A stretch of DNA of 64,000 nt, taken from assembly GCA_950097015.1 (NCBI GenBank), contig CATNEN010000007.1, positions 1,860,001 to 1,924,000 of the forward strand. The letters run 5' to 3'. Below the pieces are notes generated by a model. The model saw only the letters and a list, made by a program, of their open reading frames with translations, ran no database searches and was not told the origin of the DNA. A program made the translations under genes and the position numbers. This stretch comes from Macrostomum hystrix (lineage: Eukaryota > Animalia > Platyhelminthes). Positions 1 to 64,000 of this stretch are shown piece by piece; within the stretch, counting starts at the first letter, position 1; each line of letters begins with the position of its first letter.

Positions 1-1489
1 TTTAGGACCATGCTATCTCAGCTTGGGACGAGCAATCTCAGCCAACATATAAGTTCTATGTTATTCTGTCTATAGTTTTGTTAGCATTTGAAGCTGTTCC
101 GCCAAAATGAGGGCAACCAGCAACGTTGATAGAAGATGCTTGATCTCCGCGTGGAAGGAAGGACAGGATATTGGCTAGCCGCTACAATTCTTGGCATCAA
201 ATTGAAAACCGCTCGCCACATCATTGCCACTTTTGAAGCTACAGGTCGGATTGATGCTCTTCGGCGCGGAGGCCGGAAGATTGGCTCTTGCAAGCTGGAC
301 GATGAGATGCGCCAAGTGCTCATCGGCCTCTTAAATGAAAATCGGATGGCGACACTGAAAGCATTGCAGACTAATCTCGCTGCTCAGCTTCCAGACAAGC
401 CACCGGTCTCCATTAAGACAATAGCCAGAGCTCTGGATGGAGCCCTGTATACATTTAAGATTGCCACTAAGAACTGCGATATTCGATTGAGCGCGAACTC
501 TCCCGCGTTGATAGAGAAGCGACGCGAGTATGCGCTATTCATGGCGGGACTGCAACTGGATACGGTGGTAATCTATATAGACAAGACGGGGTACAACCTC
601 TGGACGCGCAGATCACAGGGAAGGTCGCGACGGGGTCAGCCAGTGAGACGGCGTTGCCCAACACAGAGGGGTCCAAATCTTTCCATCTGTCTGGCCGTGT
701 CATCTGCACTTGGGTTGGTGAAGAGTGAGTTTTTCAGAGGAGGCCAGACAAAGGAGAGGTTTCAACAATTCATCAATGACCTCGTGGAGCAAGTCATCCC
801 GGAAATCGGCAACGCCAGAGTCGTCATAGTCTGCGATGGTCCAAGCTTTCATCGTGGTGTGACAGTGCCGGAGCAGCACCGCCATCAGTTTGAAATTCAG
901 CTGCTGGCCGCTTACTCGCCGTTTCTCAACCCGTGTGAGATGGCTCATAGTGCAGTGAAGGCTTCGATCAAGCTGCAGCTCGCTGACCCCGCACTGGTGG
1001 AGGAAGAAGCTGGTGGCCGACCTGATGGAGTCACCTGCGTGGAATGGCGCATTTTTCTGCTGGAGCGAGTGGGCCGAGACTCTTTGCAAGTTGTGACGTC
1101 AATGAAGGTAGCCAGGTGGGAAATTCACTGCAACCGTAGCTTCCCACAATGCATCCAGGAGGTACCTTTCAACTAAACTGAAATAGTCTGTTAACTGATC
1201 GTCTCTGGTAGCCATTTTTAAAGTTTGCTCTGTATATCCCATCCCATACTCAGTTTTCTGTTACCCAGTTTTTCTCTTGTCAATAGACTTTAAAAATGTT
1301 AACAAAACTATAGACAGAATAACATAGAACTTATATGTTGGCTGAGATTGCTCGTCCCAAGCTGAGATAGCATGGTCTTAAAATGCATGTCTATGGTAAA
1401 AATTAGCAGCTTCAGTAAAAAAACCGCAGTGACAAGATGGGCTGGCTGAGTTTGAATGCCCATAGGCTGAGATAGCCTGACAAAAGCTA
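1..1489 (+). mobile_element. Tc1-like DNA transposon with long terminal inverted repeats (left end cut by window start)
   Basis: Bases 1-89 are the reverse complement of about 1294-1382 with about 2 mismatches. The right TIR probably runs on to a TA near 1488-1491. Internal direct repeats GCTGAGAT(A/T)GC at 1341, 1361 and 1466. Confidence 0.85.
136..1176 (+). CDS. Tc1/mariner-IS630 superfamily DDE transposase, 346 aa, uninterrupted
   Basis: N-terminal HTH-like region, then VIYID-K-TG, VIVCDGPSFH and YSPFLNPCE motifs; 33 residues between the second D and the E (counted by eye). Confidence 0.9.
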   Translation: MLDLRVEGRTGYWLAATILGIKLKTARHIIATFEATGRIDALRRGGRKIGSCKLDDEMRQVLIGLLNENRMATLKALQTNLAAQLPDKPPVSIKTIARALDGALYTFKIATKNCDIRLSANSPALIEKRREYALFMAGLQLDTVVIYIDKTGYNLWTRRSQGRSRRGQPVRRRCPTQRGPNLSICLAVSSALGLVKSEFFRGGQTKERFQQFINDLVEQVIPEIGNARVVIVCDGPSFHRGVTVPEQHRHQFEIQLLAAYSPFLNPCEMAHSAVKASIKLQLADPALVEEEAGGRPDGVTCVEWRIFLLERVGRDSLQVVTSMKVARWEIHCNRSFPQCIQEVPFN

Positions 1490-1609
1490 TATTTACTTCA
1501 CCAGTTTCAAATCGCCTAAGCTTCACAACCCAAGATTACCAAATCTGCCATGCATGCATAAAAACCCCAAAGGGGGGGCAGCTAAGCAACCCCTGAGAAA
1601 CTTGGGCCT

Positions 1610-2206
1610 CGACAATGAATCCAGTGATGAATAGTCTTTCTTCACTGCTGAGAGCGATGGAGAGGACGATAACCAAGCCGACAATAATGGGCTGCTAGAA
1701 GATGAGCCAACTCTTCCGCTTGACGATTGGAGGTCGGTAACAGCCAGAGACTGATGCTCGTTTTAATAATTTTTGGGTGTGAATGGAGTTAACCCTGGAT
1801 TTTCTACTCCTGATGATGTTGAAGACAGCGGGGCGGTGATTTTCGAGCAGTTTCTACCGGATAATTTGCTGCTTCAGATGTGCGAGTGGACAAATAAGAG
1901 AGCACAGCTAGAGATCGCTAAGTTTCAAGATGAACATGGAGATGAGGAGCTGCCATATGGCTTGAGAACTCCGAAGCCGTGTGAAATGAAGAAAGTAATT
2001 GCCGTTATCTTGTATACCAGAGTTGTTCAGAAGCCAGAGCTGACGTCCGTGGACCCGTTCTACTTCCATCCCTACTTCCATCCCTACTTCCAGAGCATGA
2101 AGATGCTCCCTCGCTCTCGCTTCCAACAGATCATGGCGTGGCTGCGTTGCTATGACTGCCTAGATTTCAATGACGATGATCCCTTGTGTAAGATAAGGCC
2201 CTTGAC
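1610..2206 (+). pseudogene. piggyBac (PGBD/DDE_Tnp_1_7) transposase N-terminal fragment
   Basis: Acidic leader with stops, then FEQFLPDNLLLQMCEWTNKRA...EMKKVIAVIL...MLPRSRFQQIMAWLR...DPLCKIRP. Breaks off at about 2207, where Gypsy sequence begins. Confidence 0.8.
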
Positions 2207-3869
2207 GCCCAGTCGGAGTTCTTGACCAGCATCAGCACTCTTTGGACGATTTCCTTCTGCAGCTGCTGTTCAACTTTTCCCCGCAGAGCAAACGGCACAG
2301 GCCGCTCCTTGAAGAACTTCGGTCTGGCGGTCTCCTTAAGACTGATAGACACTTGCTTGCCGTTGAACTCTCCCAAGCCTTGGAAGACATCCGAGAACTC
2401 CCAGCTCTTCAGCTGGCTCACCGATACGCTTGACTGAATGCCAGTCCAGACGCAGCTGGGCCAGCCAATCCCGGCACAGGAGGTTCGGACCGTCGCCAGC
2501 GACAACGAGCAGCCGCAGTTGCGCCTCACAAGAGCCGGCAGACCCACGCACTCGGACGGACAGCTGGCCGATAACGCGCACGGCCTGACCGGTGTAGGTG
2601 CTGAGCTGAATCGTTGATCGAGACAGTGTAACCAGGCCTTCCATGGTCGTTTTGAATGTGCGCTCAGACATCAGCGACACAGATGCACCTGTGTCCACCA
2701 TCTCGTGCTGCCGCCCTTCGATAAAGACCGATGTCACGATCGGCGAAAACCTTGACTGAGGCCGGTCTGATTCCAGGTGATAGAACGGATAAGACACCTG
2801 GTCTGGACCTTCGCTCGTGGTCTCCTGCTCCACCAGCTGGTGTGTCTGCTGCTGCTGCTGATCTGCCTTGCAGGCCTTCGCTGTGTGTCCAGTCTTGCTG
2901 CACTTAAAACAGCGCTTGCCCACGAAGGGGCACTTGCTGGCCAGGTGACGGGTTGAGAGGCAGCGGAAGCAGCGCCGACGGCCTTCAGCTAGCTGTCTGC
3001 TATCTTCTTCTGGTCACTGCCGCTCCATCCGCAGCACAGCGTCGGTGCTGCAGAGCTCGCTGATCCCAGTGACCGGCAGTTTATGGCTGCTGACTCGCCT
3101 GCCTGAGCGATCTTCTTTGCTGTGTCCAGGGTGAGGGTCGGCTCCATCAGTAGCCGGTGCTGGATTTGCTGGTCCGAGATCCCGCACACCAGTCTGTCAC
3201 GCAGCATGTCGGACAAGCTGTTTCCAAAGTTGCAGAACTCGGCCAGCTCCGCCAGACTCTCCAGCACGCTGGCCTCGGTTGTTAAAGTGGAACCTCTCGA
3301 CACTTGGTCTCGGGTTGAAATGGCCACTCCGCCGCGAGCAGATGTCGTACGATTTCTCAGTGACTTTGGTTGGGGAGCACATGCTTATGGCCAACTGGAA
3401 TGTCTTTCTTCCATAAAAAAACCAGCAGAGTTGCGCTCTTTTTGTTCTCGTCAGTAATGTTCAGGGCAAGAAAATGCTGCTCCAGGCGCTCCTGGTACTC
3501 ATCCCAGGTTTCAGCGGAGTCTTCAAATTCTCCGATTCCGTGGGCCGGCATGGCTGGGCCACTATTCTCTTCACCACTGAAATAGCTCTGAAACGCTGAT
3601 GGTTAGCGCGAGAGCGATAACTTCTCAGAGCACCACGCTCCAGTCAATATAAACATGCTTAAGGCGTGAACGAAAGCGAAAACACATTGCGCGCAAGGAT
3701 TAAGGTAATAAAAGTGAGTAGCTTCAAATCACAGTCAGTCTGCCTGCGCGGTGTACTGTACTATACCGGTTAAAAGGCCATCTCGTACATAAAAATAGTC
3801 AACAATTAAGCCGCGGCCAGCGCGGTGTACTCGGTATACATGCTCTGGCTGCGCACTTACTACGTAACA
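2207..3869 (-). mobile_element. Truncated Ty3/Gypsy LTR retrotransposon (5' LTR, gag, protease, start of RT), frameshifted
   Basis: LTR 3869-3579 starts TGT and ends CA, followed by PBS-like TGGTGAAGAG. Gag: ETWDEYQERLEQHF and LRDRLVCGI, with two CCHC knuckles. Protease: VDTGASVSLM. RT start PVPFALRGKVEQ...SDWAS, then truncation. Confidence 0.9.
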
Positions 3870-4248
3870 GGGGTGTTTTATCTTATTCTTCGTATGTTCC
3901 ACCTCACTTTATATGTAAAATAATTACAACACTTTAGCACGAGTCTCTTTCTCTTATTTGAAAAAACGTCACTTTTATTCTCCCTAAGCTTCTCTCAAAT
4001 GTTTCTCCTCCTTAAAAAATAGAGTCTATTTATACACCTTATACCAATATGATTTTTTAAGAAATGTGCGTTACAATATTGTGAAAATATGGTAATTTAA
4101 ACAAAATGATTTTAGCATCATTAGATTATTTTATATGCGATTATTATATTTTTACAAATGAAAACTTTATTTATTGAAAGAAAAAGAAACAGATTAATCT
4201 TGACCTATTACATGCTTTAAAAATAATCTCAATAGTTTATTATTATTA

Positions 4249-6674
4249 CTAGCTTTTTTTGCCCGTTGTTTTTGGGGCAGAAATTTAAAGCAAAGCAGTA
4301 AGCAATTCACGTCTCTGTATTAACTTTATAGTGAAGGTCACCATTTATTTATTTACTGCATTAATGAAAAGTGAAGAGTTTGTTTAAGTGCGTTTTAAGT
4401 AAAAAATAAGTGAAAAGTTTGTCCAAACAGCCCCCTCTTGATTACTTCTTTAGAAACATGTCTCTTAGCCACTCCTCTATACAGTCAGTGGCAGATCCAG
4501 GAATTTTGTTTTGGGGCGGTCTGTCAGGGGTTTGTTTGTCGTTTGTCATTCTTTGTCGCCGATGGGTTTCCAGTGCGAATGTCAATTTGCCTGATGTTGA
4601 TGTGGTACCCATCCTCTCCGTCCCAGAAAATAAGCGGATACTGCAATGTATCATAGGCTTTGTGCAGCTCAGAAATCCTTTGCAACTGATTGCTTCGCAG
4701 CTGCAGAACAATGTCTCGCTTCTCAAATTCCTGCCCAACAATTTGAATTGCGACATCGTTAACAACTGGTGCGTTATATCTCCTCTCATGCTGGCCTGCA
4801 GGCCGTTTATCAGCACGAATGACTACTCTGTGCTCCTCTGTGTCCCGTGGCAACCTCTCCATGGCAGTTTTAAATTGACGAACATAATTATTTTTCTCGT
4901 GCAGGACTTCCTGTAACTCAAATACAATGTTGGCACGCACTCCTGGAGCGATTCTACATCGGCGCTCAACCTGCTCTTGATGATCTCCCATGAAGTAGAT
5001 CTGCAGGAACTTTGGCTCCTCTCCAGGCAGTGGTAGCAATGATCCTATGTCATGGTACACCTGACCTTGGACTTTGAATGCAGGCATGAACCCTGGCTCA
5101 CGGACAATACTTTTAGCTCCAAAAGAAGTCATTTGAAAGCAGCTGTTGTATCACCGGATATTAGACAGAAAGTGCTCAGATTCTTCTGTCTCACCCAGCA
5201 ACAGATGCCGAAGGCATGGTGGCAGGTTCTCGTTCAAAGGTTCAAGTCTGACCTTTCCGTTGGAACAGCACATGCCTGGAGTTTCGTTGGCCCATCTTAA
5301 TGCATTGCAGCGTGCGCATTTGACCGACATTCTCGCCATCGCAAGTTTAGGATGGACACCATAGACAACAGTGGGATCATAACTCAGAGCCGCATTCAGT
5401 GCCCAAGGACGTGGGCCAGCTGGCTGATCAGGTTCGTCAACGTTGGGGTTTGTTGGGGCCGGGGGTGGTCCAACAAATTGGAAGGTCTCAGCGCGTTCCC
5501 TATGCCGCTCTCGATCATCCTGCCGACGCACTTCAGCCTGGTTGGCTGTTTCATTGCGACGGGCCTCGGCAGTCCGGTCTCTGTCCAGTTCTTGGCGCTG
5601 CTGTGTCTGGACTGCAGTCTCATTGCGACGGGCCTCGGCAGTTCGCTCTCTGTTAAGCTCTCGTCGCCTATCTACGTCTCTGCCGTGACTGGCTGTAGAA
5701 CTTATTGCAGCTCCAGCACTGCTTCCACTGGTGCCTGATGTCTGTGCTCTTGTCCGAGGTCGAAGGTTATAAGGCTGGACTGGCTCAGCTTCATTTTCAC
5801 TTGAAGCTGCTTGTGGCTGTGCTGAGGTGCTTGGTCTTGGTGCTGCTGTTGTTGCGCCGTCTTCTACTGCATCGTTTGGCCTTGCTGTTGCTCGTCGAGC
5901 TGCTTTAGTCAAGCGACTTAAAAAACTTTTCTTAGGTGGCATCTGAAAGTTAGAAGTAGTCCGAATGACAGGGGACCTGTGTTGAAAAATCTTTCTCTTC
6001 TCTTCAGTGGGAGAGGCTAAGCCTCTGTATATTTTAGCAAAGCACTGTACGCCAGCCTCTCTTTCTAGAGGCTGGCTGGAGAGAAATATCGACAGGAGAG
6101 CCCTGCGCACTGGGACGCCACCGCACTCACCGCACTCAGTCTCAGTGCTGCTTGGGGGCCAGTAGACAGTCTAGGGGTTTGGGCTGTGTACATTCACGGC
6201 TTGAAATACAATGTACAGTCTGGGGCTTCGGCGCCCGGGGAAGGGAGGGGGTGGCTGTAATAAAATTTGGCCCGCAGAGTGGCGGAGGGGAGTTGGGGTG
6301 GCTGTCCTCGGAAAACAAAAAGTGACTCACTTTGAGATGATGCAGCTTTGCTCTGGATTGAGTAGAGATGTTCAAAATTGACAGCATTGTTGGAAAAAAT
6401 GTAAAGTCTAAGTGGATCAAATTTGGAGAAAATCTGACAAAGTGGGGCGACGATATGTCGAATTGAGTGATTTTTTGACGATTTTTGAGCAGTTTTTTGC
6501 ACTTTTGAGCAGGAAGGAAATGATTTTTCGGGAATTTGAGTAGCCTATTGCACTCAGCGTAGGTGGTTTTAGGTATGTGCAAAGTTTGGTGCGATTTGTT
6601 TGAGCGGTTTCGGCGTCTATAAAGACAAAAGGTTGCACACACACAGACAGAGTTTTCACTTTTATATATATAGA
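4249..6674 (-). mobile_element. Non-autonomous Helitron with both termini, retaining the N-terminal part of RepHel
   Basis: 5' end TCTATATATATAAAAG at 6674, preceded by A. 3' end is a TGCCC..GGGCA hairpin plus CTAG at 4249, followed by T. ORFs 6110-5151 and 5132-4524 are in one frame, separated by one TGA, with CxxC..CC and FKVQGQVYH / LQYPL motifs typical of Helitron N-termini. Confidence 0.92.
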
Positions 6675-6709
6675 TTATTAAAACGCGCACGCCATCTATG
6701 GGTGCTGAT

Positions 6710-7260
6710 TTTTTTTTTTATATATATTTTTTTAACAACACATTTAAATGAACACCGAAAAGCAACATAAAAAGCGAAGTTTAGTAGGAATCAAATATCG
6801 AGCTGGGAAGGGAAAGCAAAGGTATTAAAAATAAGAGCAGTAAAAACACAAGGGACGGCAGGGATAAAACAAAATATGAAATATCTATTGTTGAATGCTA
6901 GTAAGATCTCGTAGTCTCAGGGCAGCTGTTCCCTTATTTTAGATATTTCTATGATGTATTTTGCTAAAGCTTCAGCGGTTTCCCTATCGTCTTGAGCCAT
7001 TATGTAGTTAGATTTTTCTTCTGCTGTTAAGGATATGAAATTGGGGGTTTTCCCAGAAACTTCCGTCTCAAATTTCGAACGTGCTGCGCTATACTTATTC
7101 CAAGTGCACTTAAAAAGTGTTCTACATTGTGAGTCAAATTTATTCAAGAGAAAATGGAGGACAGACTTGGGGTTTAGTGTCGTAAAATGCAAGAGGCCTG
7201 TTTTAGCTAGCCTTATTTTATTTATTGCCAAAATGTTCTCGTTTTTAGATGTTAAGAGTG
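6710..7260 (-). mobile_element. 3' end of a LINE (CR1/L2-like ORF2 C-terminus plus A-rich tail)
   Basis: VLHFLL...KYSAARSKF...NFISLTAEEKSNYIM...LAKYI resembles non-LTR ORF2 C-termini. T-rich tract at about 6710-6735 would be the A-tail. Confidence 0.55.
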
Positions 7261-7403
7261 TATAAAACTTATGTATAAAATGTGCACAACTGGTCTAATC
7301 CATGGTTAGGCGTAAATTAATTATTGTTAATATTGTTACTGTTTCACACGAACATTATCTTTGACTTTTGTAGAAGGAAGCCCCCTCATACAAGCAAAAA
7401 GCC

Positions 7404-8891
7404 ATGGTCCGTGGAAGCAAGTCAGCTGCCATCACTCTGTCCGTCTTCATCGTCATCTACTTGCTGGCCGGTCTGGCACTGCTGAGCGCCGGAATCTGGA
7501 TGAGTATGAGAGGAAAGGAAAGATATAACATTGCAACCCAGCTGTCCGAGGTGCAGAAAGAACACCTGGTGTCTTTGAACGATTTCGTGTACAAAAGGAA
7601 ACAACCTGCCGGGGCTATCAGCTACATGTTCAACTACATTTTTGTCGCCGTAAGATTCAGCTGTAGAAGCTTCACAATGACCGTATTGCAGCTTTGCAAT
7701 GATCTTAGCAGCTTTGCAATGATCTTAGCAGCTTTGCAATGATCTTAGCAGCTTTGCAATGATCTTAGCAGCTTTGCAATGATCTTAGCAGCTTTGCAAT
7801 GATCTTAGCAGCTTTGCAATGATCTTAGCAGCTTTGCAATGATCTTAGCAGCTTTGCAATGATCTTAGCAGCTTTGCAATGATCTTAGCAGCTTTGCAAT
7901 GATCTCATAGCAAGCTTTATTCCTTTCTCATCCGACCCTTCCAGTTTGGTTGCTGCGGTTTGAGCAATGCAGAAGACGCCAGGCTAAGCCAGAGCTGGCA
8001 AAACTCCAACCGCACCTGGGTGATGAAGAATGCCACGGCTGCCCGGATGTTTACCCCGGCAGCTTGCTGCCCAGTGCAGGCCTCGAAGAAGTTCGAGCTG
8101 CTGTCGGGAACTCATTGGTCATATCTGAACGACTACCTGGTAGACCTGGACTGCCCCATCACTGGAGTAGGAATTCACAAGGATGTAAGCTCCAATTGTT
8201 AGACTATACAGAACAACTCCACTAACGAGCCTTTCTTTGTGAAAATCCTGCATTACATAAGAAAGCAGACAAGATGCCGCCCGGCGCTCAATTTTAGGGA
8301 TGCGTTGACGCCGTGTTGAACTTCATCGAGCGCTACGCCATTTCGATTCTGATCGGTTGCGGAGTCTTCGCTGTAGCTCAGGTAAAATAAAACGCTATTG
8401 AAAACTCTGAAGGGAAGATGTACACTAGCACCCGTTGTACACCCCGCCTGCTTTCTGGTGTACTAATATTTGGAGCGACCGGTGGGCACTGGCACATCAT
8501 TAGGGCGAAAGTGAACTTACAAGAGCCAGCAAGGAGGCGATTCTGCCCCCCTGACTGTTGAGCACACGCACATGCACTTTGACACAAACTCACACAGATG
8601 AATTTTCATCGTCAGACAAGAGCATACTAAAACTGATTCGAGGGTTTTCCCCTAAGCCTTCTCTATGCAGTTACGCCCCAAATGAATGAGCCCCGCCGAG
8701 GAATCGAGCTCGATCAGTTGACATTTGGGTCCTATAATCGAACACTACGCCACAGAACAGCATTTTCTGCACGTTCGGACCAATTAATGTTGAGGTGGAT
8801 TCGCCATGTTTTGGAGTTTTAAACTAAAATAAATTTATCGTATGAATTTCAGCTTCTGGTGCTTATCTTCATTCTGTGCATGATATGTTGA
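7404..8891 (+). CDS. Tetraspanin-derived protein, 202 aa, with only TM1 and TM4
   Basis: Exons 7404-7649, 7945-8184, 8298-8381, 8853-8891; all GT-AG, all phase 0. Large-loop motifs NYIFVAFGCCG, PAACC and GC are present; TM4 is YAISILIGCGVFAVAQLLVLIFILCMIC. Confidence 0.85.
7686..7905. repeat. 20-bp minisatellite (GATCTTAGCAGCTTTGCAAT), about 11 copies, in tetraspanin intron 1
   Basis: Direct tandem copies visible in the sequence. Confidence 0.97.
8480..8760 (-). mobile_element. tRNA-derived SINE-like repeat, family B (related copy at 19905-20150)
   Basis: Shares CACTGGCACATCATT, CCTAA(G/A)CCTTCTCT and CAAATGAATG..CGCCG(A/C)GGAATCGAGCTC with 19905-20150. B-box-like GAGCTCGATTCC on the - strand. 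Confidence 0.6.
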
Positions 8892-10091
8892 AAATGAAAA
8901 GTAGAGTTCGGTGACGATTTAAAGCTACATCAAATAAATGAAGGAGACTAGCGAATCTACTTTTACGATACATTTTACTTCACCTGTGCATGTGTAATTG
9001 TAATGTTCAGAATGCAATCTATCCTACTTTCTAAAAAATATTCATATGGAGTTCCTCTACAATAAGCACACATTTAAAAAACCGCAAAGAATTACTGATT
9101 TTCGAAAACCCACTTTATCTATTTGTCTCTTCATTCGACTCTACGTGATTTGTGCATTTTTAAGTTTGTGATCAATAGAATTCTGCTGACCGATTACAGG
9201 ACACAAGCGAGAGACCAAATGCACTCCATTCGTATATAAAGATGTTTCGCAATTTTTCGTTGTAAATATACACAGATTTCTGTTTTGACGTCAATGGTGA
9301 AAACAAATCGACGCGTGCACTTTAACTATATTGCTTTTACAGTTTTTTTTTACAAAAATACTAGTTTGTAGTAGCCCCATTTTTAGTTAAATTTAACTCT
9401 GACGCTAAATCGTTTGAATTCTGGACAGAAAATGTTTAAAAACTAAGGGATATTTCATTTAAGATCCAAGGTTAAATAAATAATTTTTTCGGCCAGTTGT
9501 GCGGAACAAGTGTTAGTTTAAACTTTAAAGTGTTAAACAGGTGTTGGTGTCTCATTTAATTTTTCCGATGTAAGTCCAGGTTGGAAGTGGCGACGTGATA
9601 TCAAAAGTCATAATGAAACGCAAACACAAAGGACAAATAATGAAGTGTTGAATATTATACTCGTACCCAGGACTTTTACATATAGCATCTAGACTTGAAG
9701 CTCCCCAACCCCCCCCTTACCTCTGGAGGCCACTCCATATTATGCTTTTCTTTTGCTTTTCTCTCATTTCTGGCTCTCTGAAACCCATATTGAACGGACG
9801 TCACAACCTGCACTGATAAGTGATTTAATAGCATTAGCATACAAAGCTTTTATTTCATTCCAAACAATAGCTATAATTACACAAAATTTGCACTTCAAAA
9901 AGAATAAAATAGGTAAAAAGTAATGAATTGGCATTCATGTGAAAAAGCAAGACATGATATAATGGCTTCTAAAAATCACACAATTAAAAAAACGACTATT
10001 CGTGCTAATGATGGCATTTCGTGCTAAGTTTAAAATGATTGATTAGTCAAAATTCATGGCAGGAAACGAAATTGTCACTTAATTGTCTTGT

Positions 10092-11030
10092 TCATTTTGG
10101 ACTTATCGCACCAGTCAGCTTTGCCACTTTTCTCTTCCTTCGGCCAGCGCCTCCATCCGTAGACAAATCCTTCACCAGATTCTTCATCAGACAGTTAAAA
10201 AACGACTTCTGAACTGCGAGTTTAATGTCATGTCCTTCAGTGCAGGAGGTCGAACACATGATTGAAGAATATAGTTCATCATCCATCAACTCGTCAAATA
10301 AGTGGCACAGCAGCTGTAATTGATCAGATCTGCTCAGTAGCATCTTTCGAAGCCCCTCTCGCTGCCGAACCTCTTCGAATATCTGCCAACAGTGCTTCGC
10401 AATACAGAAAGTGACCTCAGTCGGCTTGTACAGACCTCCACGATTGATTTCATCCAGAAATCCTGCAGCAGCCGGGTGCAACCAGTCCTCCGACTCTAAA
10501 GGCAACAATTCATCGCAGCACAGAAGAATCCCTCGACAAGACTCGCATCGGCGCTTCCTGAGGACACTCCGGGCAACTGCTCCGCTAATGTACGAGGCTC
10601 GTAGTAGATAATTGTGCAGTCCGAGCTTTCCGGTTGCACTTCCATTTCCATCACTGCGGCCATCTCTTTTGCAGATTCTTCTAGACTGAGTGTACTTTCT
10701 GCATTTGGCTCAACTGCTTTGTCAATTTCGCTGAGCGAAAGGCGAGAAAATTTCAAAAGACTGATGGTCGCATTTTTTTTACTGTCTAATAACTGACGAG
10801 CAGAGATAAAATAATTCGCTCCTGACATTTGTCTGAGCCAGCCAAACCTGCGCTCGATGCTGTCCGATTGCAGGGAGCCAAGAAGCACATGAGAAACCCT
10901 TGTGACTTAGCAGGTGTCTAGCACAGGCTGCGATTGACAAGCAGGTTAGCCGGCAGGCAAGAAAAGTCTCTAAGGACAATCCTGGTTCTCGCGTTGTCTT
11001 CCAGGCTCTGAATCATGATCATAATTCAGA
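10092..11030 (-). pseudogene. P-element/THAP9-type transposase, C-terminal half, frameshifted
   Basis: SLETFLACRLT...LLSHKGF, then LLGSLQSDSIERRFGWLRQMSGANYFISARQ (QSDxxE catalytic motif), then RGGLYKPT...FFNCLMKN. Frameshifts near 10890 and 10500. Confidence 0.82.
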
Positions 11031-11199
11031 GCACTTACTCAGATGGAAAGTTCCTTATAAAGACATCAGAAAGTACAGCAACAAAGGCCCGTCCAATGAC
11101 AAATGGCGTACGAGACAAGGTTGCCCCTTGTCGCCGCTACTATTTTCCCTATACATACGAGCGTAGACCCACTGAGTGCTTTATTAAATGAGTCATTTT

Positions 11200-12300
11200 A
11201 CAGCAACACCAATATATTGAATGAAGAAATCAACAACCTACTCTATTGTGATGACCTAGTTATTTTCGGCGAAATCTAACATAAATACAAAAGGGTCTTG
11301 ACAAAGTAGCAGATTTTTGCTTAGAAAATGAACTTCAAATACATATTCGAAAAGCAAAGCGAAAGTGCAACTCCCCAGCAAACAGGGCGAATAATTTGAT
11401 ATTGCAAGGTCGACTGGTGGAACCACTTCAAGAGTGGAAATACCTTCTGCATTAACTCGAAGGGGATAGTCGATAACCACGTCATAGATTATAGAAGTTG
11501 GCAAAAAGTGTGGCTACCCAATAATGTTTCTTAGGAAGTCGGCAGGATTCCGAACCGTCAAATTTAAGCAGCTTATGCTGTTCTGCACAGCCATGATAGA
11601 AAGCATAGTCCTGTATGCCTCAGAGGCCTGGGACACCTTTGTTTCCTGGAGCTTAGGACCCTGGGATCGAGGCTTAATAGATAGTATTAACTTAAGTATC
11701 TGCAAGGCCCTAAATAATACAGCTCAGTCAGAATACTGACAGCAATGGGGCACGATCAGAACTTGGTAGACTGCCTCTATTGTATGATATAGAAAAGAAG
11801 CTTCCAGTTCTGGTCATTCCAATCTCATCGCCCAGACTTCATTATATCTAAGTTTATACGGGACCCGGAATACAGCTAAGTGGGCATTGCAACAAAAATG
11901 AGAAGTGTTGTACTGCGAAACTGTTCTCTGAGCTCAAAGACAAGCCAAAGTCAGTTAAAATTCACAGTGAAAACATTCTATGTGATTTCCTTGGACACTG
12001 GTGACAGGGGGTCAAAATTCTGCAATCAGCCATTTCTACTATAGTTTCAAGAGAGATTTCTGCCGTGAAAAATATCTATTAAATGTTTCAAACCCGGAAC
12101 ACAGGCGCATGCTGTCAAGTTTTCGTTTAGGAAATCACAGACTGGCCTGCGAAACGATGCGTTCTGTTCGCCCGAATATCACTTATGAAAACAGAATTTT
12201 CCCGAGGTGCAAAGTCGGGGTAAAAAAATTCAGAGGTTACAGGAAAGCTAGCCAAGTACATAGATTAACTTAGCAGAGATTGCGAGAGTGCAGCTGCCCT
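11200..12300 (+). mobile_element. Degenerate LINE RT and C-terminal fragment (CR1/L2-like)
   Basis: LLYCDDLVIF, LDKVADFCLENELQI, EWKY, and later SSFRLGNHRLACET...ENRI; many stops and frameshifts. Confidence 0.7.
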
Positions 12301-13379
12301 GGAAAGAGTACAGAAACGCGTTTTTTAATATGCCTAACAATATCCCAATATGGCAAACATATGCGCGCCAAGGTCGTGTTTTCGCTTTCTTTTTTCTACT
12401 GTTTGTGCATTTCCAATATGATTCATTTCGATCCATCCGTTTTAAAGTATTTTTAAACCTTACTTTATTGCTACTGTTGTTATGTTCGTATAATGTTTAA
12501 CTTTTGCGAATAACTATTCGATAAAAAAAATCTGCACCTTTAAAGCATGTGCAAAATAATAATAAACTATCAAAATGTGTAGTCAGCATGGGACCAAGAT
12601 CAAAGGTGAGAAAAGTAATGAATGCAAAATGCAGTCATCTATGTACATTTTTCTACGAGCGGAACTGTCCCGAGCGCACTGACTCTTTACTGCTGCTAAT
12701 ATAAACTTTTTTTCAGTTCAATATCGAATTGCTCAACTGTACAACGTCCATGCAGTCCATTCAATAGTAGCTGGACGCTGAGGAGGCCTACTGTTTTTCT
12801 GCTGTTTGGGTGGACATTGGTTCTCTGCTGCTGAAGGGACATTAGTTGTCTGCTGCTGGGGACATTAGTTTTTTGCTGCTGAATAGACATTTATTAGTTC
12901 TCTGCTGTTTGGGGGACATTAGTTCCCTGCTCCTGGGGGACATTGGTTCTCTGCTGCTGGGGATGGGCTGTCGAGTTTTGTCTGCTTAGGTTGCCAGCCA
13001 AAAGGTGAATATATGTTTGGGGCCAATAGTGGAGGGCGTATTAGCTTCTTGAGAGGACCAGTATGAACTTAATGAGGGGATTGTATGAATCCTAAAATTC
13101 TGCTTGTGCTGCCCGGAGGGGGGCCAAAGTTGCTATAGTCTATATATACAAATGTTCACGTGTTGTTTTCCTGTCTGTCTGTCAGTTATGGGAAACTTAA
13201 ATGGGATAAAGCGAAATTTTACGAGGATGGCTCCTCTCTTTTAATTGCGAAATTTCTAATTTTAAGATCCTCAAACAAGCAGAATTGGGATTTGGTAGCC
13301 CTTAAAAGGCCCGCTGAAATGAAATTAACTTCTGTTAAACGGGTTGCGTCGTCTAGTTTTGTTCCTATCTGTTTAGTGT

Positions 13380-13800
13380 ATTTTCTCTCGAGTGGAGGGA
13401 ATTAGCAGTTGGTTTGAAAACGGATCGGAAAGGTGACCGTTCTCACTATGTACTTGCCTCTGAGCATCGGCGGAGAGAGGGTGCCGCGAGTAAACTTCTA
13501 TGATGATTTGTTCGATTGACACAACTGCGTACAAGGGCTGGAGCAGGGCAGACAGGTGCTAAAATATATTAATAAAATTGGCGGCCTCTCAGTGAAGGCG
13601 GAGAAGAATTTACACACTGATACGGCAGGCTTTTCGGCGCGGGAAACTAGATCAGAAATTGTGAACTGTGAACGGTGTTTCTTCTTTTCCAAGATTTGTA
13701 TAGATCAAACTTCTTTTGCTGGAAAGAGCTTGATGTCCTAAATACATGGGTATCAATTTCAAACTCTGAAATTTGAGTATACTAAAGCGGACGAACGTTT
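13380..13800 (+). mobile_element. Possible second, highly decayed LINE RT remnant
   Basis: Fragments LKYINKIGGLSVKAEK and KYMGINF in the order expected for RT motifs; the YxDD is broken. Confidence 0.35.
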
Positions 13801-16800
13801 TTTACTTTTTAATTATATTCAACTGAGTGTACACTGCCTCGGCAGGACTGCAAATGAGAGACAGGGCCGCCAATCAGACATTGTTTTAGTGCCAGAGTGT
13901 ATTGGGCGGGAGGTTGTTGGCAATCAGTCAAGAGAGGGGTCTGGTTTTGTAAATGAAAAAAATGTGCGTTTACTGGGCAGAGAGGAGGCTGGCTGTAATT
14001 ATTTATTTACTTTTTTTTTTTTTTTAAGAGGTTTGGGTCTAAGACCCGCGGGTCAGCCCTGGGAGGGGCTCTTCCGCTGTAGGTACTGTATATTTATTGG
14101 ATACGATTGACGAAAAATATTTTACACGATAAAAAAAACGAATGAAAAATTTTTTTTTTGGTATATTGAGTGCGCATGATTGGGATAAAAAATGGGTCCT
14201 CACAAAGATTAGGACATCAGGATAAAAGAGGAAATCTAAGACAAGCGCATAGTACATATGAATTTGCAAAGCCTAGCCAACCCCCAAATTGGTTAGGGTA
14301 TCGCATTTTCGCATTTGTAATTTAGCAGAAAGATTAGAGCTTAGTAATTAGATTGATAGCTTTTGGCGCATCGCAAGGGGAGCAGCCTAGGTGAGTTATA
14401 GGTAGATTGAGATTGTAGTGCGTTTTTTCGCATTGGAGGGTTACAGAAAAATTGATGGAAAAAATTTATTTGAGAGTTTGTAGCTAGATTGGTAGTCCTG
14501 GCGCATCACACACAAGGGGAGCAGCCTAGGGTTTACATTGGTAAATTGGTTTGACAGATTTACATTGGTAAATTGGTTTGACAGAAGAATTGATGGAAAA
14601 AAAAGCTAGATTGATAGTCCTGGCGCATCACACAAGGGGAGCAGCCTAGGGTTTACATTGGTGAATTGGTTTGGTTTGGTTTGTGTCCGCAAAAAACGAC
14701 TCCGTATCGGAGGGCATAGGGCATTGCAAATTTTTAGTAAAATAATCTAATGATCATTGAATTCTTAAAGTGATGCGAATTGGACTGGCAGGGCCTTGCA
14801 ATGCTGAGCCAATACTGTCCCGTGCCCATAAACTAGCCTGAACCCTAAAAAAATTGTACTTTACCTTTCCAGTTCCGGCCCATTGTTAGGTAAACTGTCA
14901 GACACCCACCACCCCGCCTAATTTCTATAGCCTACTCTTGCCAAAAAAATATGACCCCCCAGCGGTTCTAAGCCTATTCAATTTCTATCTAAATCACTTA
15001 GAGAACATCCTCCCCTGCCCTCTAAAGTGACAGTGACAACTGCCCTTTATACCAAATTATGCTTCAGCCAAATAATAAATCAACAAGCCCAAGCCCATAC
15101 GCCCACCCCAATCTAGTTCAAGCTTGAAATCTTCGTAACTCAAACCTAGAAAATTTATTTATTTACTTACTGCTATAAAAAATGCTACTTCGTAGTAGCT
15201 CCATTTTAAGTTAAAGTTTACTTAGACGCTAAATCTAGTAAATTCTAAACAGGGCAAAAAATATGAAAACGAATAAATATTACACTTAAGATCCAAGATA
15301 AAATGTTTATTTCTGCAAGTTGTGTCGAACAGATGTTTGTTTAAACACTTAAGCTTCTTTTGATTAGACCATTTCAAAATGTGAATGAAACACGCGTAAG
15401 TAAATTAAAAACTAAACTATAGTTCGCGTTGATTCGTTGCACCAAATCCAAGAGGAGCAATTATAGTATTGCTAGCACTTCCAGGGCAGCATCTTAAAAT
15501 AGCGGCTCTGAAAATTGCAGAAGCAATGTATTATATTTATTATTTAATATTTAAAATCATTTTCTTAATTCATTTAGAAGATACAGAAGCGTATGTCTAG
15601 ACCTCTGTACTTTTTGTCAGGTCCCGTGGCATGGAATGAAATTTATTAGCACGGTACAGATCAGGTCGGAATCCTGACAAGCTTTTATAAGTCCAGACTA
15701 AATACCAGACATTATTTAACTTGGGTAGAATTGTAAACTCTAGTAAAATGGTTCCCAAATATAGAAACTATTTATATATGTCACCTGTTGAAAATCTAAT
15801 CTTAAAGCAATTAGTTCTATGCTTAAGTCATTGAAATAATTGAAAAATAGGCTAAATGGAAATTAAGCAATTGAGCTAGGGCCTAATTGATTATTTTTCT
15901 TAGTGGCAATGTATGCAGAGGTGCTCCTTCAAAATGCAAAATATCTAAGTACAAAATTCTAATTTAACCTCAAAGTATTTTTTTACTTTTAAATTTTTTA
16001 TGTGAAACAACTGTTTTATTATTTATATATAATTGTAGAGGCATTATAAATATGTAATATTTATATACTTATAGATATGTATTGACTAATTGTATATGTT
16101 TTTAAATATATTGATCTTTTTTGTTTATTTTCATTAGTTAGGGGGGGCTATTATTTTTTATATAAAAGTTCATATACAATAATTGAATGTTTTGCTCTAT
16201 TGTTTTCACATTTTAGAAAACTGAAATCTATTATTAAAAAGATAGCAGTTTGGTCAGACAATTTCAGTGCACATAGTGCATATTTATGGCACTAAGGTAG
16301 AAGGCCTTTTAGTTTAAGAGACAGAATGGCAACAAAGATTGTTTTCTGCATTGCAAGTATATATATATATGAACATAAAGGGTGTTATAGGGCCTAGAGA
16401 GGTGTGAAAATGGCATGACTTGGCACAACCCCTAGCTTAGCAAGTCTGTTGGCTGGGCTCACAAGGACCACCTCAACTAGACTGATGTTGAGGGGTTTGG
16501 AATGATTTTATTTACTTAGCTACAATGTGGGCCATAGACATAGTAGGAAAGCAAGGATTGCCCATAACATTAACCCCTGTAGGTCTGCAGACAGGCAATG
16601 GTGCAAGGCTGGTCAGGGTGGTCTTCCAGTCCATCCTGTAGTGTTGTCTTCTGTAAAGAAGAATGTGGCTCATGGATCTTGTTGCATCAAAGAACTAAAC
16701 AAGCTATGGAATACTGTTGGGCAGGCAAATCTTGTCTATAGATAGGTTGGGCCTAAAGTAGCATATTAAAAAAGGGCAGTGACAAAGTGCTATAAACATC

Positions 16801-18394
16801 TTTGTTGTTGTACTCACAAAAGGGGCAGAGTGCATTCTCAAGGTTGCCCCAAAAGAAACAGTGCCTTGCAAGGTAGCCGTGGCCCATGAAGGCCATGGTG
16901 AGGGTGGGAATATCCTTCTGGCTTTGGCTCTAAAGGATGTTCCTAAGCCCGTGAGATGGACGTGGATTAGGGCACAGGATTGTTGACAGTTCTGGGTGCC
17001 TACCCATCTGTCCCTATGGAGGGACTCAGGAATGATGGGGATTGGGACAAAGGAAGCAAGGCCCAGGAGAGAGCCTGCTAGTTTGTTCCCTGGGAAGGGT
17101 GTCTACTAGTTTGTTCCCTGGGAAGCCCGCATGCCCTGGGATCCAGCTCAGCCTGACTTTGTTGCTACAAGCCAGGAGGTTCAGTTGCCGGGCTTGTAAG
17201 GCCGCTTGGCTTTAATTTATTAATTTATTTTAAGGCATATAAAACAAGATTAACAGTATCTCTTAAAGTCTTGAATTCCAAGAACATGTATTGTCTTTAA
17301 AATTGATACAATAAACTTTAACAAGAGAAATTGATTAAAAATACACAACTTGAAAACAGTAAGTACTGATATAGTTAATTGTATGAATTTTATCAAATTT
17401 ATGAAAAAATGATAGTACTAATGTTTTCTGAATATATACAGGTTTTAAGAATGCCAGGAAATGATGGTCGTTGGGTTAACTTTGCAGGGTTTTAAGCATA
17501 TTAAACTTATCACATGCTAACAAAAATGACAATTTAACTTAGATATAGGCTAAGAAAATATTTTAGCAAAAAATCACTTCACAAGCCTTTTAAACTTGGT
17601 ATGACAACTTTTCATAAAAAAATGAAAAAAAGCAAAGCCCAAACTTTTTAAAGAAAAGTTATGATAAAAAGAAATATGTTAGGTCATAAAAAAATTATTT
17701 CAGTTTTTAGATATAATAAAGTTTAGTTATTTTTATATTTATATTCTCTGAGTTAAATTTAAGACTTAGTTACTGAGTTTAAGACTTAGTTAAGTTAAAT
17801 TAGTTCCTTAATGAAAACTAGATTCACTTTTTATAATGTCCTCTCCTGTGGAACATTGAAATGATTGTAGGGGTAATATGATCAAAACAAAATATATATA
17901 CCTAAAGGTAGATAAATATGTTTAAAACTACTTGAACATAATACTATATATAATTATGTACAAATAGAAATATAAACTTTTATAAATATAGCATAAAAAA
18001 TTATGTCCCATTGATGACCTTCTCATGGAATTACCCAAGGGGCAAATTACTTACACATAAGTACAGTATTAACCAAAAGGCACATTTTTACTAAGCTATG
18101 AAAAAGTAATTAAAATTAATTAAAAACTATGAAATAGCTAATAGTGATTAGCTATTTAAATGTAGAGCCTTTGACTCTTTGCTTTAGCTCATTTGCTAAT
18201 ATTATTATTTGTGCAGTGACTTTAAAAATGAATATTATAGAAAATATTCTTAATGTTTCTGTAGGGAAATAATTAATTGGCATGACAAAAATAATGATAC
18301 AAATAAAAAAGACTATTTTATTGTGACCATGCATATTTTTTGACTTATCGCTATAAGAAAACTGGCATTTTCAGCACCTAGTCAAAGCTAGTCA

Positions 18395-19723
18395 ATGCCA
18401 GTGTTTAAAAAGGCCCGATTTGGCCGATCGCGCACAATCTCCGATGGCGACGATGCCGAAATGCCGGACCTATCAGAGAGCGACCTGGAGGATCGACGCG
18501 GCGGCTCAGCTAGTCTGTCATCGGCGACCCTTCATCACCCGGCCGGCGATGCGGCTGAGGATGATTCCGGCTGCGACAAGGACAACGCCATGCTCTGCTG
18601 CAGAGTACTCTTTCTCTGTCTGTGCTGGTACACAGTCAGTTCCACTAATAACATCATCGGCAAGAGCTTGCTGACTTATTATCCTTATCCAGCTACAGCC
18701 ACACTTTCCCAACTATTGTCTACGGCGATATTTAGCCAACCGCTCGCCGTGTATTGGCGTGTGCCTCACGTGCGCTGGAATCTGATTGGCTGGCGCTATT
18801 ATGCCACAATGATCGTTCCGTTGGCATTTGGCAAATTCATTGCCGCAGTTTCGGCTCACATCTCCATCTGGAAAGTGCCAATCAGCTATGCGCATACTGT
18901 CAAGGCTTCTATGCCTATCTTTGTTGTATTCTTGTCTAGAATTATCTTGCGCGAGCGTCAGACCTGGCTAGTCTATCTATCTCTGACACCAATTGTCGCC
19001 GGCGTGGTGATAGCCACCCTCACCGAGCTCAGCTTTGACATCACCGGGCTGCTTAGCGCCCTACTGGCCACACTGGCCTTCTCATTACAGAATGTTTTCT
19101 CTAAGAAGTGTCTAAAGGAGACCAGAATGCATCATATTCGCCTGCTTCTAGTGCTGGCTAGAATCTCATGCTTGCTGTTCCTTCCCGCCTGGCTACTCGT
19201 GGATGTGCGGCATGTCCTAACTAACTGGGATTCCATGGCTGGCACAGATTGGACCTGGGTTATTGGCCTACTATTGCTAGACGGCTTTTTAAATTTTGCC
19301 CAAAATGTAATCGCATTCACTATGATAGCCCTGGTCAGTCCATTGTCCTACGCTGTTGCCAACGCCAGCAAGAGGATCGCAGTGATTCTGATGTCGCTAG
19401 TCATATTGCAGAATCCTGTTACTACAGCCAACTGTGTAGGCATGGGCATGGCTATCCTAGGTGTACTGCTATATAATAAGGCCAAATACGATCAGAACAA
19501 GGAGGCTCAGCGACTCAAACTTCTGCCCTACGTGAAGTCCGACGCCCAGATGATTAGCCACGATCCGTCTGCTTTGCACGCCTCGCCTTCTATGGTAATA
19601 CCTGTGATGACGCTTGAGGCTGCCGATTCTGCTCATAATGGCGTGTCAGTTTTTCGCGGCCATCATCAGCATCACCAGCCTGATCGCAGAGCAGACAATC
19701 ATCCGTCGTATCGCTATGTGTGA
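18395..19723 (+). CDS. SLC35E1: Solute carrier family 35 member E1 (triose-phosphate translocator family), 442 aa, single ORF
   Basis: LCLCWYTVSSTNNIIGK, SIWKVPISYAHTVKASMPIF, LQNVFSKK and SPLSYAVANASKRI...LLYNKAK motifs; about 10 hydrophobic segments. Confidence 0.93.
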   Translation: MPVFKKARFGRSRTISDGDDAEMPDLSESDLEDRRGGSASLSSATLHHPAGDAAEDDSGCDKDNAMLCCRVLFLCLCWYTVSSTNNIIGKSLLTYYPYPATATLSQLLSTAIFSQPLAVYWRVPHVRWNLIGWRYYATMIVPLAFGKFIAAVSAHISIWKVPISYAHTVKASMPIFVVFLSRIILRERQTWLVYLSLTPIVAGVVIATLTELSFDITGLLSALLATLAFSLQNVFSKKCLKETRMHHIRLLLVLARISCLLFLPAWLLVDVRHVLTNWDSMAGTDWTWVIGLLLLDGFLNFAQNVIAFTMIALVSPLSYAVANASKRIAVILMSLVILQNPVTTANCVGMGMAILGVLLYNKAKYDQNKEAQRLKLLPYVKSDAQMISHDPSALHASPSMVIPVMTLEAADSAHNGVSVFRGHHQHHQPDRRADNHPSYRYV

Positions 19724-19904
19724 GCTTAGCAATCCAGAGAGACGCCATTCCAATTTGCTTTCCCAGCTATCGGATTTTAATAATCTTCCCATTAATTGCA
19801 TTAGTGTGACCTTGTGTACTTTAAGTTTAAAATCCGCTTCTTATTCCTTATCCCCCAGTCTTACTTTGAGATGCCTGTCTTAATAATAACTATTATAGCT
19901 GGGC

Positions 19905-20150
19905 TGGGCTGTGGCCACTGGCACATCATTTGGTGAGCGAGAGCCAATTTTTCCCATCCGCTGACCCCGAGCATACAAGCACAGAGATACCGTACGTAGG
20001 CATACACTCACCTGACGTGTACATCTGCCTCAAACCCTAAACCTTCTCTCCGCGGCTGCGCCTCAAATGAATGTGGTCTCGCCGCGGAATCGAGCTCAGG
20101 GACCTTAATACGAGAGGCAGAGGCGTTAGGCACACTGTCACTTACCCCCA
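19905..20150 (-). mobile_element. tRNA-derived SINE-like repeat, family B
   Basis: tRNA-like head with GAGCTCGATTCCGCGG on the - strand; homologous to 8480-8760. Confidence 0.6.
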
Positions 20151-21091
20151 AGATCCCAGTTATTCTAGATCACATTATTATTTCAGCGATCCCATCATAT
20201 TTAGGATTCCATTTCTAGCTGGGACCAATCGAATCTAAAGTTCCCACACCCCGCATTTGTGTCACTCTGAAGTAAAAATTGAGAAGCTTGTTAAAATACT
20301 ATGGGAAAGGCATTGTAGCGGCTTATTTATATTTCTCTATCACTATCAGCTTATCGCTAGCTGATGTCTCTAATCTAGTCTGGCCTGTTTTGCCCAACCG
20401 CACTGGCAAACACCAGTTTGCGTGAAAAGTTTGTTAAATCCAAATTTATATGTAGTGTTATGCGCGTGTACTTCTTTTGATTTTCCAAAGTTACTTTTAT
20501 CATTTAACGGTGTTTTCTGTGTGTTTTAGGGATATTTTATTTTTGTCTCCTTTGAGTAACTGTCCAACCGAATCCATGAGCCATTGCACAATTCCCCAAT
20601 TAATTCCAGGTTTTTTTCCGTTTCCTATTGCTCTATTGCGCGCATAGATGTTTATCTTTGGTTCGTAAAGCGAGTCTCGTGAAGTTTTTATTTTTATTTT
20701 TAGAGAAAGTCTTCCTTTTAAAGGTAAGTTTGTTCTGTTGAAGTTTCGCATTATATCGGCATTATGATACAGACTATGCAATAGATTTACATTATTCTAT
20801 TAAGTGATCACTTGTCCTAGTGAATTTTGATCAATAATCTATATTGCCAGCATTACTTAGCCATTCCTAAGTGCAGATAGTAGGATTTAAATGTCTAATT
20901 TGTAACTTTCATCAGGTTTTTATTTTGCTGTGATGTGACACCCACCGGATTTTTCAATTTAGTTTGTTTTGCTTTTGGATTGTCTATGCCAGTTATATCA
21001 GTTAATTCCCCTACTGAGTTAAGTGTTGAAAGTTATTACAACAAAGCCAAGATGCTTACTTGTCTGTGTACCTGGTTGCAGCTAGCATGTA

Positions 21092-21616
21092 CGAGGTGCG
21101 GTCAAGTTTAAGTGAGACAGTCTCGGCAGCCTCGTTATTAAACACTTTAGAGGAAAGCAGATGATTTATTCTGAAAGAGCATGAATTTAAACATACAATT
21201 TGCAAAACTTCAGTTTAAAAAACTAGCAACAACTGTACGCTTTCTCATTGAACAAAAGTACAAGTCGAGAGACCCGAAAATGGGGTACTATTGCCCAGAA
21301 ATATTGGATGTTCTTGTTGCTTCTTCAATTTTCTAAATGTCAACGTCAGAAAAGGCCTCATCTTCGTCCTCTGCTATCTTCGAGCCCTTCTCAACGTAGT
21401 TGCCCTTCATCTCGACACACTTCTTGAGCCGCTCGATCCACTTGTCAAAGGCTGAGGCGAAGGCACCTGGCGAAAGGCGGCTGCAGGTTCGCTCCCACTC
21501 CACCTTGACGGTGTCTCCGCTGATGGAGACGCCACCCAGCTCCCCCTTGCGAAGATGATCGGGTGGGATTTACCATAGATATTGCGTTTGTCTCACTTGA
21601 ACTTGACCGCACCTCG
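21092..21616 (-). mobile_element. Internally deleted mariner element, 525 bp
   Basis: TIR CGAGGTGCGGTCAAGTT(T/C)AAGTGAGAC at both ends, flanked by TA on each side. Retains AFDKWIERLKKCVEMKGNYVEK, a mariner transposase C-terminus. Confidence 0.92.
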
Positions 21617-23155
21617 TAAGCTATCGAAACAGAAATTGTAGCTATAATCAAACCAGAAAGTGTTGCGGAATTGTGGGTTCGTCTTATTAATATGACGCTT
21701 GCATCTATGCTCGTCTGATGGATTTGTAAAACAAAAATTAGCATTTGCATTTTATACACTACATCTGTGTTTCCTTTTGGAGTCTTTGATATAATCCATT
21801 GCGTATCTATGTTTTTACTTGGCCTATGTACACTCAATTTCATTAAGATTCCTCACCATATTATCTGCACCCAGCATCAGAGTTTCTTCTTTTTCCTTAA
21901 TCTCTTATCATTTCATCGGTGTCAAAGATTGACTGTTTACATGTAATTATTTATTAAATGGATTTCCATTTTCCTCTTGTCTATCCTTTTGTCTTGCTAA
22001 ATTTTTATGATTATATGTAGATTAATGTGCGTATCGTGTCTGAAATCACTATTATTATTATTATCATTAGTGCTTTGTTTCGTGTTATTTTATCACTTTG
22101 TTGTGGTGCTTCCTTGTGTGACGATTATTACTTTTTATTCGTTAGTTATTTATATATGTACGAGTATATACATAGAGCCGTTTTGTCAGCATTCAAATTG
22201 ATGCAGTTAAACAAACAAAAATTAGCTAAAATTCTCCAGAATAGTAAATACGGAGAAAAAAGCAACTTAATAAACCTATTTTAATCGCTTCCTATTCCCC
22301 TGCCTAATAAACTAGTCTTCCAAAAGGATAAAACTGCAGATTTATTCTTCATTGATTTTTGTGATTGTTTTGTCATTTTAAAGCTGGTAAGATTGTTTTC
22401 CTTAAGACGGCGAACCCTTTAGTTTAAATTGTTCGATGCAATTTGTTTTACTAACTTGTTTGCGTTAATAGTACTGCTTATTTACTAGGCCAAACCTCTA
22501 AGCATGACATATAGACATAGTTTTCCCAAGAAATGCAATTCAGTGACATCTGAATGTATTTAAATGACAATTCTATGGGCTGTCATGTCAGATAGTTGAA
22601 AAATGTCTATTATGCGGTTTAGTGTACTATTATGGCGGCCTGTTTAACTGGCGATCACTGCTGGTATATAGTATCCTATGTAAACATGTGTTGCCATGCA
22701 CCCAGGTTCTAGCTGAAGTATTGTGGTATTAATCTCGCATGCCTTTAACTGCATCTGCCGCTATAACTTTGCTTTATTTTTTGTCCTAGCATTATTTTAG
22801 GCGTAGCGTTAAAAAGTTTTAATGACTAGCGCTGCTTGTGTTTGCTATTTCTTTGGTCGATTGGAAAACCCTGATATGCAAATTGTGGCGTTAAGACAAA
22901 ATACTAAGACTGTTTGAAATACATCCTCAATTATTAAATTGCTTTTTTCTGTTCTGCTCAACTGTCTTATTGAATTGATTGATTTTTTCTTTGATTATTA
23001 AGTATATTCAACCCGTGGGTTGGTTTTCATTGGTTGTTGTAGATCAATTCCAATACTTAGAATAGACTTTCGCACATTTCTCAATTTTTTTCTCATAGTT
23101 CACGCAACCCTTATTCGAATTTAATTGCAGAACCTTTCTAATAATATATTTTAGT

Positions 23156-26073
23156 ATGTCTTCGCCAAGAAAATCTGAAACACCAGCACAATCGATTCTG
23201 AGTTGTGCCACTTTTGTGGAACCGCGAACCGTTGACTCCGTGATTGTCAACAAAGACTCTGCTGGAGATTCCACGAGTGTTGAAAAATACTCAGCTGGAG
23301 ATTCTGCAATTGTCGACAAATACACCTCAGGAGATTCCGCCATTGTCGACAAAGACTCTACTGGAGATTCTGTTAGTGTTGACAAAGACTCAACTGGAGA
23401 TTCCGCGATTGTTGAGAAAGACTGCACAGGATATTCCACCATTGTCGACAAAGACTCTACTGGAGATTCTGCCAGCGTCGACAAAGACTCTACTGGAGAT
23501 TCCGCGATTGTTGACAGAGACTCTATTGGAGATTCTGCCGGTGCTGACAAAGACTTGCTGCAAAGTTTAGCCAGCAACGGCAAGGACTCTGTTTGTATCC
23601 ATGCTAAAGCTAAAAAGAAGTCCAAAAAGTCTGCAGTAAAAAAAGAATCTAATAAAAGTTCTTCCACCATAGAGAATGAAAGGAAGACTTTCGCTAAAGA
23701 AGATGCAGACAATGCCTATGCTCCTGCTGCTGATGTTGAACCACTGATGGAGAAGCATTTGCTGAATAGCTGGTAAGCATTGTGCGTAAAATTGATAGGG
23801 AGATAACTTGATCCTATTATAATTATTAAGTGTAAATAATAATTGGAAAATTTCATTCCATTGTATGAATTGCAGCTGGACTCTTTGGTTCTACAAAAGC
23901 GATCGCGGTCGCGCATGGACAGACAGCCAACTGGCCGTGGCCAGCTTCAACAGCGTTGAAGATTTCTGGCGCCTGACTCGCTACGCCATGCCGCCCAGTC
24001 GGCTGCCTCCTGGCTGTGACTACTCCGTATTCAAAGCCGGCTGTCCTCCGATGTGGGAGGCGCCGGATAATCGCGAAGGCGGCCGGTGGATAGCCAGACT
24101 GGATAGGCGACCCGCTGTCTCCGCCTCGGTGGCCACTGGGCCAGCTGAGACTATTGATGTGGCCTGGACTGAGGTCCTGCTACTGGCCATTGGCGAGTCT
24201 TTCTCCGATCGGGTTGGCAGGCATATTTCCGGATTTGTTGTGCAGGTAAGAAACTCATTTGGTTGTGGATTTCTTTTTTTCATTGGACTATCTTGTCACT
24301 TTCTAGTCCTCATCTTGTCCTTGAATCAGCTGCCTCCCCAATCCTCAGATCCTTCACTCAGCTGCCTCCCCAATCCTCAGATCCTTCACTCAGCTGCCTC
24401 CCCAATCCTCAGATCCTTCACTCAGCTGCCTCCCCAATCCTCAGATCCTTCACTCAGCTGCCTCCCCAATCCTCAGATCCTTCACTCAGCTGCCTCCCCA
24501 ATCCTCAGATCCTTCACTCAGCTGCCTCCCCAATCCTCAGATCCTTCACTCAGCTGCCTCCCCAATCCTCAGATCCTTCACTCAGCTGCCTCCCCAATCC
24601 TCAGATCCTTCACTCAGCTGCCTCCCCAATCCTCAGATCCTTCACTCAGCTGCCTCCCCAATCCTCAGATCCTTCACTCAGCTGCCTCCCCAATCCTCAG
24701 ATCCTTCACTCAGCTGCCTCCCCAATCCTCAGATCCTTCACTCAGCTGCCTCCCCAATCCTCAGATCCTTCACTCAGCTTCCTCTCCAATCCTCAGATCC
24801 TTCACTCAGCTGCCTCCCCAATCCTCAGATCCTTCACTCAGCTTCCTCCCCAATCCTCAGATCCTTCACTCAGCTGCCTCCCCAATCCTCAGATCCTTCA
24901 CTCAGCTGCCTCCCCAATCCTCAGATCCTTCACTCAGCTTCCTCTCCAATCCTCAGATCCATCACTCAGCTTCCTCTCCAATCCTCAGATCCTTCACTCA
25001 GCTGCCTCCCCAATCCTCAGATCCTTCACTCAGCTTCCTCTCCAATCCTCAGATCCTTCACTCAGCTTCCTCTCCAATCCTCAGATCCATCACTCAGCTT
25101 CCTCTCCAATCCTCAGATCCATCACTCAGCTTCCTCCCCAATCCTCAGATCCATCACTCAGCTACTTCCCCAATCCTCAGATCCTTCACTCAGCTGCCTC
25201 TCCAATCCTCAGATCCATCACTCAGCTACTTCCCTAATCCTCAGATCCTTCACTCAGCTGCCTCTCCAATCCTCAGATCCTTCACTCAGCTTCCTCTCCA
25301 ATCCTCAGATCCTTCACTCAGCTTCCTCTCCAATCCTCAGATCCATCACTCAGCTACTTCCCTAATCCTCAGATCCTTCACTCAGCTGCCTCTCCAATCC
25401 TCAGATCCTTCACTCAGCTTCCTCTCCAATCCTCAGATCCATCACTCAGCTACTTCCCTAATCCTCAGATCCTTCACTCAGCTGCCTCTCCAATCCTCAG
25501 ATCCTTCACTCAGCTTCCTCTCCAATCCTCAGATCCTTCACTCAGCTTCCTCTCCAATCCTCAGATCCATCACTCAGCTACTTCCCTAATCCTCAGATCC
25601 TTCACTCAGCTGCCTCTCCAATCCTCAGATCCTTCACTCAGCTGCCTCTCCAATCCTCAGATCCTTCACTCAGCTGCCTCCCCAATCCTCGGATCTTTTA
25701 CTAAGAATTTCAAACAGTTAAAGGCTCAGTTTGCCAGAGCTCAAACCACTGGGCTGCAACCTACCAGCCGCCCTATGCCTTAGAAGGCTCTCAGCTTCAA
25801 CCGAATCCCCATTCGCAGATCCGGCCGCGCCACTACCGCCTGTGTCTTTGGACCAGGCAGGCAGCCGACCAATCAGCTTGTATGGCAGCCGGTCGCCTGT
25901 TCCGTGCGGCTCTGCAGCGCTGCTACGGCGCCGCCGACTGTCCGTCTCTGGCCTACGAGGCCCACTCGGAGTTGCAGCGCTTCTCGGCGACTCGCAGGGC
26001 CGCATTCGCCTCCTGCCGTGGCGGCAGCGCAGGTTTTGTCAGTCGCAAACCGAAGCAGATCTATTATCTGTAG
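23156..26073 (+). CDS. EIF4E: Eukaryotic translation initiation factor 4E family protein (class I-like), about 413 aa, with repetitive N-terminal extension
   Basis: Exons 23156-23772, 23876-24245, 25819-26073 (phases 2 and 0). HLLNSCWTLW, RAWT, VEDFW, DYSVFK, PMWE, GGRW, WTEVLLLAIGESF, IRPRHYRLCLW and YEAH all align with the eIF4E core. Confidence 0.92.
24327..25690. repeat. 32-bp minisatellite (CTCAGCTGCCTCCCCAATCCTCAGATCCTTCA), about 42 copies, in eIF4E intron 2
   Basis: Tandem copies; variants accumulate toward the 3' side. Confidence 0.97.
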
Positions 26074-26269
26074 CTGTGATCAGCTTTGATTTGCTTCGGT
26101 TTGTTTGACAGTATAATATTTTTATTCATTAATATCACTTTTATATAATTTACGAACTGTTATATGTTTCAGAGAAGTTGTAGCACCGGTTTTTACTAAA
26201 CGAGAAGCGAAAAACATTCCCATTCATCCAGCAAATCCCAACAGATAGTCCCCATTATTTCAGGAAATC

Positions 26270-27060
26270 TTTTGTATGATTCCCATTCACCAAGGAAATC
26301 CTTTTGTATGATTCCCATTCACCAAGGAAATCCTTTTGTATGATTCCCACTCACCCAGAAAATCCTTTTGTATTATTCCCATTCACCAAGGAAATCCTTT
26401 TGTATGATTCCCATTCACCAAGGAAATCCTTTTGTATGATTCCCATTCACCAAGGAAATCCTTTTGTATGATTCCCATTCACCAAGGAAATCCTTTTGTA
26501 TGATTCCCATTCACCAAGGAAATCCTTTTGTATGATTCCCATTCACCAAGGAAATCCTTTTGTGTGATTCCCATTCACCAAGGAAATCCTTTTGTATGAT
26601 TCCCATTCACCAAGGAAATCCTTTTGTATGATTCCCATTCACCAAGGAAATCCTTTTTTATTATTCCCATTCACCAAGGAAATCCTTTTGTATTATTCCC
26701 ATTCACCAAGGAAATCTTTTTGTATGATTCCCATTCACCAAGGAAATCCTTTTGTATGATTCCCATTCACCAAGGAAATCCTTTTGTATGATTCCCACTC
26801 ACCCAGCAAATCCCAACAGATAGTCCCCATTATTTCAGGAAATCCTTTTGTATGATTCCCATTCACCAAGGAAATCCTTTTGTATGATTCCCATTCACCA
26901 AGGAAATCCTTTTGTATTATTCCCATTCACCAAGGAAATCCTTTTGTATGATTCCCATTCACCAAGGAAATCCTTTTGTATTATTCCCATTCACCAAGGA
27001 AATCCTTTTGTATGATTCCCATTCACCAAGGAAATCCTTTTGTGTGATTGCCATTCACCC
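26270..27060. repeat. 32-bp minisatellite (ATTCCCATTCACCAAGGAAATCCTTTTGTATG)
   Basis: Tandem copies between the eIF4E and FNBP4-like genes. Confidence 0.96.
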
Positions 27061-27909
27061 AGCAAATCCCCTGGATGTTTCCCATTCATGCAGCGAATCA
27101 GCATTGAGATTAACCATGAAAGCGTGCTGTAATATGTTTTAAATACTTTTTTTGTTTTTATTTTGCTGCGTTTTATCTTTGCTGTGCAGCAATTGGCATT
27201 TTTAAAGCCAGCATTTCGATTAGCTTTTACTGAAGCCTACCTGTGTTTTTGTCTTCAAATAGTTTATGATTTTAATAATAGCATTTAAATATCGTTTTGC
27301 AGTTGCAATTTTGTCTGTCTTTCTCTAAAAGTCATTGAAATATTTTTTTTACTTTGTAATACCAGAATGGCTTTTATCAGTTGTTCTTGGGCGCTGCTTT
27401 TGCCTGAAAGTAATAAATAAACCTAATGGCTTTCTTAGTAATGCCCAAACTGTACATAGTAATTTTGTCATACAGTTTGGGCCTGTTTAATACTTAGATT
27501 CGTTAAGTCTTGTCCTAAAGTTAAAAAAAACTAGATGTTTTCTTTTTTGTCTCCGCTTTGTTATTTCTGCGCTCGCGTTGTTGTCCGAGGCTTTTTGAGT
27601 CTCTGGCGACTTTTATTGATTGTGGAATCCGGCAGGAGACAGGAAATGGGGGCCTGCTGTGGTTCCTGCATAAAAAATTGTTGATTAACGATAAAACTTT
27701 CTCCAATAACCAAGGCGTACGATTTTCTGATATTTGTGATACAAAAAATTCCCTCCCTTTGGTTCTTTGATTTCAGCAACAAGCTCTGTGCAGCAACGGC
27801 CTAGCGAAACGTTCTGTCTGTCTACTGGTTGACATTCGCATCTTTCAAGTGACCAAGTCAGTCTTAACAAATTGCTTGACTAAGATTGACTGACTTCTGA
27901 AGGGGAGAA

Positions 27910-30900
27910 ATGTCTTCTGCGAATCGTAAGTGTGCATTCATATTGTTACTATTTTTCTAATCCTTTCGGCGATTGGCAGGGCCATGGTCGTGTTTTTCCC
28001 TACTCCTTTCTACGATTGGCTGGACTGGGGTCGTGTTTCCCCACTCCATTCTGCGATTGGCTGGACTGGGGTCGTGTTTCCCCACTCCATTCTACGATTG
28101 GCTGGATTGGGGTCGTGTTTCCCCACTCCATTCTGCGATTGGCTGGACTGGGCCATGGTCGTGTTTCCCCACTCCTTTCTGCGATTGGCTGGACTGGGGT
28201 CGTGTTTCCCCACTCCATTCTGCGATTGGCTGGACTGGGGTCGTGTTTCCCCACTCCATTCTACGATTGGCTGGATTGGGGTCGTGTTTCCCCACTCCAT
28301 TCTGCGATTGGCTGGACTGGGCCATGGTCGTGTTTCCCCACTCCTTTCTGCGATTGGCTGGACTGGGGTCGTGTTTCCCCACTCCATTCTGCGATTGGCT
28401 GGACTGGGGTCGTGTTTCCCCACTCCATTCTGCGATTGGCTGGACTGGGGTCGTGTTTCCCCACTCCATTCTGCGATTGGCTGGACTGGGGTCGTGTTTA
28501 CCCACTCCATTCTACGATTGGCTGGATTGGGGTCGTGTTTCCCCACTCCATTCTGCGATTGGCTGGACTGGGCCATGGTCGTGTTTCCCCACTCCTTTCT
28601 GCGATTGGCTGGACTGGGGTCGTGTTTCCCCACTCCATTCTGCGATTGGCTGGACTGGGGTCGTGTTTCCCCACTCCATTCTACGATTGGCTGGATTGGG
28701 GTCGTGTTTCCCCACTCTATTCTGCTATTGGCTGGACTGAAGCTGGGCAGGGTCTTAATTTACAACACTAATTTCCGCGAAGTGGCTCGGCCAGGTTTGT
28801 ATTTGCTCCACTTCATTCTGTGATTGGCTGGGCCAAGGTTTGTTTTACCCCCAATCCATTCTGTGATTGGCTGAATTGGATTAGGTGTCATCTTTATTTA
28901 TATTTAAGATATCTCTATTCTATGACGCATTGGTTTCACGCCATTCGGCAATGGGCTGAAACAGGCTCATTTTTTAGTTCTTTGCCGCCATCTGAAGTCA
29001 CTCTCACAATCAACTTTTTTGTATACACACAACTGTATACAAATCAAGCCTGTTATCTTGATAACATTAAGATGATCATCTTAATCATCTATATCTAAAA
29101 ACCTGTCAAAATGTAACTATCCTAACGTGTTGCGTTCTGTTTATTTATGTTCATTTCATGTTTTTTTCAGCGGACACCGTCCATTCGGCTTTGGAGAATT
29201 TTCTTGCTGTAAGAAATTATCCAGTATTTGCTTTTGTTTTTGTTCTGCTTTGAAAGATTAAAATAATAATTAGAAAAAGAATGAAAAATAATGAAAATAT
29301 CAAAGAGAAACTGAAACCTGAAGGATCATTCAGAAACTGAACCCTGAAGGATCATTCTGAAACTGAACCCTGAAGGATCATTCAGAAACTGCACCCTGAA
29401 GGATCATTCTGAAACTGAACCCTGAAGGATCATTCTGAAACTGAACCCTGAAGGATCATTCAGAAACTGCACCCTGAAGGATCAGTCTAAAACTAAACCC
29501 TGAAGGATCATTCTGAAACTGAACCCTGAAGGATCATTCAGAAACTTAACCCTGAAGGATCATTCAGAAACTGGACCCGGAAGGATCAGTTTGAAACTGA
29601 ACCCTGATGGATCATTCAGAAACTGAACCTGAAGGATCAGTTTGAAACTGAACCTGAAGGATCATTCAGAAACTGAACCCTGAAGGATCATTCAGAAACT
29701 GAACCCTGATGGATCATTCAGAAACTAAACCTGAAGGATCAGTTTGAAACTGAACCTGAAGGATCATTCAGAAACTGAACCCTGAAGGATCATTCAGAAA
29801 CTGAACCCTGAAGGATCATTCAGAAACTGAACCCTGAAGGATCATTCTGAAACTGAACCCTGAAGGATCATTCAGAAACTGAACCCTGAAGGATCATTCA
29901 GAAACTGAACCCTGATGGATTATTCAGAAACTGGACCCGAAAGGAACATTCAGAAACCTGAAGTGAGCAGAAGTATCTCTGCTTGCTGAAGTAACACAGA
30001 AGCTAGTACCTGATTTAAGGAACCTAAATCCAGACTAACTAAGCAAGCCAACGTGTGAATCCCTTGCCGCCACTAATCAGGAATTGGCCAATATCAAGAA
30101 GAGCGGCGGCACTGGCGGCCTATTGGACGCGATTCGTGAGTCTGGCAGTCGATCAATTAAACTGGCCTCTAAAACGAATTATTTTTGTCAATGTGTAGCT
30201 TTCATTTTTTGCTGAATTTATTCTACCAGCTGAATTCTTTTTTAGCCGATACTACTCAGCAGCAGCAGGCCAGTAGTAAAGACTCATCGGCCCCAGTGCA
30301 GAGGTAAAATAAAAGAAAATAATATTTTCTCACTGGCTTCAAGTTGCTGTCACTCTAGTAATAAAGACGCCAGTTTTTCCGCTACAACTCTTCCTTCAGG
30401 CTCTCCGCTTCTTCCTCTGTTTTCTCAGGAACCCCTCTTCCTCTGGTACTTCAGGATCTCCGCTTCTTCTGTTACTTCAGGATCTCCGCTTCTTCTGTTA
30501 CTTCAGGATCTCCGCTTCTTCTGTTACTTCAGGATCTCCGCTTCTTCTGTTACTTCAGGATCTCCGTTTCCTCTGTTACTTAAGGATCTCCGCTTCCTCT
30601 GTTACTTCAGGATCTCCGCTTCTTCTGTTACTTCAGGATCTCCGTTTCCTCTGTTTCTTAAGGATCTCCGCTTCCTCTGTTTCTTAAGGATCTCCGCTTC
30701 CTCTGTTACTTCAGGATCTCCGCTTCCTCTGTATCCTCAGGATCTCCGCTTCCTCTGTTACTTCAGGATCTCCGCTTCCTCTGTATCCTCAGGATCTCCG
30801 CTTCCTCTGTTACTTCAGGATCTCCGCTTCCTCTGTATCCTCAGGATCTCCGCTTCCTCTGTATCCTCAGGATCTCCGCTTCCTCTGTTACTTCAGGATC

Positions 30901-33900
30901 TCCGCTTCCTCTGTATCCTCAGGATCTCCGCTTCCTCTGTATCCTCAGGATCTCCGCTTCCTCTGTTACTTCAGGATCTCCGCTTCCTCTGTATCCTCAG
31001 GATCTCCGCTTCCTCTGTATCCTCAGGATCTCCGCTTCTTCTGTATCCTCAGGATCTCCGCTTCTTCTGTTACTTCAGGATCTCCGTTTCCTCTGTTACT
31101 TCAGGATCTCCGCTTCCTCTGTATCCTCAGGATCTCCGCTTCCTCTGTATCCTCAGGATCTCCGCTTCTTCTGTTACTTCAGGATCTCCGTTTCCTCTGT
31201 TACTTCAGGATCTCCGCTTCTTCTGTATCCTCAGGATCTCCGCTTCTTCTGTTACTTCAGGATCTCCGTTTCCTCTGTTACTTAAGGATCTCCGCTTCCT
31301 CTGTTACTTAAGGATCTCCGCTTCCTCTGTATCCTCAGGATCTCCGCTTCCTTTGTTACTTCAGGATCTCCGCTTCCTCTGTATCCTCAGGATCTCCGCT
31401 TCCTTTGTTACTTCAGGATCTCCGCTTCCTCTGTTACTTCAGGATCTCCGCTTCCTCTGTTACTTCAGGATCTCTGCTTCCTCTGTATCCTCAGGATCTC
31501 TACTTCTGTATCTTATCACACCATTTGCGTATTATCCAAACGAAAAATGCCTACTTCACAATCGCAGCATGGACGCTGGGAACAAGAGCAGTTCGGGCGA
31601 GCTGAGTGACACATCATCTTCTTCATCGTCTTCGTCTGCCGCTACATCCTCGTCCAGCTCTAGAAAGCGACGCTCGAAGCCCTCCAGACATTCAGCCGGA
31701 TCGCCTCCGGTTAAGAAGGCAAAGAAGAGCTCCGGAAGCAGTCGGCGTCGAAAGCGCGAGAAGAAGAAAAAGGACCGCGAGCACAGGCACCATCGGGAGC
31801 GGAGGCTGGACCAGCAGTCCAAGAAAAGCCACAAGCAGAAGAAGGCCTACGAGGATGAAGACGGCAAGCGCAAGTAGGTTTTGCAGTTGTGACTCTGTAA
31901 TTCAAATCAACACGGTTTTCGCATCCAAGCACCCTGACATTCACCTCAGATTCTAGCATTAAAAATCAATTATGTGCTTTTGCCCACTTGCAGTTGTGCG
32001 ATTCGTTGTATAACTATACTCGAAAAATGGTTACAAATGCCCCGTTCGGGCCAAATGTACAGGCTGAAGGCTATTGCGCATCTCAAAGATGCGTATAGCT
32101 GTTCAGTCCATGGACTGGGGGTTCGACAGATCCACCATCACTTTACCCCAGCTGATGTTGGTACCAATTTTACGGATACAACTAAGGATACAACTTGGTT
32201 CTCTTGGGCTGAGATTCGAACTCCCGACCTATCATTTAGAAGTCCAGAGCCTTGACCATCGCTCTTTACTATTCAAAAAACTTCTCTGACAGAGACCGCG
32301 GCGGTCACCGAGACCGGCACGATCGTCACGCTGAAGCAAGGCGTCCAGAGAGAGCTCAACAGCCGCCTCCGCATTCTTCATCGCAGCCGCCGCCGCAGTC
32401 GCCTGCCAAGCAGGCAGCTGTGATCGGGCCTTCCCTACCGCCGAATTTCCAGGCCATCCGGCCCGACCTGCTTGACATCGACCGCCTCACAACCTGCCGC
32501 GGCTCCGCTGCCACCTTGGCCGCTCAGGCGCGCTACTTCGGCCACGATCCGGACCAGGCCTCGCCGCTGCTGATCGCCGCCATCGAGGCTCGGGCTCGAC
32601 TGCGCGACCTGGAAGATGGCGCCGTGAGCGCCGCTCACTACGAGAGCCGCCTCAGCGAGGCCAACGAAGCGTGCCAGAGCCGCGTGCAAGCCGACTGTCC
32701 CTCCGGCTGGCTGTGCCTGTGGGATCCGGCTAACGCTGCCTACTATTACCAGAGCCTGAAAACTGGCGAGGCCCAGTGGGAATTTCCCGGCGGTCAAACA
32801 GCCGCATCGAATGCTAAAACTGCGTCGGCTGCAACGGCGGATGCCGCCTCTGGACCTGGAGGCAGCGGCAGTGTCGTTCGATTGGTCAGCTACGATCACG
32901 GACGTGACAGCGACAGTTCCGCTTCGAATAGCAGCGACTCCGAAGATGACGTCACGGACAAGGTGGCCAATGCTGCTCTCGCGGCTGCGGCGGCTTCAGT
33001 TGCTGCAGCTGCCGCTCTAGCCGTGTCCTCCGAGACATCGGCCACCCCAACGGCTGCCCCGGCTGCCGACGACAGCATGGAGCTGGACTCCGGCGACGAG
33101 ACTTTCATGCCGCCTCCGCCGCCCAGGCCTCCGCGTCCTTCGCTGCCCGGACTGCCGCCGCCGCCTCCGCTGCCACCGCCGCCTCCGATGCTGCCGTTGA
33201 AGTCGGCCGGTCGGTCCCGACCATCTGCCGTTTCATCGTCGCGACTGTCCGTCGCAGTCCGACCCTACGACACGGACGTCGTCGTTGCTGCAGGGGCTGA
33301 CTCCGACGATGACGACAGTGGTGATGCTGTCCCAGCCGGTGGCGGCGGCAGTGACGACAACGCTGACTCGGACTTGGATGGCAGCCCGACCACATTCGCG
33401 GCCGCTATGGGCATAGCGCCTTTGCCGTCAGCCGCGACTTCAACGACTGCCCATCCGGCCTCCTCGCGGTGGGTGGACGTTGAGCCCGCTGGGCAGCCGG
33501 TGAAGCGAAAGGTATGTAGTTTTTAGCAAGATTATAATCATTAGCTTATATTTTAAAAAGAACTGCATGAAACAGGCTCAGATTTTTTAGGGATTTAATG
33601 AGAAATTAAATGAGATTTAATGATTTTAAATTCAAAACTATATGGGATGGGCTCAAATTTTGATCGCATGAGACAAACAGGGCTTATGAAAGATAACCTA
33701 TGAGACAGGTTGAGATTTTGAAAGGAATCCTATGAGACAGGTTGAGATTTTGAAAGGAATCCTATGAGACAGGTTGAGATTTTGAAAGGAATCCTATGAG
33801 ACAGGTTGAGATTTTGAAAGGAATCCTATGAGACAGGTTGAGATTTGGAAAGGAATCCTATGAGACAGGTTGGGATTTTTATCGGATAAGATCGGGACCA

Positions 33901-34040
33901 TAGTTTGGGAACTAAATGGGTGATTTTGCTTGCATAATTCAATACTGCAGAAGACCAAGCCGGCCAGCGTGTTTCAGAAGAAGAACCTGGACCAGCTCAT
34001 GTACAAATGGCAGACCGCCGCTGAGCAGTCCAAAATGTGA
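27910..34040 (+). CDS. FNBP4: Formin-binding protein 4-like WW-domain protein, about 593 aa, 7 coding exons
   Basis: Exons 27910-27925, 29171-29208, 30081-30135, 30246-30303, 31568-31873, 32293-33511, 33951-34040 with compatible phases. SALENFLAELANI, EARARLRDLEDGAV plus WW domain PSGWLCLWD..YYY...GEAQWEFP, a poly-Pro tract and C-terminal LMYKWQ resemble FNBP4 as recalled. Confidence 0.78.
27975..28740. repeat. 41-bp minisatellite with 46-bp variant units, in FNBP4-like intron 1
   Basis: Unit GGGGTCGTGTTTCCCCACTCCATTCTGCGATTGGCTGGACT; periodic GGGCCATGGTC variant. Confidence 0.96.
29312..29955. repeat. 26-bp minisatellite (CTGAAGGATCATTCAGAAACTGAACC), intron 2
   Basis: Tandem copies visible. 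Confidence 0.95.
30455..31500. repeat. 26-bp minisatellite (TCAGGATCTCCGCTTCCTCTGTTACT / ...GTATCC), intron 4
   Basis: Tandem copies with two alternating variants. Confidence 0.96.
32060..32260 (-). mobile_element. CORE-type SINE, family A, diverged copy
   Basis: GCTGTTCAGTCCATGGACTGGGGG and TTACCCCAGCTGATGTTGGTACC are shared with 43270-43530; tRNA-like head GAGATTCGAACTCCCGACC. Confidence 0.6.
33698..33855. repeat. 32-bp minisatellite (GAGACAGGTTGAGATTTTGAAAGGAATCCTAT), intron 6
   Basis: About 5 tandem copies. Confidence 0.93.
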
Positions 34041-34992
34041 TTGGCTTCAGCATTTTCCATTACTAAGTCCTTCTGTAACGGTTTGATTTTCTATGCTTAC
34101 TAATATTTTTGGTTATGAACTATAACTTGAATGGATTCTTGCGAAATTTGTTGCAACCGTTATTATCTTAATAACTTAATTAATTTATTCTCTATAAAAT
34201 TATTTAAATACTAAAAATGCTCCGGATCGATTTAAATTTCATGCTAATTTACAATATCAAAATGACTCCATTTTACTAAGAGACCGTCTTAACGGGAGCT
34301 TTTAGCTTGAAACTTGCAGCAATGAATTGGTTAGAGCATTTGGCTTCTGACCGAGAGGTCGCGAGTTCGAGTCGCAGCCCATTTTGAACTATCTTCCGCC
34401 TTTGAACAAAACACTTAATTCCCTAGAGCTTCTGTTTACCATGGTACTAGCAGTAGCTTTCAGGTAGAAATTTGGGAGTGTGCCTAACTGGCATGATGCA
34501 AAGTTGTCTTCTACCACCATATACGAGTATATCTGATGATAATTAGGTCGACTAGCAAAACTGCTGTGTGAGTAACTTCTCCAGAGCACACACTGAATGA
34601 AATGAAAGTAATCATTGAAAAAATTATACAGAGAAACAAAAGGTATGTATTCAGTCGAAAATACGGTGCAGAAAACATTCTTGCTTTCAAAAAACGTTCG
34701 ACTTTACATTATGCTGCTACTTTGATTACTACTCACTACTTTACTACTTTTCGTCGGCAGAATTGTATTACAGATTCCCCATTCCACAATGTGCAAAACG
34801 AACAGCTGAAATTGTCGTTTAAGTTGTGCAGATTTATTTAAATTTATTCAGATCAAAGGCGGCAGATCAGTTGACAGACTGTGTATCAATACTGAGGCTA
34901 TTTACATGTAAATAAAAGACTGAAATTATTTAATTCATATAAAACTGCTTGCATAGTCTGTGCAAAGACGGCAAATTTCTTAAAATTGACCT

Positions 34993-37900
34993 TCACACAA
35001 AGCTGGCCTGCACTGACGGAAATGGCTTTCCATTGTGCATATCCTGATTATCGATGCCGACTCTCAGTGTCCTGGTGCTCTGCCTCCGGCGATCGTTGCG
35101 TCCTCGAAGCTGCTGCTGCTGATCGAAGCAGTTTTCATATGGTTGATGATTGGCCGCGGGCAGCTGGTCGTGCAGCAGGTCCGACTCCGACTTGTGCAGT
35201 GAGCGCCTCTGGCCCTGCACGTCCAGCAGCATCGATGGTCGCTCTACCGGTGGGGACAGCTGCTGCTGAAGCTGCTGCTGCAGACGGCGCGGGTTCGGCC
35301 GCTGGCTATGGTACAGGCTCTGATAGTGCCTGTGGCTTATGCCACCGCTGTAGACTCCGCTGTCGTCGCAGTTGGCCGCCATCTGCATCGACTGCGGAGT
35401 CGGTGTCGGCTGCGGCTCCTCGCGCAGGTAGATGGCTCGCTGATGATCCAGGGTTCTGAACGGAAAGTATTCTGGAATTTGATTCAGTTGGAATGATTAT
35501 TCTTCTTGTGAACAAACTGTCTGACACATACTCATATTGAGCGATCCGACTGAACAAATCGATTGTCTTAATAGCGTGGTCTTTTCCCAGGTGGTGAAAT
35601 AGCGTGGTCTTTTCCCAGGTGGGGAAATGGCGTGGTCTTTTCCCAGGTGGGGAAATGGCGTGGTCTTTTCCCAGGTGGGGAAATAGCGTGGTCTTTTCCC
35701 AGGTGGGGAAATAGCGTGGTCTTTTCCCAGGTGGGCAAATAGCGTGGTCTTTTCCCAGGTGGGCAAATAGCGTGGTCTTTTCCCAGGTGGGCAAATAGCG
35801 TGGTCTTTTCCCAGGTGGGGAAATAGCGTGGTCTTTTCCCAGGTGGAGAAATAGCGTGGTCTTTTCCCAGGTGGGGAAATAGCGTGGTCTTTTCCCAGGT
35901 GGAGAAATAGCGTGGTCTTTTCCCAGGTGGGGAAATAGCGTGGTCTTTCTACTGTTATAATTTTAACGCTCGGCAATAAAATTGTCTAATACATGTCAAA
36001 TTCGTGAGTTATACTTAAATACCACGTGATATACAGCTGTGATCACCCAAGATTAATACGAGCGTACAAGAGAAGTAACCCTAGACACACATTGAGTCGC
36101 TATTTAATATCTACTCTTATTGATCGCCTAATGAGCTAAAGGCTAAGCGTATAAGGATTTTTCTATCGGGAGCGAGTGATCGAGCCATCAACTGAAAAAA
36201 TATCGCCTTGACCGATATCCTGTAAGCTTCTTTAACGGGAAGTCGATTACTCTCCGATTACTCCGCGCAATGTAGTGAATATTTCCCAATAAGGGATGAT
36301 TATATACGCGGTCTTTTTATCCCCACGCCGAAATCCCATGGACTCGCGGTCAGCTGCTCAACTGTGCGTTTCCAGCTGCTCTAGGGCCGATAATGATTTG
36401 GTTTCTCCTTAACTTTTTATCTTGATACTGCAGCTCATTTACGGAGCTGCAAGCCTTATATAGTATGAGCCACCATCTGCCAGTGCCATATCTTTCTTTC
36501 GGTCAGAGCTGTGAAAAATTTGGCGCTCCCGCAGATAAGGTGCGGATTAAGGCCTGTGCAAACACGGAAGGTGGCTGGCTGATGTGCTTCGCCGAGAATA
36601 AAATATGGATTTTTATATCTGCTTCTGAGAAATCGCTTTTTTAACTAAAAATAATTCCCTTTCAAATAGCGCTTACTGAAACAAGCTTGTCAAACCACAA
36701 ACCCATAGTGCTTGCCACAGACAGACTGTTGCCAAACTAATCAAATGAAAAAGCACGAGACAAATTATCTTTGAGTCTGAAAACTTGTGGCTAATTTAAA
36801 GCGGAATGGACGTAGGAAGTATGCTTGAAGACATTCGCAGCTTAGACATACGAGAGGATCACACCAAGCAATGACCATTGAATCCAGACTCAATACATTC
36901 TCCCTTCTTTGAAATCCCCTCGATTGCCATATCCTCTTCTTTGCTGACAATTCTCTCTTATTTAGCTTCATTCTTGGTCATTTTAGACCTGCTTTCTCTC
37001 CTGACACCCTAGCTACTCTCTCCTGACACCCTAGCTACTGTCTCTCCTGACACCCTAGCTACTGTCTCTCCTGACACCCTAGCTACTGTCTCTCCTGACA
37101 CCCAAGCTACTGTCTCTCCTGACACCCTAGCTACTCTCTCCTGACACCCTAGCTACTGTCTCTCCTGACACCCTAGCTACTGTCTCTCCTGACACCCTAG
37201 CTACTGTCTCTCCTGACACCCTAGCTACTCTCTCCTGACACCCTAGCTACTGTCTCTCCTGACACCCTAGCTACTGTCTCTCCTGACACCCTAGCTACTG
37301 TCTCTCCTGACACCCTAGCTACTGTCTCTCCTGACACCCAAGCTACTGTCTCTCCTGACACCCTAGCTACTGTCTCTCCTGACACCCAAGCTACTGTCTC
37401 TCCTGACACCCAAGCTACTGTCTCTCCTGACACCCTAGCTACTGTCTCTCCTGACACCCAAGCTACTGTCTCTCCTGACACCCTAGCTACTGTCTCTCCT
37501 GACACCCAAGCTACTGTCTCTCCTGACACCCTAGCTACTGTCTCTCCTGACACCCTAGCTACTGTCTCTCCTGACACCCTAGCTACTGTCTCTCCTGACA
37601 TTTTACTGTCTTTCCTGACATCCTACTCTCTCTCCAGTCATCCTACTTTCTTTCCTGACACACAACATCCTTTTTCTTGACATCCTACTCTCTCTCCAGT
37701 CATCCTACTTTCTTTCCTGACACACAACATCCTTTTTCTTGACATCCTACTCTCTCTCCAGTAATCCTACTTTCTTTCCTGACACAACATTCTCTTTACT
37801 GACATCCTACTTTCTCTCTCCTGACATCCTACTTTTTCTCCTAACTTCCTACTTTCTCTCTACTGACATCCTACTTTCTCTCTCCTGACAATCCTACTTT

Positions 37901-40900
37901 CTCTCCTGACATCCTACTTTCTCTCCTGACATCCTACTTTCTTTCTCCTGACATCCTACTTTCTTTCTCCTGACATCCTACTTTCTCTCTCCTGACATCC
38001 TACTTTCTCTCTCCTGACATCCTACTTTCTCTCCTGACATCCTACTTTCTCTGTCCTGACATCCTACTTTCTCTCTCCTGACATCCTACTTTCTCTCCTG
38101 ACACCCTACTTTCTCTCTCCTGACATCCTACTTTCTCTATAGAAAGTAGCTGTTTGACTGAAGCAATCTGAAACCAAATTGCATTGGCTGAATTGCAATT
38201 TTACTTCTCTTCCTAAGCATTCAAATCCCAAATCCCAGCTATCCATGTTATTTGAATTTCTCTAACACACATTATCCTCTAAAGAAGTTAAATAAGAGCA
38301 AATAAGGCGACCATTGCTTCTTTGCAGTTAAAAGCAACCGAGGAAGTCAGAGTTCATTCCACTCTCCTTGCCGTGCTTGTATCTTGTCTCTACAATTTTC
38401 GAGTTTATATAAAAGCATGGCGGCTCTTGCCATTATCCTATTTATCTGCTGCCCCCGCCCTGCTTGGCTGAATGCTTAATCCCATTAATCCCCCGTGTCT
38501 TTTCCTATAGACTATGTTGCGGGAAGAGAGGGGGCCAGTGGGAGCTACCTATACTGCCCATCTATCTGGATGCGGAAAAATCCCCTATAAGAAAAAATAT
38601 CCCGTTTTGCCACTTTTTCCCCTATATTTTCTCAACCCCGTCCCAGCGGTTGATAATGGGCATCTCGCGGCCCACCCGCTACTATTCACGCATTTGAGTA
38701 TATTTATTTATCATTATTATCATCAATAGTGGAGTTGAGCTTGGAACCGCTGGGCCGTCATCCTCGCAGCGATCACGCAGACGGCTCTTATCAGTTCAGG
38801 ATGAGGAAATAGGTGGATTACCAGAGGGGGAGCGGAGAGCTCGGACTCTCAGAGTGAGACCATCTGCGCTGTGGCGACTCAACAAGTGAATAAAATGCTG
38901 GCTATAAGATGAGTTTGTGACTGGCATTGACTGACTGACTGATGCATGCCATCCACTTTTAGGGGCCGATAGATAATCTCTCGTCCGGCTTTCAACCTTA
39001 CGGAAGTCCTAATTAATGTGCTCAGCTCTCAGTATACAGTAGGCCTATGCTGTGAGACCATTTATTATAATCCTGAATCTTCTTGCGTGGATCGGGGACG
39101 GACCTGTAGGCTGCAGAAACCTGATCTCTGATCATGCGGGGCTTCCTTCTAGTAGCACGGAAATCTTTCAGGCCGACCGAACGGATAAATTGTCAATTAT
39201 AGCAGGCTTTGTCATAGCTGTTCACCGGGATTTCAGGCAGGCCTGATGGTGGTGCTTAACCTGTGAGCTGCACAGCAATGGGATTATTGTTAATCTGCGA
39301 GGCCGCCTATGGAGATTAGAATGAGCCAATACCTAACCTAGCCACACACCTGCATTGTGAGGAGGTTCTCAAAAATATGTGGCGTGTGAAAATCGAGATT
39401 GCAAAATAATTTTTCCGGCAGGTAGCTTTTGTCTACCGCTGATTTTGCTGAGAGCTTTTGAGCTTTGAGCACACCTCCATTGCTGAAATGGCCGATGAAT
39501 TCATCAAGACGAAATGAAATTTCTAGGTTTAGAGTCCATTAAAATATTTAATAGTTTCATCAGTAGAGCATTTATTACGTGAAGCTTCTATTTTAATACT
39601 TTTATTTGAGACCTTTTTGCTAAATTAACAGTTTTGAACCTTTGCAAAGGGCCAAATATTTTTTTCGTACTTATTTCTACATTATTAGGCTTATTCAGGA
39701 CCAACAATGCGGCTGACTTGACGGGCTAAGCTTGTCGGTGGAGATGAATGTGAGCTCAGGTCTCTATTGAAATAGTAGAAGAATGAAGGGGCGCATTTAA
39801 CAGGTTCCACTTCTTGCCCACCTGGGATTTCACCTCCCAAGCAGGGAAGAGGGGAAGGTTGGTGAAATTTTCTTTCCAAAAATGACAAATGGGCTCCCAG
39901 CAGCGCTATGGGCCCCGTATCCTCCCACCGGGGGGATGATACAGGTGGTTGAAGATGAAGGGGCCGGAGGCTGGTTCAGCGCCCGCGCATCCGTCCGCTC
40001 CACGCCAGGCGCTTGGCCGCGGTGAGAAAGTGCGAAAGCTTTTGACTGATGGGGCAGCTGGGATTTATTAGCTAAATTGAATGATTGATTGGGACCCAAA
40101 GATGGGTCTCCCGTTCCCCGCCAGGACTTAGGGGGAAAAATAGCCAGAAAGAAGCCAAAAAATATGACAAAGCGCAAAGTGCCTACCGAGCAGTTACCGG
40201 CAGGTAAAAATTCTTCCCTAAATCTCCCAATTCCGCCAGACTTAGGGAACAGAGTTGTCCCACGGGGTAGGGAAAATTCTGGGCAGTATTTTTCTTGCGC
40301 GAGAGTTTTTCATCTTAAAACTAATGTTCTTGCTTCCTTTTGCAACAGAATCAGTCAAGTTGCGGACAAAAAATGCAGTGCTGCAGACAAGTATTCATGC
40401 ATTGCGCTGTCAAATATCTTCAGATATACCCGTGCTATTCAGTTCAATGCAGCAAAGTGTTCGTTAATTTATATGTTTAAACACTTTAGTCAAATTTACA
40501 TGCTGTAATCTTGCCTTTCTGTGACTAAATTATCTCAATACCCTAAGCTAGCCGGATGAAAGCAGCCATCAAAATGAGGTCTTACCAAGGTCATGCTGCT
40601 CAGAGCACAGCTGATTGGCGTCGGCCATCATGTATCGGCGTGGAGCCTGAAGGAAAAAATAAGTTAACAGCACATTGTCTTAAGAAAAAAGAAATTGTAT
40701 GGAATTTTCAGCGCGCAATTAAAAAATAATAATAACGCCCACGTCGTGCCTTTTAACTTCTCTCCACTGATTGGCTGACAATCCAACTCACACCATTCCA
40801 CCCTTCTTCACTGATTGGCTGACAACCCAACTCACACCATTCCACCCTTCTTCACTGATTGGCTGAAAACCCAACTCACAACATTCCACCCTTCTTCATT

Positions 40901-43900
40901 TACTGGCTAACACCTCAACTCACAACATTCCACTCTTCTTCTTCGTCTATTGGCTAACACCCCAACTCAAAACATTCCACCCTTCTTCACTGATTGGCTG
41001 ACAACCCAACTCACAACATTCCACCCTCTTCGTTTATTGGCTGACACCCCAACTCGCACCATTCCACCCTCTTCGTTTATTGGTTACTGTTAATTTCGCT
41101 ATACTTTTTCTTAGAAAACGCATCAAGCGCTTTTCGTATTTTGTTTGTTTGTTCTAAGAATATAGACATTTCTGGCGGAGAAAAACGTTTGCAAATCTTT
41201 CCAGTTTCCTTAAATTTACACAGTTTCTCCATTTTTATCATGATTTATCCGCATTTTATCATCAACTGGGAAACCCATTTCGTGACGTATAATAGGTGAG
41301 AAAGCGCTCGGCAACTCTTTAAAGAGAGATGCAACGCTGAGAGCAGCCTATATAAAAACAAACTCTCAGTTCCATTGTGCCAGCTCATCAGCCATTGTCT
41401 TCGGGCCTCAGTAAAACCCATCTGAGTCTGTCACCCAACCCCATCCTCAGCACCTGCTGTGGAGAGCTAAGTTTCGAGACACTTTGAACTGCTGCAGTTC
41501 AGCAACGAAATGGGAGAATGGGAACTGAGGGGAGAGAATGGCCCGGGTGGTTTCCCATTGGTTTGAATGCGGCATCACGCCTCCAGTAAAAAATGCCGTC
41601 TCTCTAGCTGAAGCCGGCCAGAACAAAGGCATGCCCAGCAGTCCTAAGCCCCAGGTGTTGCTCATAAATGATTCATCACAAAATTCCCCTCAGCTTTTGA
41701 ATGAGACAGGGCATAGCGGGCGGCGCTTTTAACACTGCGCAAGTGTGAACTGCTATTTGCCCAGCACCCAAAGCCTCTATTGATGGGACAAACAAAGCAA
41801 ATCTCCGTCTTTAGGTGTGTTTGGGGAGGTTCTTGCATCAAATTGGCCCCATGGACTATGGCACCGGGTTTCCTGCTTTGTGAATATTAAGTGTGAGATA
41901 AAGAGGAAGGAATATCTAAAAGTCTATTCAGTTAGATATGAGGCGGTTTGGGCATGGAATAAAAAACTGCTCGACAATAAGTTACTAAGGGGTGGCCTTG
42001 GAGAGATTAGAGAGAATACGAGCTAGATAAAATTCGCTAAACTTTGTCTGCAACAAAATGTATCCCTTGGATTCGTTTCTACCTGTCGGAGCTCTTCTAA
42101 AAGTGGGGAGGTGGTTAATCGATTGACTACTCAATGAGGATGAAGAGAAGATGAATGAGCTCAAGCAGAAGAGTCTTGAGAACTGGTTGAATTGGCCTGC
42201 TGCTGCTGCTGCTGAAGAAATCAATAGTGCCCCCGAGCTCGTGTCCTTTTGACCGGCCGCAGAATAATGGCAAAATGCCAAGCATTGCCAGCTTGCGGCC
42301 TTTATAACCAAATTAGAAAATTTGAAAAATTCTGCGAAAATTCCAGCTAGCAAAAAATAGCGAACCGCCCCTGGTTGCTTCAAGTGAGGAAATGGGAAAA
42401 TAGATTTTTCAGCATTGCAAAAGAAACATTTGCTTCCTAGAGAAAAGCAGTTTGGAAGACAGTCTGGCTACTAGAAGAAAGCCAAGCCCCAACTTTGCCG
42501 CAGGATTTTAGCGAAATCCCACTAAAAAGTCTTCTTCTAGCAGCAGACCCTAGCCAGGAAAGTCCTATAGGTAAAAATATATATATCCATTTCTCTTCTT
42601 GACACAGTTCCGCGCTGTAAGGCACCCCCAATCAAGTTGTCCCAGGCGACCATGCAATCATGAATTTGGCATTCATTCCGGCCCTGCAGCTATCACGGCA
42701 AGTTGGTATTGGGTCTGTTATCTTCCGCGAGCCAAACACAGAATAGTCGAGGCAAAAGCAAGAATGGGTCATAGCAGACACTCCCCGCGCCCATCCCAAT
42801 CCCTGGAAGTAAAACATTTCTTTTGCTTTAGGCGGCAGCCTTTTTATGCTGAATTAATTTGGTGTCCAGAGGCCACAGAGACAGAGGCTGGGTATCCCCA
42901 TCTGTGTGCGCATCAGCCAACAGAATGGGCATGCAAGCATCTGACTGGTGCCATCGGTATCGGTAAAATCGGTGGAGCTAATGGCGAACACTTTGTTAAA
43001 ACAGACTATTTGGGTCGCTTTGGGTCAGAGTATGAATGAGCACTTGAACTGAAGTGTTCTGACAGCATTTTTATAGGCTGGTGGTGTAAGTGGCCAGGTT
43101 TAGTTGCATTATGTCATTCTATAATGTCAGGTAAAATTTGCTCATGGACATATAATATACAGCATCACGGACAAGATAAGCTTTGGGCATGATTCAATTG
43201 AGTAGAATATAATTGAATATATACTATTGAGTTATGATACCAATAAAATTAGTAATGATAATGATACACCTGCCCCAATCGGTCAGCCGACAGCACAGCC
43301 GCTGCTATTGCGTTGCGCATCTGAAGGCTGCTTACGGCTGTTCAGTCCATGGACTGGGGGACGCCACACCCACCCTCAATTACCCCAGCTAATGCTGGTA
43401 CCCATTTAACAGCTGGGTGAACTGAAGCAATGCAGATTTAATTGTCTTGCTGAAGGACAGTTGGAGTCGGGAATCGAGTCCTCGACCTTCAAGTTATTGA
43501 GTCCGATGTCCGCCTTTAACCACTAAGCTACAATCCCTTTATTAACGTAACTGTGGAAAAAATAGCTTTAGAAATCATCACGTCTAAATAGAGAAGTCCA
43601 GTACGTATTTAAAACTGCCATTTTATTGTGAACTTTCGGAAATGAACACAAACCAGGCTGCCAAATGTCAGATGGAGACAGGCAGTGAGATCGGATTGAG
43701 TTCGGCAGAGCGGAATCGAAATTTCAGCTGGATCGATTTTATTCAAATTCTGCCTTTGGTGCCAGGGTCAACTTGGCTGGGGCTTGGCTGTGTCACGCTG
43801 ATGGCTCAGAGAGAGTATGGCCATCACTCCAACTTATGAAGTGAGGGCATGACCTAAAGCTGATCATAGCTCGCTTGTTCATAACAGCTTAAGACCTGTC

Positions 43901-46900
43901 CCTATGACCTGGGAACACCTGTTCCTATGACCTGGGAACCCCTGTTCCTATGACCTGGGAACCCCTGTTCCTATGACCTGGGAACCCTGTTCCTATGACC
44001 TGGGAACCCCTGTTCCTATGACCTGGGAACCCCTGTTCCTATGACCTGGGAACCCTGTTCCTATGACCTGGGAACCCCTGTTCCTATGACCTGGGAACCC
44101 CTGTTCCTATGACCTGGGAACCCCTGTTCCTATGACCTGGGAACCCCTGTTCCTATGACTTGGGAACCCCTGTTCCTATGACCTGGGAACCCCGGTCCCT
44201 TAATTTAAACACCTGTTCCAATGACCTGGGTTAAAATAACATCCTATATTTCTATAAATTTCTAAAACACCTGTTCCTTAATGTTGGAAACACCTGTTCC
44301 TAATGTTTGAAACACCTGTTCCTAATGTTTGAAACACCTGTTCCTGATCTTCTTCATCTTCAGCTTCTTCTAGAAGACAGGAAGGAATATAAATTTCAAT
44401 TACTCCTGTACTTAACTGGCATTTGCTAATTTGGCTAATTTATTAATTAGTCCCAGTAATTAGCTAATTTCTTGAGCTAATAGGATGCAAAGTTTGAAGT
44501 GGGCCAAGCACTTCAGCGCCCCTTGCTAATTTTATAATTACGATAGCAAATTTAGTCTGTTAAATAATTGACATTACACTCAGAGCACCAATTGTTTCTG
44601 AGCACACGTTTAATTTCATTTTTATTAGTTGCATCTCAATTTCACTGAAGCCACTCTGGACTCACTCACAGTAGATTCCTAGTGGCTACTCAACACTCAG
44701 TGGCGATTGTTCCACAGGGCATGGCAACCCCAGAACTGCTAATAATATTCCACTTTGATATGATTCAGTATCATCTATTTGCTATTCATTCCAGCATAGT
44801 GTAACTTTGAAATTTTATATTTTACGGATCATTTTATTTATTGAATTTACTCTCTAAGTTGGTCTATACCCATTTCAATTTGAACTCATTCGGTGGGTCA
44901 TTGCCCTCCCTAATTGAGTCATTTGGACTAGTCATTACCCTCCCTGATTGGGTCATTTGGACTAGTCATTACCCTCCCAGTCATATGGATTGGTCATTAA
45001 CACCCAATCTAGTCATTTGGAGGGTCATTAACACCCAATCTAGTTATTTGGATTGGTCATTTCCCTCATCTTGAGTCTATTCAAAGACAATTGTCCCACT
45101 TCGGAAGGAAAAATATGTTTATGTGGCCTCCTTATGCCAATGATTTTTTATGCAGCCAATTTTCCCCTATAAGCACGCATCGAAATCCCATTCTGAGCAG
45201 ACCTCATGCTGATAACCTACCTGACTCAGAGGCCTGGACTCAGAGCGAAGCGGATCATGCAGCTGCTGCTGCTGCTGCGCCGACAAATCGGTCTGACCCG
45301 GCTTGATGCCGAGAAACGCCGCCGGATCCGCCGGGCCGCCCTTCTGTCGAACCCGCCTGGAAGCCGCGCCCGCCTGACCGCCGGCCGGCCTCCCAAAACA
45401 GGCGCCGAGGACGTCTGGCACGAAGCTGGGAGCCGAGTGCCAGTGCCTGGCGTACAGCAGCAGCAGCATGGTTGCCAATAGCAACAGCAGGGCGAACACG
45501 CCGACTACGGCCAGGACAACCGTGTCGCCGAGCTGCTGCTGCTGCTGCCGCGGTCTTCGCTGCTGACGGTCGACTCCGTCCGCACCGTTAGGCGGCAGCA
45601 TCGGTGGTTGCGCCTTCGAGTTGGCGCCTCCCCTGTCAGCGCCGCGGCTTCTCGGCTCCGAGTCGTCGATGGTCACGTCGAAGACGCACTCCGTTGAGAG
45701 CTGGCGCGGCTGACCGGCGTCGGTGGCTGTCACCGTCAGGCGCCGAACACCCCGATCCCAACTGGTCATCCGCAGCGCCACGCGGACCTCACCGCCACTG
45801 GAATCAACGCTGAACAGTTGCTGCCGGGCTGGCTGCCCCGGCATCGCGGCCGAGTCGTCTCTCAGGCTGAACTGGAAGCGCCCGTTGCCAGATTTGTCCC
45901 AGTCGTCGTCCTTGGCGTTGACCTTCAGCACCGTGTAGCCAACCGGCTCCCGCCAGGAAACGCTGTGATTTCTCAGCGAGCCAAGAACAATGGAACTTCG
46001 GTTCGGAGCTCCCACCGGGCCTCCACCGCCGCCGCCTCCGCACGGGTAGAAAATCTGAGGCGGATGTTCGTTGACATCTTCAACAATGACCGTGACGGTG
46101 GCGCTAGTTGAGAACTGACCGTCGCTGGCCAGCAGCAGGAATCGATACTCGGCCTGGCGCTCGGCGTCCAGCCGGTCCGTGGCCTCGATTAGAAACTCGT
46201 CCGGGTCGACGACCGCTCCGCCGCCGCCGAGTCCGGCATCTCCACCAAGCGTCGGCCGAACCTGGAACGGCAGGCGACCCGTGGACGCCGAGCCGGGCGC
46301 TGGCGCCAGCGACACTCGCCTCCTTCGACGATGCCAGTCGGCGTCGGAGCCGTAGTCGGCGTCGACAATCCGTAGCCGACCAACTGCCGCTCCGGCGGGA
46401 TTGTTCTCAGTCAGCCGGAACTCCAGCCCGCCGGTCAGCGAAGTCGAGCCAGCCGTGGTCAGCGGCACGATGACTGGCGGATTGTCGTTCTCGTCAATCA
46501 GGCGGATGCGCAGGGTCAGGACAGAGCTCATCGGCGTCGGGCTGCCGCGATCCCGCGCCATCACCAACACTCGGAAACTGTCTATGGGTGGAATGGAGGC
46601 CTCGCGATCAAGCTGCCGTCGAGTGACGAGGTGGCCGTCCGGCAGCACCTGGAAGGCGTCCAGAGCGGCCGCCTCGGTGCCGGACGCGTCGATGCTGAAG
46701 TCCACCGTGCCGTTGTCGCCAAAGTCCAAATCGTAGGCGTCGATTTTGGCGACTCGGTAGCCGGCCTCGCGATTCTCCGGCACGCTCGCGGTTGGCGCGT
46801 CGTCCGCGACTCCAGCGACAGTGCTGGAAGACTTCAGTCGCATCGTCGGCGCATTGTCGTTGATGTCGCTAATCAGTACGGTGGCGTTAACGGTACGCGA

Positions 46901-49018
46901 GTTCGCCGGCTTGCCACCGTCCCGGCAGACGATGCCGACGCTGAGTTTGACGACCTCTCGCCGAGCAGCCAGGGGCCCGAGGCTCAGGTGGGTCTCCCGG
47001 TCCAGTCCCGGCCCGCCGTCCCTGGTGCCCAGGTAGAAACGCCAGCGCTGCGGCTGCTGTGACGAAGCTGAAGGCAGGCGGGCCGTGCCGGAGCCGGCGG
47101 CTGGCATCAGCTCGAACACTTCGCGATGCCGCTGGTCGTCGATCTCGCAGGAGACGCGCCCGTTGTCGCCGCGGTCCCGGTCTGTGGCCTGCAGCGCAGC
47201 CAGAGTCCGGCCGCGCCGGTCGTTCTCCGTCACCTGCCGTGTGGAATAGAATAGAGTACAATAGAGTAGAATAGAATAGAAATGAGTAGAATAGAATAGA
47301 GTAGAATAGAACAGAATAGAATGGAATAGAAAGAAATAGAATGGAACGGAATAGAATAGAGTAGAATGGAATAGGATTCAATATAGAAGAAACTCATTGC
47401 GCCTAAGCACGGTTGCCCAGACGTACAGCCAGTGGCAGAGCCGAAGGCTACTTAAAGTCTGTCACAGCATTCCGCTGACTCACCTCTGCCGCACCGTCGA
47501 GATAATCGAGCTGCAACTGCGGCACCTCGTCGTTCTCGTCCACCACCAGCACGGTGACGGTGGCCGTTGCCAGGCGGTTGTCGCCCGCGGCCCCGGCTGA
47601 TCCCGGCGAGACCCGAATCGGCGTGGGATTCCTGGCGATCACCGCCAGCTCGAAGGACTCCCTGGCCTCGTAGTCCAGACTGCGGCGCAGGCAGATCAGC
47701 CCCCTGTCAGGCGACACCAGGAAGCTCTCAGCCGCAGCCTGGAGGTCGGGCTGGTGCGGGTCCAGCTCGTAGATGACTCGGCCGTTTTCGCCATAGTCAG
47801 GATCAGAGGCCACCAGGCGGGTCGGGCAGCCGCCCGGCTGGTCGGATTCGCGAACCCGCACAGTCACGTGACCCACCGGGTGAAACTGAGGCCGGTTGTC
47901 GTTGACGTCCGTGACGTTGATGACTAAACGCAGGCTGGCGTTCTGGCCGTCCCGATCCGAAGCAATCTGGGATAAATGGGTCATGAGAAGGGCCACGGAT
48001 TAGCTCATGAGCTGTGGTCATAAGAGGAGGAGAGCAGTGGATGAGGAATTGTGTATGAGTATTAGGAAAATGCTTGACTCTGCCCCAGGACGGTGATTGG
48101 TCGGCGAGGGAGTTGGGGTGGGGGCTGGGTGGGTGGTGTCGGTCGGGTCATACCTCTCCCCACCCCTACACACCAACCCCTCATACTCTTCCCAGCCCTA
48201 CGCTCGTACATGCCGACCCCTCATACTCCTCCCTACCCCTACACACTGTACCCACCCACCCCCACCCCACCTCCTTCACCGACCAATCACCGCCCTGTGG
48301 CAGAGTGGAGCATTTTCCTACTACTTGCGGTTCCCACCAGTGCGAGGTTGTGCACGGCGGCGGTCTCCCTGTCCAGCCTGTCCAGCAGCTCCAAGAACAG
48401 CTGGGCGATGCGGGATCCCCGGCCGCCACCGGCCCGATCCTCGCGCAGGCCGAAGAGTCCGTTGCTAGGCAGCAGCGAGTAGCCGGAAACCGCGTTGACG
48501 TCAGCGTCTGGATCCACCGCCAGCGGCAGGCGCACCAGATGGCCCGGCTGGGAATCCTCGCTGATGACGATACGGCGTTCAGTTTCCCGGAAGCTGGGCC
48601 GGTGGTCGTTGATGTCGCGCAGGCCGACAATGATGGAGACTTCGCGCGGAGCTCCTGGATGCCGACGATCAAGAAAGTGCAGCGTCAGGGCGCAGACGTC
48701 AGCGGCCGAGTCGCAGCAGAGCCGGTTATCGGCGCACATGGCCTCTCGATCGAGGCGCTTCTTGACCAGCAGCTCGGGCTGGCCTGAGCCGTCACGGAGC
48801 CGGTACTCAAAGTACGGGTCCGGCGGAGTCATTGCGCAACAGCCGGGAATGTCGAGGCCACGATGGGCCAGGGCGTTGCGAAGCTCCGCCGGCTGACTGC
48901 CCTCCGGCAGCTCTTCGTCGATGGTGGCGTCTGGCGCGATGGTTGCTGCTGCTGCTGTTGCTGCTATGGCTACTAGGAGCAGAATTTTCTGTTTTAGAAG
49001 ACGGAATTGAGATAGCAT
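34993..49018 (-). CDS. Protocadherin with seven cadherin repeats (delta1-like), about 1290 aa
   Basis: Exons 49018-48338, 47966-47484 and 47233-45221 are firm and encode the signal peptide, 7 EC repeats (LDRE, DxNDxxP) and the TM segment. Exons 40057-39834 and 35455-34993 are inferred from phase compatibility (0/2, then 2/stop). Confidence 0.88.
35570..35948. repeat. 28-bp minisatellite (CCCAGGTGGGGAAATAGCGTGGTCTTTT)
   Basis: About 13 tandem copies. Confidence 0.96.
36993..38135. repeat. 24-bp minisatellite (TCTCCTGACACCCTAGCTACTGTC) grading into a ~22-bp degenerate relative
   Basis: Homogeneous to about 37600, then TCTCCTGACATCCTACTTTCTC-type units. Confidence 0.95.
40765..41085. repeat. 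44-bp minisatellite containing ATTGG (CCAAT on the - strand), about 7 copies
   Basis: Unit CTGATTGGCTGACAACCCAACTCACACCATTCCACCCTTCTTCA. Confidence 0.93.
43270..43530 (-). mobile_element. CORE-type tRNA-derived SINE, family A, best copy
   Basis: On the - strand: GTAGCTTAGTGGTTAAAG (A box), ACTCGATTCCCG (B-box-like), then TGTCCTTCAGCAAGACAATTAA...CTTCAGTTCACCCAGCTGTTAAATGGGTACC resembling the MIR/CORE domain, then a tail. Confidence 0.75.
43895..44195. repeat. 23-bp minisatellite (CCCCTGTTCCTATGACCTGGGAA)
   Basis: About 13 tandem copies. Confidence 0.95.
47245..47385. repeat. (TAGAA)n microsatellite in protocadherin intron 2
   Basis: Visible pentamer run. Confidence 0.9.
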
Positions 49019-50199
49019 GTTTCCGATTTTCAAACTTGTATTTTTCTTGATAGAAAAACATCTGATGGAACTTCTGCTTGAATCCGATGCGAACTGCCTT
49101 TTAACTCATGCTGGGTAGTGGCCTGCTAGAAATCGGCTCTCAGCCAATGAGGCGCGAGGCCGAATTCTAATTGGCTCAGCGATATTGCTCTGACATTGTT
49201 CAGGCTAAATTGTTGCCACGCTTATTCTACAGGCAATTAACAAGCTTCTGTGTGATTTCTGACTGACAGAACTGATCACTTTGAGGGGATGGGGTTAATT
49301 GTGTTGGGTGGAGTGATTGTGCTAGATAAGAGAGTGGGCTCTGGGAATATTTCAGATAGAATATAGTCAGCGATTAGGGTTTCCAGATAGAGGGATAAGG
49401 GTAGAGAGGGTAAAGAAAGTAGATATACGAGCTAGAGTAGGCTTGGCTATTCGTCGAATAGACGGAATATTGAATACCTCCGTATGAGCATTAAACAATA
49501 ACCTACTAACGAAACCTACATGCAATGTGAAATTGCAACGCAGTCGAATCTTTTTTCTAATCCCAAAGAAAACACATAAAAATCAAATTGACTGCTAAAA
49601 ATCTTACGGTTTCAAATCTGATCCTATTTCTAGCCCAGTGGAGCCATACATCAACAAGCTGTAGCTGTAGCCTCTATATTGAATCCGCGTCAATAGATCA
49701 TGAAATGCAGCACTTAGCGTATAAGGCGCTAATTCCATATGCAAATTATGATTATTGCACCCACTGCGCCTGTCAGGTCTGTTCAGACAGATCGCTGAAT
49801 AAGAGCTGCCGCTTCGTGGGGCACATAAATTTCTTTCCTTCCTTCGTGTTGCTTGCGCTAGCTTCCAGGAGGCCCGGTCTTATCTGAGGAGTCAAGATTA
49901 TGTCACATTTTTATTGCATTTCCTATTATCGCTTTAGCAGCCGTATACTCTCCTGCATTTCCTGCTGTCTGATAGCAGTCTGCGCTAAAAACAACTCAAT
50001 TTGGTATCTCAGTTGTCACAAAAGCACCTTTCCTTTCTGCACCAGATTTATGGTGTTTGCTTCTAAACGCAACTCCCGCTTAAACAAACAGATATTTTTC
50101 ATTTACCGCTTCCCTGACCTTCAATACACTGAAGGGCTTTGGCTTTCGCCTCATCCATTTGACCATTTCTCAATATCACTGGTTTTCTCTCACTTCTGC

Positions 50200-50900
50200 C
50201 TCTTTAACTCCCTCTCCTCTGCCCCCCCTACTCCTGTCCTCTCTCACTCTCCTCTGCCCCCCTACTCCTGTCCTCTCTCCCTCTACTCTGCCCCTCTACT
50301 CCTGTCCTCTCTCACTCTCCTCAGCCCCTCTACTCCTGTCCTCTCTCCCTCTACTCTGCCCCTCTACTCCTGTCCTCTCTCCCTCTACTCTGCCCCTCTA
50401 CTCCTGTCCTCTCTCTCCTCTGCCCCTCTACTCCTACCTCTCTCCCGCTCCTCTCTCCTCTCTCCTCTCCATCTCCCTCTCCTCTCCTCTCTCCTCTCCT
50501 CTCCTCTCTCCTCTCCCCTCTCCTATCTCTTTCCTTTCCTCTCTCCCTCCCCTCTCCCGATCCTCTCCTCTCCTTCTCATCTCCTTCTCCTCTCCTTTCA
50601 ACCCCTCTACTATTCCTTCTCCTCTCCTTTCTACCCCTCTACTATTCCTTCTCCTCTCCTTTCTACCCCTCTACTATTCCTTCTCCTCTCCTTTCTACCC
50701 CTCTACTATTCCTTCTCCTCTCCTTTCTACCCCTCTACTATTCCTTCTCCTCTCCTCTCTCCTTCCCCTCTCCTCTGTCTTTCCTTTCCTCTCTCCCTCC
50801 CCTCTACCGATCCTTTCCTCACTTCTGCTCCCCTCTCACGTTCCTCTCCTCTCTCCTCTCCCCCTCTCCATCACCCCTTCCCTTCTCTCGTACTGTCTCT
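50200..50900. repeat. CT-rich low-complexity / polypyrimidine tract
   Basis: Almost entirely C and T with short internal repeats. Confidence 0.92.
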
Positions 50901-51674
50901 CGTACGTACTTTCTTTTTCTAAAAAGAAAGTTTAGAAACATTTAGATTCAATAGTTTTCAAGCTCGCGACATAAGTAAGAACTCAATGGAACAGAGGCAA
51001 GAGAAAAATGAGAACCAGCAATTTACCAATCTCCTTTTTATTGCTGTCAGTAAATTGGCAAACTGACTAGCAACTAGCAAAGTTTCCCTATCACAATTTC
51101 ACACTGAGGGACTCATCAAATGTAGTGTGCGATAAAAGCTGCAACCGAATGGAATGATGCCAATATCAGGGAATATCGGACATCCCCTGAGATTACTCAG
51201 AATGACTATAAATTTTGGAATGCGCGCTCGCAGACTAGAAAATTGCACTGAGAAATGAATATATTTGAGAGACAGATGAAAAAACTACGGATTTTTTGCT
51301 TATAATCTTACTTCCAGTAGAATAAATAGAAGCGGGAGTTGAAATTCTCGCTGAATAATAAAATCTAATATACTAAAAATGAAAATCTTGCTTGCTTGCT
51401 TGCTTGTCTAATATACTAAAAATGAAAAAGACGCTATTTCGATTTATCGAAGATTCATAGCAAAATAATTTTGTGCTCAAATTGTCAACTGCATCAGGAA
51501 CAGTTTTTTTCGATATCGCTTTCAAAGATCACCTGTCTGATCGGCCCAGTCAAGCTTGATAGAAATTTAGAAAAAAAAGTATGCGACGATTGGTGAAGTG
51601 TATTTATTAACCGCCATTTTATTTCGCCATAACCAGTTTTCAACGAAGTGTGCTCAATAAGCCAGCTGTGCTCA

Positions 51675-53258
51675 TCAGCGACCCGGACCGCCCGGCTTGA
51701 GCATGTGGTTGATCTGGTCCAGGATTTCTGCGCCATATTCTGCGTCGCAGTGGCCGCCGAGGTCCAGCACTCCGCAGGCGCGCTTGCTGCACGGGCGAGG
51801 TTTGGCGGAGGTGAAATGAAGACTCTTTTTTTTTTTTTTTTTTTTAATTGCAGGGGGGCCTGGGGCACTTGACGCACAAGCGCAGGAACGGCATGCCCCA
51901 GGCCGGCGAACTAGGCGGGAGTCGCCCATCGCGCCATCTAGACCCCTGAACACAGGCACCTCATACACAGCCGCAAGCCAAGCGGGGAAGGGGGCGGCAG
52001 CCGGAGTGCCTCTCACCCCAGGCCCGCACACGCACAGAGCTGACCAAACAAGGGGAGGACTTACATGCCTGAAGGGTAGGGACGAGAGGAACAAGCCACG
52101 CGCGCAGACGGCTGGTGAAACCTCGCCGCTCAGAGCACGCATGGCTGGTGCACACCCGCCCCACCCCCCATACAACGCCTCACACCCGGCCCAACGCACA
52201 AACACAAACACAAACAAGCAGGCATGCAGAAGGCAGGAGCGAAGCTATTATTTCAAGCTTTGATTGCACGAAATATGGTGCACCTCCGCCGGTCGCTACT
52301 GTCCAAACCCCCCCAACAAGTCCCGAAATTAATCGTGACTTGAAGGGTGAATCGAACTAGCGTCCTTTGGAGTGCGAGGCAGCGACGTTAGCCGCTGACC
52401 CACTCGCCCCCTAAATCAAGACTCCCTCTCATTATCTTTCATCGTCACATTATGACTGACAGGTCAAGCATGATTGATTGTGGTGACTCACCGCAGAGCA
52501 GTGACTTGCCTCTGGATGCCCTGCTTGAGTGACAGGGCCTGCACCAGCAGGTTAGCCAGCTTGTGTAGATCGCTGAAATTTCATGTTTAATTTGGGCTAA
52601 ATTTAGTTTTACCCAGAACGGAAACGAACCCGGGACCTTCTGCGATTGTAAGCGACGCGCTAAACCGCCAAGCTAGATTGAGACCCAACCCGTTTGTAAG
52701 ACAAATAATGCATTTCAAATGTATTCAGACTGACCTGTCGGCAATTTTCATGGTGTGCAGGGCGTCGCGGGTGCGCAGCAGCAAATCTCGGTACATTGCC
52801 TGGCGCCTGTGTTTTATTGATAGCGATTCGGATATTCAGAGAAGCGAGCCTTCAAGTAGTACACCTCTGCTAAAATGCTACATTAAGTCTGAACGAGCTG
52901 TAGCGCGACAATGAAAAGGCTGCGTACAGCTGTTCAGTCCATGGAATGAATCAACTGGGAATCCAATTGCCGAAAATATATTATCTATGATAGAAAAAGA
53001 AAACAGCTGGGTGAACTGAAATAGGAAAGAATTAATGTGCCTTGCTCAGGAATACGAAAAGCTCTTATGATTTGGCCACAATACTTTAACAAAGAGCTAT
53101 AACACAGGGTCCAGCAGCACCCACTGAGTTTGTTTGGTGTCGTCTGCCGTCATGGCAGTCGCGGATGTTTGCTGAGCGCCGTCAATGGCTGAAGTGGGGC
53201 TCGAACTCGCGACTGCCAAGGTTAGCAGCGTCAGGATTAGCACAGCGCACGGGTTCAT
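51675..53258 (-). CDS. Calcitonin/DH31-type neuropeptide precursor, 132 aa
   Basis: Exons 53258-53125, 52806-52735, 52572-52492, 51786-51675; all GT-AG, all phase 2. Signal peptide MNPCAVLILTLLTLAVASS, a pro-region, then KR-ACGVLDLGGHCDAEYGAEILDQINHMLKPGGP-GR-stop. AATAAA at 51608-51603. Confidence 0.88.
51826..52412 (-). mobile_element. Full-length tRNA-derived SINE, family C, with poly(A) tail and target-site duplication
   Basis: Head GGGGGCGAGTGGGTCAGCGG...GTTCGATTCACCC; about 20-nt poly(A) from 51826; flanking AAAT(G/C)AAGACTC at 51814-51825 and 52413-52424. Confidence 0.78.
52915..53070 (-). mobile_element. CORE-type SINE fragment, family A, inside a neuropeptide gene intron
   Basis: GGCTGCGTACAGCTGTTCAGTCCATGG and ACAGCTGGGTGAACTGAA...GTGCCTTGCTCAGGA. 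Confidence 0.6.
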
Positions 53259-54119
53259 GATATCCTTCGCACCTGAATAAATGGGAAATAAAGATTTCCA
53301 ATTATTTGAGTCGGTTGCCAGCTGCAGCCCAACAAATATTAACTCACCGCTCAGAGCTGGGAACAGGGAAATTCAAACACAGATCCAAAAGTCAGGCGTG
53401 AGAATCTTTGATCACAAAATCTCCTCTAAATCAAGACCTGATCACGCTGCTGGCTGCAGAGCTCTATATATGCTCTGACAAACAAGTGAACAAACAAGAC
53501 AAGAATAAGACTCGAGCCAATATTTGCATCCGAATGGCTTCATCACAGAGCCCTATAACTGTCATCTCGGCTTGGCTGCCTTTTCTCATCTTTTTTAATT
53601 TAGTTTCCAAACCTTGAGCAGGTGCAAAACAGGCGAGTAGACGTCGCGGAGGCATCTCGTGGCCGTCCAGCAAGCTTTAATTAATAAAAGTTTGAGTCCG
53701 CTACAGTTATCGACATTTTTAATCTTCCAGAATCGAGCATCGAACGTGACAAAAAGTCGTCTGCTTTGCCAGTCGCGGCTTGTAGCCGACCGAAATGGCT
53801 TCATTTAATCTGGCTCGTATCATTTCTGATAAAGAGGCCTTTGATTTAGAAGCCTGTGGCAGGAATGTTGCATAGACGCGAAAGCAAGAGACGGGTATAA
53901 ATTTATTGCCACCAGGAAGTTGCCTTAAAGTGCGGGTCTCGCCGAATGCCGGCAAAGTCAATAAACAAAGCCAAGGTGTTGAAATTAGAAACTTCTTATT
54001 GCGATAAGAATATAGTCCAGCGAAAACTAGCTAATAACAACAATTGTTATTAACTGATAGGGTCAGCTGAAATGATACTTCATTTCATTTTCATAGCTGC
54101 AGTTCTGGCTATGGATTGC

Positions 54120-55058
54120 AGCTGCAGCTCTGGCTGTGATTGCAGTTGTGGATATGATTGAAGGTGCAGTTTAGGCTATGACTGCAGTTGTGGATATGAC
54201 TGCAGTTGTGGATATGACTGCAGTTGTGGATATGACTGCAGTTGTGGATATGATTGCAGTTGTGGATATGACTGCAGTTGTTGGATATGACTGCAGTTGT
54301 GGATATGACTGCAGTTGTGGATATGACTGCAGTTGTGGATATGACTGCAGTTGTGGATATGACTGCAGTTGTTGGATATGACTGCAGTTGTGGATATGAC
54401 TGCAGTTGTGGATATGACTGCAGTTGTGGATATGACTGCAGTTGTGGATATGACTGCAGTTGTTGGATATGACTGCAGTTGTGGATATGACTGCAGTTGT
54501 GGATATGACTGCAGTTGTGGATATGACTGCAGTTGTTGGATATGACTGCAGTTGTGGATATGACTGCAGTTGTTGGATATGACTGCAGTTGTGGATATGA
54601 CTGCAGTTGTGGATATGACTGCAGTTGTGGATATGACTGCAGTTGTGGATATGATTGCAGTTGTGGATATGACTGCAGTTGTTGGATATGACTGCAGTTG
54701 TGGATATGACTGCAGTTGTGGATATGACTGCAGTTGTTGGATATGACTGCAGTTGTGGATATGACTGCAGTTGTGGATATGACTGCAGTTGTGGATATGA
54801 CTGCAGTTGTTGGATATGACTGCAGTTGTGGATATGACTGCAGTTGTTGGATATGACTGCAGTTGTGGATATGACTGCAGTTGTGGATATGACTGCAGTT
54901 GTTGGATATGACTGCAGTTGTGGATATGACTGCAGTTGTGGATATGACTGCAGTTGTGGATATGACTGCAGTTGTGGATATGACTGCAGTTGTGGATATG
55001 ACTGCAGTTGTGGATATGACTGCAGTTGTGGATATGACTGCAGTTGTGGATATGACTA
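54120..55058. repeat. 18-bp minisatellite (GACTGCAGTTGTGGATAT) with interspersed 20-bp variants
   Basis: About 50 tandem copies. Confidence 0.97.
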
Positions 55059-55674
55059 CACGTTTTGTACTTGAACCAGTTTAAAGAAATGAGCATATGA
55101 ATTCAGAAACAATTAAATACGAGTTTATCAGTTTTATCCTAACTGAAAAGTTTATCAAAAGTGCTTTTTAGTGAGCTTGCTTGCGCAACAATTTATTTTC
55201 TGTACTTTCTGACGATATTCTGACAGACTAGAATAGAAAAACCTGTGTGAAAGACAGAATTTAAGATTTTACTTAAATATAAAAAGAAATATTATAGACG
55301 ATTTAAATGCGATTTTTAAAACCATGAGGCCACACGTAATTCTGCGTAATGAATACAAATTAAAATGCAATTAACAATTTGAGGCACTAGATTTCTAGAG
55401 AATAGTGACAATAATGACGCTAATGCCTAATGGAGTTAATGAAACACGCATTATGAATGAAAGCACTTTAATTTAATTAGTTCTGCCTCTTTAGAACAAG
55501 TTTCACAAGCTGCTTTTACAGATTTTACAGCCATAGCAATTAAACTAATTAAATAAGTTTATATAGCTAAGATATACTAATTAATTCAATTAAATGCTAA
55601 TTAATTTACTGAAAATTAAAATGTGACAGCGATGGAACAAATATGTTTAAATCGAAGAGTTAGTGATAAAGAAA

Positions 55675-55704
55675 AGATAGATAGATAGATAGATTGATAG
55701 ATAC

Positions 55705-55750
<46 letters not shown>

Positions 55751-55764
55751 GGATAGATAGATAA

Positions 55765-55814
<50 letters not shown>

Positions 55815-55847
55815 GGATAGATACATAGATAGATGGATAGATACATG

Positions 55848-55906
<59 letters not shown>

Positions 55907-55907
55907 G

Positions 55908-55978
<71 letters not shown>
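55675..55978. repeat. (GATA)n microsatellite
   Basis: Long tetramer run. Confidence 0.98.
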
Positions 55979-56309
55979 GAAGAGTTAAAGACAGACCCAT
56001 TTGACCCATTGAACGAGAACAGAGATCAAAGACTCAAATAAAATTAACTCAAAAATGAGAAACTAGGTTTATAATAAAAAAAGCGAAAAAAAGTTTGGTA
56101 AAAATCCTAAAAAGAATGAAAGAAAAAACTAAAAAACTAACCAGAATGAATGATATTAGATGCCCGAGTTGGAAATAAACTCGATAAAAAAAGAAAACTA
56201 TACTAAAGTTGCAACAAAAAGGTGAGCAAAAATGCTTTCAATATAAGTATGAAACCCGATCGATTGCTTTCCTAGTCCGTTGAATAAATAATGTATGTTA
56301 TTAGGGCCA

Positions 56310-56840
56310 GATGTGCAGCCGACAGCACAGCCGCAGCTATTGCGCGGCGCATCTGAAGGCTGCGTACGGCTGCTAAGTCCATGGACTGGGGGTGGGGGCA
56401 CCATACACAGTGGAACTAAAGCTAAGCAGAGTTAAGTGTCATCATTAAGTACACAAATTGTCCCAGTGGTCAGGAATCGAAACCTCGACCGTTTAAGTCG
56501 TGAGTACGACGCTCCAACCACTAGGCTACAATCCCCCCTGTTGCCCATTTTACAATTGAACTAAAGCATTGTAGAATCAAGTGTCTTCATAAAGTACACA
56601 AATTGTTTCAGCGGAGTCGGGAATCGAACCCTCGACCTTCAAGTCGTAAGTATGACACTCGAACCACTAGGCTACAGCCGCTCTCTAGGCTACAATCCCC
56701 CCTGTTGCCCATTTTACAGTTGAATTAAAGAAATGCAGAATCAAGTGTCTTCATAAAGTACACAAATTGTTTCAGCGGAGTCGGGAAGCGAACCCTCGAC
56801 CTTTAAGTTGTGAGTCCGACGATTAAACCACTAGGCTAAA
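56310..56840 (-). mobile_element. CORE-type SINE cluster, family A: one tail plus three tandem head/core segments
   Basis: GGAATCGAA(A/C)CCTCGACC...AACCACTAGGCTA occurs three times (about 56470, 56620, 56785), with CCCATTTTACA..TGAA..AAAG core segments between them. Confidence 0.72.
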
Positions 56841-56935
56841 ACCAGTTATTATTTTTTTGCTTTTTCCAATAAATATTAGTCTACGTTCTAGATTTAGAAG
56901 TCTTGGGTAAATTTAGGTGTTCTTAAACATCCTCT

Positions 56936-57450
56936 TTAACAATGCTCCAAGAGCAAGAGGACTAGCGTAAGCAATCGCGATGAAATTACTAGACAGATAA
57001 TTACATTTGAGGCATCCTAATATAACTCAAAGACTCAAAGACTCAATATAACTCAAAGACCTAAAATGTTGCCGACTGCAGATGTTGCACAATGACTCCA
57101 AGTGTCGGCGGAATCTGAAATGTGGCAACAGTTAGCAGAAATACTACAAAGTTATTGAAGTTTATAATAATACATTTTAGTAGCTTTTCATTACCTGCCA
57201 GAGCGATAAAATCCTGATGCCTGGTTAAAAATTTTGAAGCTCCCGGCAATGAAATGCATCTGAAGCAAATAAACCAATAGGGTAAAATATAGTAAAAAAC
57301 ACTCAAATTTTGCTTGGACTAATGTTTGAACTTCTGACCTTGTGTGTGTGGTCAGTTTTAATCACAAAAAATCAGGTGACACGTGTTCTTACCTTGCGAA
57401 CTGAAGGCAGGCGAATTCATTTATTTGCAAAAAACCGTCGATATAATCAA
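56936..57450 (-). CDS. 3' exons of an unknown protein ending in a hydrophobic, GPI-signal-like tail (partial model)
   Basis: Exons 57450-57393, 57259-57195, 57114-57061, 56988-56936 with matching phases give DYIDGFLQINEFACLQFARCISLPGASKFLTRHQDFIALADSADTWSHCATSAVGNILVISSRLLTLVLLLLEHC*. Confidence 0.5.
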
Positions 57451-57884
57451 CTGAAAATAGAAACCTGAAATGGGAAATTAAACCTAAAAACAAAATAGAT
57501 TATGTATAGATATAAGCAAAAAGCTCTGCCCAATGTGAAGTTGAAAAGCGAAGGACTACACAAGTAGAGTCAAGCGGAAATACAAAACTATAAATGCGGG
57601 CCTGCGGAGAGACAAGAAAATTGAAAAGCAAAGCGTCACTTCTTACTCGACAGCCGAATGCAAGTAGTATAGAAAAAATTTTGTATCACTTTTTAGACCC
57701 AAATATTAAGCAAACAATTATCACGATTGGCCAGGCTAGGACTGAAACCCAATTTTTTAAAACGCAAAATAGAACTCGACATATATCAATTTTTGCGACC
57801 ATAACCCTGCTTTGCAGTTGCATATTTAATATACCTAAATGGTAACTAGCGACTCTAAGTTGCAACTAGTTCTAGATAATCCTG

Positions 57885-60340
57885 GCAGCTAGAGATTTTA
57901 TGTTGCATCTAGAGATTCTATACTGCAGCTAGAGATTATATACTGCAGCTAGAGATTCTATACTGCAGCTAGAGATTTTATGTTGCATCTAGAGATTCTA
58001 TACTGCAGCTAGAGATTATATACTGCAGCTAGAGATTCTATACTGCAGCTAGAGATTTTATGTTGCATCTAGAGATTCTATACTGCAGCTAGAGATTATA
58101 TACTGCAGCTAGAGATTCTATACTGCAGCTAGAGATTTTATGTTGCATCTAGAGATTCTATACTGCAGCTAGAGATTCTATACTGCAGCTAGAGATTCTA
58201 TACTGCAGCTAGAGATTCTATACTGCAGCTAGAGATTTTATGTTGCAGCTAGAGATTCTATACTGCAGCTAGAGATTCTATACTGCAGCTAGAGATTTTA
58301 TGTTGCAGCTAGAGATTCTATACTGCAGCTAGAGATTCTATGCTGCAGCTAGAGATTCTATACTGCAGCTAGAGATTCTATACTCCAGCTAGAGATTCTA
58401 TACTGCAACTAGAGATTCTATGTTGCAGCTAGAGATTCTATACTGCAGCTAGAGATTCTATACTGCAGCTAGAGATTCTATACTGCAGCTAGAGATTCTA
58501 TGTTGCAGCTAGAGATTCTATGTTGCAGCTAGAGATTCTATGTTGCAGCTAGAGATTCTATACTGCAGCTAGAGATTCTATGTTGCAGCTAGAGATTCTA
58601 TACTGCAGCTAGAGATTCTATACTGCAGCTAGAGATTCTATGTTGCAGCTAGAGATTCTATACTGCAGCTAGAGATTCTATGTTGCAGCTAGAGATTCTA
58701 TGTTGCAGCTAGAGATTCTATGTTGCAGCTAGAGATTCTATACTGCAGCTAGAGATTCTATACTGCAGCTAGAGATTCTATATTGCAGCTAGAGATTCTA
58801 TACTGCAGCTAGAGATTCTATGTTGCAGCTAGAGATTCTATGTTGCAGCTAGAGATTCTATACTGCAGCTAGAGATTCTATATTGCAGCTAGAGATTCTA
58901 TACTGCAGCTAGTGATTCTATACTGCAGCTAGAGATTCTATGTTGCAGCTAGAGATTCTATACTGCAGCTAGAGATTCTATACTGCAGCTAGAGATTCTA
59001 TGTTGCAGCTAGAGATTCTATACTGCAGCTAGAGATTCTATGTTGCAGCTAGAGATTCTATGTTGCAGCTAGAGATTCTATACTGCAGCTAGAGATTCTA
59101 TACTGCAGCTAGAGATTCAATATTGCAGCTAGAGATTCTATACTGCAGCTAGAGATTCTATACTGCAGCTAGAGATTCAATATTGCAGCTAGAGATTCTA
59201 TACTGCAGCTAGTGATTCTATACTGCAGCTAGAGATTCTATGTTGTAGCTAGAGATTCTATGTTGTAGCTAGAGATTCTATGTTGCATCTAGAGATTCTA
59301 TGTTGCAGCTAGAGATTCTATGTTGCAGCTAGAGATTCTATACTGCAGCTAGAGATTCTATACTGCAGCTAGAGATTCAATATTGCAGCTAGAGATTCTA
59401 TACTGCAGCTAGTGATTCTATACTGCAGCTAGAGATTCTATGTTGTAGCTAGAGATTCTATGTTGCAGCTAGAGATTCAATACTGCAGCTAGAGATTCTA
59501 TGTTGCAGCTAGAGATTCTATACTGCAGCTAGAGATTCTATGTTGCAGCTAGAGATTCTATGTTGCAGCTAGAGATTCTATACTGCAGCTAGAGATTCAA
59601 TATTGCAGCTAGAGATTCTATACTGCAGCTAGTGATTCTATACTGCAGCTAGAGATTCTATGTTGCAGCTAGAGATTCTATACTGCAGCTAGAGATTCTA
59701 TACTGCAGCTAGAGATTCTATGTTGCAGCTAGAGATTCTATACTGCAGCTAGAGATTCTATGTTGCAGCTAGAGATTCTATGTTGCAGCTAGAGATTCTA
59801 TACTGCAGCTAGAGATTCTATGTTGCAGCTAGAGATTCTATGTTGCAGCTAGAGATTCTATACTGCAGCTAGAGATTCTATACTGCAGCTAGAGATTCAA
59901 TATTGCAGCTAGAGATTCTATACTGCAGCTAGTGATTCTATACTGCAGCTAGAGATTCTATGTTGTAGCTAGAGATTCTATGTTGTAGCTAGAGATTCTA
60001 TGTTGCAGCTAGAGATTCTATGTTGCAGCTAGAGATTCTATGTTGCAGCTAGAGATTCTATACTGCAGCTAGAGATTCTATACTGCAGCTAGAGATTCAA
60101 TATTGCAGCTAGAGATTCTATACTGCAGCTAGTGATTCTATACTGCAGCTAGAGATTCTATGTTGTAGCTAGAGATTCTATGTTGCAGCTAGAGATTCAA
60201 TACTGCAGCTAGAGATTCTATGTTGCAGCTAGAGATTCTATACTGCAGCTAGAGATTCTATGTTGCAGCTAGAGATTCTATGTTGCAGCTAGAGATTCTA
60301 TACTGCAGCTAGAGATTCAATATTGCAGCTAGAGATTCTA
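57885..60340. repeat. 20-bp minisatellite (TACTGCAGCTAGAGATTCTA / TGTTGCAG variant), about 120 copies, with higher-order structure
   Basis: Tandem copies; rare variants recur at 80-bp and 720-bp periods. Confidence 0.98.
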
Positions 60341-61074
60341 ATCTGCAACCTGGAACCTAGTTTTGCAACCAAAAACCCAGTGAATCAGCTTTACAAAGAC
60401 GCAGGTTTATATTGAACTAGATAGAGTCAGCAATTGAAATTCATATGCAAACAAGTAGCAAAGCACAGATGACTCAGAGCTTTCTTAACAGTTTGCCTCC
60501 CATTAAAGTTACAGGAAGTAAAAGTTGAACAAAAAGACAAAAAATTATTAAAAATTTTAAATCCAACACACCGCAACGAATGCAAAACTTAGCGATGAAA
60601 CATATGAAATTAAGTGGAAAAGTTTCAAAAGTTTTGTTATACAATTTTAAGTAAAATGTAACAGTAATTATTAGACGATGACAAAACATACATTGCCAAA
60701 ACCGTTTTGGTAGCTTACAATTATAGATGGTACATATTTCATCTGTAAGTACAGACAGTACACTGAAGAGAAATCATAATAATAGCAAATGTTTTGTTCT
60801 GCTTAACAAGCATCAGACAAACAAACATTTGACATGAGCGCTCGCGATTACAAAATGAAAAAGTTTTTTGTCTACCAAATAGAAGTCAATTACTTGAAAC
60901 CAGCAATCATAGCTAACACAATAGCAATCTTTGCGTATAAAAATTTTGTCAAGGACGATTTTAGAGGCACAGAGAGAAAGATGAAGAGAAGCAAGGATAT
61001 TTCTAAATCGAATCAAATTTTGAATTCGTGTTTGATTCATAGACAGGGCAAGAAGACAAGACAGGCAGGGGTAG

Positions 61075-61430
61075 AAGATAGACAGACAGGGGTAGAAGAT
61101 AGACAGACGGGGGTAGAAGATAGACAGACAGGGGTAGAAGATAGACAGACGGGGGTAGAAGATAGACAGACAGGGGTAGAAGATAGACAGACGGGGGTAG
61201 AAGATAGACAGACAGGGGTAGAAGATAGACAGACAGGGGTAGAAGATAGACAGATGGGGGTAGAAGATAGACAGACGGGGGTAGAAGATAGACAGACAGG
61301 GGTAGAAGATAGACAGACGGGGGTAGAAGATAGACAGACAGGGGTAGAAGATAGACAGACAGGGATAGAAGACAGACAGACGGGGTAGAAGACAGACAGA
61401 CGGGGTAGAAGACAGACAGACGGGGTAGAA
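61075..61430. repeat. 21-bp minisatellite (GACAGACAGGGGTAGAAGATA)
   Basis: About 17 tandem copies. Confidence 0.96.
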
Positions 61431-61932
61431 TACTGAGAGTCAAAGCGGAAAAGATAGACCCCCAGAAAGAAGACGAGAGAAGACTGTTTAAATTGTCAAT
61501 TACTAGTTTTTAGTGTCCAGTGTTGGATGATAGGACCGATATGTTTCGAAATAATTTATTATAGAAGCAGCTATTAAATTATTCGAATGAATAACAACTG
61601 AGAAAAGTCAAAGATTGCATTGCGAGCTAGCTGGCCAAGCCCCCAAAGAATAACAGAAAAAAACTAAAGAGAAACAGCAAGTTGGTGCTTAAACAAATGC
61701 GGCAGAGTAGTAGCTGACGATAAAACTGTTATTTTCTTACATAAAATAGTGAACCCAGTTGACAAACACGTGAACAAGTGGTGCGTAGAACACAACAAAG
61801 CTAGCGTTATTAATCGCTCTGTGTAAGGCTATGCTAAATGAAAAAAATACATTAAAAAACCAATGCGCGCACGTGTCCATTGCTCCAAACAGCAGGTTGA
61901 CATTCAGATCAGATCAGATAGTTCGACAGTTT

Positions 61933-62141
61933 TCAACACAGGCTGAGCTGGAGCTGATGACCTTTCAAGTTTGCTCTGCAATTAAAGCAATGGATTAGTA
62001 ATGAATTGAAATCAACTAAGAACTGCTAATTCAAGATTACCGATTAACTAACCGATGAAATCTCTGCACAAACTCCTGGGCATGCTGAGCAAAGCAGAAT
62101 GTGATATAGGCCTGGCCATTGTTTGAGTACACCTGGCAGCT
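61933..62141 (-). CDS. Last two coding exons of an RRM-domain protein (rest not identified, probably beyond the window)
   Basis: Exons 62141-62053 and 61975-61933 (phase 2, 77-nt intron) give SCQVYSNNGQAYITFCFAQHAQEFVQRFHRANLKGHQLQLSLC*, an RNP1-like GQAYITF followed by a helix2/beta4 pattern. Confidence 0.6.
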
Positions 62142-62289
62142 CTGTTTGATATGGGCAGCGGAATGCGGTATAATAAAAATAAGTTGCAGCTTTTGATAAA
62201 TAATGCTTTCACTAACAGGCTTGTCACTACTAATAACCATACTGTAGCTCCCTAATTACACCTACCCTTTTAGCTTTAACCTAAAACTA

Positions 62290-64000
62290 CTCAGTTAGCA
62301 ATACCCTAAAACCCACCTCCTCAGTTAGCAATACCCTAAAACCCACCTCCTCAGTTAGCAATACCCTAAAACCCGCCTCCTCAGTTAGCAATACCCTAAA
62401 ACCCACCCCCTCAGTTAGCAATACCCTGAAACCCACCTCCTCAGTTAGCAATTACCCTAAAACCCACCTCCTCAGTTAGCAATTACCCTAAAAAACGCCT
62501 CCTCAGTTAGCAATTACCCTAAAACCCGCCTCCTCAGTTAGCAATACCCTAAAAAACGCCTCCTCAGTTAGCAATACCCTAAAACCCACCTCCTCAGTTA
62601 GCAATACCCTAAAACCCGCCTCCTCAGTTAGCAATTACCCTAAAACCCGCCTCCTCAGTTAGCAATTACCCTAAAACCCGCCTCCTCAGTTAGCAATTAC
62701 CCTAAAACCTACCTCCTCAGTTAGCAATTACCCTAAAACCCGCCTCCTCAGTTAGCAATTACCCTAAAACCCGCCTCCTCAGTTAGCAATTACCCTAAAA
62801 CCCACCTCCTCAGTTAGCAATTACCCTAAAACCCACCTCCTCAGTTAGCAATTTACCCTAAAAACGCCTCCTCAGTTAGCAATTACCCTAAAACCTACCT
62901 CCTCAGTTAGCAATTACCCTAAAACCCGCCTCCTCAGTTAGCAATTACCCTAAAACCCGCCTCCTCAGTTAGCCATTACCCTAAAACCCACCTCCTCAGT
63001 TAGCAATACCCTAAAACCCGCCTCCTCAGTTAGCAATACCCTAAAACCCACCTCCTCAGTTAGCAATACCCTAAAACCCACCTCCTCAGTTAGCAATACC
63101 CTAAAACCCGCCTCCTCAGTTAGCAATACCCTAAAAAACGCCTCCTCAGTTAGCAATTACCCTAAAACCCACCTCCTCAGTTAGCAATACCCTAAAACCT
63201 ACCTCCTCAGTTAGCAATACCCTAAAACCCACCTCCTCAGTTAGCAATACCCTAAAACCCACCTCCTCAGTTAGCAATACCCTAAAACCCGCCTCCTCAG
63301 TTAGCAATACCCTAAAACCCGCCTCCTCAGTTAGCAATTACCCTAAAACCCACCTCCTCAGTTAGCAATACCCTAAAACCCACCTCCTCAGTTAGCAATA
63401 CCCTAAAACCCACCTCCTCAGTTAGCAATACCCTAAAACCCGCCTCCTCAGTTAGCAATACCCTAAAACCCACCTCCGCAGTTAGCAATACCCTAAAACC
63501 TACCTCCTCAGTTAGCAATTACCCTAAAAAACGCCTCCTCAGTTAGCAATACCCTAAAACCCGCCTCCTCAGTTAGCAATTACCCTAAAACCCACCTCCT
63601 CAGTTAGCAATTACCCTAAAACCCACTTCCTCAGTTAGCAATTTACCCTAAAAACGCCTCCTCAGTTAGCAATTACCCTAAAACCTACCTCCTCAGTTAG
63701 CAATACCCTAAAACCCACCTCCTCAGTTAGCAATACCCTAAAACCCACCTCCTCAGTTAGCAATACCCTAAAACCCACCTCCTCAGTTAGCAATACCCTA
63801 AAACCCACCTCCTCAGTTAGCAATTACCCTAAAACCCACCTCCTCAGTTAGCAATTACCCTAAAACCCGCCTCCTCAGTTAGCAATACCCTAAAACCCAC
63901 CTCCTCAGTTAGCAATACCCTAAAACCCACCTCCTCAGTTAGCAATACCCTAAAACCCGCCTCCTCAGTTAGCAATTACCCTAAAACCCGCCTCCTCAGT
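62290..64000. repeat. 30/31-bp minisatellite (CTCCTCAGTTAGCAATACCCTAAAACCCAC), runs off the window end
   Basis: About 55 tandem copies, each with one CCCTAA. Confidence 0.98.

What the first reader, a model, noticed from the sequence alone, without database searches (positions are those of the whole stretch)
51675..53258. Hidden four-exon calcitonin/DH31-type neuropeptide gene with a hybrid 32-residue amidated peptide
Seen: four small GT-AG exons, all phase 2, splice into a 132-aa precursor with a signal peptide and a single terminal peptide, KR|ACGVLDLGGHCDAEYGAEILDQINHMLKPGGP|GR-stop, followed by AATAAA. Established: calcitonin is 32 aa with an N-terminal disulfide ring and a C-terminal Pro-amide, while arthropod DH31 lacks Cys but has an N-terminal (L/V)D(L/F)G motif and ends in GGP-amide. 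Inference: this peptide combines both. It is 32 aa with a Cys2-Cys11 ring, LDLG lies inside the ring, and it ends GGP-NH2. It could therefore link the calcitonin and DH31 branches in a probable flatworm. No ORF in the track shows the precursor, so automated annotation could miss it. Whether it is already described cannot be judged from the sequence.
Basis: partly seen in the sequence, partly recalled or inferred. Interest (0 to 1): 0.92.

Follow-up and report, generated by a model that had tools for sequence, protein, structure and literature searches.

The report
Flatworm calcitonin-type neuropeptide gene

Summary
Four minus-strand GT-AG, phase-2 coding exons splice into a 132-aa secreted precursor. 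It ends RKR | ACGVLDLGGHCDAEYGAEILDQINHMLKPGGP | GR-stop. Spliced contigs from four public runs (two studies) carry exactly the three predicted junctions, and they add one 5' non-coding exon.

The syntenic M. lignano orthologue, annotated only as "hypothetical protein", has the same four phase-2 coding exons. Its peptide is 31/32 identical, with dN/dS about 0.02 at dS about 0.8.

The "hybrid" reading fails. Published nemertean, phoronid and brachiopod calcitonins already have the in-ring L-x-L-G-G-H-C motif, 7-9 residues between the cysteines in protostomes, and Pro-amide ends.
- A profile of eight such peptides scores the Macrostomum peptide 19.7 bits; none of 5000 shuffles reaches this.
- A DH31 profile scores -2.1 bits.

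So this is a new member of the known cysteine-containing lophotrochozoan calcitonin family. The only earlier flatworm mention I found is in a polyclad larva. The differences are minor: a single peptide per precursor, a GGP-amide end, and a strongly conserved helical propeptide. Receptor pairing and peptide processing remain untested.

The parts
53348..53423 (-). 5' non-coding exon. The contigs of runs X1 and X2 both stop exactly at 53423, just after a genomic AG (53425-53424). This could be a spliced-leader acceptor or the transcript start (inferred).
   Evidence: tables 5 and 8: joint 53269|53345 with cut +3, which equals 53272|53348. Sequence.
53273..53347 (-). 75-nt 5'UTR intron, GTGAGT...AG.
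   Evidence: joint seen in three runs; sequence.
53125..53272 (-). First coding exon. The ATG is at 53258-53256. It encodes the signal peptide (53258-53208, 17 aa, AVA|SSS) and the fast-evolving N-terminal part of the propeptide.
   Evidence: Mean hydropathy of residues 4-17 is 2.74. dN/dS is 0.54.
52735..52806 (-). Second coding exon (72 nt, phase 2), encoding propeptide.
   Evidence: dN/dS is 0.18.
52492..52572 (-). Third coding exon (81 nt, phase 2), encoding conserved helical propeptide. It is 26/27 aa identical to M. lignano.
   Evidence: dN/dS is 0.037. Predicted helix, low confidence.
51675..51786 (-). Fourth coding exon. KR cleavage site at 51785-51780; mature 32-aa peptide at 51779-51684; amidation Gly at 51683-51681; Arg at 51680-51678; stop at 51677-51675.
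   Evidence: Calcitonin profile score 19.7 bits. It is the only such hit in a six-frame scan. dN/dS is 0.022.
51593..51674 (-). Proximal 3' UTR with two AATAAA signals (51623-51618 and 51608-51603). One run's contig ends at 51593; others run on to 51476 or past 51400.
   Evidence: table 8.

Best explanation
This is an expressed five-exon gene (four coding exons) of a Macrostomum flatworm. It encodes a prepro-calcitonin of the cysteine-containing lophotrochozoan type.

Shown here:
- the exon structure and its splicing in RNA-derived contigs;
- a syntenic orthologue in M. lignano with the same intron phases;
- very strong purifying selection on the last two exons;
- specific sequence similarity of the terminal peptide to published nemertean, phoronid and brachiopod calcitonins.

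Inferred from the established processing rules for neuropeptide precursors:
- the signal peptide is removed after Ala17;
- a prohormone convertase cuts after Arg-Lys-Arg;
- a carboxypeptidase removes the final Arg;
- peptidylglycine alpha-amidating monooxygenase turns the Gly into a C-terminal Pro-amide;
- Cys2 and Cys11 form a 10-membered-residue ring followed by an amphipathic helix.

The product would be an acidic 32-mer with a calculated monoisotopic mass of 3289.53 Da. It most likely signals through a class B (secretin-type) calcitonin/DH31-type GPCR and raises cAMP, as shown for oyster calcitonins. That step is inferred, not tested.
For: - Exons, phases and translation.
- Splice joints identical in four runs from two studies, with contigs at 0-1 mismatches.
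- M. lignano proteins PAA59768, PAA50059 and PAA67779 and A0A1I8GFH5 carry the same peptide with one Ile-to-Leu change.
- The M. lignano locus has the same four phase-2 coding exons and the same downstream cadherin gene.
- dN/dS is 0.022 (exon 4) and 0.037 (exon 3) at dS 0.7-0.9, against 0.54 in exon 1.
- An HMM of eight published lophotrochozoan calcitonin peptides (sequences from PMC8557429 supplement) scores the peptide 19.7 bits; the best of 5000 shuffles scores 8.9.
- In a six-frame scan of the window plus the M. lignano locus, the only hits are exon 4 and its orthologue, at E 0.002.
- Pairwise z-scores are 4.2-8.9 against all eight calcitonins, with 0/1000 shuffles reaching them.
- The eight-residue Cys spacing fits the protostome range of 7-9: PMC6002491.
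- The amphipathic core has a hydrophobic moment of 0.415, reached by 1.8% of shuffles. AlphaFold puts a helix at peptide residues 13-27, at low confidence.
Against: - No database-wide sequence search links it to calcitonins. Pfam gave nothing.
- A full HMMER scan of 1.84 billion representatives found only Macrostomum proteins and two chance hits.
- The propeptide does not match a profile of calcitonin propeptides: 1.3 bits, with 626/5000 shuffles as good.
- Family assignment therefore rests on about 30 residues.
- The precursor holds one peptide, whereas most published lophotrochozoan precursors hold two or more.
- No receptor, tissue, mass-spectrometry or activity data exist.
- One BLAST-based paper reports no CGRP-receptor homologue in Platyhelminthes (PMC10725132). 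Secretin-type receptors are nevertheless known in flatworms (PMC3261222; PMC6114109).
Confidence: 0.85

Rival explanations
1. One reading: the peptide is a structural hybrid or intermediate that links the calcitonin and DH31 branches. It could preserve the state before the protostome duplication, or act on both receptor types.
For: It has LDLG, with Asp as in arthropod DH31 GLDLGL, and it ends GGP-amide like arthropod DH31. Its best DH31 pairwise match, to Ixodes, reaches z 3.5.
Against: The LxLGG(H)C motif in the ring is standard in published lophotrochozoan calcitonins. The DH31 profile scores -2.1 bits against 19.7 for calcitonin. Most DH31 pairwise z-scores are 0.6-2.2. GGP and FGP ends also occur in brachiopod calcitonin-1 peptides. 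The literature already treats DH31 as a Cys-less protostome paralogue of calcitonin (PMC3890597; PMC8557429).
Confidence: 0.06
2. It is a lineage-specific secreted Macrostomum peptide that only converges on calcitonin features (Cys ring, helix, Pro-amide). It might have a non-neuronal role.
For: No significant hit outside Macrostomum in a 1.84-billion-protein HMMER scan. No Pfam hit. No propeptide similarity. The language-model search returns generic neuropeptide precursors of several families. There are no tissue data.
Against: Eleven to thirteen identities, including the contiguous LGGHC, in register with ring, helix and C-terminus, against every one of eight calcitonins from three phyla. 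The length, Cys spacing and processing sites all fit. Short peptide hormones rarely reach database-wide significance.
Confidence: 0.08
3. It is a chance ORF or pseudogene with no function.
For: None beyond the small size of the exons.
Against: It is spliced and polyadenylation-consistent in four runs. The orthologue is intact, with dN/dS 0.02 at dS about 0.8. A second M. lignano paralogue keeps the same peptide core.
Confidence: 0.01

Closest known systems
Lophotrochozoan calcitonin, terminal ('CT2-like') peptide of nemertean, phoronid and brachiopod precursors (Thiel et al. 2021, PMC8557429). Functionally characterised in the oyster (Schwartz et al. 2019, cited).
   Same: A KR cleavage site, then x-C-(x)-L-x-L-G-G-H-C. 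An acidic helix follows, with conserved Glu, Ala and Asp positions. The peptide is about 31-32 residues and ends Pro-Gly-basic. It is the last peptide of the precursor. Profile score 19.7 bits.
   Different: There is one extra residue in the ring (8 between the cysteines against 6-7 in the eight comparators). It has Asp instead of Asn in LxLGG. It ends GGP-amide instead of SP-amide. The precursor holds only this one peptide and no CT1-type peptide, as in the nemertean Malacobdella sequence. The propeptide is not detectably similar.
DH31 (calcitonin-like diuretic hormone) of arthropods, annelids, nemerteans and brachiopods
   Same: Same superfamily. Similar length, a C-terminal (G)GP-amide in arthropods, and an N-terminal LDLG-like motif.
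   Different: DH31 lacks the cysteine pair, which is its defining difference (PMC3890597, PMC6002491). The DH31 profile scores the peptide -2.1 bits.
Vertebrate calcitonin and echinoderm ArCT
   Same: An N-terminal disulfide ring, a central amphipathic helix and a C-terminal Pro-amide. Vertebrate calcitonin is also 32 residues (PMC6002491).
   Different: Deuterostome rings have 4-5 residues between the cysteines, against 8 here. I tested no direct sequence similarity, because no tool-derived vertebrate sequences were in hand.
Calcitonin transcript reported in the polyclad flatworm Prostheceraeus crozieri larva (Piovani et al. 2023, PMC10396302; review PMC13551398)
   Same: A calcitonin-type precursor in Platyhelminthes, expressed in neurons there.
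   Different: It comes from a different flatworm order.

Membership tests
Calcitonin-type neuropeptide precursor (cysteine-containing, protostome/lophotrochozoan type) | Secreted precursor: an N-terminal signal peptide, with the peptide flanked by basic cleavage sites | tested here: met
   Hydrophobic core at residues 4-17 (mean Kyte-Doolittle 2.74) with an AVA|S site. RKR lies before the peptide and GR-stop after it. No SignalP run was possible.
Calcitonin-type neuropeptide precursor (cysteine-containing, protostome/lophotrochozoan type) | A pair of N-terminal cysteines, with 7-9 residues between them in protostomes (PMC6002491) | tested here: met
   Cys2 and Cys11, with 8 residues between. 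The disulfide itself is not shown.
Calcitonin-type neuropeptide precursor (cysteine-containing, protostome/lophotrochozoan type) | C-terminal Pro followed by Gly (amide donor) and a basic residue | tested here: met
   ...KPGGP-G-R-stop here, and GRR-stop in M. lignano. Amidation itself is not shown.
Calcitonin-type neuropeptide precursor (cysteine-containing, protostome/lophotrochozoan type) | Central amphipathic alpha-helix | tested here: met
   Hydrophobic moment 0.415 for residues 12-27, reached by 1.8% of shuffles. AlphaFold helix at peptide residues 13-27, but pLDDT is only about 55-60.
Calcitonin-type neuropeptide precursor (cysteine-containing, protostome/lophotrochozoan type) | Sequence similarity to accepted family members | tested here: met
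   Profile of 8 published peptides: 19.7 bits, 0/5000 shuffles. Six-frame scan E 0.002. Pairwise z 4.2-8.9. Database-wide searches were silent.
Calcitonin-type neuropeptide precursor (cysteine-containing, protostome/lophotrochozoan type) | Two or more calcitonin-like peptides per precursor, as is usual in brachiopods, phoronids and most nemerteans | tested here: not met
   Only one peptide. There is no CT1-type exon anywhere in the window. This is not a strict criterion, since the Malacobdella precursor also has one.
Calcitonin-type neuropeptide precursor (cysteine-containing, protostome/lophotrochozoan type) | Ligand of a calcitonin/DH31-type class B GPCR | not testable with these tools
Secretin-type receptors exist in other flatworms.
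DH31 (Cys-less calcitonin paralogue) | Absence of the N-terminal cysteine pair | tested here: not met
   Two cysteines are present and conserved in all three Macrostomum sequences (output).
DH31 (Cys-less calcitonin paralogue) | Sequence similarity to DH31 peptides | tested here: not met
   The DH31 profile scores -2.1 bits, with 3478 of 5000 shuffles as good.

The most novel reading that the evidence does not exclude
The roughly 50-residue helical propeptide encoded by exons 2-3 is 86% identical between the two species, and exon 3 is 26/27 identical with dN/dS 0.037. That makes it as constrained as the hormone itself, so it could be a second bioactive product or an obligatory partner of the hormone. 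Alternatively, this single-ligand flatworm calcitonin, with Asp in LDLGG and a GGP-amide end, may serve both lophotrochozoan calcitonin/DH31 receptor clusters. That would make Macrostomum a minimal system for resolving the unsettled ligand-receptor pairing described in PMC8557429.
Probability: 0.12. Interest if true: 0.5.

Novelty: new member of a known kind. Interest (0 to 1): 0.3.

Why it matters
The neuropeptide complements of flatworms are poorly sampled. Planarians and parasitic flatworms are said to have lost several ancestral bilaterian peptides. In the papers I could search, calcitonin is mentioned for only one polyclad larva.

A clearly calcitonin-type gene in Macrostomorpha, an early-branching rhabditophoran lineage, shows that the system was kept there. 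Its M. lignano orthologue and a second paralogue are unnamed in public records. M. lignano is a laboratory model species (recalled from general knowledge, not from a tool result), so it could be used to ask what cysteine-containing calcitonins do in protostomes. Cai et al. (2018) described that question as completely unknown.

The finding does not change the picture of calcitonin/DH31 evolution.

Tried and rejected
- Pfam on the exon-4 peptide, the 180-aa ORF containing it, and exon 1: no hit even at E 10.
- Rfam and ARAGORN on the window: nothing. My impression that introns 2 and 3 hold tRNA-derived SINEs was not supported by these tools or by BLAST within the window.
- ESM Atlas feature search: only generic neuropeptide-precursor neighbours, with DH31 clusters at ranks 2-3 and NPFF at rank 1, all at 0.90. 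I treated this as a lead only.
- Full HMMER scan with the M. lignano orthologue: nothing outside Macrostomum.
- Word-index searches: only the M. lignano cluster.
- Propeptide homology to other calcitonin propeptides (the 'ARKRxxL' look-alike LLRTRDAL): not significant.
- CT1-type or alternative calcitonin exon in the introns: none. RNA contigs show a single isoform.
- Locus of the second M. lignano paralogue: not on record.
- Polyclad calcitonin sequence: not in the held supplement.
- Exact-sequence look-ups of four window ORFs: absent from the collection, consistent with a species other than M. lignano.
- Receptor search: not possible, because no calcitonin-receptor sequence was available by reference.
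- The 132-aa spliced protein has no reference, so it was never sent to a database tool. The exon-4 ORF with a 'region' setting and the M. lignano orthologue served as proxies.

Full report
**Anatomy.** On the minus strand the window holds four small coding exons: 53258-53125, 52806-52735, 52572-52492 and 51786-51675. All introns are GT..AG and each leaves two bases of a split codon (phase 2). The 399-nt reading frame gives a 132-aa protein.
- It starts with a hydrophobic signal sequence. Residues 4-17 have a mean hydropathy of 2.74, with an AVA|SSS cleavage context.
- An approximately 76-residue propeptide without dibasic sites follows.
- It ends RKR-ACGVLDLGGHCDAEYGAEILDQINHMLKPGGP-GR-stop.
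- Two AATAAA signals follow, at 51623-51618 and 51608-51603.

**Transcripts.** One search for sequencing runs found eight holders in two studies. Their share of sampled words was 0.16-0.41; the four runs laid held 0.30-0.41, roughly what exons alone would give by my own estimate. I laid four of them on 51400-53600. In every run one contig joins 51786|52492, 52572|52735 and 52805/6|53124/5, with 0-1 mismatches.
- Three runs also join 53272|53348. This reveals a 76-nt non-coding first exon (53423-53348) and a 75-nt GT-AG intron. The gene therefore has five exons.
- No alternative last exon or second isoform was seen.
- Two contigs stop exactly at 53423, right after a genomic AG. That would fit spliced-leader addition or the transcript start. 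This is inference only.
- One contig ends at 51593, 10 nt past the second AATAAA. Others continue beyond 51400, so longer 3' UTRs exist.
- These are assembled contigs, so they show presence and splicing, not expression level or strand.

**Organism and orthologue.** I searched with the ORF that contains exon 4, restricted to its last 40 residues. It hit one cluster, Macrostomum lignano 'hypothetical protein BOX15_Mlig031819' (97% identity). Its members are PAA59768, PAA50059 and PAA67779, plus UniRef A0A1I8GFH5, 'conserved secreted protein'.
- The M. lignano locus (L001) aligns to the window at DNA level only over exons 3 and 4, at 84-86%.
- It has the same four coding exons, all phase 2.
- It is followed by the same cadherin gene as in the window.

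It is therefore the syntenic orthologue in a different species. Earlier notes of this scan also call the genome a Macrostomum other than M. lignano, and four window ORFs are absent as exact sequences from the public collection.

Between the two species the mature peptide differs by one Ile/Leu. dN/dS by exon:

| Exon | dN/dS | dS |
|---|---|---|
| Exon 4 | 0.022 | 0.86 |
| Exon 3 | 0.037 | 0.71 |
| Exon 2 | 0.18 | 1.60 |
| Exon 1 | 0.54 | 1.41 |

A full HMMER scan of 1.84 billion representative proteins found one more relative, M. lignano A0A1I8FBD4. Its peptide is YCGFLDLGGHCDAMHGAELLDQILHLSRPGGP-GKRRKR. The scan found nothing outside the genus except two chance hits.

**Family.** The supplement of Thiel et al. 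2021 (PMC8557429) lists calcitonin precursors of nemerteans, phoronids and brachiopods. Their last peptide reads, for example, NCLVNLGGHCATETAAAIADMYHYLNSAESP-GRKKR (Cerebratulus/Lineus) or HCLNLGGHCSIEGAANLHDTYRYYNSALSP-GRR (Phoronis). The Macrostomum peptide aligns in register with these: Cys, L-x-L-G-G-H-C, then Glu, Ala, Ile/Leu and Asp in the helix, then the terminal Pro-Gly-basic.

| Test | Result |
|---|---|
| HMM of eight terminal calcitonin peptides | 19.7 bits (M. lignano peptides 18.7 and 13.4); best of 5000 shuffles 8.9 |
| HMM of the other ('CT1-type') calcitonin peptides | 1.1 bits |
| HMM of seven DH31 peptides | -2.1 bits |
| Calcitonin profile against all six-frame ORF pieces of the window plus L001 (2262 pieces) | only exon 4 and its orthologue, E 0.002 |
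| Pairwise global alignment to the eight calcitonins | z 4.2-8.9, 0/1000 shuffles |
| Pairwise global alignment to CT1-type and DH31 peptides | z 0.6-3.8 |

Other features also fit.
- Eight residues between the cysteines lies within the 7-9 reported for protostome calcitonins, against 4-5 in deuterostomes (PMC6002491).
- The core DAEYGAEILDQINHML is amphipathic: hydrophobic moment 0.415, reached by 1.8% of shuffles.
- A low-confidence AlphaFold model of the orthologue (mean pLDDT 61) puts a helix there and a long helix through the propeptide.

Weak points remain.
- Pfam is silent.
- The propeptide is not detectably similar to other calcitonin propeptides.
- The family assignment rests on about 30 residues.

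**The 'hybrid' claim.** The in-ring L-x-L-G-G motif is the signature of lophotrochozoan calcitonins, and it probably reflects the common origin of calcitonin and DH31. GGP, GGP-like or FGP ends also occur in brachiopod calcitonin-1 peptides. Protostomes have been known since 2013 to carry both a Cys-containing calcitonin and a Cys-less DH31 from an early duplication (PMC3890597; PMC6002491; PMC8557429). The peptide is a calcitonin, not a bridge.

**Mechanism.** The steps are inferred from general prohormone processing and from oyster and annelid receptor work cited.
- The signal peptide is removed.
- A convertase cleaves after RKR.
- A carboxypeptidase trims the terminal Arg.
- The Gly is converted to a C-terminal Pro-amide.
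- Cys2 and Cys11 form a disulfide.
- The acidic 32-mer (calculated mass 3289.53 Da) is released and acts on a class B calcitonin/DH31-type receptor.

I could not look for the receptor, because no receptor sequence was available by reference. Published surveys report secretin-type receptors in schistosomes, planarians and Fasciola, including one 'diuretic-hormone-receptor-like' pair. One BLAST-based study found no CGRP-receptor homologue in flatworms.

**Novelty.** In the searchable literature, calcitonin in flatworms appears only as a marker transcript in a polyclad larva (PMC10396302). A 2026 review repeats this and states that planarians and parasites have lost such peptides (PMC13551398). 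No paper combining Macrostomum, neuropeptide and calcitonin describes this gene. One note reports parathyroid-hormone-like peptides in the same genome, another class B ligand family; I did not test it.

The finding is therefore a new member of a known family. Its small peculiarities are one peptide per precursor, an extra ring residue, a GGP-amide end and a strikingly conserved helical propeptide. It is worth annotating and useful for flatworm neurobiology, but it is not surprising to a specialist.

Noticed in passing
window 52492-52806 (exons 2-3): The propeptide encoded here is about 86% identical between the two Macrostomum species. Exon 3 is 26/27 identical with dN/dS 0.037, so it is as constrained as the hormone. 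It is predicted to be one long helix. The second M. lignano paralogue (A0A1I8FBD4) lacks it.
   Followed up: partly
M. lignano protein P0002 (UniRef A0A1I8FBD4): A second, more divergent calcitonin-type paralogue in M. lignano. The 255-aa model continues for about 160 residues after the GKRRKR site. This may be a read-through of the gene model. Its locus was not on record.
   Followed up: partly
window 45167-48916, minus strand: A cadherin-domain gene lies directly downstream of the calcitonin gene. The same gene, in the same order and orientation, lies in the M. lignano locus (66-78% amino-acid identity in tblastx pieces).
   Followed up: partly
window 53464-53470 and 53423-53425: A TATATAG motif lies about 40 nt upstream of the point where two independent contigs stop (53423), and that point follows a genomic AG. 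This could be a promoter plus a spliced-leader acceptor. Neither is verified.
   Followed up: no
window 52219-52410 and 52880-52953 (introns 3 and 1): Many unrelated contigs with high depth and diverging ends map here, so these intron pieces are interspersed repeats transcribed elsewhere. They look tRNA-like by eye, but ARAGORN, Rfam and BLAST within the window gave no support.
   Followed up: partly
window 18395-19723, plus strand: An intronless 442-aa ORF with a complete triose-phosphate/nucleotide-sugar transporter (TPT) domain, E 3.5e-86.
   Followed up: no
window 136-1176, plus strand: A 346-aa ORF with DDE_3 endonuclease and HTH domains, consistent with a DDE-type transposase.
   Followed up: no
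window 23865-25589, plus strand: A 574-aa ORF whose first 130 residues match eIF4E. The rest has no domain. It lies in a GC-rich stretch with strongly negative GC skew (-0.48).
   Followed up: no
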